A stretch of DNA of 63,706 nucleotides, filler included, from Circinaria calcarea (Eukaryota): the NCBI GenBank assembly GCA_051942165.1. It is 4 parts of 4 records of this genome, joined end to end, with 100 filler letters (N's around TTAATTAATTAA, not from the genome) between each part and the next. Parts side by side here need not be neighbours in the genome. Positions count along the whole stretch, not along the records: positions 31,951 to 47,789 come from JAVECS010000348.1; 3 more parts are not named here. One strand, written 5' to 3'. The notes below the pieces were generated by a model. That model saw only the letters and a list, made by a program, of their open reading frames with translations, did not search any database and was not told the DNA's origin. Both the position numbers and the translations under genes were made by a program. Below, one piece after another: positions 1 through 63,706 of the stretch (position 1 is the first letter of the stretch; every line of letters begins with the position of its first letter).

Positions 1-207
1 CCCCCGTATGAGGCTTGCATATCTCGCGTGTATCATATCATCTCATATCGTCCCGTTAAAAAAAAATCCTCCGTCCCGTTGTCAGCGCCATCCCGAACTG
101 AACCAACCCAACTCAAAGTTCACAAACGCTCTAGGGAAGAAGAAGAAGAAGCCCAGCCGGTTTTTGTAAAATCCCACCCCCTATTTCTCAACGACTCCTA
201 TCCTATC

Positions 208-3200
208 CTATCCTATCCTTTTCCCCTTCCCACTCGATCGCTGGCTTAACCACTGAGAACTCCTCAAGCCCCTCCCACTTCCATTTCTACTTCCACTCCC
301 ACTCCCACTCCCCAATCCCTTTCTCACTTCCCTCTCCAAATCCCAAGTCCCCAGAAAACTGCCCGCCTCATCGAGAACCTCGTCGAGACTCCAGCCCGGG
401 TGCTGATACTGCCCATCTTGCAGCTGCCCTTGCCCGGTACCACTCAGCGAGGAGCGGAAAGAGCGGAGGCCCGAACGGGGTTTGGATGCGGAGGGCTGGG
501 ATTGGGGACGGCGGGGAGTGGAGGTGTGGAGGGATTCCGGGCTGGAGAATTGGCCGCGAGCATTGCGTTGCCGCTGCGGAGTTGGGTGTTGGGAATTGGG
601 ATTCCTTGGTGTGAGTTTTGGCGAGCGGGATTTGGAGGCTGGGGTGGGTGTGGTTTTTGTGGCAAACATTGGTGATTGCTTTGTCGGAAGGTTGTTTTCA
701 TTGTGATTCTTTTGAGTGAATTGGTTGTCACCATGTTCAGCTAGTCCGTTCTGTTGAGGACCCTGTAGCTGGGATACGCTTCGGACGAGTACGATGCCTT
801 TATTACTCTTCAGGTTCTCCACATATTTTCGCTGCTCCGTCATATGCTGATTAAATGCTGTCGATTGAGGTGCTAGGCGATCAAGTACTCTCGGAATTTG
901 TCCCAGATCCCCGTTCTCATCATTGATCACCGGGGCAATTGTGTTGTGGCAGAAGCTCGGAAATCTTTCTAAACTAGGGCTATAGTCTATATTAGGGTCG
1001 GCGGGAGTTGCTCCCACATTCATACATGCTCTATCAAAATCGTCATCTATGTCTTTGGACTTGGTTGCTCCTGGTTTTCTCCGCTTGGATGGTGAAGATG
1101 TTGGACTACTTGTCCGCTTATCAATAGGTTTCTTGACAGTTGTAATGGCGAAGGGTGTCATTTTGTTGACCAAATCTTGCGTACTAATCGCTAGGTCCTC
1201 GAGTCTGTTTGAGAATCTTTGCTGTGGAGGGCCAGCGAATGAATCACGTATGTGGCCGAGAGGAGTCATGTTTGTCTGAGGACTCTTCGCAGAACTCGTT
1301 TTTCTTGCTCTAGTTGACAAGGGTGACGATGTCTCAATCTTGTTAGCGGGTGATTCTAGATCCAATTGGAACGCCTGCTGAGCTCGTGCCACCGCGGCTT
1401 GCGTCGAAAACGCAAGATCCGAGTTCCCTTCGTCGGTAGTGGCAAACTGCAAAGATTGCCTGTCTGTTTCGAGTAGGTTTGTCGATGGCTCGGAAGGGAG
1501 TTTAATCCTTTGGCCTGGCTGGTCTGAAACAACTTGACCGGATGGGAGAGCAACAGATGCGTTGGAAGTCTCATTGGAAGGTCCCTTAGGAGACACCGTC
1601 AATGGCGACTTCTGGGTACGCCTCGGAGGTACTCGGATCTCAAGCACTAATTTCCCAGATGTGGAAAAACTTAGACGTCTTGGAGCTTTGGCATTTTTGA
1701 TATGAGCTCTGTCAGACTTGACTTTTTCTGTAGCCGGGCCTGGATCAGTCGAAGGAAACGATCCATCGTCGACATTAGGAGTCTTTTCAGTCTGAGATCT
1801 GGTGTTCGATGCATTTTCTTCGGGGGCTGACTTGAAGGTTTTGGTAGTGCGATTATATACAAATTCGGGATGAGTGGTCGAAGGAGGAATGACGTGAGGC
1901 GATCCGGTGGCTACTCGGTCAAGGATTTTTGTAGGTCTCTGGTCGGTGCTAGATTCGGCTTCTGTGCCTCTTTCAGCTCCCGATTGCTTCCTCGTCCCTT
2001 TAGGCGTTGGCCCAGGTGCGTCATCCGGAAGTGGTTGATCCGCAGCGAGGTTGCAATTCTTCCGGACAGCCTCTTTACTCAAATTTTCCATATCATCTTT
2101 CAATCGTTGGGCCATCTCGGCAAGGCCAACCAATCCCCGTAATGGCTCAGCCCAAAAGTCGATCGGTATGTGAACTGTCATAGGGGTAGTCCGATTGCTA
2201 GACGCTTGGAAATTGGACGGTTTCGACGATCCCGATGGGGCTTGGATTTGGGGATTGTGCTTTCCTGCTTTTAATGTCTTTCGGGTTATTGGAGGTGAAC
2301 GAGGCGCCCTTGAGGCTTTGCTTGGTGGAACAGTGATATCCGGGAAAAGTGAATTTACTTGGTCGACAACGGCTTGGGTGCCTTTACAAAATGCAAGCGT
2401 TTGTTCCCGTAAAGTTTTGTCCTTCATCTTCGAGGCCTCCTTGATCGCAGATGCCAATGTCAAGGCAGATTTAGAACGTATCGTATCCTCTTGTTCATTT
2501 GACGTAGTATCTTCAGACGACGAAGAGCTATATACTGGAGTCACTTTCCGTTTGCTCTGCTTCTGAGTTTTTGGAGTCGGCGTAGGAAGATTTACTCGAC
2601 CTGGTCTGTCTCTCTGTAGCTTGGCAAGCACTGCTGCGGGTTCCTTGATTGTAACAGGACGCACTCTCTCGCCTCCCGGTCTACCTTTCCGGGACCGCAC
2701 CCATCCTGGATTCGGATTACTATCTGAAATATCATCTTCAGATAAGTCCTCCTCTGACAGACTTGGCGGCGATCTTGCATAGTGTCGTCTATCATCCGAG
2801 TAAGGATACCTTCGTTGCTCTTCAGCAGAGCTCATTTCACTGCCTTGGCTGGAACTCTCTTCTTCACTCGAGCTCTCTGCACTCGAATCTCCATGGCTTT
2901 GTTTGGTATCCCTCCTCGCAGCAGTAAATCGAGGTAGAACATGCGACTTATTGACCTTCTGTCGCTTTGCTTTTCTCCAGGGGTTTATCCACCCGTCATG
3001 GAGCGGTCCTCGAAGGCTCGCGGACAGAATAAGCGGAGGACGGTCTTGTAAATACTCCCGCCCCAGGGCTTCCCTTTGTAACTTCTTCTTCACCCGGACT
3101 TCCGGTGCGTCTTCGTCCGAAGAACCAGCGCACAGAATTTCGTCGGGCGAATATTTAACTGGAGAGTAGCTGAGTGGTGATGTTGCGCGGGGAGTCCAGG

Positions 3201-3210
3201 GCGCAGCCAT
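208..3210 (-). CDS. Uncharacterised ~1000-aa low-complexity (S/P/T/R-rich) protein, probably nuclear
   Basis: Uninterrupted 1000-aa ORF starting with ATG. Short ordered-looking blocks (LILSASLRGPLHDGWINPW; FSTQAA; ISTQDL; AGSFLGTWDLE) sit in disordered sequence, with basic NLS-like stretches (KRRKP). Confidence 0.75.
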   Translation of the reverse strand: MAAPWTPRATSPLSYSPVKYSPDEILCAGSSDEDAPEVRVKKKLQREALGREYLQDRPPLILSASLRGPLHDGWINPWRKAKRQKVNKSHVLPRFTAARRDTKQSHGDSSAESSSEEESSSQGSEMSSAEEQRRYPYSDDRRHYARSPPSLSEEDLSEDDISDSNPNPGWVRSRKGRPGGERVRPVTIKEPAAVLAKLQRDRPGRVNLPTPTPKTQKQSKRKVTPVYSSSSSEDTTSNEQEDTIRSKSALTLASAIKEASKMKDKTLREQTLAFCKGTQAVVDQVNSLFPDITVPPSKASRAPRSPPITRKTLKAGKHNPQIQAPSGSSKPSNFQASSNRTTPMTVHIPIDFWAEPLRGLVGLAEMAQRLKDDMENLSKEAVRKNCNLAADQPLPDDAPGPTPKGTRKQSGAERGTEAESSTDQRPTKILDRVATGSPHVIPPSTTHPEFVYNRTTKTFKSAPEENASNTRSQTEKTPNVDDGSFPSTDPGPATEKVKSDRAHIKNAKAPRRLSFSTSGKLVLEIRVPPRRTQKSPLTVSPKGPSNETSNASVALPSGQVVSDQPGQRIKLPSEPSTNLLETDRQSLQFATTDEGNSDLAFSTQAAVARAQQAFQLDLESPANKIETSSPLSTRARKTSSAKSPQTNMTPLGHIRDSFAGPPQQRFSNRLEDLAISTQDLVNKMTPFAITTVKKPIDKRTSSPTSSPSKRRKPGATKSKDIDDDFDRACMNVGATPADPNIDYSPSLERFPSFCHNTIAPVINDENGDLGQIPRVLDRLAPQSTAFNQHMTEQRKYVENLKSNKGIVLVRSVSQLQGPQQNGLAEHGDNQFTQKNHNENNLPTKQSPMFATKTTPTPASKSRSPKLTPRNPNSQHPTPQRQRNARGQFSSPESLHTSTPRRPQSQPSASKPRSGLRSFRSSLSGTGQGQLQDGQYQHPGWSLDEVLDEAGSFLGTWDLEREVRKGLGSGSGSGSRNGSGRGLRSSQWLSQRSSGKGKRIG

Positions 3211-4155
3211 TCTTCTTTAACTCTTTGGTCGATTTAAGCTAACGACAGTGCGAAGATTACATTTTTAATATGCTAGATGGGTGAGTTGTTGCAGGAGGGA
3301 AGAACTGTCCATCGGTGAAATTGAAGTCTAGAAACAAGTTCGGTGAAGAGAGGAGTCATCGTAACCATCTGTGAGGTACGCAATGCACAACCGACTTGGG
3401 GCTCCTTCGAAAGGCCTATCACTGATTCTACGGTCCTGCATGGGCGGGTACTCTAACGGTAATGCTCGCTAGTTCGGGATCAAGGCACGACGCTAAGCCT
3501 TACCATATCAGTTGATCGAACCACATCACGTGAGAAAAAGGAGGTCCAGCAATGCCGACTCCAAAGTAGGATTTGAAGTCTACCTCAAAGTAAGTAGGTC
3601 ACTTAGGTGGGTATTTAAAGGGATTCAGGGATTTTGGATATATACACACATTATAGTTCTATCAAGAACAAAAGGGAAAAAAGGATTGAAAGGTGGCGTG
3701 GGAGTGGGGGGGTCAGTGTACCTACCTCGTACTCCGCCTTAACTTTACTGCGCGACCGCGTACTGCATACATGTACCTTAGGCATCTACTAAGCAAGATG
3801 ACATGTTTACCTTAGGAACGCCTGGATTACTCTCCCTAGGCTGGTGTACCTTATGCAGGATGGACACAGTGTGTATCCTGCAGATATATAGAGGATACCT
3901 ATACTCATCTACCGTACGTGAGCGCACTCATTCGATTCGATTCGAAACGCTCGCGATTACGGTACAAGATACACACATCAAGATTCGATGCATGGCAGCA
4001 CTTTCAGAAGCATGATTTGGTGGAAAATAAGTTACCCCGTTCCGCGACCGGAGTAAAACTGCAAAATGCTTCCAATTTCCCACAGGGTATCAATGCGACC
4101 ACGTAGGTAAACTCAAAAAGGAAACAGGAGAGCCATCCACCCATGCATCCATACC

Positions 4156-7100
4156 TCAATCTTCGACCGGCATCGGCGGCTGCACCTGTAGCTGACCATA
4201 GCCTTCCACATCACCACTGCTCTCACGTCCGTCCGCCTCACTTTCAGACCCAGCCGACCGACTCTCCCTTCCGGCCGCCACCTTCCTTCCAATACCTTCC
4301 CTCCTAATCTTTTCCCTCTCCCTGACCGTCTCCCGCTCAAACTCCACCCACGTCGCCCTCCTCTCCTCGACCTCGCTCCTACGGACCACTTTCTTCAAGC
4401 CATCGCTCGCGCGGATCAACCCATCGATACTGATGGCATGGTTGGTAATTTCCCCTCCGAGATAGGCATATACTTCGCCCGGTGTCTCACAGGCCACGAG
4501 CTGGCCTTCGTTCAACTTCAGCAGCGCGAGGGCGACTTGGAAGAGGAAGGTCGAGCCTCCGTTGCCATCCTCGTCTTTGCAGCAGAGCAGGACATCCCAG
4601 ACACGGTAGAGGGCCTCGGCGGATAGGCAGTCGGTGAACAGGGAGAGGAACCACTGAAAGGTAAGCGCCTCCAGCTCTATCCCTAGGCTATCCAGGTGCG
4701 CAGAGAGGCGCGGCAAAAGCTCCGAAACGTACTGCCGTAGAACCTGTTGGTCCGCCCGGCTGGTGAGAAGAGAATTGTCATAGTAATGTCTCGGGAGAAT
4801 ATTCTCGATCATGGAGACTAGCACCCAAAAAGCGTCTTCAGCAGTGGGCATGATGAGTAGCAACGAGGCCGTGATTAGGTTCATGCCTTGACAATACCCG
4901 ACTTCAGGATTCCGGCGCGAGTAAGCAAGCAAGACTTCGTTCAATTTGGCCACGCCGGGACCCTTGCGAAAGAAGACGTTGTCAGTCAAGGTCCGGTTAA
5001 TGTCCATTTGAATCTGGGCGAGGATAACGGGATCATCGACCCCATTGGTGATAAGGTCGTCATAATAGCCTGGGATACGCAAACCAGATGCTCCGCTGCA
5101 TTCAGCCCATACTTTGGCGCGGTGGGCAACAGGTATCCCAGCCAAAACTAGCGATTTAAACTCCTTGTACTTTGCCCGTCCTACCTTGCCCTTGCTCCCT
5201 AAAGTCGCTATCCCGATTATTTCACCATCCGTTAGAGACATTTCAGGCATGATTGCTTTCTGTGAACGAGCATCGAGGTTGGAAGCCAGTTCGCGTTGTT
5301 TTCCTCGTTCAGCACGAATCTTTCTCATGAACTCGTTCCATCTGACTTCCTTTTCACGTTGTAGGTTGTCATGAAGTTCGGTAAGCTGCGCGAGCAAGAT
5401 CTTGACCGGTTCCGCATCCGTTTGGACCGGTGTTGAAAAGGAAGTAGCCGTTGCAGCAAAAGGCTTCGATATCTCCGCGTTCTCTGCTGTTATTGATGAG
5501 GCGGACGGTTTAGGGGTCGGGCTCGGAGAAGGTCGATTCTCTCCATTATCACCAAAGGTTGGAGAACGCTTTAAAGAATTCTTAATATCCCCATTGGCAT
5601 TTGTCACAGTCGCACCCGACGATGGAGTATGTGAAAGCAGTTCCGTTCGTACCGTTGTAACCTTAAGATAATCCTGCCATCTTTTGGTAGATTTCTCAAC
5701 GGGCTGGTCGTTGGTAGATGCTGGCGTGTCTGGTCGCACATCCTGGGGTTTGTTCTCATCTGTTGCCTGCACACCTGGATCAAGGCTCTCCGTCGTATCT
5801 CGCGCATTACTTAGCATCTCAACGTTAGATGTACTTTTTTCTCGAGCTAGATTCACAAAGCTCTCTGCCTCCTTCTTTCTTCGGCGCTGATCGTATATAA
5901 ATCCAAATCTGTCCGTGAGGTAGTCTGAGGCGTCGTCAATATTCTGAAAAGATGGTGTCAGCGTCGGAGGCCGCGAGCCGTGCGGAAGTATTGTGTCCAT
6001 TTCCACAGGTCCCAGGTTGGTACTCATAGTGTCAATTGATGCGGGACTTGCCGGGGGAAGACTCTGCGTAGATTGCGATGATAAACCCTTGAAAGTCCCG
6101 TTTGGACCTACGGCTAAAGATTGAATAGGTTTCTTTGGTACCTGATTCATTCCAGTTCTGCTACTGACTCTTAGCAACGCCGCTCTAGCTGAGCTAGCTG
6201 TTTGTGTAGAAGATTTTGATGGATTTCGAATCGACCGTGAAGTTAAATTCCCGTTGGTAAAAGATCGACCCCTAATGGTGTCCTGATTTTCTGTTTCTCG
6301 ACCAGCCTGGGAATTACCAGCAAAGAGTTTCAGAGTCCACGATGCCACTGACATGGATGATGTTCGTGATCGGTTACTTTTGGAGGATCCCTCTGTTTCG
6401 GTTGAGTACAGGATATTTCTTTCGTGAGTGGTTGATCTACGGTGTGGCGGCTTGAATAGGTCGTCGCTCAAGCCTTTTCGTCGTGAGGCTGCACCACTGG
6501 TTGCTCGAGCTCGAGTAACGGTCTTGATTTCTTTGCCATTGTCGCTAATAGCGCTACTGGCTCGGCTTGATTTGCGACTGGTTCCGGTATTGCTCCAGAG
6601 GTAGTCCTTCCAGCCCTTTACGGTGGCATTTGAGTTATCGTACGAGTCAATGCTGGATACCGTAGATCTCTCATCGCTATCACGCCTCACAAGTCTAGAA
6701 CGCTTGATAGTTGCTTGCCCGTTTGGCTTGTCCACACTGTCCAAACAATTTTCATCAACGCCTGTATTAATTCCGACATCATCCATCATAGCTTCTCCCA
6801 CCATCTCATGGATTTCGTTGCTCGCAACGGGTACTTTCGTTGCTCCGGGGCAACGGGGGAGCTGTTTTAAGGTCTCCCCTTTCCTCGGACCGTTTCCTGC
6901 GGTTTGAACAGGATTGTCAAGATGATGCAATCTAGTCTCAATGTCCAGATTTGAGACTTCCACCTCCCGAAGCATCCTCTTGAGCTCTCTTTCCCGTTCC
7001 TCCGCCCTTCGTCGTAGAGTCGTCATCTCAACATCTCGTTGCGCCACATCCTCTGCCAGTTGTCGTATCAAGACTACGACTCCGGTCTTTGCTGCGAGAC

Positions 7101-7524
7101 GTCTAATAGCATCGTCACTGGCGTGGTGTAGTGCTCCGGGTACATGTTGCGTGGCACCGGGTGGAGAGTCCTCAAACAAGGATGAGCGTCCGCGAAAGGA
7201 GGGTGTATTGGCAACTAGGCTATCCACGATCGATGGCTTGTGCCTGGCAGACTTCGGTGGCGTCTGCAATGTTGTCTGGGTTGATACATTTGCGTGGAAG
7301 TTGCCGTCATGAGTAAGCCTGGGCGAATTCTCGGGTGAAAGCGAAGGGAAGGATGTAAGGGACTTGTCAGTCGTGGCGGTTGTAGGCGTAGTCTGGGCAG
7401 TAGAGACGGCCGAGGACTTCTTTCGAGGCCTCACCCGAACGGTGCCAGTTTTGTGACTTTTGGAGGAGGAAGTGGATGTACGGGACAGTGATCGATGCAC
7501 CATGCCATCACTACTATGCTCCAT
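4156..7524 (-). CDS. TBC-domain Rab GTPase-activating protein
   Basis: Intronless ORF; ATG at 7524 (MEHSSDG) preferred over the upstream GTG. C-terminal TBC signatures GIP..HR.KVW, QIQMDINRT (R finger), GYCQGMN (Q finger), QWFLSLF, RVWD; N-terminal coiled coil. Confidence 0.93.
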   Translation of the reverse strand: MEHSSDGMVHRSLSRTSTSSSKSHKTGTVRVRPRKKSSAVSTAQTTPTTATTDKSLTSFPSLSPENSPRLTHDGNFHANVSTQTTLQTPPKSARHKPSIVDSLVANTPSFRGRSSLFEDSPPGATQHVPGALHHASDDAIRRLAAKTGVVVLIRQLAEDVAQRDVEMTTLRRRAEERERELKRMLREVEVSNLDIETRLHHLDNPVQTAGNGPRKGETLKQLPRCPGATKVPVASNEIHEMVGEAMMDDVGINTGVDENCLDSVDKPNGQATIKRSRLVRRDSDERSTVSSIDSYDNSNATVKGWKDYLWSNTGTSRKSSRASSAISDNGKEIKTVTRARATSGAASRRKGLSDDLFKPPHRRSTTHERNILYSTETEGSSKSNRSRTSSMSVASWTLKLFAGNSQAGRETENQDTIRGRSFTNGNLTSRSIRNPSKSSTQTASSARAALLRVSSRTGMNQVPKKPIQSLAVGPNGTFKGLSSQSTQSLPPASPASIDTMSTNLGPVEMDTILPHGSRPPTLTPSFQNIDDASDYLTDRFGFIYDQRRRKKEAESFVNLAREKSTSNVEMLSNARDTTESLDPGVQATDENKPQDVRPDTPASTNDQPVEKSTKRWQDYLKVTTVRTELLSHTPSSGATVTNANGDIKNSLKRSPTFGDNGENRPSPSPTPKPSASSITAENAEISKPFAATATSFSTPVQTDAEPVKILLAQLTELHDNLQREKEVRWNEFMRKIRAERGKQRELASNLDARSQKAIMPEMSLTDGEIIGIATLGSKGKVGRAKYKEFKSLVLAGIPVAHRAKVWAECSGASGLRIPGYYDDLITNGVDDPVILAQIQMDINRTLTDNVFFRKGPGVAKLNEVLLAYSRRNPEVGYCQGMNLITASLLLIMPTAEDAFWVLVSMIENILPRHYYDNSLLTSRADQQVLRQYVSELLPRLSAHLDSLGIELEALTFQWFLSLFTDCLSAEALYRVWDVLLCCKDEDGNGGSTFLFQVALALLKLNEGQLVACETPGEVYAYLGGEITNHAISIDGLIRASDGLKKVVRRSEVEERRATWVEFERETVREREKIRREGIGRKVAAGRESRSAGSESEADGRESSGDVEGYGQLQVQPPMPVED

Positions 7525-7980
7525 AGTTTGTCGCCGTGGTATCCCAACATCCGCTCCGGAATGCACACAGCCTTTGAGTTTGACTATTACAAGCGTTCAA
7601 CGTTCATGTCGAGTAAGGGATGAGTAATATGGAAAGCCATCTAGTGCCCAAAAACAAATACCCAGATTTCCTGGTCAAAACCGTGCTGCCGGCGAGGTTG
7701 GACAGCCACTTATGGTCAGTGAAGTCAAGTGGAGAAGTTGGAAAATCCCGATGACCGGCGGTTGACGAGTATCGGTGGCATTACCCCCGAGCTATGATTT
7801 ATTGACGTGGTCGTCTGTTACTTGGTGAGGTATGCGCTTCTACTGTCTGACAGTGGTCCAAGTGTCAAACAAGCTACGTAATTAGGCATGCGCACCGGAG
7901 TAAGGGTCGGGCCGGAGTCATACCGACAGTTGAACGCCCGGCACACGAGTAATTTCTTCAAATGGTGCAATATGTAGTAA

Positions 7981-9525
7981 TTAGCTAAGTAATCGGAAAA
8001 GCATTGCAAATACCCCTACGACTACCGCCCCAAGTATGCCCAGCCCAAGGAGGATATCTTGGACTTCTATGGTCACCATCCGGGGTGAAGCAATCATCTT
8101 CTCAATCTCTTCATCGAGCCTCTGGGCCATCTTAGTCTCGGAGAATTCCTTCTTCACTCTCTCTTTCCCGGCCTGACCCATCGTCAACAACGCGTCATCT
8201 GTCATGATTATCAAAGCCTGTTGCATGACTCCCGTCCACTCCTCCACCTTTTCCACGGGTCGGAGCCAGCCAGTTTCACCATCAACGATGGTTTCGAGAG
8301 GGCCGCCACTGTTAGCTGCCAATACCGGAACACCCGCCAGCATTGCCTCGAGAGGAACGATACCAAAGTGCTCGTTGGATGGAGTGTAGACCAATAGCCT
8401 GGCAGTCTTGAGAAGCGTGGATTTCAGCTGCGCAGGAACGGAAAGTAGGAACAGAACCTCAATGTCGTCCGGAACAATGAAAGCGGTAACAACGTTCTTG
8501 ACCGTAGCAGTTTGGAGACCGAGACTCTCTGCTAATGAGGCCAACTCCTTATGATACGCCACGTTCTCTTGTACACGAATGTCGTAGCCGCCTGGAATAG
8601 AAACGGTTAACTATAGGTCGAGTACCCAGGTCTCGTGACATACCAGCAATCACCAGTCGGCTTCCTTCCCTACCTTCCCTACCTTTCTCGCTCAATCCGG
8701 AATATGCTCTGATGGCTAAACCCACGTCCTTTTTCCTTTCAAATCGATTGATGCTCAATATGACCTTTTTCTCCGGCCAAAGCCTTGGTTCCATATCCAT
8801 CCCATTTCTCGTCCCCTCTTCCACCCGGGTATCCACACAGGGATACACCACACCTATGCCCCTTACCTCTCCTAATCCCTTCCACACCCTCTCCACAACC
8901 CCCTTTGTGAACCCGCTATTAACAACCACCCTATCCGCCCCGTTCATCCCCCATCCCTCCACCCAATCAAATCCCAAACGCCATATTCTCTTCGACCAAT
9001 TTCTCCGCTGCTGTACGAGCAGCAAGTCCGGAAAATGGCAGTAGAATAGTATACGAGTGCCAGGCCGAAGGTATCGAAGAAGTGGGATGCCCGCGGACAG
9101 TTGGTCTACGAAAAACGCATCTGGTCGAAGGCGGGTAAGCTCGCCATTGAGAACGATGGTGATTAGGAGATGGTAGTGGCGCAGGATGGCAAAGAGGATC
9201 TTGAAGCGCCCAAGGAGGGTGGCTGGAAAAATGGAGTTGCCGCGGACGCGGACATCAAGTGTGCCTATAGTGATGGTCTTGTTAGCTACATGAGTGTAGT
9301 CAAGGATAATAGGGACAGGACAAGATGCGAGCGTTTGATATAGATGGCTGATAACTGACCATCTCGGGCTTCATCGAAGCAATGGCCTGGATCACAATGA
9401 CAGGTGAAAATTGTCACTTTGTGCCCTAGGTTCTGAAGACCGACGGCCCCATCAATAACCAGTCGCTCAGCACCACCTATACCAAGATCTGGATGGAAAA
9501 AGACAATGCTCTTGGCCCTAGGCAT
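7981..9525 (-). CDS. ALG2: Alpha-1,3/1,6-mannosyltransferase (GT4), 3 exons
   Basis: FFHPDLGIGGAERL, HCFDEARDG|TLDVRVRGN, SINRFERKKD, YTPSNEHFGIVPLEAM, C-terminal TM. Introns at ~9359-9265 and ~8643-8593 have GT..AG ends. Confidence 0.96.
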
Positions 9526-9854
9526 GCTACTTGCTAGACAATCGAAAACCAAGGCTATGCTTTTTCAACATACTAAGCAGGCATTCACAATTTTTACAAA
9601 GGCGGCCACGTGGGCGGTATCCAAATGCCGTTCATGGTTACATGATTTGTCCCGTATATATAATTCATTTCGGGTTTATTATATAAATCTTAGTGAGAGA
9701 TGAGACTATATGGCAGGACGACAATTTCGCACGCGAAAAATGTATGTTGCCTATCGTCCCGAGAATCGGTGCTTTGAGCCTTGCGGCTCGTCTAGTATAA
9801 CTCTACGCTGCTCGTGGTATATATATTGCAAATTGCCTCCCGTTCTTTCAAGCG

Positions 9855-11325
9855 CTAAGCCAGATGATAGAAATCCTTGTCATTACTGATCGCCACCTCT
9901 TCGACGATAGCATGGGTATTCGGCTCTCCTTGTTCAACATCAACTCGAATATCAGTCGTACACAGGACGCCGTCAGGTGTCAACCCTTTGGTGCTATCCG
10001 ACTCTGCCTCTTCCAACTTGGTGAGAGAGTTGAAATGCGGGCTCTGGGAGGCTGGTGTGCAACTATGATTTTCCTTCGTAGAGAACATGGTTCTCCTTCG
10101 GCTAATGTTCAGCTCAAGTTGCTCGGGAATATGTGTCCCCATTAAACCAGTCGGAATCTCCATCAAAAAACGGTGGAGGTACGGAGTGCACGCGGTTATA
10201 ATACTAGAATTCATTATCACTCTATAGGGCTTGTTAGCTTAAACAGTTTGCTTAAGGTTTGTGGACTAACTGAGTAAAAACACCCGGAGTCACGGCGGTC
10301 CCTGGAGTGTTCTAGTCAGTCGGCAGAACATATTCACAGTGGTGACTATATACGAACAGGTTGGGTCGGTGGAATGTAGGTAGACTGGTAGAAAAGCAAG
10401 CTGAAGACAACTTGCCAGACAAACCCTAGCATCCAGAAGTCAGAGCCTGTTGTCGAAGAATCCAGTTTTGGGAAACTTACAACAATCGAGATGCGAAGAC
10501 ACCTACAATGAGTAGACGGGTAGTGCATGGTAGTTGGACCCTCCACATTATACAAGTAGGAAGAATGACGAGCGCAAGATCGGTCAAGATGTTTAGAACT
10601 CCAATGGGATAGAAGAGAATACCCTGTGTAACTTCAGTATAAGGCCCATAAACTTTCTTTGCACCTGGGTAGTCTGACATCGCCGGTGCAACGCCTCGGC
10701 AAAAATATCCATGGGCGATGAATTCCACACTGCAGTGCTAGTGCCAAAACCGAAAACACAGTCCAGGCAGCTACAGCAATGATAATGGCGTCGGTAATGA
10801 GTCGGAACTTTGTTTGCGGTGTCAAACGTCTGATGAGAAGGCCGATGGAGGTTTTTGCGGTTGCAATTGCCATAATGAACAAGATTTCACTTGCATAATT
10901 GCTCTGGGAAACAGGTACAGGTCAGTATACGCCAGAGCAAGAGTTAATGCACCAAGATGCTAACCTTTGAATACAAGTCATACGCGGTATCTGACAGGGC
11001 GCTTCTGTGTTGCCCTAAACCGTTGTCCACAGCAAGTTGAACTGCACTGGTTTGGGCTACTGCAAATCCCTAGATTGTACGTCAAACCGTGAGCATACAT
11101 TGTAAACACAAACCATCCGATTTCAAAGTCTTCGCTTACGGTTGCTACCAGAAAGAACACATCATCCCATCCTGAACGACGTTTAAGGACACACATCGTA
11201 ATGAGTCGAATGATGGCGACAAAGATGGTGGTGATCAGAAGTACAAAGCCTGTCACTATTACCTTCGCACCTTGATTGTCTGGAGAAATGACTTCGAAGG
11301 GAGCTTCAAATTGCTGTTCCGACAT
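9855..11325 (-). CDS. PTH11-like (fungal rhodopsin-domain) integral membrane protein without CFEM, multi-exon
   Basis: Several hydrophobic exons with WDD, AKTSI, LALQC..P, NILTDLALVILP..W.VQ, F..RL, SIITACTPYL..F, the typical PTH11-like motif order. Confidence 0.85.
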
Positions 11326-13483
11326 TTCGTATGCAGAAACCCAACGTTCAAGGACCGTATATAAGGGAAACAGAAAGGCTTAGGACTCAGCCTATTGGAC
11401 GTGCCGGGTCAATCCACAAAAAGAAGTTGTCTATTGTGCTTGTAGAGCTGCGAATCACGCTCATGCTATCATGGACAAGAAGCTTAGTTGTAGGAGTAAA
11501 GAATGGATTAAAGGAGACTGTAGTTCGAGCCAGTGATAGTTATACTGAAGCTTGACATTGGGCACTCCTGTCCGAAATACGGTGAAGAAGCCATAATGCT
11601 AGACAAAAATTTCCTTGGTCGACGTCAGAAGATTTTACAGTTTCAGACCCTAAGGGATTCTATAAGGCTTGGGCTGAGCGGAAGCCATCCGATTGAGATA
11701 TCAACGGGCATCGCGCGGAGGTATATGTTCAGCTAGCAGGGAGCCAGGGGAGACACCCGCGTACAGCTCCTCTGTCAGTGGTGGTAGAGTCGGTAGTGAA
11801 GGCTCCAGACAAAAAGTCAATTAATGCGTAAGTCCGTGGGATGATTTTGCGGATGCTTCAGCACGTTGCCGGTGGCCCTTCTCGATCCGGTACATCTAAT
11901 GAGCGGTATGCACGCCCCCTTGTCCAGTCTTAAGTAGACATGGGATGAATGCTCGTGGCTTGAATAGGGTCATCAGACTAGGTCAAGTGCCAACAAGCCT
12001 CATCGCCTCGAGCGTCCTGTTCACGGTTGGAGGCTCACTGGTCTTCTCTTCTGCTACAAAGCCTGTCACTCGCTGAATCCAGGTGTGATTGGCTGTTTTG
12101 GTGGTTGTTGATGAAGTGAATCTTGGCTGTTCCTCATTTTCTTCCCGTATCCCCGTAATCCCGAGTGGATCCGTCTGCTGTCGGCTAGAACTGATACAGT
12201 CTGGCCAGGCGGGCCGTTCCAGTTCGTTTAATTGGCTAACTCAGTGGCTACCGACAAGGCAGCTTCAGTTATTCTCGCCCAAAGCAAATGACCAGACCAA
12301 TGGGAGGCTTAAACAAAGGCATAATCAGCAAGAGAGAGAAGTCATGGTTCGTGGTGGCTGTTCTCTGTCGGTGTTTTGGCTTATTACCATACCTACGGAA
12401 GCAAGTAAGAAGAAACGGTCAGCCATGAGATCGACGTCGCAGGATGTATATCCCGCTTCTGGGGACCCCTCATCTACTGCGGTACAGTAGGTCAGTGATG
12501 CTGGATAGGGGATGATGTTCGACACGCCCCCGACCTGAGTCAAGACGAATGATATCGTGGGAAAGGCTTCTGCTATCCCACAACCGGTGCTAGGCAAATG
12601 TGGCCGGCTCCTCGTGGCATGGGCAACTTGCATAAGCGCGATGCTTCCGCTCTCCCCGCTCCGCATGGCCTTTTTGACGCGTGGGGGCGCTTCCTCTCGG
12701 CCACTACGGCCCTTGTCCGCCACACTCGTCCACACATCCCATGCTGCGGTTGGAAGGATGTTGCAGTAGATGCTGCATCCACAAGCCTCCTTACCATCAT
12801 CACCACCCGCTCATTCTTTTGACTCATACGATCCATGTATGTATCCTCCGCACTCACGTTTAAAGAGAGTCCGACAGCTACAGGTTCGCTTCTTTGATTC
12901 GAAGCCGTTTGGCAGTTTACCCTCCAATCTCTCTGTCCGGAGTCGATCATTTGATTTCAGGGCCTGGCCGAAATGACTTGACATTATTATTACTATTCAC
13001 ATCCCAAACTGCTATCACATCGAGCCTAGATCCAATTTGGACTACGGCATGCATACGGCGTGTTGGAAAGATTAACATGAAGCGATCGATGCGGCCCGCA
13101 TTAATGAATGCATCCACTATTCGCTCCCACCCTCTGGGAATCGAACTCGAGATGCAATCCGGGCAGTTATGGCCCATGGCTCCCTCCCGTCCTTTGCAGA
13201 TAACGAAGCCTGCGGTTGGCTATCAAAAGCGATGGCTAGGATCCCTCCAGCCTAGGCCTTCCTATGTACCCTCAAGTACGTCTCAGGTCCCTCCGAAAGT
13301 GGCGGGTGGCCGACATTAGGGTAATGCGGAGGGTTTAGGTTATTGCGTCTTGGCCTTTTCTCCGTATTTCGTAATCCAGTCCTAAAGACGCCCGTCCCTT
13401 TATATACACAGGGTCTTGGCCCCTCCGATAATCAACTTCCCCTCTCCTTTTCTTCGGATTGATCACGCAAGTGGCAATTCAAG

Positions 13484-15292
13484 ATGGAGCACGGCGGTAT
13501 CGAGATGAAGTCGGGTGCAAGAGAGGTTATCATTGAAGCTACGGGGCAAGGGACTCGTAACCCCGCGTATTCGAGGAAGCCGCGGCTTGAGGTATATCGG
13601 CGTCTAATTCGTTTTACTGTAACGGCGTGTCGCTTACACTTCTGAATACTTAGAGATATCTTGGCTTCCTTCCGACCATCGCCTTCTCCTGTACCCTGAC
13701 GGCGTCATGGGAGTCACTCGCGGCTGGGTTGATTGTAGGACTGTTGAACGGTGGTCCGGTGTCTCTGGTATACGGCATGATACTCTCAATTCTTGGCACC
13801 ACCGCCCTCAGTGCATCCCTCGGGGAGATGGCATCAATGTTGGCTGCCTCATAACATTCTACACGAGGATGAGGATTAATGGAACTTAGAACTCCAACGG
13901 CCGGTGCCCAATACCATTGGACCTTTGACCTTGCACCTCGGGCCCCAGTATTTTTGAGCTTAATGCAAGGTATGGAGACTCACGGAGTGTTTCAAGGTCC
14001 GACTGTTAACATTTACAGGTTGGATCACAGTCTTTGCATGGTTGGCGACAACTGCTACTGCCCCGTACATTGTCGCCACTGAAATTCAGGGGGTTGTTAT
14101 CCTGAACTACCCCACTTATACGCCCCAGGGATGGCACTCGGCCCTCATGATGTGGGCGGTCTTAGCGGTGCCGGTTATCATCAACATCTATGCGAGAAGA
14201 CTGTTGGCACCCGTCGAGATCATGGGCGGTATCTGCCATCTTATGTTTCTCCCAGCCATTCTAGTGACCTTGATATGTTTGGCGCCCAGAAGTGAAGCGT
14301 CCTTTGTGTTTACTGAATTTGTCAGCGGCCTCAGTGGGTGGTCGAATGATGGAGTAGTCTGGTCCCTTGGATTGCTTGCTGTCGTTTTCCCTCTCACTGG
14401 TAAAGTTTTTTGGCGCAAGGCTTATCTTGGTTAATCTAATCCCTTGACAGGTTTCGACGGTGTACTTCACATGGCAGAGGAGGTAAAGAACCCGGCGATC
14501 GCCGTTCCCCAGACGATGGTACTTGGAATTGTTATCAACGGCATTATGACGCTCGGCTTCTTAATTGGCGTTCTTTTCACCATGGGGAGTTATAAGGATG
14601 CCTTGGAAACGACAACAAAGTATCCAATTATTGAGATCTTCTTGCAAGCCACCAAATCAGTGCGTGCTACCACCGCTATGACATCGTTACTCATCGTCAT
14701 CGGTTTCATCGCCCTGTTTGGATCCCTGGCATCGACGACTCGATTAACCTGGGCTTTCGCTCGCGATAAGGGCCTACCCTTTGCTGACTTTTTTTCTTAT
14801 GTGAGTGGAACGTTATTCGTTCGTGTGTACGTGAACCTGCTGACATGTGTTCAGGTATCCCCTCGGCGCAAGATTCCCTTGCGGGCACTGTGCCTTGTAG
14901 TAGGCATGGTCATGGTCATCAGCTTGATCGTCATTGGATCAACCGCAGCTTTCAACGCCATCATCTCACTATCGACCCTAGCCCTATATGTATCCTACAT
15001 TATTCCAATCGTCCTCCTTATAATCAAGAGATTCCAAAAACAGCCAGTTCAGTGGGGACCATGGAGATTAGGCCGCTGGGGTCTCGCCGTTAATCTCTTC
15101 GCTGTCGGTTACGCAGTTTTCATCATCATCTTTCTCCCTTTCCCACCTATACTGCCCGTTACTTGGTCGAACATGAATTATTCGGGCCTCATTTTTGGTC
15201 TGGTTTTGATATTCGCGCTGGTAGATTGGTTCACGTTTGGGAAGAAGAGATGGCATGGTCCTACCGTTAAGTATTTGGGTGCCGAGGATTAG
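13484..15292 (+). CDS. Amino acid/choline (GABA/choline-type, APC superfamily) permease, multi-exon
   Basis: Spliced motifs NGGPVSLVYG, SLGEMAS|.PTAGAQYHW, GW..VF.W, SGWSNDG, GFDGVLHMAEEV, RLTWAFARD.GLPF, W.LGRWG..VN; many TM segments. Confidence 0.93.
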
Positions 15293-15882
15293 CGTTGGAA
15301 GCTATGGATGTATTACTATGTAAATACTAGCACTACGACTAGACAACACTGGTAGTGTTGGAGACGGGGGCATGAGTTTTATGGCATTCGATGAACTTTG
15401 AATGTTTTCTTCATGAGGTCTGATATGCTTGGTTTCGAAAGAAGTCATGTAGAACTATTACTACATCCGTAGTCGGGCTTACACTTACAACTCCAGGTTT
15501 ATTTGATCATTCCCGTTCCCGTTCCCGTTCCCCCTGCCTAGCTGTCTCCAATTCATTTAGTAAGGCTCTTGCTCTCGGCCTTTTTTCTCGCTCCGCAATT
15601 TCTTCGACATCCCCAACCACCACCAATTAAATCTTCCCCTTCACCCTCCACTTTTAATAAAATACCTATTCCCCATTTTTCCTTACCCAAACCAAACCCC
15701 CCCCCGTCCTGTTAGTTATGCCATCCTCGTCGGTCCAATGTTCCCGTTCCCCGGGATACAGGATAGAGGATTACGAGTTTTTACCTCTAACCACCAGGCT
15801 CATAATCCGCCCCCTTCTTCGCCCCCCTCCCTTCTCGGGGTGGGTTACGGTGGGTTACGGTTACGGACTTCATGTCTCGCCC

Positions 15883-15982
15883 NNNNNNNNNNNNNNNNNN
15901 NNNNNNNNNNNNNNNNNNNNNNNNNNTTAATTAATTAANNNNNNNNNNNNNNNNNNNNNNNNNNNNNNNNNNNNNNNNNNNN
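15883..15982. other. Artificial contig-joining spacer (N44-TTAATTAATTAA-N44)
   Basis: Exactly 100 bp; the 12-mer has stops in all six frames; identical to the other two spacers. Confidence 0.97.
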
Positions 15983-17018
15983 GGTAAAGAAGAGGATAGT
16001 AAGAAAACGGAGAGAGGGAGAAAGGTTGGATTGAACAGGAACGAAGTTCATCTCATTCTCATTCCATACAAGATCAAGCTCAGGTTACCTACTCCGAGCG
16101 TGTTCCGCGCGCCAAATTTTCTTTTCTTTTCTCTCCTTCTGCTTCCTCTGACGTGGAAAAAGGGAAAAGAGAATGAGAATCCAGCCCATATCCCACAAGA
16201 CACTTTGCTTGGTTCCCTCCTTCCTGGAAAAACTTCTACTCCCCTCCCTACAACCCCCCCTACAACCCCCCCTGCTTCTTAGCTCTCGGATCGCATGCGG
16301 CATTTTTTCTGAACCATACCTGATTTATTCTATTCTTATTTCTACCAGCCAAATAGGGGTGGTTTTGATTGAGGCAAGAGAGGAGGTTGAGAAACCTTAT
16401 TTGGTGCTGGGGAACTTCCATTTTTTGTGGGGGTTTTTTTGGGAAGGGGAAGGAGAAGAGAAGTCTTGGGTGGTGTTTGAATTCATCGGGCTATTACATT
16501 TTTTCTCGGGTGGCATTGGGCCGATAAACATCTGTTCTTTGTAACTTTTGTTGGAAAGCTTCAGCTATTGGCGCTCTTGTGTTGCTCAACCTATATGCTA
16601 TTAAAGACCTCTGCTGTCCTGATGGTCGATTTTTTTTTTACACGCTGACTTTTCAATGACAAATAGTTCGTCGAGTCTTTAGATGGCTGGAGTAGCCCCC
16701 CTTTTTTTTTGTCAAGTACAGTCATAAAAAGTTCACGCCTTCATCCTTGATTGGAAATGACTGATATGTTTGATTCATCCTGCTTAGAATTGGTTGGGTG
16801 TTGCCATCAACCTCATACTTGATGATTTCTATTTTACTCCCTCCACTTAATGTGAGCTTGACCAAAGGTACAAGGTTAGTCTCCCTTTCGGTTTGCTTGC
16901 ACCCAACGGTAGATCTAACACGACGGACCACCGACTGCCACGCAAAAGCCGAGGGTCGTGAATAGGAAGGGAGTCCCCACCCATTTTATAACCCTTACCA
17001 TCCTCCCCAAACCAGAAA

Positions 17019-17516
17019 ATGCCGCAACTCTTCCAAGTCCAGTTCCTCAGCTACGGCCAAAGCCAACGGCCCCATCCAACCGACTCCAATATCATCTACC
17101 GAGTCGACTGCAGCCGTTTGCCGCCTCCCCCTCATCATCTGTGCGAGGTTACGACCGGCCTCGATGTCGAAACCGCAGAAGCCTTTTGGACCCGCGGAAC
17201 CAACAACGAGTACTACCACCGGGTGGTCGGCGAAATCAACAAGGCTCTGCACGTGGCGTGGAACGAAAAGAATAAAGTGGTTATCGTCGCCGTGTTTTGT
17301 ATGCTCGGAATGCACCGGAGTGTGGCCATGGCGGACAGGTTGGCGAAGCACTTTGCCAGGTTTCTAGGCCTCAGCGTCTTGGAGCCTAGACATCTGGACT
17401 TGGCTGCCAGGATAAAAAGACAGCGGGAGAGAGTGCTGAAGAGGGAGAGGGTCAGGATTGTTGACGGAGGAGAGGGTGAAGAAGGAGAGGTTACGAAGAG
17501 AGTAGGAAATGAATGA
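17019..17516 (+). CDS. Stand-alone RapZ C-terminal-domain-like protein
   Basis: Intronless 165-aa ORF. Motif order SYG..P, VDCSRLPPP, TTGLD, VAVFCMLGMHRSVAMADRLA, H.DL mirrors bacterial RapZ-CTD (SFG..P..D.RFLPNP..TG.D..IGCTGG.HRSV...H.D). Confidence 0.75.
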   Translation: MPQLFQVQFLSYGQSQRPHPTDSNIIYRVDCSRLPPPPHHLCEVTTGLDVETAEAFWTRGTNNEYYHRVVGEINKALHVAWNEKNKVVIVAVFCMLGMHRSVAMADRLAKHFARFLGLSVLEPRHLDLAARIKRQRERVLKRERVRIVDGGEGEEGEVTKRVGNE

Positions 17517-18519
17517 CTATGAGGATGACGGGTGCGTAGTGTCTTTGAGGAGATTGGAACAGATTGGTACTGCCGTGACAATGGCAGAGACATACATACA
17601 CGGGATGGTAAGGTCATGATTGTTGATTAATAGTGGTTTCTGTGTTTACGCAGAGAGCGTTCGGTTGCACGGCTTGCTTGCAGGTAGTTTTTTGCTTACA
17701 CCAATCTGCAGATTTTGATCCTTTCTATATTCAGAATACCGAGCTTGATACCACGAGAAAGTACAATTTCATACACCGAAAGTTTAAAATATACAATTTC
17801 ATACATTTACCTATTTCCGTTAAAATTAGCGACCTATACGTGATGACCATGATTCTAATTACTTAAGATCGATGGAATTTCCTAATCTCTCCTCGTTTAG
17901 TAAATGTTCACAAATGAATTCCCGAGTCTCTTGCCCCTGAAATTTGCCCTTAAGCAGACCCCGTCATCTCCACAGGAACACCATATGCTCCCCTGAAATC
18001 GAAGATACTTTCTTCTTTGGCATCGAGGTAGCAAACCTGATGGCCCTTCCCCATTTTTGACCCCCGAAGATTCAAGGAGCCATGCTTCAGATATTGGCAT
18101 ATAGATAATCCTTGGTGACCCTCGTATTGTTCTCAGTGGTCCGATGTCTCTTGTGGTAGGACATCTGGAAGCCTTGACGGATTCATTCACGAGGAGGATT
18201 ATGTTCGATCCTACGGCCAACTCCACGACTGCTATTTCGTTAGCTCGTGAGGCCGCTGGCAGCTTTCACCTGCGATTGGACTGCAACCCCTTTATTCGGG
18301 CCTAGATTGGGGACTATAGTAGATTCTTGAGTACGAATCTCAAGGTCAACATCTTCTATGATGGACTATATCGCTACATGTAGGTACGTGTTTAATAGTC
18401 ATGTAACTCGGAGGTCTGCCAGGGCAGGTGGATGGCAATCTTTCGTTGGTCCCTGCTAATTGACGTGTTCACTGCTCACGAAAGGGGAATGATTCCTCCT
18501 TTGTGTACAGGTTTCCTGC

Positions 18520-19700
18520 CTTCACCCTGCGGTCGACTGACCGTGGAGGAAGCTCATCTTGGAGATGCTATCTGCCTGCTTATATATTCTTTTTTTCCTT
18601 CACTAGTTCGTGTCAACACATCTGTCGATTCTGATCCGTAATACCGCGGTCTTACAACTCCTTTTTTCCTATTGGCCTTCGCCCTCTGGACGTCTGCCCT
18701 TATCTGCAATTGGCTAGCGAAGCTTTGCAAATAGTGTCTGCGGACAATTCATCGTTGGCGACCTTAATTGGAGCCATGATAGGCGGATAGGGGTCGTTTC
18801 CGGCCCGAATCGAGTACATCGACTGAGGTATATTATCGGATCGCGATATTCTGCGGGATTCATGATCTGGTGTCAAAGTCCTGCGGTTGAACGATTGAAG
18901 CCCTACAATAAATGGTGGAGTCGCCCTAGCAACTCGCATGGTGGCATCCCACACCCGGGTAAGTCGGCCCAGCCAGCAATGAAACTTGACATGCTACGGT
19001 GCCCGACACAACCACCAGGTCTCTACAGAGTATCTGTTTACCTAATAACAAACCAGCATCGAGTAAGAAAAAGCTCGCTTTCATCTCTTCCTACATCCTG
19101 GAGATCTATCGATCTTGATTTACACACTGTGGCATGGCTGTTCAAGAACCCAAGTTTGCCAAAATACTGGTCAGGATACTAACCAAACCAAGACGGGATA
19201 CAGAAGTACTGCCGAAGGTAATCCGAAGACGTGGTAAGCTCTCGCCCTTAGAATTGTACTCATCTAGCATGGTACGGTCATCTATTTCAAAACGGTTTCC
19301 AACTGCTGTTAGGATACGAGCTACTCGTTCACCCACGCCCAATGTTCTAGCGGGATCGTATCCACTACCTTCCGAACCATATTTGTACTGGAACCGGCTT
19401 CTGCGGTACTACAGCGAAGGTGATAGAGGGATAGCCCACGGCAATGCAACCTTAGCCTCCTCTGTTCTCAGCACGCCTTGATATGGACAGGTGGGGACCA
19501 TCATGCTCCGGTACATCCGCCTGTGACCGGATACTGGCCGCATGGGCTCTATATCAGCAGAAGAAGATTATGAAATCGTACCATCAACCGATTGTAGGTT
19601 ACCTTGCGTTTAGAGACCTACTTCGGGAGAGGACATACAAACATTAGGTATGCCTGGACTATCTCAATTGACCCTCCGCATAGTACTCTTTGGTCGGACA
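18520..19700 (+). pseudogene. Possible highly degenerate patatin-like phospholipase relic
   Basis: No long ORF. Stop- and frameshift-riddled translations give, in the right order, LRSTDRGG (cf. LSLDGGG), GSFPARIE..SDRDILRDS.SGVKV, IVLI*HGT (cf. VLSLGTG) and RYIRL*P (cf. RYFRLN). Recognised by eye only. Confidence 0.35.
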
Positions 19701-20355
19701 CCATCCTTCGTTCTTCTCCCAAAGTACCCTGACCACCGTTCCTCTAGCTATCGAGAGTAATGATCCTACTCTACCGTATTTTTTTGGTGCGTCGAGAGCT
19801 GGATCGCTGCCAGGAGCCTCAGTACTTATGGTAGCGTAGACCTCTTAGGCATGTATGACCAAGCGTTGGCTCTCATCTTTTTGTCTGATATCTAGAAAAC
19901 CTTTCAGGTATTCTAGCTTGCTCTAATGCCCTAATAAGATGATTTACACGATACGCTGCATGCCTCGACTGCAAGAGTGCCTAGATTATCCAGCACATAG
20001 ATTATTCAAGGGAGCAGTGCTTTTTTCTTTATAATAGATACGCTACAATGTAAGTTGATGTGCACAGTAAAAGATAGAAACATAGCTACACTGCGTGGTA
20101 CGCATTTTCCAATTTGATACCATCGAGTAATGGCATTTGAGCCGAGTCATGTTCCGGACTCCGGCGCTAAAGTCCGGATAAACTTCTCTCATTCACCCGG
20201 GATTCCTCCTGATTCGTCCCATGGCCTCACTTCATTTCCATCGATTTCATCCCAGCACTACCTCTGCATTGTCTTGGTGATAGCATCACCTCCATTTTGG
20301 CGCTCACCGCAGAACTCAACTTTCGAGGCATCTGGCTGTGCAGATCGATTCAGCC

Positions 20356-22340
20356 ATGTCAAGTGATCAGAGGGCCCCTGGATACCTTCCACCTCATCTT
20401 CGTGTCATGACCCCAACAACTGCACCTCATGCCTCCATGTCCTCATCTGTAACTTCAAGATTGACCAAGCCTACCGTTGTCCAGTCTCATGACCTTCCGG
20501 TAGCAAAAAGCCCAGCGGCTGCATCTCAAGCATCCGATACTTCAGGCCAGACCATGAAATCGGCCAGACTCGACGAGAATGTGACGTCCGCAGCCAAGAC
20601 CCAGTTCCGCCAGCCGTCAGCGATTCCTTTCAACTCTCCAGGCGAGCCGTCTGCGCCCGCAACTCCGAATTTACCTTTGAAGGCGAGCTCAGTCCCATCA
20701 AGGGATACACCACCTCATCTTCGAAACCTCCAAATTCCGCTCATGCCGGTAAAAGCTGTTCAGTCTGCAACAGTCATTGCGGGCAAAACCCGAATCATGG
20801 AGCAAATGCCGCCAAAGCACGAGAAAGATGGGCAGGCAGCTGGAGCAAGTACCTCAGCAGTGAATGCAGGCGGAGCCAATGTCACAGCAACAACCTGGCA
20901 ACAGCTGGCAGGCTCTGCACCCGGCAGAGAGAGAACCACACGAAAGCCCAAGGTAGACGTCATCGCTAAGTTTGCGAGAAACCACCCATGCTCCTACCTA
21001 GACTGCCCAGCAGGCTTTGATACTCTCCGTGGACTCAAACATCACAAAGGCGAAAAACACGACTATTGCGTGATCTGCGATGTCGACTGTAAAGACGCGG
21101 CTGAATTCCTTAAACATAAAATCAAGAGCGAGAAGCATATTGTCTGTCCTATCTGCAGTGAGGACTTCAAGAGTAGTATGGGTCGCGACCGTCATCTTAA
21201 GCAGGTAGGCTAGTCCCTTTTCCATGTTCCAAGATAAGGCGAGCTGATTCTTTCAAAGTTTCACATGACCGAGCAGAACATCGTATGCCCCGGATGTAGC
21301 GTAAAGTTCACAAGAGCGGGAGGGTTCATGGAGCACATCGAGAGCAACCGTTGCGGACAGATTTCCGCGGATGACTTTGATAGGTCTCGTGCTTTGCAAG
21401 CATACAACCTGGCCCGTGTTTCCGCAATGATAGTGCGGGAAGACGAGAGAGATTTCTCGATGATGGGATCAGAATTTGGAGACGAATCGATTGAAGGTGG
21501 AGTGGCTCTGTTGGATTGTGTTGATTCAGATGACGATGAGGCTGTCTTTGACCAGGCATTTCCAGCTCTTGCGGATGTCAGAAAAACGAAGACCAAGAAA
21601 GAAATTGAGATTGCAACAAAAGTGGAAGAAGTAAAATTTGGAGTCGCAACTGGACCAGGCGTGGGAACCGCATGGCCTGCCCTTGGGAGTGCTAAAGTTG
21701 AACAGCCGACTTCTTCACCATGGTTGACACCTAGTGCATCGAAACTGTTTCCCAACGCTCCTCCGAATCCAATTGTGCCGCGAGCGGTTGACGACCTTAC
21801 AGTAAATGATCGCGACACAGTACTCCGATTGAGGGACTCGAGCGGTTCGATCCTTGACACACGTTCCCCTGACTTCAACCCACACAAATTCTTAAATGCA
21901 ATCGACAAGTTCGCCTGCCCCTATCCCACTTGTGGGTAAGTGAGAGATCTCCTCCTTTTTAACGCATGTGAACATGGCATAATTTCCCCATAATCTGCAA
22001 TGATCAGAAGTGTTTACATGTCAATTGTAACTGCGTCTTTCTTATAGGCCACTGCTAATCTCCTAGCAGCAAGAGCTTCAAGACCGTACAAGAGTTTAAG
22101 TCGCATCTCGAGTCTCTAACGCACAAGGGCGTGGATCATCGATGCCCTTACTGCCTTAAGATCTTCAAATCGCCAACGGCATTGACCCAACATATGGAAG
22201 CACCATCGACAAAATGTAGGATCAAGGAATCAACACATTTCGAAAGGGCCGTGAACTTGGTTTCCGGTGGCTTCCTTGAGGTCTCTGGAAGACATGTCGA
22301 TGCTTCCGTAAAATATGACGCGACGGAGCCCCAGTGGTAG
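20356..22340 (+). CDS. Multi-C2H2 zinc-finger protein, 3 exons
   Basis: Repeated C-x2-4-C...H-x3-5-H units (CSYLDC..H, CVICD..H, CPIC..H, CPGC..H, CPYPTC..H, CPYC..H); N-terminal PPHLR motifs; GT-AG introns near 21204 and 21936. Confidence 0.88.
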
Positions 22341-22849
22341 AGAGCATTATTCCATGGTAGGGGTGGGTAGAAAATGGACCAGGAATCTCTTCACCTGCTA
22401 TCCGATTTTGTTGTGGAAAGTCCCAAACAGAACGTGCACGCCTTCAAACATGTTGTTGCATCGATGGTTCGGTAGGGACTTTGTGGGCTTGGCTGCTGAA
22501 CGACAATTACTTGAGATAGACTGATAGCAACAACAGGCACTGATCATAGGCCTTAAGCCCAATATGAGTGAGTATAGTATGCGCCGTGACCCATGATATC
22601 CACCTCCCCTTGAAAAAGTCGGCGACAGTACACCCCAAAGTATCTACTTTTACGACTCAAGGGAGTAGCACATTGACTGGGTGGGTTTGCACGTTCAGTT
22701 TAGGCATCTTAGTGACGCTAGGGAAATCATTATGCCGGTGACCGTCCATTGCCATAAGTTTTTGTGCGGAAGTGCAATGCAATTTATCTTAGGAAGTGCT
22801 GAGCAAGGCAATTGGTTCAATGCCTCTAATAACCAGCTTTGTCGCAGCT

Positions 22850-25800
22850 ATGGCAGCCACTAAACGCAAAAATACTTCAGATGCTGACGCAGAGACGTCT
22901 AGTAAGAAGCCAAAGACTAACTCCTCGAAAGCCCAGTCTATATCTATGCCAAGGGAAGAAGAGCCTGCATTCCCAAGAGGTGGCGCAAGCGTTCTTACTC
23001 CGCTGGAGCATAAGCAAATTCAAATACAAGCTACTCAAGATGTCTTGTTCGAGCAGAAGACTGGCAAAAGACATACAGGCTTGGATTCCGGTGACGAAGA
23101 AAATGAAGGCGGTGAAACCGGGGAACCAAATGCTACAACATCGAGTATCCCACGGAAGTCCAGATCCAAGGTCAAGAATAAGAAAACCGGCAAAATGCTG
23201 GAAGGACCCAGACTACGCATTGAAAGCCTTAGCTACAAAGTAAGTTCGAGACCAAGGTTTTCTAGGGGCTTCACTAAGGTAATCTTGCACAGCGCCTTGT
23301 GACAGGCTCTATGGTCCTGGGACAAATATCCCAAATCAACAAATACGACATTGCCTTGACTTTGCCCAATAATCTGACAGGATACATTCCGCTAACTTCG
23401 ATATCCGATATTGTAACTAGACGTGCGGAAGCTTTAGCCGCGGATGAAGCCTCGAGCGACGAATCCGAAGACGCGGATTCCGAAGAAATAGATCTTAGGT
23501 CACTCTTTTCGATCGGGCAATATCTACGGGCCTATGTAACATCGACAGGCGATAGCTCAAATTCAGAAGGGAAGGGAAAAAAGCACATTGAGCTTTCGAT
23601 CAATCCTCGACAGGCCAATATGGGCTTGGAGAAGGGCAGCTTAGTGGCCAACAGCATGGTTCAAGCGTCTGTACAAAGCGTGGAAGACCATGGAGTAGTG
23701 ATGAATTTGGGCCTGGACGATACTACCGTTCGAGGATTCATGTCGTCAAAGGAGATAGGATATGGGAATAGCCTGGCTAAAATCCAGGAAGGTTCCGTAT
23801 TTCTGTGTTTGATCACTGGCCTGAGTTCGAATGGTAAGATTGTCAAGCTCTCCATGGATCCCCAGCGAGTAGGGAACGTCAAGAAGAGCAACTATCTTAT
23901 AGACGCACCGACCGTCGACTCCTTTTTACCAGGTACTGCAGTTGAGGTGCTGGTCACAGAAGTGACTTCCTCCGGGATCGCAGGTAAAGTCATGGGACTT
24001 GTGGACGTGACGGCAGACCTCATACACTCAGGGGCTGCATCAAGCGGCATGGCCCTTGACAAGAAGAACTCAGTTGGAGCCAAGATAAAAGGGAGGATTA
24101 TCTGCACATTTCCGAATGCGAATGAGAAAAAACTTGGCATTTCACTTCTCGAGCATATAATGTCTCTATCGATACAAAGATCAAACAATGATGATCATCT
24201 GAGTCCAACTGAAAAGATGCCAATTTCTACCATCATCAATGAGGCTAGGGTAGCCAAGGTCGAGCCTGGATTGGGCCTTTTCGTTGATATTGGCGTCAAG
24301 GGTGTTCGTGGATTTGTACATATCTCGAGGATCACCGACAAAAAGATTGAAACCTTATCAGAGTCTTCAGGTACCTATAAACTCGGCTCTGTCCATCGAG
24401 GCCGTGTCATTGGTTACAATGCAGTGGATGGCTTATTTCTTATTTCGCTAGAGCAAAAGATCATTGACCTTCCGTTTCTACGTATTGAAGACGTGCAGAT
24501 TGGACAAATAATCAAGGGTACGATTGAAAAGCTGATCGTCAAGGAGACTGGTGTAAGTGGTGTCATTGTAAATATCACTGACAGCATCACTGGATTGGTA
24601 CCGGAAATACATTTCGCAGATATTCATCTTCAACATCCTGAAAGAAAATTCAAGGAGGGCTCATCGATAACTGCAAGGGTGCTCTCGGTCAACCTGGAGA
24701 AACGGCAAATCCGTCTAACACTAAAGAAATCTCTTGTCAACAGTGATGCTACCGTCTGGAAATCCTACGAGGATTTGACTGCTGGAATGCAAGCTCCGGG
24801 CACACTCATCAATATATTGCCCTCAGGCGCAGTCGTTCAATTTTACGGGTCAGTCCGCGGCTTTTTACCAGTATCGGAGATGAGTGAATCCTACATACAA
24901 GACCCTAAGCAGCACTTTCGTACAGGTCAAGCGGTGAATGTGCATATCTTATCAGTTGATCCCGAGGCAAAAAGGATGATGGTTTCTTGCAGAGATCCTT
25001 CTGTTTTCGGAGTATCACAGCAAAAAGCGCTCAAGGAACTCTCTCCAGGAAGCACGGTGAGTGGTGCTGTGTCGGAAAAAACCGGCGATGAGATTGTGAT
25101 AGAACTTAGCGGATCAGGGCTTAAAGCCGGTCTACCTTTTGAGCACCTCGCGGACGGGACCACACAGAAGTGCTTTACGGTTGCTAAGAAGATTCGAGTG
25201 GGTCAAATCCTACAAGATCTTATAGTCCTCAATGTCAACGAAGCGAAGCGCCTGATTAAGCTTACCAATAAGCCAAGTTTAATCAAGGCTTCCAAGTCTG
25301 GGGATCTCCTTAAATCGTTCGAGGATGTTGTAGTGGGAGCAGAAGTTGCTGGATACGTTCAGAACATTACAGAAACTGGCGTCTTTGTCCAATTTGCTGC
25401 AGATGTGAAGGGTCTTCTACTCAAGAACCACTTGCTGGATGAGGCAATTAGATTACCACATTTTTGGCTACGGCGGGATCAGTCCATAACGTCGCGCATA
25501 TTGTCGGTGGATAATGAACAGCAACGCTTCCTCCTTACACAAAAGCCTTTGGCCCCCAAGGAAGCAAGCAATTCAGCCAACAAACTTGCCTTCCTTGCCC
25601 CAGACAGAGCTCTCTCCAATCCAGCAGATGGCGTATCTACATCAGTTGATGATTTTACACTCGGAAAGTTGACCAAAGCCAAGATCGTCACTGTCAAAGA
25701 GACGCAGTTAAACGTCCAACTCGCTGATAACGTGCAAGGTCGTATTGACATGTCTGAGATTTTTGATTCTTGGGAAGACATCAAGGATCGGAAACAGCCC

Positions 25801-28293
25801 TTGAAATCGTTTAGCAAGAAACAAATTGTACCTGTCCGTATACTAGGCATTCACGATTCGAGGAACCACCGATTCTTACCCATCACTCATAGCAATAAGG
25901 CCCCGGTGTTTGAGCTTTCCGCTAAGCCAGCCGACCAGACTGACGCTGAGCTTAATATTCTGACCCTTGATAAGGTTGCGCCTGGCTCTACATGGGTAAC
26001 CTTTGTGAATAACGTGGCGGATGACTGCCTTTGGGTCAATCTTTCACCAAATGTCCGAGGTCGCATTCGAGCAATGGATGTCTCCGACGATGTATCCCTG
26101 CTTGCGGACATGACTACGAACTTTCCTGTTGGCTCAGCCCTGCGCGCTCGTGTTCTGAATGTTGACGTTACCAACAACAGGCTAGATTTATCGGCTAGGT
26201 CAGGAGCCTCGTCAGATCCTCTCACAATAAACGACTTGTCCATAGGTATGGTGGTGCCTGGCAGGGTTACGAAGGTCACAGAGAGGTCCATTATGGTACA
26301 GTTGAGCGATGCACTGTCGGCACCGGTAAACCTCGTGGACATGACTGATGACTACTCAACGGCGAATCCAACCGTCTATCAGAAAAATCAGACTGTACGA
26401 GTTTGTATTCGGGACCCAGACAAACCTAACAAGAGAATAACCCTTTCGACTAGGCCTTCGAAGGTACTCAGCTCCTCGTTGCCGGTTGAAGACCCCGAAA
26501 TTACATCAATATCGCAACTCAAGGTTAACGATATCGTAAGAGGCTTTGTTAAAAATGTTGCAGACCAGGGTGTCTTTGTAACAATAGGGAGCAATGTGAC
26601 GGCTTTTATCCGTATCTCTGATCTTTCGGATTCCTTCATCAAGGATTGGAAGGATGGCTTCGAGATTGACCAACTTGTCAAGGGAAAGATTATTGCTGTT
26701 GATCCGACTCTCAATCATTTACAAATGAGTCTCAAACAATCTGTCATCGATAAAGATTACCAAGCCCCCTTGACATACGGAGATGTCCAAGTGGGACAAG
26801 TTGTGACCGGCAAGGTGCGTAAAGTGGAAGATTTTGGAGTTTTCATCGTCATCGACAATTCTGCGAATGTTAGTGGACTCTGTCATCGGAGCGAGATGGC
26901 GGACCAGAGGGTTGCCGATGTCAGACAGCTTTACGAGGAAGGAGATGTTGTCAAGGCAAAAGTTCTCAAGGTGGATCTTGAGAAGCGGCGTATATCCCTT
27001 GGTCTAAAGGCGTCATATTTTGTTGATGCTGAGCAAAATAAAGAAGACAACAGCCAGGACGGTTCGGACGTCATGGAAGGTGTTGAGCTCCCTGCGGGCG
27101 AAGGAGTAGGGTCTGAAGATGATGAGGATGGCGTTTCGATAAATCTGGAAGATGTTCAAGACATTGGCAGTGATATGGATGATGTAGTTGATGGGAGCGG
27201 TACTAAAGCTCCCTTTACAAAGGACGACACGACGCGGGACCGTACAGGGATTGGCCTTATTACAGGCGGCTTTGACTGGAGTGGGGGTATGATGGATGAA
27301 GATAACAAGGAAGGACAATCTGATACGGACGGGGAGGTGATCCAGCCTAAAAAGAAGAAGCGGCGAAAGGCTGAAATCAAAATTGACAGAACAGGAGACC
27401 TGGATGCCAACGGACCGCAATCTATTGCCGATTTCGAACGTCTTCTTATGGGTCAACCGAATTCCTCTTACCTGTGGCTCAGCTATATGGCCTTCCAGCT
27501 GCAGTTGAGCGAGGTGGACAAAGCACGGGAGATTGCGGAGCGGGCCATCAAGACCATCAATCACAGAGATGGAGATGGCGAGGTGCTTAACGTATGGGTC
27601 GCCTTTCTTAATCTGGAGAACGCATACGGGAGTGATGAGTCAATTGAAGCTGTTTTCAAACGGGCTTGCGAATACAATGACGCCGAAGAGATACACGCCC
27701 GTTTGACAAGCATATACATCCAATCGAGAAAGAATGAGGTAGGTTGATATCTTTCCGAGTCTGTGCTTCCCTTTCTAACAGCCTTGCAGAAAGCGGACGA
27801 GCTTCTCCAGGCGATGATCAAAAAGTTCTCCCAAGACCCTAAAATCTGGCTGAATTACGCAACGTTCCTCTTCGATACCATGGCCGCTCCACCACGTGCT
27901 CGAGCCCTTCTCCCACGCGCCTTACAGTCGCTACCTAAATATCAGCATCTCGACATCACCTCGAAGTTTGCGCAACTCGAGTTCCGTTCGTCGAATGGTG
28001 ATTCGGAACGCGGGCGCACGATCTTTGAAGGGCTCTTGAGCACGTTCCCCAAGAGGCTTGACTTGTGGAATGTCCTGTTGGATCTGGAGATCAAACAGGG
28101 CGACAAGGAGCAAGTCAGGAGGCTATTCGGCCGAGTGACGTCGAGCAAGCTCAAGCCTCGAAAGGCCAAGTACTTTTTCAAGAAGTGGCTGGAGTTTGAA
28201 GAGAAGGATGGCGATGCGAAGGGTTGCGAAACGGTGAAGGCGAGGGCAGCAGAGTATGTCCGGAAGCAAGAGGTCGAGCTGAAGGAAGGCTGA
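22850..28293 (+). CDS. RRP5: rRNA biogenesis protein Rrp5 (tandem S1 domains + C-terminal HAT/TPR), 3 exons
   Basis: N-terminal FPRGGASVLTPLE, many S1 repeats (SVEDHG, GLCHRSE, RRISLGLK), HAT region (DFERLL..PNSS.LW..YMAF, GRTIFEGLL.TFPKRLDLW). Confidence 0.97.
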
Positions 28294-28655
28294 GTGGGTT
28301 TCCCGATGTCTATCACTCAATTGTGGCTGAGGACGGGAGACGGGCCGTACTTAGCACACGGGGACTTATCTAAAACGGGCTCACTGCGCCCACTCGCTTA
28401 GCATAGCGGGCCGAGGCTGACTGATGGGCGAGAATGGGAAATGCGCCTTACTGCTCCGCCTCAGCGAAATACAGTGATACCCCTCCATTTCCAGCTGCCC
28501 ATGCCTACGCCCATGCCAATGCCCCTGCCCCATTGTAAATGTAGTGACCCGCTCCAAATTCCTCCAGAAAATCCCACCCTTTACATTGCTGATTACTCTC
28601 TCCGGTTAATTGTGCGTGTTAGAATGTGTACATGTGCTTCCGTTGATAATTCGCC

Positions 28656-30966
28656 ATGAGTTTCGGATTCAGTCTTGGTGATTTTGTAACCATCCCGACT
28701 TTGGCGTGGCAGGTGTACAGATCCTGCAAAGACTCGTCCGACGACTTCAAATCCGTCGCCGATGATGTCGTGGCCTTGCACATCGTGCTCAGAGAGGTTG
28801 AAGAACACCTGAAGGAGCAGCCTATCAGCAGTCGCCGACAAGGGCATCTGGCAGACCTGGCGCGCACCTGTCACGCCGTTCTCAATGACCTCGAGAAACT
28901 GCTGGAGAAGTACGATAGTCTCGGGTCGCAAACCCAACGGACATGGGACCGAATGCGATGGGGCTTGGAAGACATTGATCAACTGAGGGCAAGGCTCTCG
29001 ACTTCGATCGCCATGCTCACAGCCTTTAACACGAGCCTGATCAGGTAGGTGCCTGGTCCTGCGGGAAACAATCTTCTTGCCCACTCAAGGGAACTGCTAC
29101 TGATACTTGACATGCAGTTCCTCCCAGGCCCGTGTCGAAAAGAAGCTGAATCAGCTTCTCCGGGAGATACGCGAGGGCAGGCGCGAGGGCTCTTTCATCT
29201 CCATCCAGAGTATCGAGTCTCTGACGACCGAGGACAAGGATGCATGGAAGCAGATGCGGAGGGAGCTTGAAGACGTTGGCATCTCAACATCATCCTTTTT
29301 GCAACACCGGAACTTTATCGTTAGCTGGTTTCGGGACGTTGTCGCGGAAGGCGACTTTCATTCGGATGCAATTGATCATCTAGAGGGATCAACCGTCCAT
29401 GGTTCGGACTTGACACTTCACCATCCAAAGTTACGCTCGCGCAGCCACACGGCAAATTGGATACAACATCGCCGTCTATCTCACTCCGACTTCGACGACT
29501 GCTCCATGTCGCTGGCAAATGATGGCGACTCTCAAAGTGAGTTGCCATTCGGGGGCAATCCGGGCTGGAATGGATCGAAGCTAGAGTCGGGAGTTGCCAT
29601 AGGTATACACCTCAACTATATGTTAATTACATAGCTCCATAATTCAGTTATACAAATCTTACTCTATGCAGAGACCAACCATCCTCATCTCCCACACGCG
29701 AGAACAACCGAGGATTTCATGGTCCACAGAGAGTCAATCAACCGTGCCAGTGAATTCTATCCGAACCTCCCCAGAACGACCATTAGCACCAAGCCCAGTG
29801 TCCAGGCTACCCTTGATGCAGATTCGCCATTCGAGGTCCCTGCCAACGATGTGCAGTCCGAGACTACCGGCACAGATTCAAATAGAGGTAGTCGTCGTAG
29901 CTTCGTTGATGTTGCAAGGGACTCCCTCAGTAAAGCCAAAAGAGGTTCCAAGGATAAGACAACCAGAAGAAGCTGGAAAGCGATCTTCTCTGGTCCGGGG
30001 AATAATAGCTCTGTTGAGGTCGGGGATATTCCTGACGCTGCTGTCGACCCTCAACACGCTCACGTATCTGGATCTGATTTTCTTCACGAAAAGCCCGCTG
30101 ACAGTCAGCAAGAAAAGGACATGCTACCCATTGAAGAAAACGGTCTCTACCACGAACTTCTATATTCAATGTGCCAGCAACCTCCCCTTTCACCCGCCGC
30201 GGAATCCAAAGCTCGCAGGCGGGTGACACACGACTCGTCGCAAAAACTTGTCGACTTCCAAACCTCATCGCCGGCTTCTCGAATGTCCTTTTTCACGCGG
30301 CCGAATTCATTCCCGGCACGCAATCCCGCCAAGGAACCCGGAAACCCACCAATCCCAGCAGTTCAGGATGCCTATGCTCAGAACGAAGCGATTTTAAGCC
30401 AACTTTCGCAACGGATTGATGAGGCGCAGAGAGAATACGCACGACAGGTTCTCAGGACGGGAAGAAGGCCGATTGTAGACATCTCATCGACTACGCGGAC
30501 GCCGGTGCAACCGGTGTATACGGATAAAGCCAATCAGCTCCATCTTAATCTTCTCAAGCAAGTCAAAAGGAGCAAGGAAAAGGGTGCCGCGAGTCCTTCG
30601 GTGACACTGCAGCCCTTTTCGAACCCTTTTTCCAACGAGATGATAAACGAGGCAGTCAGTTCACCTCTTACCGGCGCCGATAGCAAAGCCTTTGAGAATT
30701 TCAAACTCGTCAACATCACGCCGCGTGCGACCGGGTCATATTTGGATCCCAAGTCTTCGGAGTCGAGTCAAGCATCCAGCATTCCACCACCCGAACCCAG
30801 CCATGTCTTTGGGTCCTCGAAACCATACCGGCTCTTTCCCACGCCGACGAATCGAAAAGGTTCTCATCTAATGCAGCCAAGTGTACGGAGTCATGATGAC
30901 GATGTCACTATATCCGGAACAGGCTTTGACAACGAGCGACATAGACAGACTCTGTTGTATATTTGA
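28656..30966 (+). CDS. Protein with fungal HeLo-like/NACHT-N-type N-terminal helical domain and long disordered tail, 3 exons
   Basis: MSFGFSLGDF..LAWQVY..C, W.R.RW, W....RELED.GIS are typical of N-terminal domains found on fungal NLR-like proteins. Introns ~29046-29117 and ~29603-29691 keep the frame into the 29719-30966 ORF. Confidence 0.8.
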
Positions 30967-30975
30967 GATATTTGA

Positions 30976-31005
30976 GCTGGGCTGGGCTGGGCTGGGCTGG
31001 GCCGG
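30976..31005 (+). repeat. (GCTGG)n microsatellite just after the stop codon
   Basis: Five perfect copies plus one variant. Confidence 0.9.
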
Positions 31006-31850
31006 GCGTTTCTGATATGCTGGACGGATTCACCAAGGAAGGGCGTGTGGGTCATGGGTGAATGAATGAAATGTACGAAAGTTTTTGTAATACAGGTTTG
31101 CACCAAAGCCAATTTTAGAGTTTAGTTGGGTATTTCATGTATATCATTCTGCTTCTTCTTCTCCTTCGCCTCTTTTCTTCCCTTTCCTCTCTATTCGCTC
31201 CATCCTGTTGACCGAAGGCTCGTGGGCATGCATGATATAAAGATTGCTTGCATTTTCTATATATGCGTGCTTGCCTTTTATGCTATGCAAAGCCGCAAAA
31301 CCGAAAATTATTCAACAAAACCTTTCCAAGGTCGAAAATTAAAAAATGTCGTCCTCCCTTATACAAATCCAGTGTGGATGACGACCAATTCTTTCCCCCC
31401 CCCCCCAAAAAAAACCTCCTACCATTGCGCTGCAGGGCCATTCCAAATCCTTCAACAACATGTATCTTTATGCCCCATGATATTAAACCAAAATCATCTA
31501 AGAACCCATATACTTCCTGCCCCCATGAAATTAGGTTCGAAAAAATCCTCCTGTTATTTGCAGCGCCAGGGCCCAATAATCCATCCTGCCATTATGGTAC
31601 ACGGTAGGACCCATGGAAATATCCATTTCATACTTTAAAATCTGCCTGATAGCTTACCCCCAACCGACCCCAAGCAATCCCGGGGGGGGGAAATTTCTGA
31701 CCAAACCAAAAACGATTTTCCCACATGTCTCCCCCCTCCCCTCCCCATTTGGGTTGCAGAAAAATCGTATTATTTATTCGTTGTTCGTTTTCGATATTGG
31801 TGTGTATGTCTGCTGTGTGAACAATTGATTGGGTTTGAAAACCCGTATTT

Positions 31851-31950
31851 NNNNNNNNNNNNNNNNNNNNNNNNNNNNNNNNNNNNNNNNNNNNTTAATT
31901 AATTAANNNNNNNNNNNNNNNNNNNNNNNNNNNNNNNNNNNNNNNNNNNN
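31851..31950. other. Artificial contig-joining spacer
   Basis: N44-TTAATTAATTAA-N44. Confidence 0.97.
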
Positions 31951-32559
31951 CCCCCCCCCCCCCCCCCCTCTACGAACTTATTTCCGTATCTACAGCGTAT
32001 ATTTATATCGCTATAAACCGTCTAGTCGTAATCTCGTTCGAATACCCCGGGTATAAATACTTCGTTGTGGTTGCTGCTGCCGACGTTTCTATGATGTTGG
32101 TGTATACTGGTTTTGACTGGATGTTGCGGTTTTTCTGTCTCGCACTTTATCTAATTACCGGACTCCGTCGCTGCTACTGGCTAGAAAGCAAGTCCTTTTA
32201 TCGACACTCCTCCGCTCTATTACTACTGCTCCGCTCCGATCCCACCCCTCGCATAGAAATTTAGTTCCCTAGCACCGAACGTAGAAACCTTCCAGCCGGT
32301 GGGCTGGTGGGGCGCAGAAGATAAGAAGATTAAAACGAGGATTTTTAAATCTCCGGAGCTGCACGTTACAGGTCGAAGGAATAAAGTACTGTAAATTTTC
32401 GGCGAACATTTACCACGCACCCCCGAATCTATCAATCACTGTTCCCACGTACCCTATTGTAATCAGCAAACATGCCCCCACCTCTTATTACTTCTACGCA
32501 ACCCCCCCCTGCGATTATTCCAACCGCCGAAGAATGCGGAGTCGTTCCCGTAATCATCC

Positions 32560-33930
32560 TATGATATAAAGTCAGTAACTCATTCCGAGATAAGAAAGTA
32601 TTTGATATTTTATTTACTAGATTACTAATGGGATGTCTCTCTCGCCTTCCTTCCTAAGTTTTCGCACAATCGTTTATTTTATTCCTCTGCTGCACCCGCC
32701 CACCCCTTTTTAAAATTTGGGGGGTTTTGGTGGTTTTTTGTTAAGTTAGTCTAATGTAATTTAGGCTCGGAATAATAGAGATCCGAGAGCTAAGCCTAAA
32801 TAATTAATATTAAAACTCTAAATTTATTATATTGTAGAATTTCGTGCTATTTCCCCCTTATAATTTAATAAATATATCACGCTTTTTTATGCTTTTAAGA
32901 TGCCCTTACTCTGATGCAAAATATTTTTATTAACGTGAATAGTAGATATTAATAAGCATATCGACGTCGTTTTTAGTAAGATTGGTACGCTGGCCAGACT
33001 GGGAGAGTGAAGGCGCTGTTATAGAAGTAAAAAAGCGGCGTATACCGGGACCTGTTGCTGTTGAGAGGGGGTGGAAATCACGGGGTGTTTATCGGGTGGA
33101 AGCTGGCTGCTGAGGGGGCGCTGCTGTTTATTTAATAACTTAACGTTGAATCTTGGTGGCAAATATGATTTTATACGATGATTAATTGCCTATTAAGCCA
33201 ACATAGCGTTATATAATTCCGTTATAGGTCCACATCGGAGCTATGTTTTATTAATAGGGATTAAATTTTAGTAATGGATTTTATTGGCTGAAATAACATA
33301 CATTCTTCTTACACAGAAAATCAAAACCCTTTAAATATATCGACTATTGCGTACACATTGAATACCGTCTTAATGCATTGCTTAAATCACTCCCTGCTAA
33401 ACCTTTAACAACAGTCAATAAATTCCGGCGAGCGTTCACGACAATCGTGTTTCGTATACTCGTATCTTAAGGAGTCTCGAACTAGCAACCAGAAAAGAGG
33501 AATATTGCAGGGAAGGCGTTACTTCTATATAGGCAGTGCACGATTGAGCCGTGAGATGCGCATGAAGAAATGCTATGGAATACTGCCATGAAATATTGTG
33601 GGTATGCTGCTTCTGTGTGGTCTGTGTAATGCTATCTGGAATCCGTGTGGGACGTATGGAGCGAACGCGCAGCCCGATGATCGCTGTTTCCCCGCCTTTT
33701 TCCCAAGGCACTTGGGGGGAAGTCGTCCGGTTTTTTAAAATGTAATTTACTTAGCAATGAAATAAAAAATGGAGATCATAATTTCATCGCTTAACGTCTT
33801 ATTTCAGGGGAGTATCCTAAAGAACACATTATTATCAGAAGGGTACTAGCCTAAAAGCCCTAGCCCGAGGCTAATAAGTCATATAAATCGGCGTAGCAAT
33901 AATATATATTTATTTTTTATTATACTGTTT
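32560..33930. repeat. AT-rich, TpA-rich degenerate repeat region (RIP-like)
   Basis: Visibly AT-rich and TpA-rich relative to the genes, with no credible ORF; contains a TIR-like motif shared with 35113-35417. Confidence 0.55.
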
Positions 33931-33940
33931 GCTGGTCTAT

Positions 33941-34774
33941 TTACGCCGTCGCCACGTCCGGCGGTCTGCGATACTCAATGTGCCAAGCGTTCGGATCTCT
34001 CAGATTAACGTAAAAATCCGGCATAATACTCTTAAGCTGCACCCTCATCCACCCGACATCTTTTTCTGTGCATCCTTCAATAGCAGGGTGATCTTCGCTA
34101 TCTTCATCATCAGTGAACTCGTCGCCCTCATCCTCCGCTATCACCTTAGGCCCAGTCTCGTGCTGTTGTCGCTGTTGCATTGTAGCTTCCCGTGATTCCC
34201 AGTCACCCTTGATTAATTTGACCCAACCCTCGCCTTCTTCCGAGATTACGCTCTGGAGTGAAGCTTCGTCAACCTGAATACAGAACCTATACCTCAACGG
34301 CAATCTCGAATCCCACGGCGGCGCTTCCTGCCGTCGGCTTTCAATCTCCTCTCGCGAACCCTGTTCCTCGTGGACCATGCGTGCGCACCACTCAGTAAAG
34401 TGTCGACGTACAGCCTGCGTAGTCGCCCCGTCAAGCATGCTCGCATCAGCAATCACGGTGAGCTTGAACCGTCCCTCTTCGAGCAGATCGTGCCCATTAT
34501 ATAAGTCCATGGCCTTTCGAATCGATGCATTGATGCGCCGAATGCACAATTCCCATGCCGAGTTGCTCGTATACGTGCAGCGATACACGACAAAGCCCCA
34601 GATACGGTGGCCGTCGACGCGAAGTTGGCGTTCAATGTTGTCGGCAGCGTTGAACTGGGTGGAGATGGTGTTGGGGGTGCGAGGAGAGGTGTCAACAGGT
34701 CGTTGGAGGGCCGCGCGATCTTGGTCCAGGCGGTTCATAAGGGCTTCAAGCTGGCGCATGTTGTCGGTGGCCAT
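33941..34774 (-). CDS. Uncharacterised intracellular fungal protein (WGFVVYRCTY family), ~277 aa
   Basis: Intronless, GC-rich ORF; likely ATG at 34774 (MATDNM). Motifs WGFVVYRCTY..W, VRRHF.EW, RY.FCIQVDE.SL.SV, GWM.V. No signal peptide. Confidence 0.8.
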   Translation of the reverse strand: MATDNMRQLEALMNRLDQDRAALQRPVDTSPRTPNTISTQFNAADNIERQLRVDGHRIWGFVVYRCTYTSNSAWELCIRRINASIRKAMDLYNGHDLLEEGRFKLTVIADASMLDGATTQAVRRHFTEWCARMVHEEQGSREEIESRRQEAPPWDSRLPLRYRFCIQVDEASLQSVISEEGEGWVKLIKGDWESREATMQQRQQHETGPKVIAEDEGDEFTDDEDSEDHPAIEGCTEKDVGWMRVQLKSIMPDFYVNLRDPNAWHIEYRRPPDVATA

Positions 34775-35112
34775 TTTCGACGCGTGAATCCTGCTATGTG
34801 TACAGCTGAATGTATGAAATCGTTGACCTGTACGGTGAAGTGAGAGGGGCAAGGTAAGAGGGTCAAATGAGGTCACACCTCGTAATGAAATGGATGTAGG
34901 GCGTTTGCAATGCAGGAGATTAAAGTAGGTGAGGATAGCGTTGATTGTAGCCCTTCGCATCATGTTATTGTTAGCCGTAACATACTGGTACTAAGCGATT
35001 CAAGCTCAGGAGAAGGCAGAGCGTATTATGGAAAGCCGCCGGGCTTTCCAACGCCGGCGCGGACATACTAATACCCGGAGACGACAGGGACCTGGCTGTC
35101 AAGGTTGACTTA

Positions 35113-35417
35113 ATTGGGAGGTTGAAGTGGTTTTCGTTATATTAACCTAATGTAATGTAGGCTCGGAATAATAATACCCCCAGCCAATCATACCCTGCTT
35201 AAAAAGGAGCCCCAGCTTAGTATTATATAGCTCCATTATGATTCTACAACGGAGCTATGTAAATTTAATGGACCTATTCTGGCTAATACGGAAACGAGGA
35301 TTTCGCGTGAATAAGGTATGCCTGTCACCTGAACCTTATTATATTAAGCTAGGGTATCGGTGCCGGCCTTCCGTACATAATAAACTCATAATAAAAAACC
35401 ACCAAAACCTCCCAAAT
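35113..35417. mobile_element. Putative MITE/non-autonomous DNA transposon relic
   Basis: Left end TTGGGAGGTTGAAGTGGTTTT and right end AAAAAACCACCAAAACCTCCCAAAT are imperfect inverted repeats around ~300 bp of AT-rich non-coding DNA. The first ~60 bp recur at 32715-32777. Confidence 0.55.
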
Positions 35418-35450
35418 ATTATTTATATGCATTATATCTGCGCTAAAAAT

Positions 35451-38400
35451 TCAGGCCGGCCTCGACCTTGGATCTACCACCCTATGATGACGACTATGAG
35501 CATGAGCATGGCTGTGGCTGTAAGCATTCGGTACGACATCCTCTCTAGGCAGGACCTTTTTACCACCCATTGACCTCTCCCACACCTCTTCATTAAGTTC
35601 AAGCCTTAACATCTCCTCCACATCTACCACCGACCAAGACTCGCCATCGATAACATTTCTCTTACTCCCTCCAGGCGGTGGCAACAACGGTATCTGCGGC
35701 AGCGTCGGCGCTACCATCTTCTTGATATTGTCAGCGAACTCACTCAGCTGCGCCGTAAGCACAGCCGTGGTCGCCGCCGTCGGCCTGCCCGCATCGACCG
35801 CCGCCTTGTTAGCATCATAGATCGCCTGAGTAGCAATGCGAATGGCGTCCATCGCCCACTTCTGCCCGTTAGCGCCGACCGTGTCGGAGAAGTCGGCGAA
35901 CCAGGCGTCCCACCAGTTCACAAGCGTGTAAATGCCAGTGACCTGCTCGACGTAGCCGAGTTGGGTGCGCATCTGCATGTTGACGGCGACCCATGCTGAT
36001 GATATCTTGGGCGCATTAAGGTACTCGAAAACGGCGAATCCCTGTGGTACATTATATCCCTGTGAGTTTTGTTGTCCCACTAGTAGCGCATAAAAAAAGG
36101 AATAGAATCATATTTTTCTAAAGAATAGAAACTCAACGATCGAGGGAGTTGCCAGACTACTTACCGTTCTGATGGATGAAAGCAGCTTGTCTGCCGCTTT
36201 CTGTGTATCGAGCTTCATAGCGTCTTCGGCCAAATTCTGAATAATAGTCAAACTGACGGGCGCTGCCCTTAAACTAAACACTTTGCCTTTGGCAATATTA
36301 ACCGACTTTTCGAGAAGACTGAATGGTGCTCGATAGCCATTGGAGCCTAAAGAATGCATGATACGGTCATTAATAGTATTAGGCCGTGGTCCGTATTGCG
36401 AGCCGATGCGCGGGAAATCACTCAGTGCGGTGTTAACTGTGTTCCATTTATTAAAAAAGGACTGGCTGATAGTTGCAAGACGAGCACGATTGCCGGATGG
36501 TAAAATGCCGGTGAACATGGATACAAGGAAACTTGTAGCAATAACTTGTCGCTGTCCTTTCCATCAGCAATGATGTATATAACAATGAGGAAAGCGCCGC
36601 GCAGAGCTGCAGATAACTTACATCAATTACATGCTCAGACTCCAACCCTGCCCGAATGATGGAGTCCGGGGCTGGGATAACAACGCTCACGGTCTGGAGT
36701 GCTGGCCCGAAGCAATATAGCTTAGCCAGCCGGAATGCCAGTGGGATGGCCTGCGTGGCGAGACGCGTAGTGTATAGCTTCGTTGGCCCCGGATAACCCA
36801 ATGCCCTTACCGTAACCACTGGTCCTCCGGGAGGTGGAGTATAGTCCTGTGAATTGCCTCGTTTGACCAAGACTTTGCGACTGCTATTTATATCATCACG
36901 CCTGGACAGACTGTCGCCGTCGCCATAGTCGATAGGAGGGCAATATCCTGGTATCACATCGCACATGTCTGACGCACATGTAGCTGGCTTGGACTCTATC
37001 CGACCAATCTTGCAACATGCTGCCTTGTCCCGGCCCCAGGAGCATGCCCCGCTGCTAGTACTAGGGTCGCCATAGGGATCCCGGGCAAGCTCAACCTCAT
37101 CCTTGCCGCAATGAACGTTCACACAGTCGCTACCATCACCAACCCAATGACACTCGCTCACAGGCGCGGGGTCGAGACAGCAGTAAGTCTTGTAGCGACC
37201 GAACCAACAGTCGTCATAGTACTTGAACATGGGCGTGCTACCAGGCAAGCAGCTGTCGTGGCAGGGAGTCAACGAGCATTTTTTCATGATCGCCGCATAA
37301 TCAGGAGCCACGCAGCAGAACGCCTTGCGACCCCTTTTACATTTATTAGTATCACCATCATTAGTGAAACCTCCCCCCCATGAAGACACTATGCCGGCCA
37401 CGTTAATCTCGCCTTCGTAGCACGCACCGCTGCAATCACCGCCTATGCCGCCGGTATTGTCGCCTCGCCATTTGCAGCTGGTTGGTACGCCGAGGGTAGG
37501 ACAACATATCGGCTTGCCGTAATGATGGTTCTTTTTGCCGCAGCCCGCGTCGTCCCAGCCTACGACGGTGTAGCCAGCGCCGCAAGCGTCCGCTAAAGCC
37601 TGGTTGTTATTGAGATCCTTACAATCTCCGTCGTATTTTTTGCAGCCCTCACCTGTCTGTCCCTTAACGCTTTCAGTCAAGGATAACTGCTCAGCCTTTC
37701 GCAATAAGTCTATAGTGTCTTGTAGCGAACTTGTGGAGCTGATAGTCCTTCCTAGCAATGCAGAATGGGCCGAATACTTGTCGTCATCCAAGTCGGAAGC
37801 CCAGATCAGAGAACCACCAAGTCCTACTTTATTCGCCCAGTCGACCTTCTGCTTGAACGTTACTGAATCATCATATGATATCCATTGCGTGTTGTCAAAG
37901 ACAAGGTAGTTGACAGCAGCGTCGGTGTCATGGACAGGTGTTACGCCGCTTTTCAGGACTTGCTGGATCTCATAGAACCCGAGATAACCTCCCGTTGCAG
38001 TACAGGGACCTGTAATGTTGATCAGCTATAGCCTTGAGAACCTCGAGCTAAACAGCCAAGATCAGCCTATCTATAAGACTCCGCTAGGATAGCCACGCCG
38101 TCACGTTTGCGAATTAGGCATGATATATCGAGAGTCGCCGAAGTCTCTTAACGTGAGTAAGGGGCTTATAGGTAGGCAACTCCCCACGACTCTGTACACG
38201 GCTTACAACTGAGTATGCACCAATGAGAGCAATAGCAATGACTCTGCTTGATCGATGCAGCATCTACGAAGCGCATCGCGTGTGTCTTCGCTCTTGGGGG
38301 TGAATTTCGCGCTGTAGGGAACGAGTTGAGTTGACTTACCAGGATTCGAAGCACCACTGAAAGGGCGCCCAGGCTTAGAACAGCTTGCATCAGCCAACGT

Positions 38401-39765
38401 GAAAGATCGGCCGTAGAAGCCGAAGCCTAACACGACCTTGCTCGGTGGAACGCCGACACGCCAAAGCAGCTCGGTGGCAAGCTTGATTTCTGTAAGATTT
38501 GTATGGCCCTGAACGATGCTGCCGATTGGATTCCCAGCGTCCCATATCCCGTGAAGATCGTAGGTCATGAAGTTGATCCAGTCGGAATACTTGAGCATGT
38601 TGGGAAGGTCAAACCAACGCAAATACCAGAACGAACTTGGTGCAGTAAAGGTAATGCCATATTTGCCTGCCAGAATACGGGTTAGTTTAGAGTGGAAGGA
38701 AGATGGCTAAAGCTTCAAGCTGTGTGTACCTCCCGATCCGTCAAATGTCGACCTTAGCGTCTTGAGGAGCTGCACGTAGTTTGCGGTGTCCTCCTTCTTC
38801 CCGCCTCGGTCAGGCGCTCCCGGATATTCCCAGTCGAGATCCACGCCATCGAACCCGTGTTGTTGCATGAAGTGAACCAGATTGTTGGCGAAATTCTGAC
38901 GCTTCCCAGCATCTGCTGCAATATCGCCAAAGACAGGTTGAGTAGCGGTGTTGTTGTCCGAGAACGTCCATCCGCCAATGCTCACCCATATCTCAAGGTC
39001 AGGCTTGATGGATTTCAGTGTTGTCAGGTCATCGAACAGACTGCTAGGTGTTGCTGAGTCCATAGTCACTATCTGATATGATACCGGGTCGATGTATGCA
39101 AAGGCGTAGTTGATATGTGTGAGCGCATCCAAGGGCAAATTGGTCGGCCCTACGTTGTGGCATGCTTTGCTGTTGCTCCAGGACTCGTAGTATCCAATAA
39201 CCTTATCGAAGACTTGGCCAGTCCCTCCACCCGGTGGAGATGGATGTTGAACACAGTTGCTCTGGCACTTGTCGTCGCAGAAGTCTCGCGTGGTTCCACA
39301 GAAACCTAAGGATTGACTCTTAGCTTCATGGTACGCTGAAACCTACCAAGGCTTTCCACCGAGAAACATACCATATTGCGAGCAGCAGACGTTCAAGGGA
39401 CACTTTTTTCCAGGGTCAGAGGCGTACCGTCCGCATTCAGCGGTGGCATCGCATTGACTGAGGCACCCAGCTCCGCAATACGTCGGACCATAACCACAGT
39501 AGCCGGATGCTCCACAGCATGCACCGTTTGAGCAGGGTGCGCTGGCACTGCATGTGTAATCTTCTCTTCGTATCAGGCTGGCGTTGGAAACGAGAATAGA
39601 GTCATCTGCGAAGCCAGAGTTCTCTATGTGTCGAGCCGTGATCACGCTGGATGTTGGCCTGACGCTAGGGTTGTTATACCAATTTAGGGCGAAAAGCACA
39701 AATGCTCCTACCGCTAGTAGACTAGGAAGTTGGGCGCCCGTTCTCCATGATTTTTCTTGAGCCAT
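35451..39765 (-). CDS. Subgroup-C (killer-toxin-like) GH18 chitinase, ~1200 aa, 6 exons: signal/anchor, 2 CBM18, GH18, Cys-rich repeats, C-terminal unknown domain
   Basis: Hevein motifs (CCGASGYCG; CPLNVCCSQYGFCG), SIGGW, intact catalytic FDGVDLDWEYP, MTYDLHG.W, GFGFYGRSF, WISYDD, IWASD.DD. Splicing at five GT-AG introns keeps one frame to TGA at 35451. Confidence 0.95.
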
Positions 39766-41657
39766 GGCTCTTAAAGTATCACTCTGAACCAAGAAGCTTT
39801 AAGACAAGTAATTATAAAAAGGGGGAAAGGAAGAATGGAAAGGATATTCAGTTAAGAAATAAATATCCCATCCGCCGAAGATGTCAAAAGCGTTTTTTGG
39901 GGATAGGTTTCCGAAGTAATAGGAGTCCGAGTAGGGAGAAGGGCGGTAGATCAGCCTGACCTATAAAGCGTATGTTCAATTAATCCTGCATGAGCTCAAC
40001 CCAGGATCAATAACCCTGTTGGTGCCCCCTACCCTAATGATGGCGCAATACAAATTATGTTTCCCGATGCTCGTCCGGCTAAAAGGGCTTGAGAATGGGT
40101 GGCACTTACCTAGAAGCGTGCTGAATGCGCGCATCTTCGTCCTGCAATATCCGGTAGAACCTTCATTTCCATAGATATAGTAGAGCGTAAGCAGCATCCT
40201 TTTCGTGCTTAAATTGTGGCGCCTTAGCCATAGCAGTAAGAGCCATTATGCCCTTGCGACTCCGAAGACCGTGTGTGTGTGCTTGAGTAAGCAAGATCTT
40301 AGTATGTATGTGCTTGAATAAGCAAGGTCTTGGTGGAATCTGTTTAATAAGTGCATATGCCTTACATCCAAATGCTATAGAGCTTATGGCGTCATTAGTA
40401 AAGGTAGAATCATAAAAAAGGGTTGCACTGACTCCAAGGAGCTCCGACCTCTATTGGCCGTCGGGTACGGAGTACCTTGCATGCGGCCCGACCCTTCGGT
40501 ATATGCAGGGGGAACGTGATGGAGATTGGTACCTGCAGTACGAACGGCTCTCCCCTGATTATTGCAGAGCTTGGTTGGCACGTAGGGCGGGGGTTATCCG
40601 AAAGCCTGATTAATTAGATATGGAGTTTCATATTGCCTCTCATGCCTCTCTTCCAGAATATGACGATGCGGCTGAAGAATGTGAGGCCGCGGCGTTGAAC
40701 CTTGCAGCCAAATCTCGGCTGGTGGCCTCTCGAGGAGACTACGGTCGGCCTAACCGTAGCATCTAATACTGTTGGTCCTTCGAAGCGCCCGTCGTGATCG
40801 ACATGGCCAATACAGAATGAAAGCGCGTGTGCGCGCAGAATGGCTGCAGGCGGGGAATATCACCAAGATTGGGTTCAAATCCCATGAGCGCTTTTTGGTG
40901 GCCTGGTGGTACCCCCGTCCTGTTTTCTCAGAGGGCTTAGAGATTGATTCGGCGGCGAATTGCTAAGCTACCCCCTGTAAACCCTGTAATTACTCGGTAT
41001 GACTCAAACCCAGCCTTTCAACGTGGTATTCCATGCTTTTAACCCCTTCCAACACCAAATCCAATTCGACTTCTACCCAGCCTTCCAGCACGGCGACAGC
41101 AGGGCAATTGAGAGAAGCGACAGCGAGATTAATTAAACTAATCGGAGGGCGTGAATATAATGGCCAGGGGGGGGTGGCATGGGGCATTTCAGTAAGACGT
41201 AATTTACATGGTTAAATGCAGCAGAATAGTAATTACAGGGATTTAGTTTAGCAATTCACCGTTGATTCGGGCCTTCTACCAATGCTAGGCTATCTCGGTA
41301 ATGCATGTTATAATTTGCATCACGACTTGCTCCACTATAAAACGCAGGGGCTGGACTGATCATCATCTAAAATTTCGTACATTATGCCAGCCGAACCTAC
41401 AGGGCAGCCGTGCAGATTTTGCCTGCTATGCCATAGCTCTGTCTATGTCAGCCTTAATAATATTATATCCCCTTTCCTGTATTCACTGGTTGATGCGCAC
41501 CGACCTGATATTGGTCGATTTTTTTCAGACTATCCACCTCAAACCGATCAGCTCGAGTGCTAGTTATTTTTGCTGCCGTTAACTGGCATAAATCTTCAAA
41601 AGTTCCGGACTCAAAGCCCTTGCTTGTTACGGTGAGGCCTGAGAATTGGACGATACG

Positions 41658-44441
41658 ATGATCTGTCCTCAAGCCTCTCTTCTTGCCGTCGTTACGGTTT
41701 CCATTCGATCAGTATGGGCGCAACAGCTGAAAGACGGGTTGCCCGCCTTTATGAGCTATCCTGGCATTAGCACGAGTTGCGAGACAGCGCTGAATACCAC
41801 TGTCAACTGTCCGGCCTTTTTAGCGAGGGCATCAAGCCAGTGAGTTGCTCACTAAGCCGATGAATTACTCACTAAGCCGACCGATCGTGTTGACGCATTA
41901 GGCAGATGCAAGGGTGTAATGATGACTGATTTATATCTAGAAATACCATCTTGGACTCGAACCAAGTTGGCGCTCTGTGCTCGGGTTCCTGCGCTACAGA
42001 CTTGCAGTCTGCGAGAACGAAGATAGCAGATGCATGTACTGCGAGTACAGATGTGATTGTCTACAGCAACATAGCGTATCCGGCAACGTTCATCGTGGAC
42101 CAGTACCTCTTCACTTCCAAAGTGTCTTGTTACCAAGATAGGTGAGTACGCCCGCATCGCTAGCCCGCAAGATGCTAACATCGTGGTTAGCTCGACAGGT
42201 GAATACTGCGACCCGCAGTTCCTTGCATGGTCCAACGAGAGCACCTTGACCAGCAATCAGAGCTGTTCGAACTGCTGGCTTGGAATACAGGCGCTTCAGC
42301 TCGGCAACCCGATTGGCTACGATGAGGGTTTGGCAAGCGACTTTACCGCCCTGGCGGCAAGCTGCGGTGCCAGTGGGTACACATATGCTACACCTACCGC
42401 CTACGGTATCAACCTTACTGCAACTAGTACTGGCACTGCTCAGTTCACCAACCCGCCAATGTGCACTGGCTCGTACACTCTCCAGCCGAGCGACAGCTGT
42501 AACTCCGTAGCCAAAGCTATGGGTGTATCTACCTACAGCATGCTGTACGCCAATGGACTCGATATCTACTGCCAGAACTTCGACGCAGCCATCAATAGTA
42601 GCGCCAGTCTCTGCACACCGCCAACCTGTAAGACATACACGTGGGGTCCATACGACGCCTGCAGCGACGTTGCCAGCCAATACGGAATCAGTCTTGCGCA
42701 CTTCTTAGCCTGGAACCCAAACTTCAACTCCATATGCCGGAATGCGATCAACTTCGTCGGATATCAGGTCTGCGTCTCGTGAGTCTCCCTGTTATTGCTA
42801 AAATCGCGGTCTGTTGTGCCTTATTCGACAACGCCCTTTTCTGGAATGCTTGTGTTGTCAGCTGGGGGGTTATAGAGCTCAGACACCTCACCTATATAAC
42901 CTAGGTCGTGGTATTCGATCTGACAATACAGCCTTCAATGCAATTAAAGCAAAATGGCTTATCATATGTGACCTCATGACTGGACACACGCTAATGTCTA
43001 CTATGGTAGTTCACCAGGAGGAACCATCGACTCCGGCGCTTCAACAAACCTCAGCGTGTCGACTGGCGCCTCTAGTGCTCTGCCAGCACCAACAAACTCG
43101 TTCCCTGAGACGAGAGAGTGCGGTGGATGGTATACGGTCAGCGCACCCCAAACTGCTGAACGGCGAGTCATACCAGAAACATAATATGCTGACCCTCTCG
43201 CAGGTCCAAGCTAGAGACGATTGCGGCGTACTTTCGATTGCATACTCGATAACACTTTCGGACTTCCTCTTCCTTAACCCCGAGGTCTACTCCAACTGTA
43301 CCAACTTGCTTCTCGGTGTCGCTTACTGCGTCTTTCCCGTGGGCAATATCGCCACCTATTCTGGATACAAAGCTCCTCCTACAATGTCGATTACCGTTCC
43401 GCCGGCAACATTTTCTTCTGTGAACACTGCGAATCCGTCCACGACGAATCATCCCAATCCAGGGTACAGATTCCAACAGCTGCCAATGGCCTCGGGCACA
43501 GTCCAAGGATGCGCATCGTATGCCAACTATAATAATAACACTACGGACGGCAGTTTCAACTCGTGTAGCTATATTGCCTACGCTTATGGGGTCGATTTTT
43601 CTGATCTTCTCACGTGGAACCCTAGCCTATCGAAGAACAAAACAGACTGTACGTTCCAGCCAGGCTACAGTTATTGCGTACAGAAGACGAATACCACAGC
43701 GTATGTCCCGTCTAATAGCAATTGTGTTTCGGTCAACGCCACCGAGATCCAGGGCGGCACCGATTCCAATTGTGTTTGTTTCACAGAAGTGTCAGGTTAT
43801 GACGGGACTGTGGGCGTAAACTGCGCCTCTGTCGCAGACGATGCGTCGATTAAGCTTTCGCAACTCACAACTTGGAACTCGTGGCTCGGGTCAGCCTGCG
43901 ATACCGCTCTGTTCGCGAACCTCGATGAGAACGACTTGCGTGCTGTATGCATTGGCGTCAACTCTACCGCACATATGGCTACTATAACGAATCCTCCTTC
44001 GACAGCCTCGACGCCTACAGGAACTAAAAGCTCCGCCTCGATGGGTGTGCTCCGCCTTAATAAGTCACGCGAGACCATGTGCTAACGAGGTTTTAGGTCC
44101 TACTCAAACGGGCGTCATCTCCAGCTGCCAACAGTATTACACGGTACAGTCTGGAGACAGCTGTGCCGCAATTGAAGGCATGTTCGCGATCTCTTTTGCG
44201 GCCTTCTACGAATGGAACCCAAGCAGTAGGTACCCTCCTTGACTAAAAAGAATTCAATGCGGTTAGGGGCTACACAAGCTAACGCGATTTGTAGTCGGAT
44301 CGAACTGTGAGAACCTATGGCTAGGGTAAGGCTAATTATTTTTTAAAATATATTGCCATCGCGTTTTACTAACGTTCAGATAGCTATGCGTACTGCGTTA
44401 GCGCTCCCTCTAGTGCCCTGAAACCAAAGGAACGACGTTGA
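41658..44441 (+). CDS. Secreted multi-LysM (CBM50) protein with ~6 Cys-containing fungal LysM domains, multi-exon
   Basis: Signal peptide MICPQASLLAVVTVSIRSVWA; N-terminal Cys-rich region; LysMs such as YTLQPSDSC..., F.AWNP, FLFLNPEV..NCTNL..G.AYCV, LLTWNPSL, LTTWNSW, YTVQSGDSC..FYEWNP..NCENLWLGYAYCV; stop at 44439-44441. Confidence 0.93.
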
Positions 44442-45013
44442 AGGGTTTAAATCTGGGCACGGCCCGGGCCGATCCGAGCGAAACTCTGCTGGACACTTAA
44501 AGTGGCTGATAAGTCACCAAGGGTATTCGGCGACTTTGAGAAATCTAGTTTATTACTGCAAATGTAAAGCTAAAAAAGAATGGATAAGTCGTGTAAAGCG
44601 GCAAAGCAAGCGGAATTCATTTTGAAGGTGACTTCTCGTTTGGTTGTGAAGGACGAAAATTGATGACATCTAGATTAATCGCTGTGAATACTGGCTTCTT
44701 CTAGCAGCCGCGCCCTTTGAAGAAAAGAATACAATCAAGGAGCAAAGCAAGAATGACGCATGTTTGAAGAATGTGAGATTTTGCCCGCTTGTAACACAAG
44801 ACTCCCTGCCTGGATCTCTACAACAGCTCGCGCCGTTGATAATTGAAGGTCTTCCTTTGCTTGCCCAGATCAACCAAATCTCCAGCTTCCGTAGTGCTCG
44901 TGGGGACCCTCTGCCTGTTGCATTCACGTTGCCCTTGAAGTTGAGAATCTAGCTTACAGCCAGAACTGTTTAGGCAGAGAGCTTCAGTCATGGTATGCTA
45001 CTTTCCTACATGG

Positions 45014-47789
45014 TCAAACAGTACTTAGTTCGCTAGACTGATCTTCTTCCTCCCTTGATCGTTCCTCTTCCGATCGTTCTTCTTCCGATGATGTTTCGTC
45101 AACTTCCGTACCTCTGACGTACGGATTCACTTCTATATCTTTCATTCTGGCATTATTTTTCCATTCCGCTTTAAGTTCCTTGATAAGATCCGAGTACAGA
45201 GAGAATGTTCCCTTACAGCTTTCGCAGGGAGGACAGTCAGAATCGTCCCGGCACATTGGAGGTACGCATGCATGGCAAGGCATCAGATACTTCTCAATGC
45301 AACACGGAGTGTGAAGAGAAGCAGGGCATGCGCGCCCAACCCTAGCACTGGAAAGATCATCTAGAGAACCCACGAAGGTCCCTTTAGACCCAAAGGTGTT
45401 GAGCTGAGTCTGAAGTAAAACTGATTGATAGTTTTGACACGGTCGGAAATTGGGTGTAGTGAGAGCATCATTAGGTGTCTCAGTAGTATCATCTTGACAA
45501 GGGATAATCAAAACACGCCACCTATAGTTATTCACCATTGTATGCACAGTACAAAGTAGACAAGTGTTCTTCTACAGTATGATGGCTTGGAATGGAGGTC
45601 CTTTTCCTTTTATTGGATCCCTTGTACATGACAGCCACTGACCCTCCGCAGTACGGATCACGTGCGAGTAGGTTATCCTAAGACCGCTGTTGGTAGGAGA
45701 GTATTGAACAGCTGGCCCGACAGCTTCGAATTTGTCAAAGATTGAAAAAGGGGCCCATGTTTCAACCGGGGGCCGAGAAGGAAATAACCGCAATACACTC
45801 CCATGCATCATCAACGGCATTTGTTGGTAATGCGTGCAGGGCGCCGTGATATAAATATGTGGGATGTCGCGAGATATTTCGATGGGATTTACTGGGACCC
45901 ACTTCTTCCTGCGGGTGAGGAACTCGAGCCTCAGCCATAATGTTCGCTCAGTAACACTAAAGGTGCGCCGAAGCTCGGCAGGCTCCAAACCGGCCACGTG
46001 ACACGGACGTAGTTCTGGTCCAGTAGTTTTGGAACAGTCATTGATGACTTCCAAAGTCTGAACCTGATCCGTATCGATTGTTTCAACCCTTATGCTCCGA
46101 ATGGACGAGTTCTCGTATACGATCCGACCCAGCCGGAAATCAAGATATCTCCCTCCCAATTCTAAGATTGAATGTTCCGCCACAATAGAGCGAAGAACGA
46201 CTATTCCGTCGAAATCAATCCCGGCCCAGTCCGAGGTTATGAATTTCTGCTTCAAAGTGTTTGTATCATGATTATCCGTACATGTAATGACAGCGCTGGT
46301 GAGATCATCCGGAAAGAGATCCGCGGGCTTATCATTGTTAGTTGTTCCTGCTTGATAAAAGTAACGTACGGATAATGATGTGAAGGAGGCACCCCAGTCC
46401 GAAAACGCCAGTCTTGCCGCTATGTCCACTGCCTTTATAACCACACGGCATATATGTTGGCGTACACTTGAAGGGTGCTTCATGAAGGCAAGACCGTTTT
46501 GAACATCACCATCATTGGCCATGTTGCTCCCCCGACGCAGAAAGGAGTCTGAGCGATTCTGGATATAGTCTTCTAGCCGTGACGGTGCCTCCCCGTAGTT
46601 GGCTTTTCCGTCAGATCTACCCCACTCACCTCCCTCCGGATCTTCTGAATCTTCTGAAACTCCTGTTTCACTCGTGTATTCCGAGCTTCCCAACCCCTTC
46701 GGAGATATCCCTAGGATTTTCTTGGCCGCTTCTGGATCTAGAGGCTCTGTTCTAAGGCCCACACAATAATAATCAGGGCAACCCCATCGTGCTTCAAACG
46801 TATAGTCATCGAGAGTACCAGGTATAAAGCCTAGAATCTCTAAGATTCGTAAACCTCGAGTCCGCAGCTCTGCAAGAACATACAAAGTGTATTCACAGAG
46901 CCTAGCCGTACACTCCGTCTCGTACATCCCTTTGTCACGTTGGTATGGATAAAAGAAATTATCTGCGAGCTCTGAAATGGCATTCATCATTTCTAACGCA
47001 GCAAATTCACACAGAACTGGGAAGTCAGGCATCTTCCGTAATTCTGGACAGTTCACGTCCAGAAAATTTACAATTGAACAGTCGACACTCCACCCTTTTC
47101 TCTCGAGACCTTCCGACTCTAATGAGATGAAGTCTTCCAAGTTGCCTGTTCGAGAAGTCTCGCACGTATTGGCAAGGGCCGAAGATGAAATCCGGATCAC
47201 CACTCTAGCCTCCTCGTACGTCCCGTTGACAGGTAAAGTACAGCCAGAGGCGTCGATTGCGCAAGTTGGAAGGCCGAGGACATAGGACGCATATGTAGCC
47301 ACCCAGGCAGCTCCAGTAATGCCCTTGTATGTGAAGATAAGGCCTTGGGTTGAGGTAACCTTGAAAAGCATCTGCAATATCGTGGGTATATCCTTGTCAT
47401 GTGGGATTGCTTCATACGGGTTTTTCATTTGACCTGGGGTCGTCTGCGAACCTTGTCCAAATGCCTGCAGTAAATAGTGATACTGCAAGACCTTTTCTCC
47501 GAATTCGGTCTTCCTTGTAAACGGTAGCAAGGCTTCTCGGAGCTTCCCCAGTTCCCCTATACCGGGAGTATTGTCAAGTGACACCCCGGCGGTGTCGAAA
47601 AGATGCGATAGGATGGTTGTGCAAGATGTTTCATTTAAGATCGAGGTAATCGCCGTCATGAGAGCCACCACATTTTCTCCCGCACGAGTCTTGAGTAACT
47701 GATCCACGAGGAAGTTGGAGGCTGAACCAATCTCAACAGCCTTGAAGTACCAAAAGCGATCTGATCTCTGCTGCTGCCGGACTCTGCTC
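45014..47789 (-). pseudogene. Large uncharacterised fungal protein gene with one in-frame TAG; 5' end cut by the contig end
   Basis: The 711-aa ORF and the 177-aa ORF are in the same frame, separated only by TAG at 45572-45574 (QAIIL*KNTCLLC). The frame is also open upstream to the spacer. Confidence 0.7.
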
Positions 47790-47889
47790 NNNNNNNNNNN
47801 NNNNNNNNNNNNNNNNNNNNNNNNNNNNNNNNNTTAATTAATTAANNNNNNNNNNNNNNNNNNNNNNNNNNNNNNNNNNNNNNNNNNNN
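47790..47889. other. Artificial contig-joining spacer
   Basis: N44-TTAATTAATTAA-N44. Confidence 0.97.
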
Positions 47890-49118
47890 GCAGAGGGTGG
47901 AGAGGGAGGGAAGGGAGAGGGTGAGGATGGGCAGGAGGGTGGTGGAGGAGATTCGGGGTGTGGGTTTAGGGGCTGGTGCCGGAGAGGGAATAGAGATGAC
48001 GGGTTGGGGAGGTGGTAGAGCTGTTTTGGAGGGGGAAGAGAGAGAGACGGTATTGGATTGTTGAGTTGAAGGGTTGGAGGTAGTGGATTGAGGGCCGCGT
48101 TTTTTGGAAGGTGATGGGAGACCGGATATGACAGGAGGTGGGAGGTCAAGCCCCTCGGCCGCTTTGCGGGAAAGTTGGCGGGCGAAGTCGGAGGCGTGCC
48201 ACCATTCCAGAAATTTGAGCGCGAAGATGGAGGTGGGGAGGAGAATCTTGAGGCTGGAGAGGAGGCGAGGGAGGATTGCTGTGGCAAATGTGCGAGCGTT
48301 GAAGATGCTGGAGGTTTGCGGGAGGCCAGCGCGGGAGTTGGTGGATGGAGTAACAGGTCGTGATGCGAGAGCGATGGCACGATGGTCGGCTTCTCCTAGG
48401 CGTCGAATCCGTGTCCCGACAAGGTAGAGGAACGGGGAGGAGTATGGGGTGTTGGAAAAGAGGTATGCAAGGTTGAAAGCAAGGAGGGAGAAGTAGTAGG
48501 CTGCGTTTATGCTCGGGTAAATGGTTCGGAGGAACCACTTGTAATAATGCAGGATTCTCTGGCGGATTGTAGGATTCAGAGGGAGGTTATCGCGATTATA
48601 GCTTGGGCCGAGGATTATTGTTTGTGGTACATGGATATCATAGCTCTCATCGAGCTTGCGTTTGATATAGGGCAAACCAACCATGACGGCTAGGTTCTTC
48701 CAGAGGTCTTGCGATCGAAGCTTCAAGATCTCGCGCATGAGACCCGAAACGGCGATCCGGGCTCGAGGGGCGTCGCCGCTTTCTGTCCGCAGCACCCGCT
48801 CCCTTTTGAGGCCGTAGAAGTTCTCGGTGAAACCCCCACCATATGTCAGGAGGTAATGCCGTTCCACAACCAGCATGAGCAGGGCATATATCTCATCAAA
48901 AGAATTGAGGACGCGTAAAAGGTATCGAGGATGACGATGGGTGGCAACTGCCAGGAGATAACGCAAAGAAGGTGGGATGAGGGAGGAAAGCTGCTGCTCG
49001 GAGAGAAGTTCTGGATACGATCAGCGATACTCTCGATAGAACAAGAGTGACATTCCAGACCAAAGAGAGATGGCTTGTGGTCATCAATTCCACTCTGTAA
49101 GGTCGACATGAACTCCAT
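47890..49118 (-). CDS. PEX12: Peroxin 12 (partial; C-terminal RING cut off by the contig end)
   Basis: [61 protein letters not shown]; ends at the first RING Cys next to the gap. Confidence 0.95.
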
Positions 49119-49410
49119 TGGTTGGAAAGTGAGCACCGCGCTCTGAAGATCGTTCTGCTACCAAAGAGCACAACACGTCTACGAGGACCGAGGCCGTAGC
49201 TATGGCGTGCATAAATCGACTCTCGGGTGATCGTCGCTTAGTGCCCGACCTAAGCTTTCCCCAGATTCCGCGCCCAAGTTACTTTGCGTCATTTAAGCGC
49301 GTTTCAAAAGTGTGTGCTCGGGTGATTTATCAACGGGGCCGTTGATTATTCAAGAATCATCCGAACTCCACTCACCAACTTCTTCACATAATCTACACTA
49401 TCCTGGAGTT

Positions 49411-50303
49411 ATGGCAGATACCACGAGGGCACCGTCGGATCCCTGTGGGGACCCGGATGTTCCTACCAGCAGAAAGTCTTTCGTACCTTTAGGTAATGGG
49501 TTACCACCACTGAACAGGGTAGATTTAAACTAACCCTCTTATAGAAAATAACCCAGAAGTCATGTCCGAACTTTTACACCGCTTGGGACTCTCGAAATCA
49601 GTCGGTTTCCATGACGTATATAGTATCGATGACCCAGACCTCCTTGCTTTTGTCCCGAGGCCAGCATATGCTTTACTTCTCGTCTTCCCAGTTAGCGATA
49701 CATATGAAAGGTTCAGGCAGTCCGAAGATCAAGAAAAGACGGAGTATGAGGGCTCAGGCCCAGAAGAGCCGGTGATGTGGTTCAAGCAGACTATAAGAAA
49801 CGCATGTGGACTGATGGGGTTACTACACGGCGTAAGCAATGGACCCGTAAAGGAATTTATCGGTATGATACGGGTTAATCTTACCAGAGTAAACATTTAA
49901 GCTGACTGTTCATTCTCCAGCCCCTAAATCCGAGCTCTCGGAATTCTTGCAGCAGGCGACGCCTCTCAAACCAGTCGCGCGAGCGAATTTGCTATATGAT
50001 TCTCATGCATTCGAGTCGGCTCATCAATCTGCTGCTGCGAAAGGGGATTCGGCTGCACCAGCAGCTGAAGAGAAAGTCGATCTGCACTATGTATGCTTCG
50101 TCAAGTCCTTGGACGATAATCTATGGGAGCTGGACGGGCGAAGAAAGGGACCTCTAAAGCGTGGTAAATTGGGACCAGAAGAAGACGTCTTGAGCGAGAA
50201 AGCCTTATCACTAGGCGTCAAGAGCTTCCTGAAAAGGGAGGAGGAGGCTGGAGGAGGGGAACTGAGATTTAGCCTCATTGCGCTGGCTCAAAGCTTTGAA
50301 TGA
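49411..50303 (+). CDS. YUH1: Ubiquitin C-terminal hydrolase (peptidase C12, UCH-L3/Yuh1 type), 3 exons
   Basis: F.PL|ENNPEV, FHDVYS.D, LL.FP, catalytic KQTIRNACG, LHYVCFV, WELDGR, FSLIAL. Confidence 0.92.
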
Positions 50304-51195
50304 GGGTAACCATGATCGAGGATCTATTCATGACGTAACGAAAAGCATCACAGACAGATCGATACCCCGGATACTGCGAAGGCGGATCCACATTGTATAC
50401 GAAGGAATAGGCTGCTGGGAGGGATTGGTTCCATTAGGAGTCCTAAGCAATGGGCTGTACGGATCATTATGCTCGCAGGATCTGTATAAGATCTACTTTA
50501 AAAGCGCTTACGCGCAAGATTCGAGCGGGAGAGGACTCGGGGATTTCAACTTAGACGATAGAATGCCGCATAATTAAAAGGAATACTACTCGGCCATGAC
50601 GTGTCCTCGTATCTCTGATCAAGAAATAGATACGGCGGTGAAGATTGGCGTGGGATCAATATTGTAAGCTCATCCGCCCTCAGTATATTATATTGACCCT
50701 TCAGTGCATCTGGCAGCCCCCCCCCCCCCCCCCCTTCTTCTTCCCTTTCATCGATAGCATCTTATTAGTAAGTTCAGTTCGAGAGAGATGTAAGGATTTC
50801 ATAAAGTAGCGGGCCGGTACCAATGCTCCTTTGGACTTCTTCAATAGATCTAGGTAACCGTCGTGCTCGTTTATTCCTTGTCGAAGCAATGGGATCTTGC
50901 GGGTTCGGACGTACCTAGAGCTTCAACAGAGACCAATTGCTGCATGAAAGCTTTAAAGACAGAAGCGCTGAGAAAGGGAGGAAGCCGCATGAAAAGGAAC
51001 TCACAAGGCAAGAGGAAAATAACAGCCGCCCCTGAATGGGAGCATGCAGTGGTAAATGTCTCCTATGTCTCCTCACTAATCCAAGTCCTCCTCCACTACA
51101 TACACAAAATCTACACGAACCCACCGCATACCTCCCAGCACCCCCCGGGTATCAAAACTCCCACTCCCTTACCACCACCCACCAATTATAACAAA

Positions 51196-52551
51196 TTAAA
51201 CAAGGAATATCGGAATCTCACTGACGCTCGTTCGCCTGCCCTTCCCTTCTCGTTCCTCCTCTGCCGTCTTTACATTCAGGTTGGCTAATCTCCTCATCTT
51301 TCGCTTCGCAAAAGTTTCTTGTAACGGGGTTGGTCGCGGAAGGCCGTCGTAGAAGTCAAGGTCGTGAAGGGGCTTAGGCGGTTTCAGGATACTCCTTTTG
51401 AAAGGCTGGACCGAAGCTGGGTCAGATTTGGTGGAGAATTTAGGAAGAGGGTGGAGATTGGTTGTCCGAAGGGCGGAGGGTTCGGGAAGGGTAGGCAGAG
51501 GAATGTTTGTTGTCGTCGGTGTTTTGGGGTTCGGTGGCCGTTTTTTGGTGATGGGACGACTATTGTTCTCCTGCATAGTATTCTGAGTCGACGCTCTGCT
51601 GGAATTTGTGGTTTGATGCTTCTTGCGAATGACAGGAGCGTCAAGATCGTCGTCGTCTTCGGAGGTGGTAACATCATCTTGGTCATTGACAGGATCCGGT
51701 GGTACTGACGACTTCTCCATCGTAGTCCCAGCTTTGAAAGAGGCTACATCGTAAGCCCTAGCGCCCTGAGACGACCGGACTTCGGCCTTTGAATATCCTG
51801 CCGCCGCTCTAGTGCTTGATCTGACGCCTTCAATCCCTGTTAATGAGGTTTGATTCCTGCTTGGACTTGTCATCAAGCCTTGTAAGGTCGTCCCTGCCCA
51901 TGGATCATTGTCATTCGCAACCTCCGGTTCAGACTCGTCCTCACTTTCCGTCCTTGGTCGCCCAGCTTGCGCTCTAATTTGGTCTAATGCTTTACTTTGC
52001 TTCATAGTTTTGGCCTCAGCTTCTTTCTTCTTCCGTGTCTCCTCCCGCATGGTGGTAATTGAGTCAGTGGGTCGTGATATAGCGCTGATGGCTGTAGCAT
52101 TCTTATCTTTTGCTCGGTTCTTCATGCGTACATACTCGGCATGGTGGAGGTGCTGTGTGAAGGATCGAGCTACGGCTTGAAATTCGTCCTCGACCATGAT
52201 ATAGATATCGTCATGGCTGAGGCCTTCGTGCATAAATCTAAGACGGGTTCAGTATGAGTGTCAGGAGGTAGCGTGCTCTTGGACAGACTCTTCGGTAGGA
52301 GGCGCAGGGGGCGGCGAGGTTGAAGGTGTACGATCTAGAGTGGGTATAAGCAGAATATTGGGGAAAGCGTTCAATTACTACTCACCTGGTCGCAAAATGG
52401 CTTTCCGCCTTGGACTTGAGAGCCCTGTGGTGGAGGGCGCATCACTATCCGAATCCGGAGCGGGGAGTCTTTGACGTTTATTGGGTTTTGGGCGAGCAGC
52501 GGGAGTTGATGCCCTGGTTGGGTCCTTCAGCCATGGCAATGTCCTTGCCAT
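51196..52551 (-). CDS. Uncharacterised fungal protein, multi-exon
   Basis: MARTLPWL start, RTPSTSPPP exon, GLSHDDIYIMVEDEF..A..FT.HLH.AEY block, C-terminal IPIFLV; GT-AG introns. Confidence 0.8.
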
Positions 52552-52824
52552 GCTTGTGAAAAGGTAGTTGTCCGACGGTGCAGGGAAGAATGATCCAGGA
52601 TTGAATGTACATTCAGGGAACGGGGGTGGAGGATCGCGGAGGGAAATTAGGGCTGGATATCTAGCGAGATATGATATTGACACAATCGAATGAACCTACT
52701 CTCTACACTGAGGGTAGGCTCAAATCCGAGTAGTGAGCCCTGTTAAGACGATCTCTTTGCCACTCATTTATCACAGTATAGCCCCTCGGTTAGCAGGAAA
52801 GGTGTTGAAGCAAAATTTTCTGCA

Positions 52825-53885
52825 ATGGAGAGCTCCGAAGCTGCAGAGGCCTTGATACCGCGCTTCGAGCTTGAGAGTATCCTCAATCAAGGTCAGTAGA
52901 GACTCCTTCCAAGCCCCAGACGGTAATAATAAATCATTCTCAGACCAGGCTGGCCGACGCATCACCCTCCTCGGCACAATTGACTCACGTCCCGCTCTTC
53001 TCACATTCGAGCGCGCCGCTTTCCCCAGCGCTCCGGAGGCCCTTCGATTGTTCCACTCCTTACTGACAAACATCGCTAATCTCGGAGCCAACGACATCTA
53101 TGCCTGGTATTTGGCTTCCGTCAAACCTTCAGACAATGCAGCACCAGACTTGAAATTAAACCTTATCTACCCCTGCACAGAGGCTCATATCAAAAAGTAC
53201 TCTCCTCAACTTGTCCGAGTTGTAACCGAAACGCCGGAGATATATAAGCAATACGTTCGCCCTTATATACAACGCAAGCGGGAAGAAGGCCGCTTGAACT
53301 GGGTATTCAACATCATCGAAGGACGTACCGAGCAAGAGGATGTGATATTCCGTGACACTCAAAACCCGGGACACGACGAGGAGGGCTTCTTACTCCTTCC
53401 GGATATGAACTGGGACCGAAAGACCCTTACTAGCTTACGCCTTTTGGGCCTCGTAGAACGTCGAGACGTTTGGAGTCTTCGTGATCTCAACAAATCTCAC
53501 GTGGGTTGGTTGCAACGGGTCAGAGAAAAAATCATCGATTCAGTGGTGAGCATCTACTCGGGCGTCGAAAAAGATATGCTGAAACTCTACATTCACTGTA
53601 TGGCCCTCCTTTCCAAAAGTTGAGAGGCAAGCTAACATGGATTTGTTAGATCAACCAACTTACTATCACCTCCACATTCATGTCATCCATGCTCACCTCG
53701 AGCCCAATGCTACCCAAGCCGTAGGTAAAGCCTTCGGTCTCGAAAACCTCATCTCTCAACTTGAGGCCATGTCCGGGGATTCCAAAGCTGGAATGTCCGA
53801 TGTCTCCCTGACCTATGTGATCGGCGAAGCACACGACTTGTGGAATGAGGTCTTCCTTCCCTTGAAAGAAGGCAGGAAAATTTAA
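52825..53885 (+). CDS. DCS1: m7GpppX scavenger decapping enzyme (DcpS, HIT family), 3 exons
   Basis: NDIY.W, NLIYPCTE.HI.KY, ETP..Y, WV.NI, LLPD.NWD, SLRDL, HY|QPTYYHLHIH HIT motif. Confidence 0.95.
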
Positions 53886-55126
53886 TACTGCAGGGAAAAC
53901 AAGGAAGACTATAGTCGTCCTTTGTGCAAAGAAAACTTTGCATCATCGATCATATCCGAAACGGGACATTTAAGTCTCAAATGAGTCTTTACCGACCCAA
54001 GGTAGGTCGTTCCAATCACTCTACACGAGTGAACAGGCCTCCATAGCCTCCTGCAGATGAATCCTGCAGGACAGAGTACACTCTGTACTTTCCAGGTCTA
54101 TCAGACTCGGTAGACTAGAATCAGGCCTAGTCTCCCCACGCTTCAACCGTCCGGGCCGCTTTCGGTCGGGTTGTACGTGGCTGGGTGGCAGCAGTGAGTC
54201 CTTAACTTCTTGGCAATTTCAACATGCCCACGACCGCATGCTATTTCTTACTTTGACCTCATTACATTCCGTCCCTCACGCTTAGATCAGGGACCACTCT
54301 TGATCTTTCGACAGACGGATCAGGCATGCTATTCAATATAACTTGACCGCGGACGAAATAGAAGCCTATGATCGTTTTCGGGTTTTCTTGGCAGCGGGAA
54401 CATGCCTGTCTTTCTACCAATCTAATGTACACGGAGTAGCTACCTTACCTAATCCACTCACCATCATCCCAGAACGCACATTTCACTCGTGGGTCCTTCT
54501 CTTCCAAGTGCGTGACGTAGTCTTCAATCGATCATGATAAATGCAATCCCATCCGCGACTCAATCAATCAAATACTAAACGCCCAACCAAGCCTCTCCTC
54601 TCCTCTCCTCTCCGCTCTACCTATCCATCTATGCATCCTTCCATCGCCACCCTAACCATCTCCTCTCCCCTCCTCTTTTCCTGCCTTTCCTTCCACTCCC
54701 TACCCAGAAACCAAGAAACACCCGCACCCCGCACCGCACCGCACCACAAACCGGAGAAGAAATCCCAAACTAAGTTCATGCAACCTGACCAGTGGGGGGA
54801 AAAGGAGATTCTGAGTTGGGTCGTGTTTTTTAGAGAATAGCTAGAGGTGGGAAAGAAGAGAAAAGTTCTTCGAGGGAAAGATGTTGTGCACGGACGGCTA
54901 GAGTTGCATGAAGGTCAGAATAGAGAATAGATGATGGATGAAAAAAGGACTGGATGTCTGAGTGTTTGATATGTACTGGCAGTAAGCTACTAGCAGGATG
55001 AGTACCTACTTCAAAGCACTTCCTCCTTTCATCCACCAGTTCCGTCCGTAAGAGAAGAGGGTATGAATGTGCAGTTATCTGCTCAAGAGCAAAGTGGCCC
55101 CAACAAGCCCTCCTCGCATCCAATCC

Positions 55127-57759
<2,633 letters not shown>

Positions 57760-58088
57760 CTTTGCGGTTGGAGGACAGAATCAAATCTCGTAGTGACACC
57801 GTTATTTGATAGTAGCGCTTTAAATAACTATCAAATGGGAATAGTTGGTAGTTCTGGAAGTGAATTTCCAATAAATCATAAATTCTACCTCTTCAATTTC
57901 AGATGACTAATAGTGTCAGCCTTACAGGGAAGCTTCCCCGGTGACCTCAGTGGTCTCTCAAGTTCCTATGACGTGTTGAGACCTTAGAACATCGAGGCTC
58001 AAGGAGCTGATGTCTATCTTGTATCTAAAGTGGCTCTTCTTATCTGCGTTGTTCAGATCCTGAGGTGTCAAGATTTGAAAGGTGTACA

Positions 58089-58480
58089 ATGTTGAGGAGA
58101 ACCGTGTTCGCTCTACGCCAACCAGTGATATCAAGCGTCAGTCGTCTACGTGGAGTCAGGGCTTCCTCCACCGAAAGCTCAAGTACGGGTACACTCCTAG
58201 TTTATACCTGGAATAGACAGTTGATTCTTTCCAAGCAACTTCATCACAGGCGACATCATCTGCCCTTTCTGATCAACAGAGACCAACGGGAGATGCCAAT
58301 CCGCCGAAAGATGGAGAAGTCAAAACGAGACGCAAGACCATGGCCGAGTTAGACGAGGAGCTACGATTGAAGTTGGAGGGGATATCAGGCGACGGCGGTG
58401 CGGCAGGGTTGGAGCTGGAGGACGGGAAGCCGGTGGCTATGAAGAGGAGTGTGAAGAGTAATATGTTCCGTCTGATATAA
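58089..58480 (+). CDS. Small putative mitochondrial protein, 2 exons
   Basis: Arg/Ser-rich presequence-like N-terminus (MLRRTVFALRQ...VRASS). After one intron the frame gives KTMAELDEELRLKLEGISGDGG.AG.ELEDGKPVAMKRSVKSNMFRLI*. Confidence 0.8.
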
Positions 58481-58961
58481 AAAATAATGAATTATGCAAC
58501 TATGGATTCCAACATATGATGAGAAATGACAGGCGTTGTAGAGTATTTGTACTGCTATAAGAGTGTAAAACTCCTATCGGTCTCTCAAGACTTGGTGTCG
58601 AGTGATTTCGAGTAGCTAATCCTGCAACCAGGTCTCCCTTGTCACACGACTGGCAGATTGATGCAAGTTTCCTATGCTCACATCGTCGACATGAACGGTT
58701 TTCTACACGCAACTCAGGGTGAGGAAGATTGAATATGGGAGCGAATTATCAGGAGCAGAGTATACCATATCAAAGTGGGAGCAAGCTTAGGCAAATCACT
58801 TATCAGGAGTGTCAGGCATCAAGTCCATGGTGTAGCAAAGTTTGTCATCATTGAGCACAGAAGCAACGTGCGTATCTATCCAGTAGTACGATACAGATTC
58901 CCCGTTTCCATCATTTCTCACATACACAACCACTGCCATTGCTTTGCAGTGCGCTTCCTCA

Positions 58962-60598
58962 CTAAACCTCCATCGTCAAAGTCGCCGTATCAGGATCATG
59001 CATACCTGTCGTGGGAGCGGAGTCTCGATATTTCGGATCTTCCTCTTTCAGGTGTCCATGCAATTTCAAGCGATACAGACAGACGTGGTCACTATCTCCC
59101 CAATTCGACACTACCCTAACTGCAACTTGGTTTGTCTTAACTCCAAAGTGTTCGAGATCGATAGGAACCCTTAGTGTTTGAATGTGGCGTTTACCGAAGA
59201 GATCGTATCTCCCCATACCAATACGGATCCAAGACTCATCGAGAGCTCTATTCGCCTGGAATCTGTCTGCATTGCGTTCCAGTTCGGAAGGTTGGGTCTC
59301 TTCGTACGGCAATAGACTGAACATTGCATTAGTGACAGCCTCGCGTTTCATCGGATCGTTGATCTGAGCCCACAACTCGATACCCCTGGGAGCTGAACCG
59401 GAGTCGAGGGTTGCGCCTTTAGGGATGTGTTCGATCACTAGCTCTGTAGGAGTGATGGTACGAGGGAGCAAGACGGCGAGCTGTAACTTGCCTCCAGAAT
59501 TTTCGGCGTTTCGTGGTGCGCACCAGCAATCGCCAATGTCATCCCATGGCCCTAGGGCTTCGATCGGAGGAGGGCTGACAGGCAGATTGAGACGAAAAGC
59601 ACTGTAGATGAACCATTTCTTCCAGCTCAAGGTGCTGACGATCTGCTTTGTTGGCGATGTGAGATAAGGATTCACGACAGCACCTAGTCCCGCGGAGAAG
59701 TAGTTGACTTCGTGTTGCTTATCGTATTCAAGATCAAACGCCAGGGAGCGGTATGCGTTTTCCAGATACTCTATCCGACTCGAGAGATACTTGTAGTCCG
59801 AGGTACTGACGCTTGGGAAGCTGGCCAATGGAATGCCATTGTCAGGGAAGTTTGCCGTGGTGTTTTGTTGTTGGGGCAGGTACGGTTTCTCTGGTTGGGC
59901 CGTCATCACCTTCCATGCGACGGTCGAGACAAGAACCACGATGGTGAGTAACATCATCGTCCAAACTACATCCATGACAGTATCCCAGCTAGGAATCCAT
60001 GCAGGCAACCAGCTATGCGCCGGGGTCGGTGATCGCGAAGAACGCCCGCTAAGTGCGCGGGTACGTCGGGCTGGCTCGGTACCCGTGGCTTGACCTATGA
60101 CACTGTCAGTACCAAACTCCTTGATGAGGGTTTACCAAGCTTCTTGGAAAACATACCTTGGGTGCCGCTAGGTTCAGCGTCCCCATCGTCAACATTCTCA
60201 TTCTCTTCCCCGTCCTTACTGCCGTCGTCTTTCTCGTCCACGGCCGTCAGGGTCTTGGTCTGACGTTTTCTCGCCTTCCAAATCCCAGCGTCGATCGCCG
60301 CCCCAGGTGCCTGGGTGGGCACCTGGGTGCCAAGTGGGTCTGGTGTTACGGCTTTGCTGGGCGAGCCGTACGCAAAAGATTCTACTGGCGGCACCGAAGG
60401 ACGATCTCCAGCCGCCCTTGCCGAGGATGAGCGGGTGTGCACTCTTGGCGCCATCTCTACGTCCGCTTCAACACTCTCAAGAATTGAGGCACCCCGTCCA
60501 GCACGACGAGCTGCTGCCCCGGCACCGGTGTTAGTATTGTCGACTCTGCCAGCAGAGTCAGAAATGGCACGGCTAGTCGATCTAGTGTGCACGACCAT
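58962..60598 (-). CDS. SUN-domain (Sad1/UNC-84-like) nuclear envelope protein, 2 exons
   Basis: Disordered basic N-terminus, one TM, short coiled coil, SUN motifs VNYFS..LGA, W.D.GDCWC, VIEHIP, SAPR.IELW, NWG....CLYR.KLHG. Confidence 0.88.
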
Positions 60599-61353
60599 TT
60601 TGAGAGGTGAGAATGTGGTTTGGGGTAAGATTGGGGATGGGAAAAATGATAGGCTTTCCAGAAGCTCGAAGAAGATGCAAAGTGTGCAAATGTGTGAGAT
60701 GTTAAAAGTGTACAGCTGTGAAGATGGGAAAGTATGTAGGTGTGAAAGAAGGTGTAGAAGTTGAAGATGTCGAATACTGCAAAGCGGGCTTGTGTGGTAT
60801 GAAGAAGAAGAGGAGGAGGAAGCAGGAAGACGAGCTCACTTTTATACCCAAGCCTGCAAGCTAGTCGACCTCAATGGCTGGCAATGGTAGCTACTCTACC
60901 CTATTGACCCAAAAACCTAGACCCACACGTATGACTCCTTACTCCAATGGCTTTCCACAGTGAATTCCACGACAATAGACTTCCAAATTGTTTAGCGTAT
61001 GATCGCCGAGGACCGTAGCGGTAACGCTCAGCAATTGGATTCGCTGCTCTATCACTCGAATACAAGGCACGAATAAATGTAGTTGATTCTCGCAGTCGCG
61101 AAGACAATGGGGATGGTTTTATTAGGCATCTAGAAAGCGTTTGCTTTGTCTCTGACCTCTACGACTCATACGATCGGAGTGTTCAAATCTCGGCCGCTGG
61201 AATGCACTGCAAACGTCGAGGGGTTCGCATCGCATCGTGTTGACGCTTTCTTTGTTTACGGCAACACTTTTTTAAACAATCGTATTCCCTGACGTTCGCG
61301 TTCAAGCGGCAAGCGTCTAACCGCGCTTAGGAAATAAGCTAGAAAGCTCAATG

Positions 61354-61517
61354 AGCGTCAAATGCGTTTAAGAGGTGGCTGGGACGTTTCACAAAGCGTC
61401 AATTACCGCTTTCGAGGAGGCTGGGTGTTTCACGGAGCGTCAGTAGCGTTTGGAGGGGAGGCTGGGGTGTTTCAGGTATACGTCAATTGCGTTTAGAGGG
61501 GAGGCTGGGACGTTTCA
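61354..61517 (+). repeat. ~41-bp imperfect tandem repeat, 4 copies
   Basis: Unit approximately AGCGTCAATTGCGTTTAGAGGGGAGGCTGGGACGTTTCA, repeated four times with substitutions. Confidence 0.85.
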
Positions 61518-62075
61518 AGAGGTTCCGACTTGCTTATTGTTCGAGAGAACCTTCATAGTCTGCATCCGCCCGTGATGCCGTACTACGATTGTAGGGGTCC
61601 CGAAACCAGTTTGGGTTCACCAGTGGCAAATACCGTGGACGATTTAAGAAATCATATATATACGTAGATATCTCACAACGCAGCAAAATGAGTCGGCTAA
61701 ACCGACATTTGAACTCCGTTGACACTGTGAAGCCCGTAGAGGTGAGGACTGCGCTTTATCACGGTGCCTTTGATAGCTCCAAAGTACCTAGGAGCGAAAT
61801 TATTAATTGCCTGTGCATGGCTTTTACCTCGGTACTGTTACCATACCGCATTTGGACACTGACATCATGCTGTCAAAGATTAGGTACTGGTACGCAAGTA
61901 GCCGAGGCTGCAAAATAATCAGGTGTACCAAAGTATCATATGAAGTTGTATGGCATTCTACTTTCTGAACCATACTGAAATGAATGAACCTTCCTTATTA
62001 AACACGTTTTAATCGTTTTCCCCTCATCTATACGGCCTACAAAACACCTGCGGTATAATAGTATACCTATTCTAC

Positions 62076-63196
62076 ATGGCGGAAAAGCCCAACCCAAAAC
62101 ATTTCGATGCTGTCAGAAAAGACATAGTGAAGCTACTTCATCAGCCAGAGTATGATGATGGCAGTGCTGGACCCGTACTCGTGAGATTAGCTTGGTAGGT
62201 CCCTATTCAGCCCGTTTGCTCCGTGAGGGTTGACTGTAATCAATCCAATCTCCGCAACAAGTTTAACAGTGGACATAGGCACTCTTCTGGCACGTATGAC
62301 GAAGAGACAGACACCGGTGGCTCCAATGGTGCAGGGATGCGGTATGAGGCAGAGGGAGGAGATCCCGCGAACGCCGGTCTCCAGCATGCAAGGGTCTTTC
62401 TCGAAGCAGTCCGTACACGTTCAGTGAAGCTCTTTGATAGGTGCTGACACCGGTGGCATAGGTAAAAGCCAAGCATCCCTGGATAACATATGCGGATTTA
62501 TGGACATTAGCAGGTGTAGTGGCCATTCACGAGATGGGCGGACCCGACATCGAATGGAAAGGCGGCCGAACAGATTATGTGGATGATTCCAAACTACCTC
62601 CTCGAGGCAGACTCCCAGATGGCGCCCAAGGGAGTGATCATTTGCGCCACGTCTTCGGCAGGATGGGTTTCAGCGACCAAGAGATCGTGGCTTTGAGTGG
62701 TGCACATAACCTGGGAAGGTGTCACAGCGACAGATCAGGATTCCATGGAGCTTGGGTGCACAATCCTACAAGGTTTAGCAACCAGTATTTTCGACTCTTG
62801 GGCTCTCTCCAATGGTCAAAGAAGAAGCTGCCGAATGGTGTCGAGCAGTTCATGCATTATGACGAAGACATGGACACGGAGCTCATGATGCTTCCGACAG
62901 ATATGGCTCTTCAAAGCGATCCGCATTTTTCTCCATGGGTGAAGAAATACGCAGATGACAAGGAGGCTTTCTTCAGGGATTTCGCAGCTGCATTTGCAAA
63001 ATTACTCGAACTAGGGATCCAGAGAGATGCGGATGGGAACATCACCAATGTCGACAATGAAAAGGGTGGCTACCATGCAGCGCCTAAGAAGAGTCGCATA
63101 CCTGGTCTCCCAAACAAGACGAGTGATGATTCGGTAGATGTTTCGGAGGCCGAACCGCTGGCGAAGGAGAATAAAGCTTTCAGAGCAAGATTGTAG
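62076..63196 (+). CDS. Class I heme peroxidase (cytochrome c peroxidase-like, no mitochondrial presequence), 3 exons
   Basis: [22 protein letters not shown] (distal R/W/H), [30 protein letters not shown] (proximal His), MMLPTD, KLLELG; ends in ARL. Confidence 0.95.
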
Positions 63197-63706
63197 GCGA
63201 AGCTCCAAGAGAGAACATGTGCGGAGTATGGACTCAAGCATATTTGCACAGTATGAGCCCTGATACAGTCAAGTATGCGAGTTCTTTTGGTATGGTCGGT
63301 CGAGGCGAGCGCACTCTGGTAACTGCCATCGGGGAGGATGTTAGACAGTAGATTGGGAAGCTGCACAGTCCAAAAGAGCTGGTTTCAGATAGATTCCCTC
63401 GATAGACGTAGATTGCATTAAGAATATAGAACCGTTGACACGTCCAAGTTCGCACAGCTCTCCAACCTCCATATCCAAATGCGGGGAAATTCACCATCCC
63501 CCTTCGACCCTAGCTCCAATTCTCAAACGCATGACTAAAGTTCCGCGCAGCCCTGCAGCCTTTCGATGGCAACGTCGTCAGCCGCCCATAACATAAACCG
63601 TTCTCACCTCAAGCTCCAAGCCCTAAAACCGCATCCCAACTACACTCATACACTGCATCACTCCCAAATCAAAAACAAATCCCAGACCCTCCACCCACCC
63701 CACCTC

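Follow-up and report, generated by a model that had tools for sequence, protein, structure and literature searches.

Subgroup-C chitinases have been labelled 'killer-toxin-like' since 2005. Toxin and immunity genes were tied to the C-II branch of the subgroup only in 2024, and the available text of that work describes such clusters for C-II chitinases only (10.1101/2024.10.25.620242). The locus studied here lies in a window of 63,706 nucleotides, filler included (the whole stretch of DNA that was analysed), from Circinaria calcarea (GCA_051942165.1), and raises the corresponding question for the C-I branch. It holds a chitinase with a large C-terminal domain (CTD), a LysM-only gene, and a downstream gene, here called X (Table 1). 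Do these three genes form a module of delivery, payload, and immunity for fungal antagonism, as the original prediction proposed, and is X the antidote?

Table 1. Features of the locus, with positions along the window.
Feature	Position	Strand	Basis or remark
Gene X, intronless, non-secreted, probably 340 aa	33944..34963	-	ORF; stop codon 33941-33943
GH18 chitinase gene, subgroup C (C-I-like)	35451..39765	-	splice model, translation, Pfam, orthologue collinearity
Chitinase exons	39765-39372, 39305-38730, 38666-38340, 38009-36622, 36551-36165, 36059-35451	-	
CTD, chitinase residues 817-1226, 410 aa	35454..36858	-	alpha/beta subdomain, long helical bundle, disordered tail
Dibasic KR site, chitinase residues 815-816 (VLVKR/GNSQDY)	36859..36864	-	putative Kex2 cleavage site
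Cys-rich repeat region, chitinase residues 555-789	36940..37644	-	30 Cys
GH18 catalytic domain	37672..39219	-	Pfam PF00704 on three exon pieces
Catalytic motif DGVDLDWE, chitinase residues 284-291	38850-38827	-	fits DxxDxDxE
Two CBM18 (Chitin_bind_1) modules, second split by intron 1	39253..39552	-	Pfam PF00187
Putative signal peptide or signal anchor, chitinase residues ~1-30	39676..39765	-	hydrophobicity
Shared divergent upstream region of the chitinase and LysM genes	39766..41657	.	1.9 kb, from two gene models
LysM-only secreted protein gene, multi-exon	41658..44436	+	frames, splice signals, Pfam LysM; 3' end approximate

The chitinase gene is intact. The splice model has six exons separated by GT..AG introns of 66, 63, 330, 70, and 105 nt and gives a product of 1226 aa, or of 1220 aa with a later acceptor for exon 6. 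A start of this exon at 36041 rather than 36059 is more likely because the annotated orthologues P0066, P0067, and P0068, with which the model is collinear, all omit the six residues YNVPQG. The CBM18 profile matches the exon pieces with E = 8e-11 and 5e-06. Only one window of the protein exceeds a KD19 of 1.6 (1.73 at residue 9), and this N-terminal segment, judged by eye, is a putative signal peptide. The GH18 motif, the length above 1000 aa, the N-terminal CBM18, and the single N-terminal hydrophobic segment place the protein in subgroup C. It has no LysM (CBM50) of its own, which is a feature that separates C-I from C-II in the available parts of the relevant studies (10.1101/2024.10.25.620242; PMC8042737): Pfam gave no LysM match on any chitinase exon nor on the orthologues P0066 and P0067, and PF01476 is listed for none of 114 chitinase relatives. 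The Cys columns of the Cys-rich region are near-invariant among 55 homologues, and the pattern L-E/D-K-R-G recurs at the same domain boundary in fragments of the chitinase family and in the GH71 fusion P0227; Kex2 may cut at residues 815-816. Cys residues end at position 865 of 1226, so that the terminus has none. The analysis bears out the predicted GH18 chitinase, intact and carrying two CBM18 modules along with a Cys-rich region and a CTD bounded by a dibasic site, as well as its placement among the killer-toxin-like enzymes paired with a LysM-only gene, as are tac6/tal6 in the available text of PMC4392113. A transmembrane chitinase with a cytosolic CTD was also considered and rejected: the protein has no internal hydrophobic segment, and the model confidently shows the stretch concerned as a beta strand.

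The CTD matched no Pfam family and no PDB relative was found; a toxin fold was looked for and not found. The leads from the ESM Atlas, AHH and GmrSD_C, have scores of only 0.76-0.77. The AlphaFold2 model of residues 814-1187 of orthologue P0067 is confident (pLDDT 90, pTM 0.86), and its fold, like that of X, points to no function. The domain is homologous in 109 of the 114 related chitinases when searched with a profile (95 with blastp). Its invariant residues include E891/H892 (the EH motif, 36636-36631) and N980/K983. It is collinear among these relatives and diverges gradually, in step with X: the identities to the window are, for X/CTD, 89/81, 69/76, 67/74, and then 35-39/31-36. The two appear to diverge at matched rates, with GH18 remaining at 51-88% identity. 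Since the domain is not swapped, the payload cannot be called polymorphic. In P0227, a GH71 alpha-1,3-glucanase is likewise followed by the Cys-rich region, the dibasic site, and the CTD; together these three are, judged from sequence, a portable module. Finding one CTD on differing carriers (GH18, GH71) is the reverse of the polymorphic-toxin pattern. A phmmer search with chitinase exon 5 against 1.84 billion representatives gave 81 matches, mostly exon-sized fragments and thus of little help on architecture, the GH71 fusion excepted.

The LysM-only gene is transcribed divergently from the chitinase gene, and the region between them may have a regulatory role. Pfam recognises four LysM stretches and two more LysM-like repeats are visible by eye only, so the predicted divergent LysM gene is there and its six LysM are plausible, four of them with full support. 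The gene is kept beside X and the chitinase at other loci. The setting differs from the AT-rich accessory contig first described: the GC content is 0.49-0.51 over 34-44 kb (0.41-0.53 in 2-kb windows), and the cluster is flanked on either side by housekeeping genes, with RRP5, RabGAP, GT4 glycosyltransferase, DcpS, Cef1, and amino-acid permease genes around it. The contig is neither AT-rich nor accessory. Between 31.9 and 47.8 kb we found no further ORF of 60 aa or more with a signal peptide, in a search that a small multi-exon gene could escape.

Gene X lies 0.5 kb downstream of the chitinase gene on the same strand. It had been described as encoding 277 aa, which corresponds to a start at the internal Met codon at 34774. 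Upstream of this codon the ORF stays open for another 63 codons, and this extension is kept in 23 of 66 sequences (65 homologues and the window), so the 277-aa start is probably internal and the protein 340 aa long. The extension is basic, Ser/Thr-rich, and amphipathic, and resembles a mitochondrial presequence and not a signal peptide. As predicted, the gene is intronless and its product non-secreted: X has no hydrophobic segment (maximum KD19 of 0.75, versus 1.73 at the chitinase N-terminus). Its structure is modelled with a pLDDT of 89.9. Foldseek against the PDB returned nothing below E 0.28, and the X profile matched no PDB sequence at E values up to 10. Pfam gave only sub-threshold matches, to DUF6924 in 6 of the 59 members, with a best E of 0.026, and to TetR_C_13 in 15 of the 59; no mention of DUF6924 was found in the literature. 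The ESM Atlas search with X returned unnamed Ascomycota clusters only. Among 87 matches of the X profile, none comes from budding yeasts and none is named an immunity protein.

Is the proximity of X to the chitinase more than a coincidence? In a set of 37 metagenome loci with an X homologue, 12 have a chitinase with the CTD and 17 have the chitinase and/or the LysM-only gene. A partner gene is present at 9 of the 15 loci that extend 3 kb or more to either side of X, a sample that includes three duplicate pairs (L009 equals L031, L015 equals L016, and L017 is nearly L018). The only ORF families that recur among the X loci are X, the chitinase, and the LysM-only gene; no fourth conserved family was found. 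The placement of X varies: it may follow the chitinase or the LysM gene, or lie upstream of the latter. Linked X genes occur in at least eight supported lineages, distributed over both halves of the midpoint-rooted tree, with unlinked ones nested among them. The positional link, which the original prediction called speculative, holds up. In Nemania sp. NC0429, Hypoxylon cercidicola, and Durotheca rogersii, which are all the single-strain species common to the match lists of X and chitinase, the two genes are recorded on contigs of equal size (3 of 3). Some intact X genes stand among housekeeping genes with no partner nearby, and others adjoin chitinase copies that are broken by in-frame stops. 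Many CTD chitinases appear to lack X, which looks the rarer of the two. When cluster members of ten Aspergillus/Penicillium chitinases were checked for locus tags adjoining X homologues, no species matched. Our literature search did not find a third, intracellular gene accompanying C-I chitinase/LysM pairs.

The original prediction called for modelling the CTD with its neighbour. We used the cognate Nemania pair (P0067 residues 814-1187 and P0012 residues 68-347) with three controls. The CTD-X runs reached ipSAE values of 0.88, 0.86, and 0.88, and the best of the three controls reached 0.13. Of 78 solved complexes, 51 reach the mark that we took for a complex, as do 2 of 108 mismatched pairs. 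In eukaryotes it is reached by 39 of 65 solved pairs for which the older structures hold no similar complex, and by 2 of 126 pairs that are unrelated. Neighbour pairs drawn blindly reach it in 7 of 44 cases; the tool's reported false passes score 0.34-0.59, well below 0.88. The runs share at least 66% of their contacts, with partner pLDDT of at least 80, and the result is unlikely to reflect memory of known structures because neither protein has a PDB relative. The predicted interface includes CTD helix positions 161, 165, 168-169, and 81-85, which adjoin the invariant E75/H76 and N164/K167. X is thus predicted with high confidence to bind the CTD, and this prediction, together with the recurrence of partners at 17 of the 37 loci, supports a functional tie between X and the chitinase.

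We give a probability of about 0.5 to the reading in which a killer-toxin-like chitinase works as a single chain, with a CTD that acts inside cells and X as the protein that neutralises it. What the analysis shows is the gene anatomy, the conservation of the CTD, the recurrent linkage of the three genes, and a complex predicted with high confidence. The interface beside invariant CTD residues, the portability of the module, and the matched rates of X and CTD also count in favour of this reading, as do the orphan copies of X, which resemble the orphan immunity genes described among yeast Imm genes in the available text of PMC11848437. The locus would then be a conserved three-gene antagonism module built around a C-I-like chitinase. 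The CBM18 and GH18 parts of the secreted enzyme would bind and open the chitin wall of the target fungus; the conserved KR site would serve to release or activate the CTD, which would act inside cells, in the manner of a colicin-like single-chain toxin. X would bind the CTD within the cells of the producer and its kin and neutralise it there, and would probably be sent to both cytosol and mitochondria from its two start codons. The secreted LysM-only protein may shield the producer's own chitin.

The linkage and the predicted binding would fit any obligate partnership, including one, in our view unlikely, in which X binds a CTD that is no toxin. The pair could serve self/non-self recognition at contact, the sensing of re-imported wall-degradation machinery, or the control of the chitinase in the remodelling of the producer's own wall. 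The failure to find a toxin fold and the many CTD chitinases apparently without X are in keeping with this, as is the expression of subgroup-C chitinase/LysM pairs in hyphal network formation and on prey walls, reported in the available text of PMC4392113. However, the chitinase has a single N-terminal hydrophobic segment and X has none, so the two would meet only if the CTD entered the cytoplasm, which is how a delivered effector behaves. Orphan X genes, and X genes beside decayed chitinases, also suit defence better than a housekeeping partnership.

We find it quite doubtful that the linkage is only regulatory or historical, so that X would have some unrelated role in mitochondria and the complex prediction would be a false positive. 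The presequence-like extension, the X homologues among housekeeping genes, and the rate at which blindly drawn neighbours pass the complex test would agree with such an explanation, whereas the score lies far above the range of the reported false passes, the linkage outlasts rearrangement and divergence down to 31-40% identity, and the three genes are the sole conserved content of the loci.

The published zymocin-like clusters (Heneghan et al.) resemble this locus in several respects: they are compact nuclear clusters of intron-bearing genes at an otherwise ordinary chromosomal site, and their killer-toxin-like chitinase of subgroup C is joined by a LysM-only gene and by a candidate antidote gene whose product is not secreted. 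One might see here a degenerate cluster of this kind, in which X belongs to the Imm family derived from VLEs while the gene for the gamma-toxin is lost, unrecognised, or elsewhere. In the available text of 10.1101/2024.10.25.620242, LysM-only genes are likewise present, two clusters have Imm without a toxin candidate, and unidentified ORFs are immunity candidates in some. We nevertheless regard this as improbable. The chitinases of those clusters are C-II enzymes with LysM, and here the chitinase has none. They are accompanied by a separate, small, secreted gamma-toxin gene (200-300 aa, with a signal peptide), for which we found neither a candidate ORF between 31.9 and 47.8 kb, in a search that could miss a small multi-exon gene, nor a fourth gene conserved among the loci; the candidate active part is here fused to the chitinase. 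A Cys near the C-terminus, for the beta-gamma disulfide, is present in 29 of the 31 toxin-linked chitinases in the available text and absent here. Their Imm is homologous to yeast plasmid immunity genes; no relation of X to Imm was detected, as judged by the names and taxa of the 87 profile matches. Finally, the predicted binding partner of X is the CTD of the chitinase itself and not a separate subunit.

A further comparison is with the zymocin of Kluyveromyces lactis (pGKL1 alpha/beta precursor, gamma, and ORF3 immunity). Both have a chitin-binding chitinase as carrier and a dibasic site that separates an N-terminal enzyme from a C-terminal part, with cleavage putative in our case, and the intracellular immunity protein that binds the toxic part may be likened to X, whose binding is predicted. 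The toxic ribonuclease of zymocin is a separate polypeptide, disulfide-linked to beta, unlike the fused CTD. Because the beta part carries gamma (available text of PMC13556262) and the predicted CTD-X binding is tight, X could be imagined as a gamma-like toxic cargo borne non-covalently by the CTD, yet this is highly improbable, since a protein with no signal peptide or hydrophobic segment and with a basic, amphipathic extension would not enter the secretory pathway with the chitinase.

The single-chain killer reading shares its domain logic with the colicins and bacterial polymorphic toxins. They join a receptor- or wall-binding part, a linker, and a C-terminal active domain (a candidate one here), with a tight-binding immunity protein next door, a role for which X is a candidate through its recurrent adjacency and predicted binding, and with orphan immunity genes elsewhere. 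The present system differs in being eukaryotic, in using the ER secretory route, and in having one conserved CTD family where those toxins swap domains from a repertoire. No relation to any bacterial toxin or immunity family, by sequence or by fold, was established. In Trichoderma atroviride, the subgroup-C chitinase gene tac6 adjoins tal6, a co-regulated gene for a secreted multi-LysM protein, the same pairing as here; the available text of PMC4392113 describes no third, intracellular partner such as X.

More tentatively, at somewhat less than even odds, C-I chitinases and some GH71 glucanases may be single-chain, colicin-like killers, with a wall hydrolase as carrier and a new, Kex2-released effector domain marked by EH...PNDR...NxxKG. 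The X family would be a new group of immunity proteins that block this effector; it would have a fold like the HGTP_anticodon-type alpha/beta anticodon-binding domain of class IIa aaRS, be sent to both cytosol and mitochondria, and persist as orphan defensive copies. Together they would make a second fungal toxin-immunity system, independent of zymocin gamma/Imm. With this locus, the C-I branch gains a definite partner that can be tested: a conserved intracellular protein, linked across many lineages and predicted with high confidence to bind a near-universal CTD. If the CTD is an effector and X its antidote, there would be a second, fused-toxin route of fungus-fungus killing, with effectors and immunity proteins that each form a new family; this would bear on biocontrol and on how the many orphan X-like genes are read. 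If the CTD is non-toxic, the pair would still explain the purpose of the large C-terminal part of these chitinases.

The best-supported result of this analysis is a partnership, suggested by gene linkage and structure prediction, between X, the intronless gene adjoining the chitinase, and the CTD, the C-terminal domain that follows the KR site of the chitinase. The original prediction was largely right in what it observed and wrong on the genomic context. The GH18 chitinase is intact as described: Pfam matched CBM18 and GH18 on its exon pieces, the catalytic motif DGVDLDWE is complete (residues 284-291), residues 555-789 include 30 Cys, and the KR site (residues 815-816) is followed by the 410 residues of the CTD, in which no Pfam family was matched. 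Hydrophobicity is high enough for a signal peptide or membrane segment only at the chitinase N-terminus. At the exon 5/6 junction, six residues are missing from three annotated orthologues, which makes an acceptor 18 nt further on more likely. Residue 426 is Arg (KPGRPF), a position at which Cys is nearly invariant in relatives (KPGCPF); this is either a real substitution leaving an unpaired Cys or a sequencing error. Intron 3 contains, probably by chance, an ORF of 74 codons whose start is hydrophobic. The LysM-only gene is indeed divergent, and Pfam recovered four LysM stretches of the six repeats initially counted; the other two are visible by eye only. The cluster does not lie in an AT-rich accessory contig: its GC content is 0.49-0.51, and it is flanked by genes for RRP5, a RabGAP, a GT4 glycosyltransferase, DcpS, Cef1, and a permease. 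The 738-aa and 185-aa ORFs beyond the LysM-only gene matched no Pfam family, had no counterpart in any X locus, and are outside the conserved trio of chitinase, LysM-only gene, and X.

Coordinates and arrangement of the features in the window and in related loci (L0xx, metagenome loci carrying X homologues)
Feature	Location	Strand	Details
Chitinase gene	39765-35451	minus	Six exons, canonical GT..AG introns, 1226-aa protein
Exon 6 with the more likely acceptor	from 36041		1220-aa protein
Chitinase intron 3	38339-38010		330 nt (other introns 63-105 nt)
Codon of chitinase residue 426	~38422-38424
X	0.5 kb downstream of chitinase stop	same as chitinase	Intronless ORF
LysM-only gene	~41658-44436	divergent from chitinase	1.9 kb from chitinase
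738-aa ORF and adjoining 185-aa ORF	45017-47788	minus	Same frame
Large ORF	45572-47833		5' end cut by one N-run pair
N runs (44-N pairs)	15883-15982, 31851-31950, 47790-47889		~15.9 kb apart; so regular a spacing points to masked or withheld sequence, not to gaps in the assembly
X directly downstream of chitinase (the window's arrangement)	L002, L003, L019, L015
X downstream of LysM gene	L004, L006, L007, L008, L009, L010, L020
X upstream	L024, L026, L027, L028
Chitinase remnant	L015/L016, 7201-8926		Last Cys-rich repeats and CTD retained; GH18 not found upstream
HET-domain ankyrin-repeat gene	L018, 12948-15197	+	2 kb from unlinked X homologue
X and chitinase contigs, Nemania sp. NC0429			Both 425,487 bp
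X and chitinase contigs, Hypoxylon cercidicola			Both 1,003,443 bp
X and chitinase contigs, Durotheca rogersii			Both 792,455 bp

X was correctly described as a non-secreted gene downstream of the chitinase, and a hydropathy scan of its ORF found no hydrophobic segment. Its length is probably 340 aa rather than the 277 aa proposed, the ORF being open 63 codons further upstream. This extension, present in 23 of 66 sequences (65 homologues and the window), is rich in Arg/Lys and Ser/Thr, poor in Asp/Glu, and by eye resembles a mitochondrial presequence. Since the internal Met is also conserved in the homologue alignment, two isoforms are possible. A Foldseek search with the structure model of X (pLDDT 89.9) found nothing; the model shows a consistent likeness to the anticodon-binding-domain type of class IIa aminoacyl-tRNA synthetases, yet this likeness is within the range seen for common arrangements and we take it as a lead only. 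Weak Pfam matches occur in the X-family alignment, to TetR_C_13 in 15 of 59 members (best E 5e-05) and to DUF6924 in six of 59 (best E 0.026); the latter is also the nearest named family in the ESM Atlas (score 0.87).

Scanning metagenome contigs with the alignment of X yielded 37 loci, in which partners were sought by tblastn with the window proteins. A CTD chitinase was found in 12 of them, and a chitinase and/or LysM-only gene in 17, many of the partnerless loci being too short to judge. When at least 3 kb was available on both sides, a partner was present in nine of 15 loci and absent from six, with duplicate pairs (L009=L031, L015=L016, L017~L018) included in these 15. Judging from how densely genes are spaced in fungi and how many chitinase copies they carry, such a neighbour would be expected for well under 1% of random genes. 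The three single-strain named species common to the X and chitinase protein lists all have both genes recorded on identically sized contigs. No ORF families other than those of the trio are common to the X loci. In the maximum-likelihood tree of X, linked genes occupy at least eight supported lineages, distributed over both sides of the midpoint root, and unlinked genes are nested among them, which makes the linkage look ancestral, with later losses. The unlinked genes are surrounded by housekeeping genes, and no CTD was found near them. Some linked chitinase copies look decayed: the CTD stretch has two in-frame stops in L007, ten in L019, and four in L020, and L015/L016 retain only a remnant. 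The X copies of L007, L015, and L019 are intact; that of L020 has two stops.

The C-terminal domain had been expected to vary on a conserved GH18, as a polymorphic payload, and this is refuted. Using exon 4 as query, we obtained 114 long chitinases as a comparison set; the CTD was found in 95 of them by blastp and in 109 with a profile made from fragments that comprise only the CTD. Median blastp identity to the window protein declines gradually, from 65% in GH18 to 41% in the Cys-rich region and 30% in the CTD. The few invariant CTD positions are polar (C49, E75, N164, K167, and Y215, numbered on the fragment of P0067, the Nemania orthologue), H76 and R142 are nearly invariant, and the conserved positions lie in the motifs EHPxD, PNDR, and NxxKG. 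The dibasic site immediately before the domain is kept in relatives as L-E/D-K-R-G. The same CTD ends P0227 (1016 aa), after a GH71 alpha-1,3-glucanase (residues 22-404), a Cys-rich stretch, and an EKRAKRRR site. Thus, the domain is a module portable between wall hydrolases, not a swapped payload repertoire. In Aspergillus flavus, a gamma-toxin gene neighbours a GH71 gene in the account of bioRxiv 10.1101/2024.10.25.620242, and the two cases may be connected. Eight chitinases of 1550-1690 aa (P0160, P0163, P0164, P0166, P0167, P0169, P0170, P0175) have an extra ~600 aa, assigned to no known family, that separate the Cys-rich region from the CTD, which the profile places at the very end.

The AlphaFold2 model of the Nemania CTD (P0067 814-1187; pLDDT 90, pTM 0.86) combines an alpha/beta subdomain with a bundle of long helices; its tail is disordered. 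Foldseek and VIA-align gave no specific match, the helical part filling the lists and the alpha/beta subdomain being scarcely covered. We predicted the complex of the cognate Nemania CTD fragment with X lacking the extension, the chains being folded without the alignments made in this analysis; identity of these orthologues to the window proteins is 74% for the CTD and 67% for X. The ipSAE values, which express model confidence and are not measurements, were 0.88, 0.86, and 0.88, against 0.13 for the best control. Together with the recurrent linkage, they favour a functional partnership that the original prediction had called speculative. In calibration, 51 of 78 solved complexes passed the mark, as did two of 108 mismatched pairs; for eukaryotes the figures were 39 of 65 solved pairs without a like complex among older structures and two of 126 unrelated pairs. 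Among neighbour pairs drawn blindly, seven of 44 passed as well. Contact agreement between runs was at least 66% and partner pLDDT at least 80. Sequence relatives of neither protein were found in the PDB, so that the pass is unlikely to reflect memorised structures. The predicted interface involves the N-terminal helix and C-terminal region of X, and helix 161-185, helices 266-314, and residues 81-85 of the CTD, adjoining the invariant E75/H76 and N164/K167.

Of the two proteins only the chitinase is secreted, so an encounter with X requires the CTD to enter the cytoplasm, which would be the behaviour of a delivered effector and its antidote. The domain order matches colicins, and also zymocin together with its immunity protein: a wall-binding and hydrolase part, a Cys-rich linker, a processing site, a C-terminal active domain, and an adjoining tight-binding partner. 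In the best joint reading, to which we give a probability of about 0.5, the CTD would be the part of a single-chain killer-toxin-like chitinase that acts inside cells; X would be the immunity protein against it; the LysM-only protein would guard the producer's own wall; and orphan X genes would serve as copies for defence, a role that PMC11848437 proposes for the Imm genes of yeasts (the plasmid immunity family). Against this reading, the searches with the CTD model found no toxin fold for the putative toxin, and X is known from fewer taxa than the CTD chitinases in the protein hit lists. The divergence of X and CTD matches, and shared history alone may be the cause.

The pairing of chitinase and LysM genes is known from tac6/tal6, according to the account in PMC4392113. 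Heneghan, Salzberg and Wolfe described nuclear zymocin-like clusters (bioRxiv 10.1101/2024.10.25.620242) in which, as far as the preprint's account extends, the chitinases all belong to subgroup C-II and have LysM domains, a small secreted gamma-toxin gene adjoins the chitinase, a terminal Cys is present in 29 of the 31 chitinases linked to toxins, and the Imm genes have homologues among the immunity genes of yeast plasmids; the same account gives C-I chitinases as lacking LysM, and toxin clusters for C-II only. In contrast, no LysM domain was found in the window chitinase (nor is one listed for any of its 114 relatives), its last Cys comes at residue 865 of 1226, and we found neither another signal-peptide ORF within the cluster nor a fourth gene conserved among X loci. 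Being different on each point (LysM, terminal Cys, gamma-like gene), the cluster was not filed with the zymocin-like ones, and the architecture of its chitinase suggests C-I by the criterion given in PMC8042737. The outline is alike, but the candidate active domain is fused to the carrier and the partner protein is different. None of the 87 X profile matches came from budding yeast or was named as an immunity protein. Our literature search found no description of X; the preprint's supplementary tables, outside that search, may include similar 'unidentified ORFs'. X shares 82% identity with its homologue in Endocarpon pusillum and 74% with those in Xylariales (31-40% for other X clades), and chitinase exon 4 shows 79% identity with Lasiosphaeria and 68% with Hortaea; this unusual cross-class similarity hints at horizontal movement of the cluster. 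The HET-domain ankyrin-repeat gene near X in L018 is probably a coincidence.
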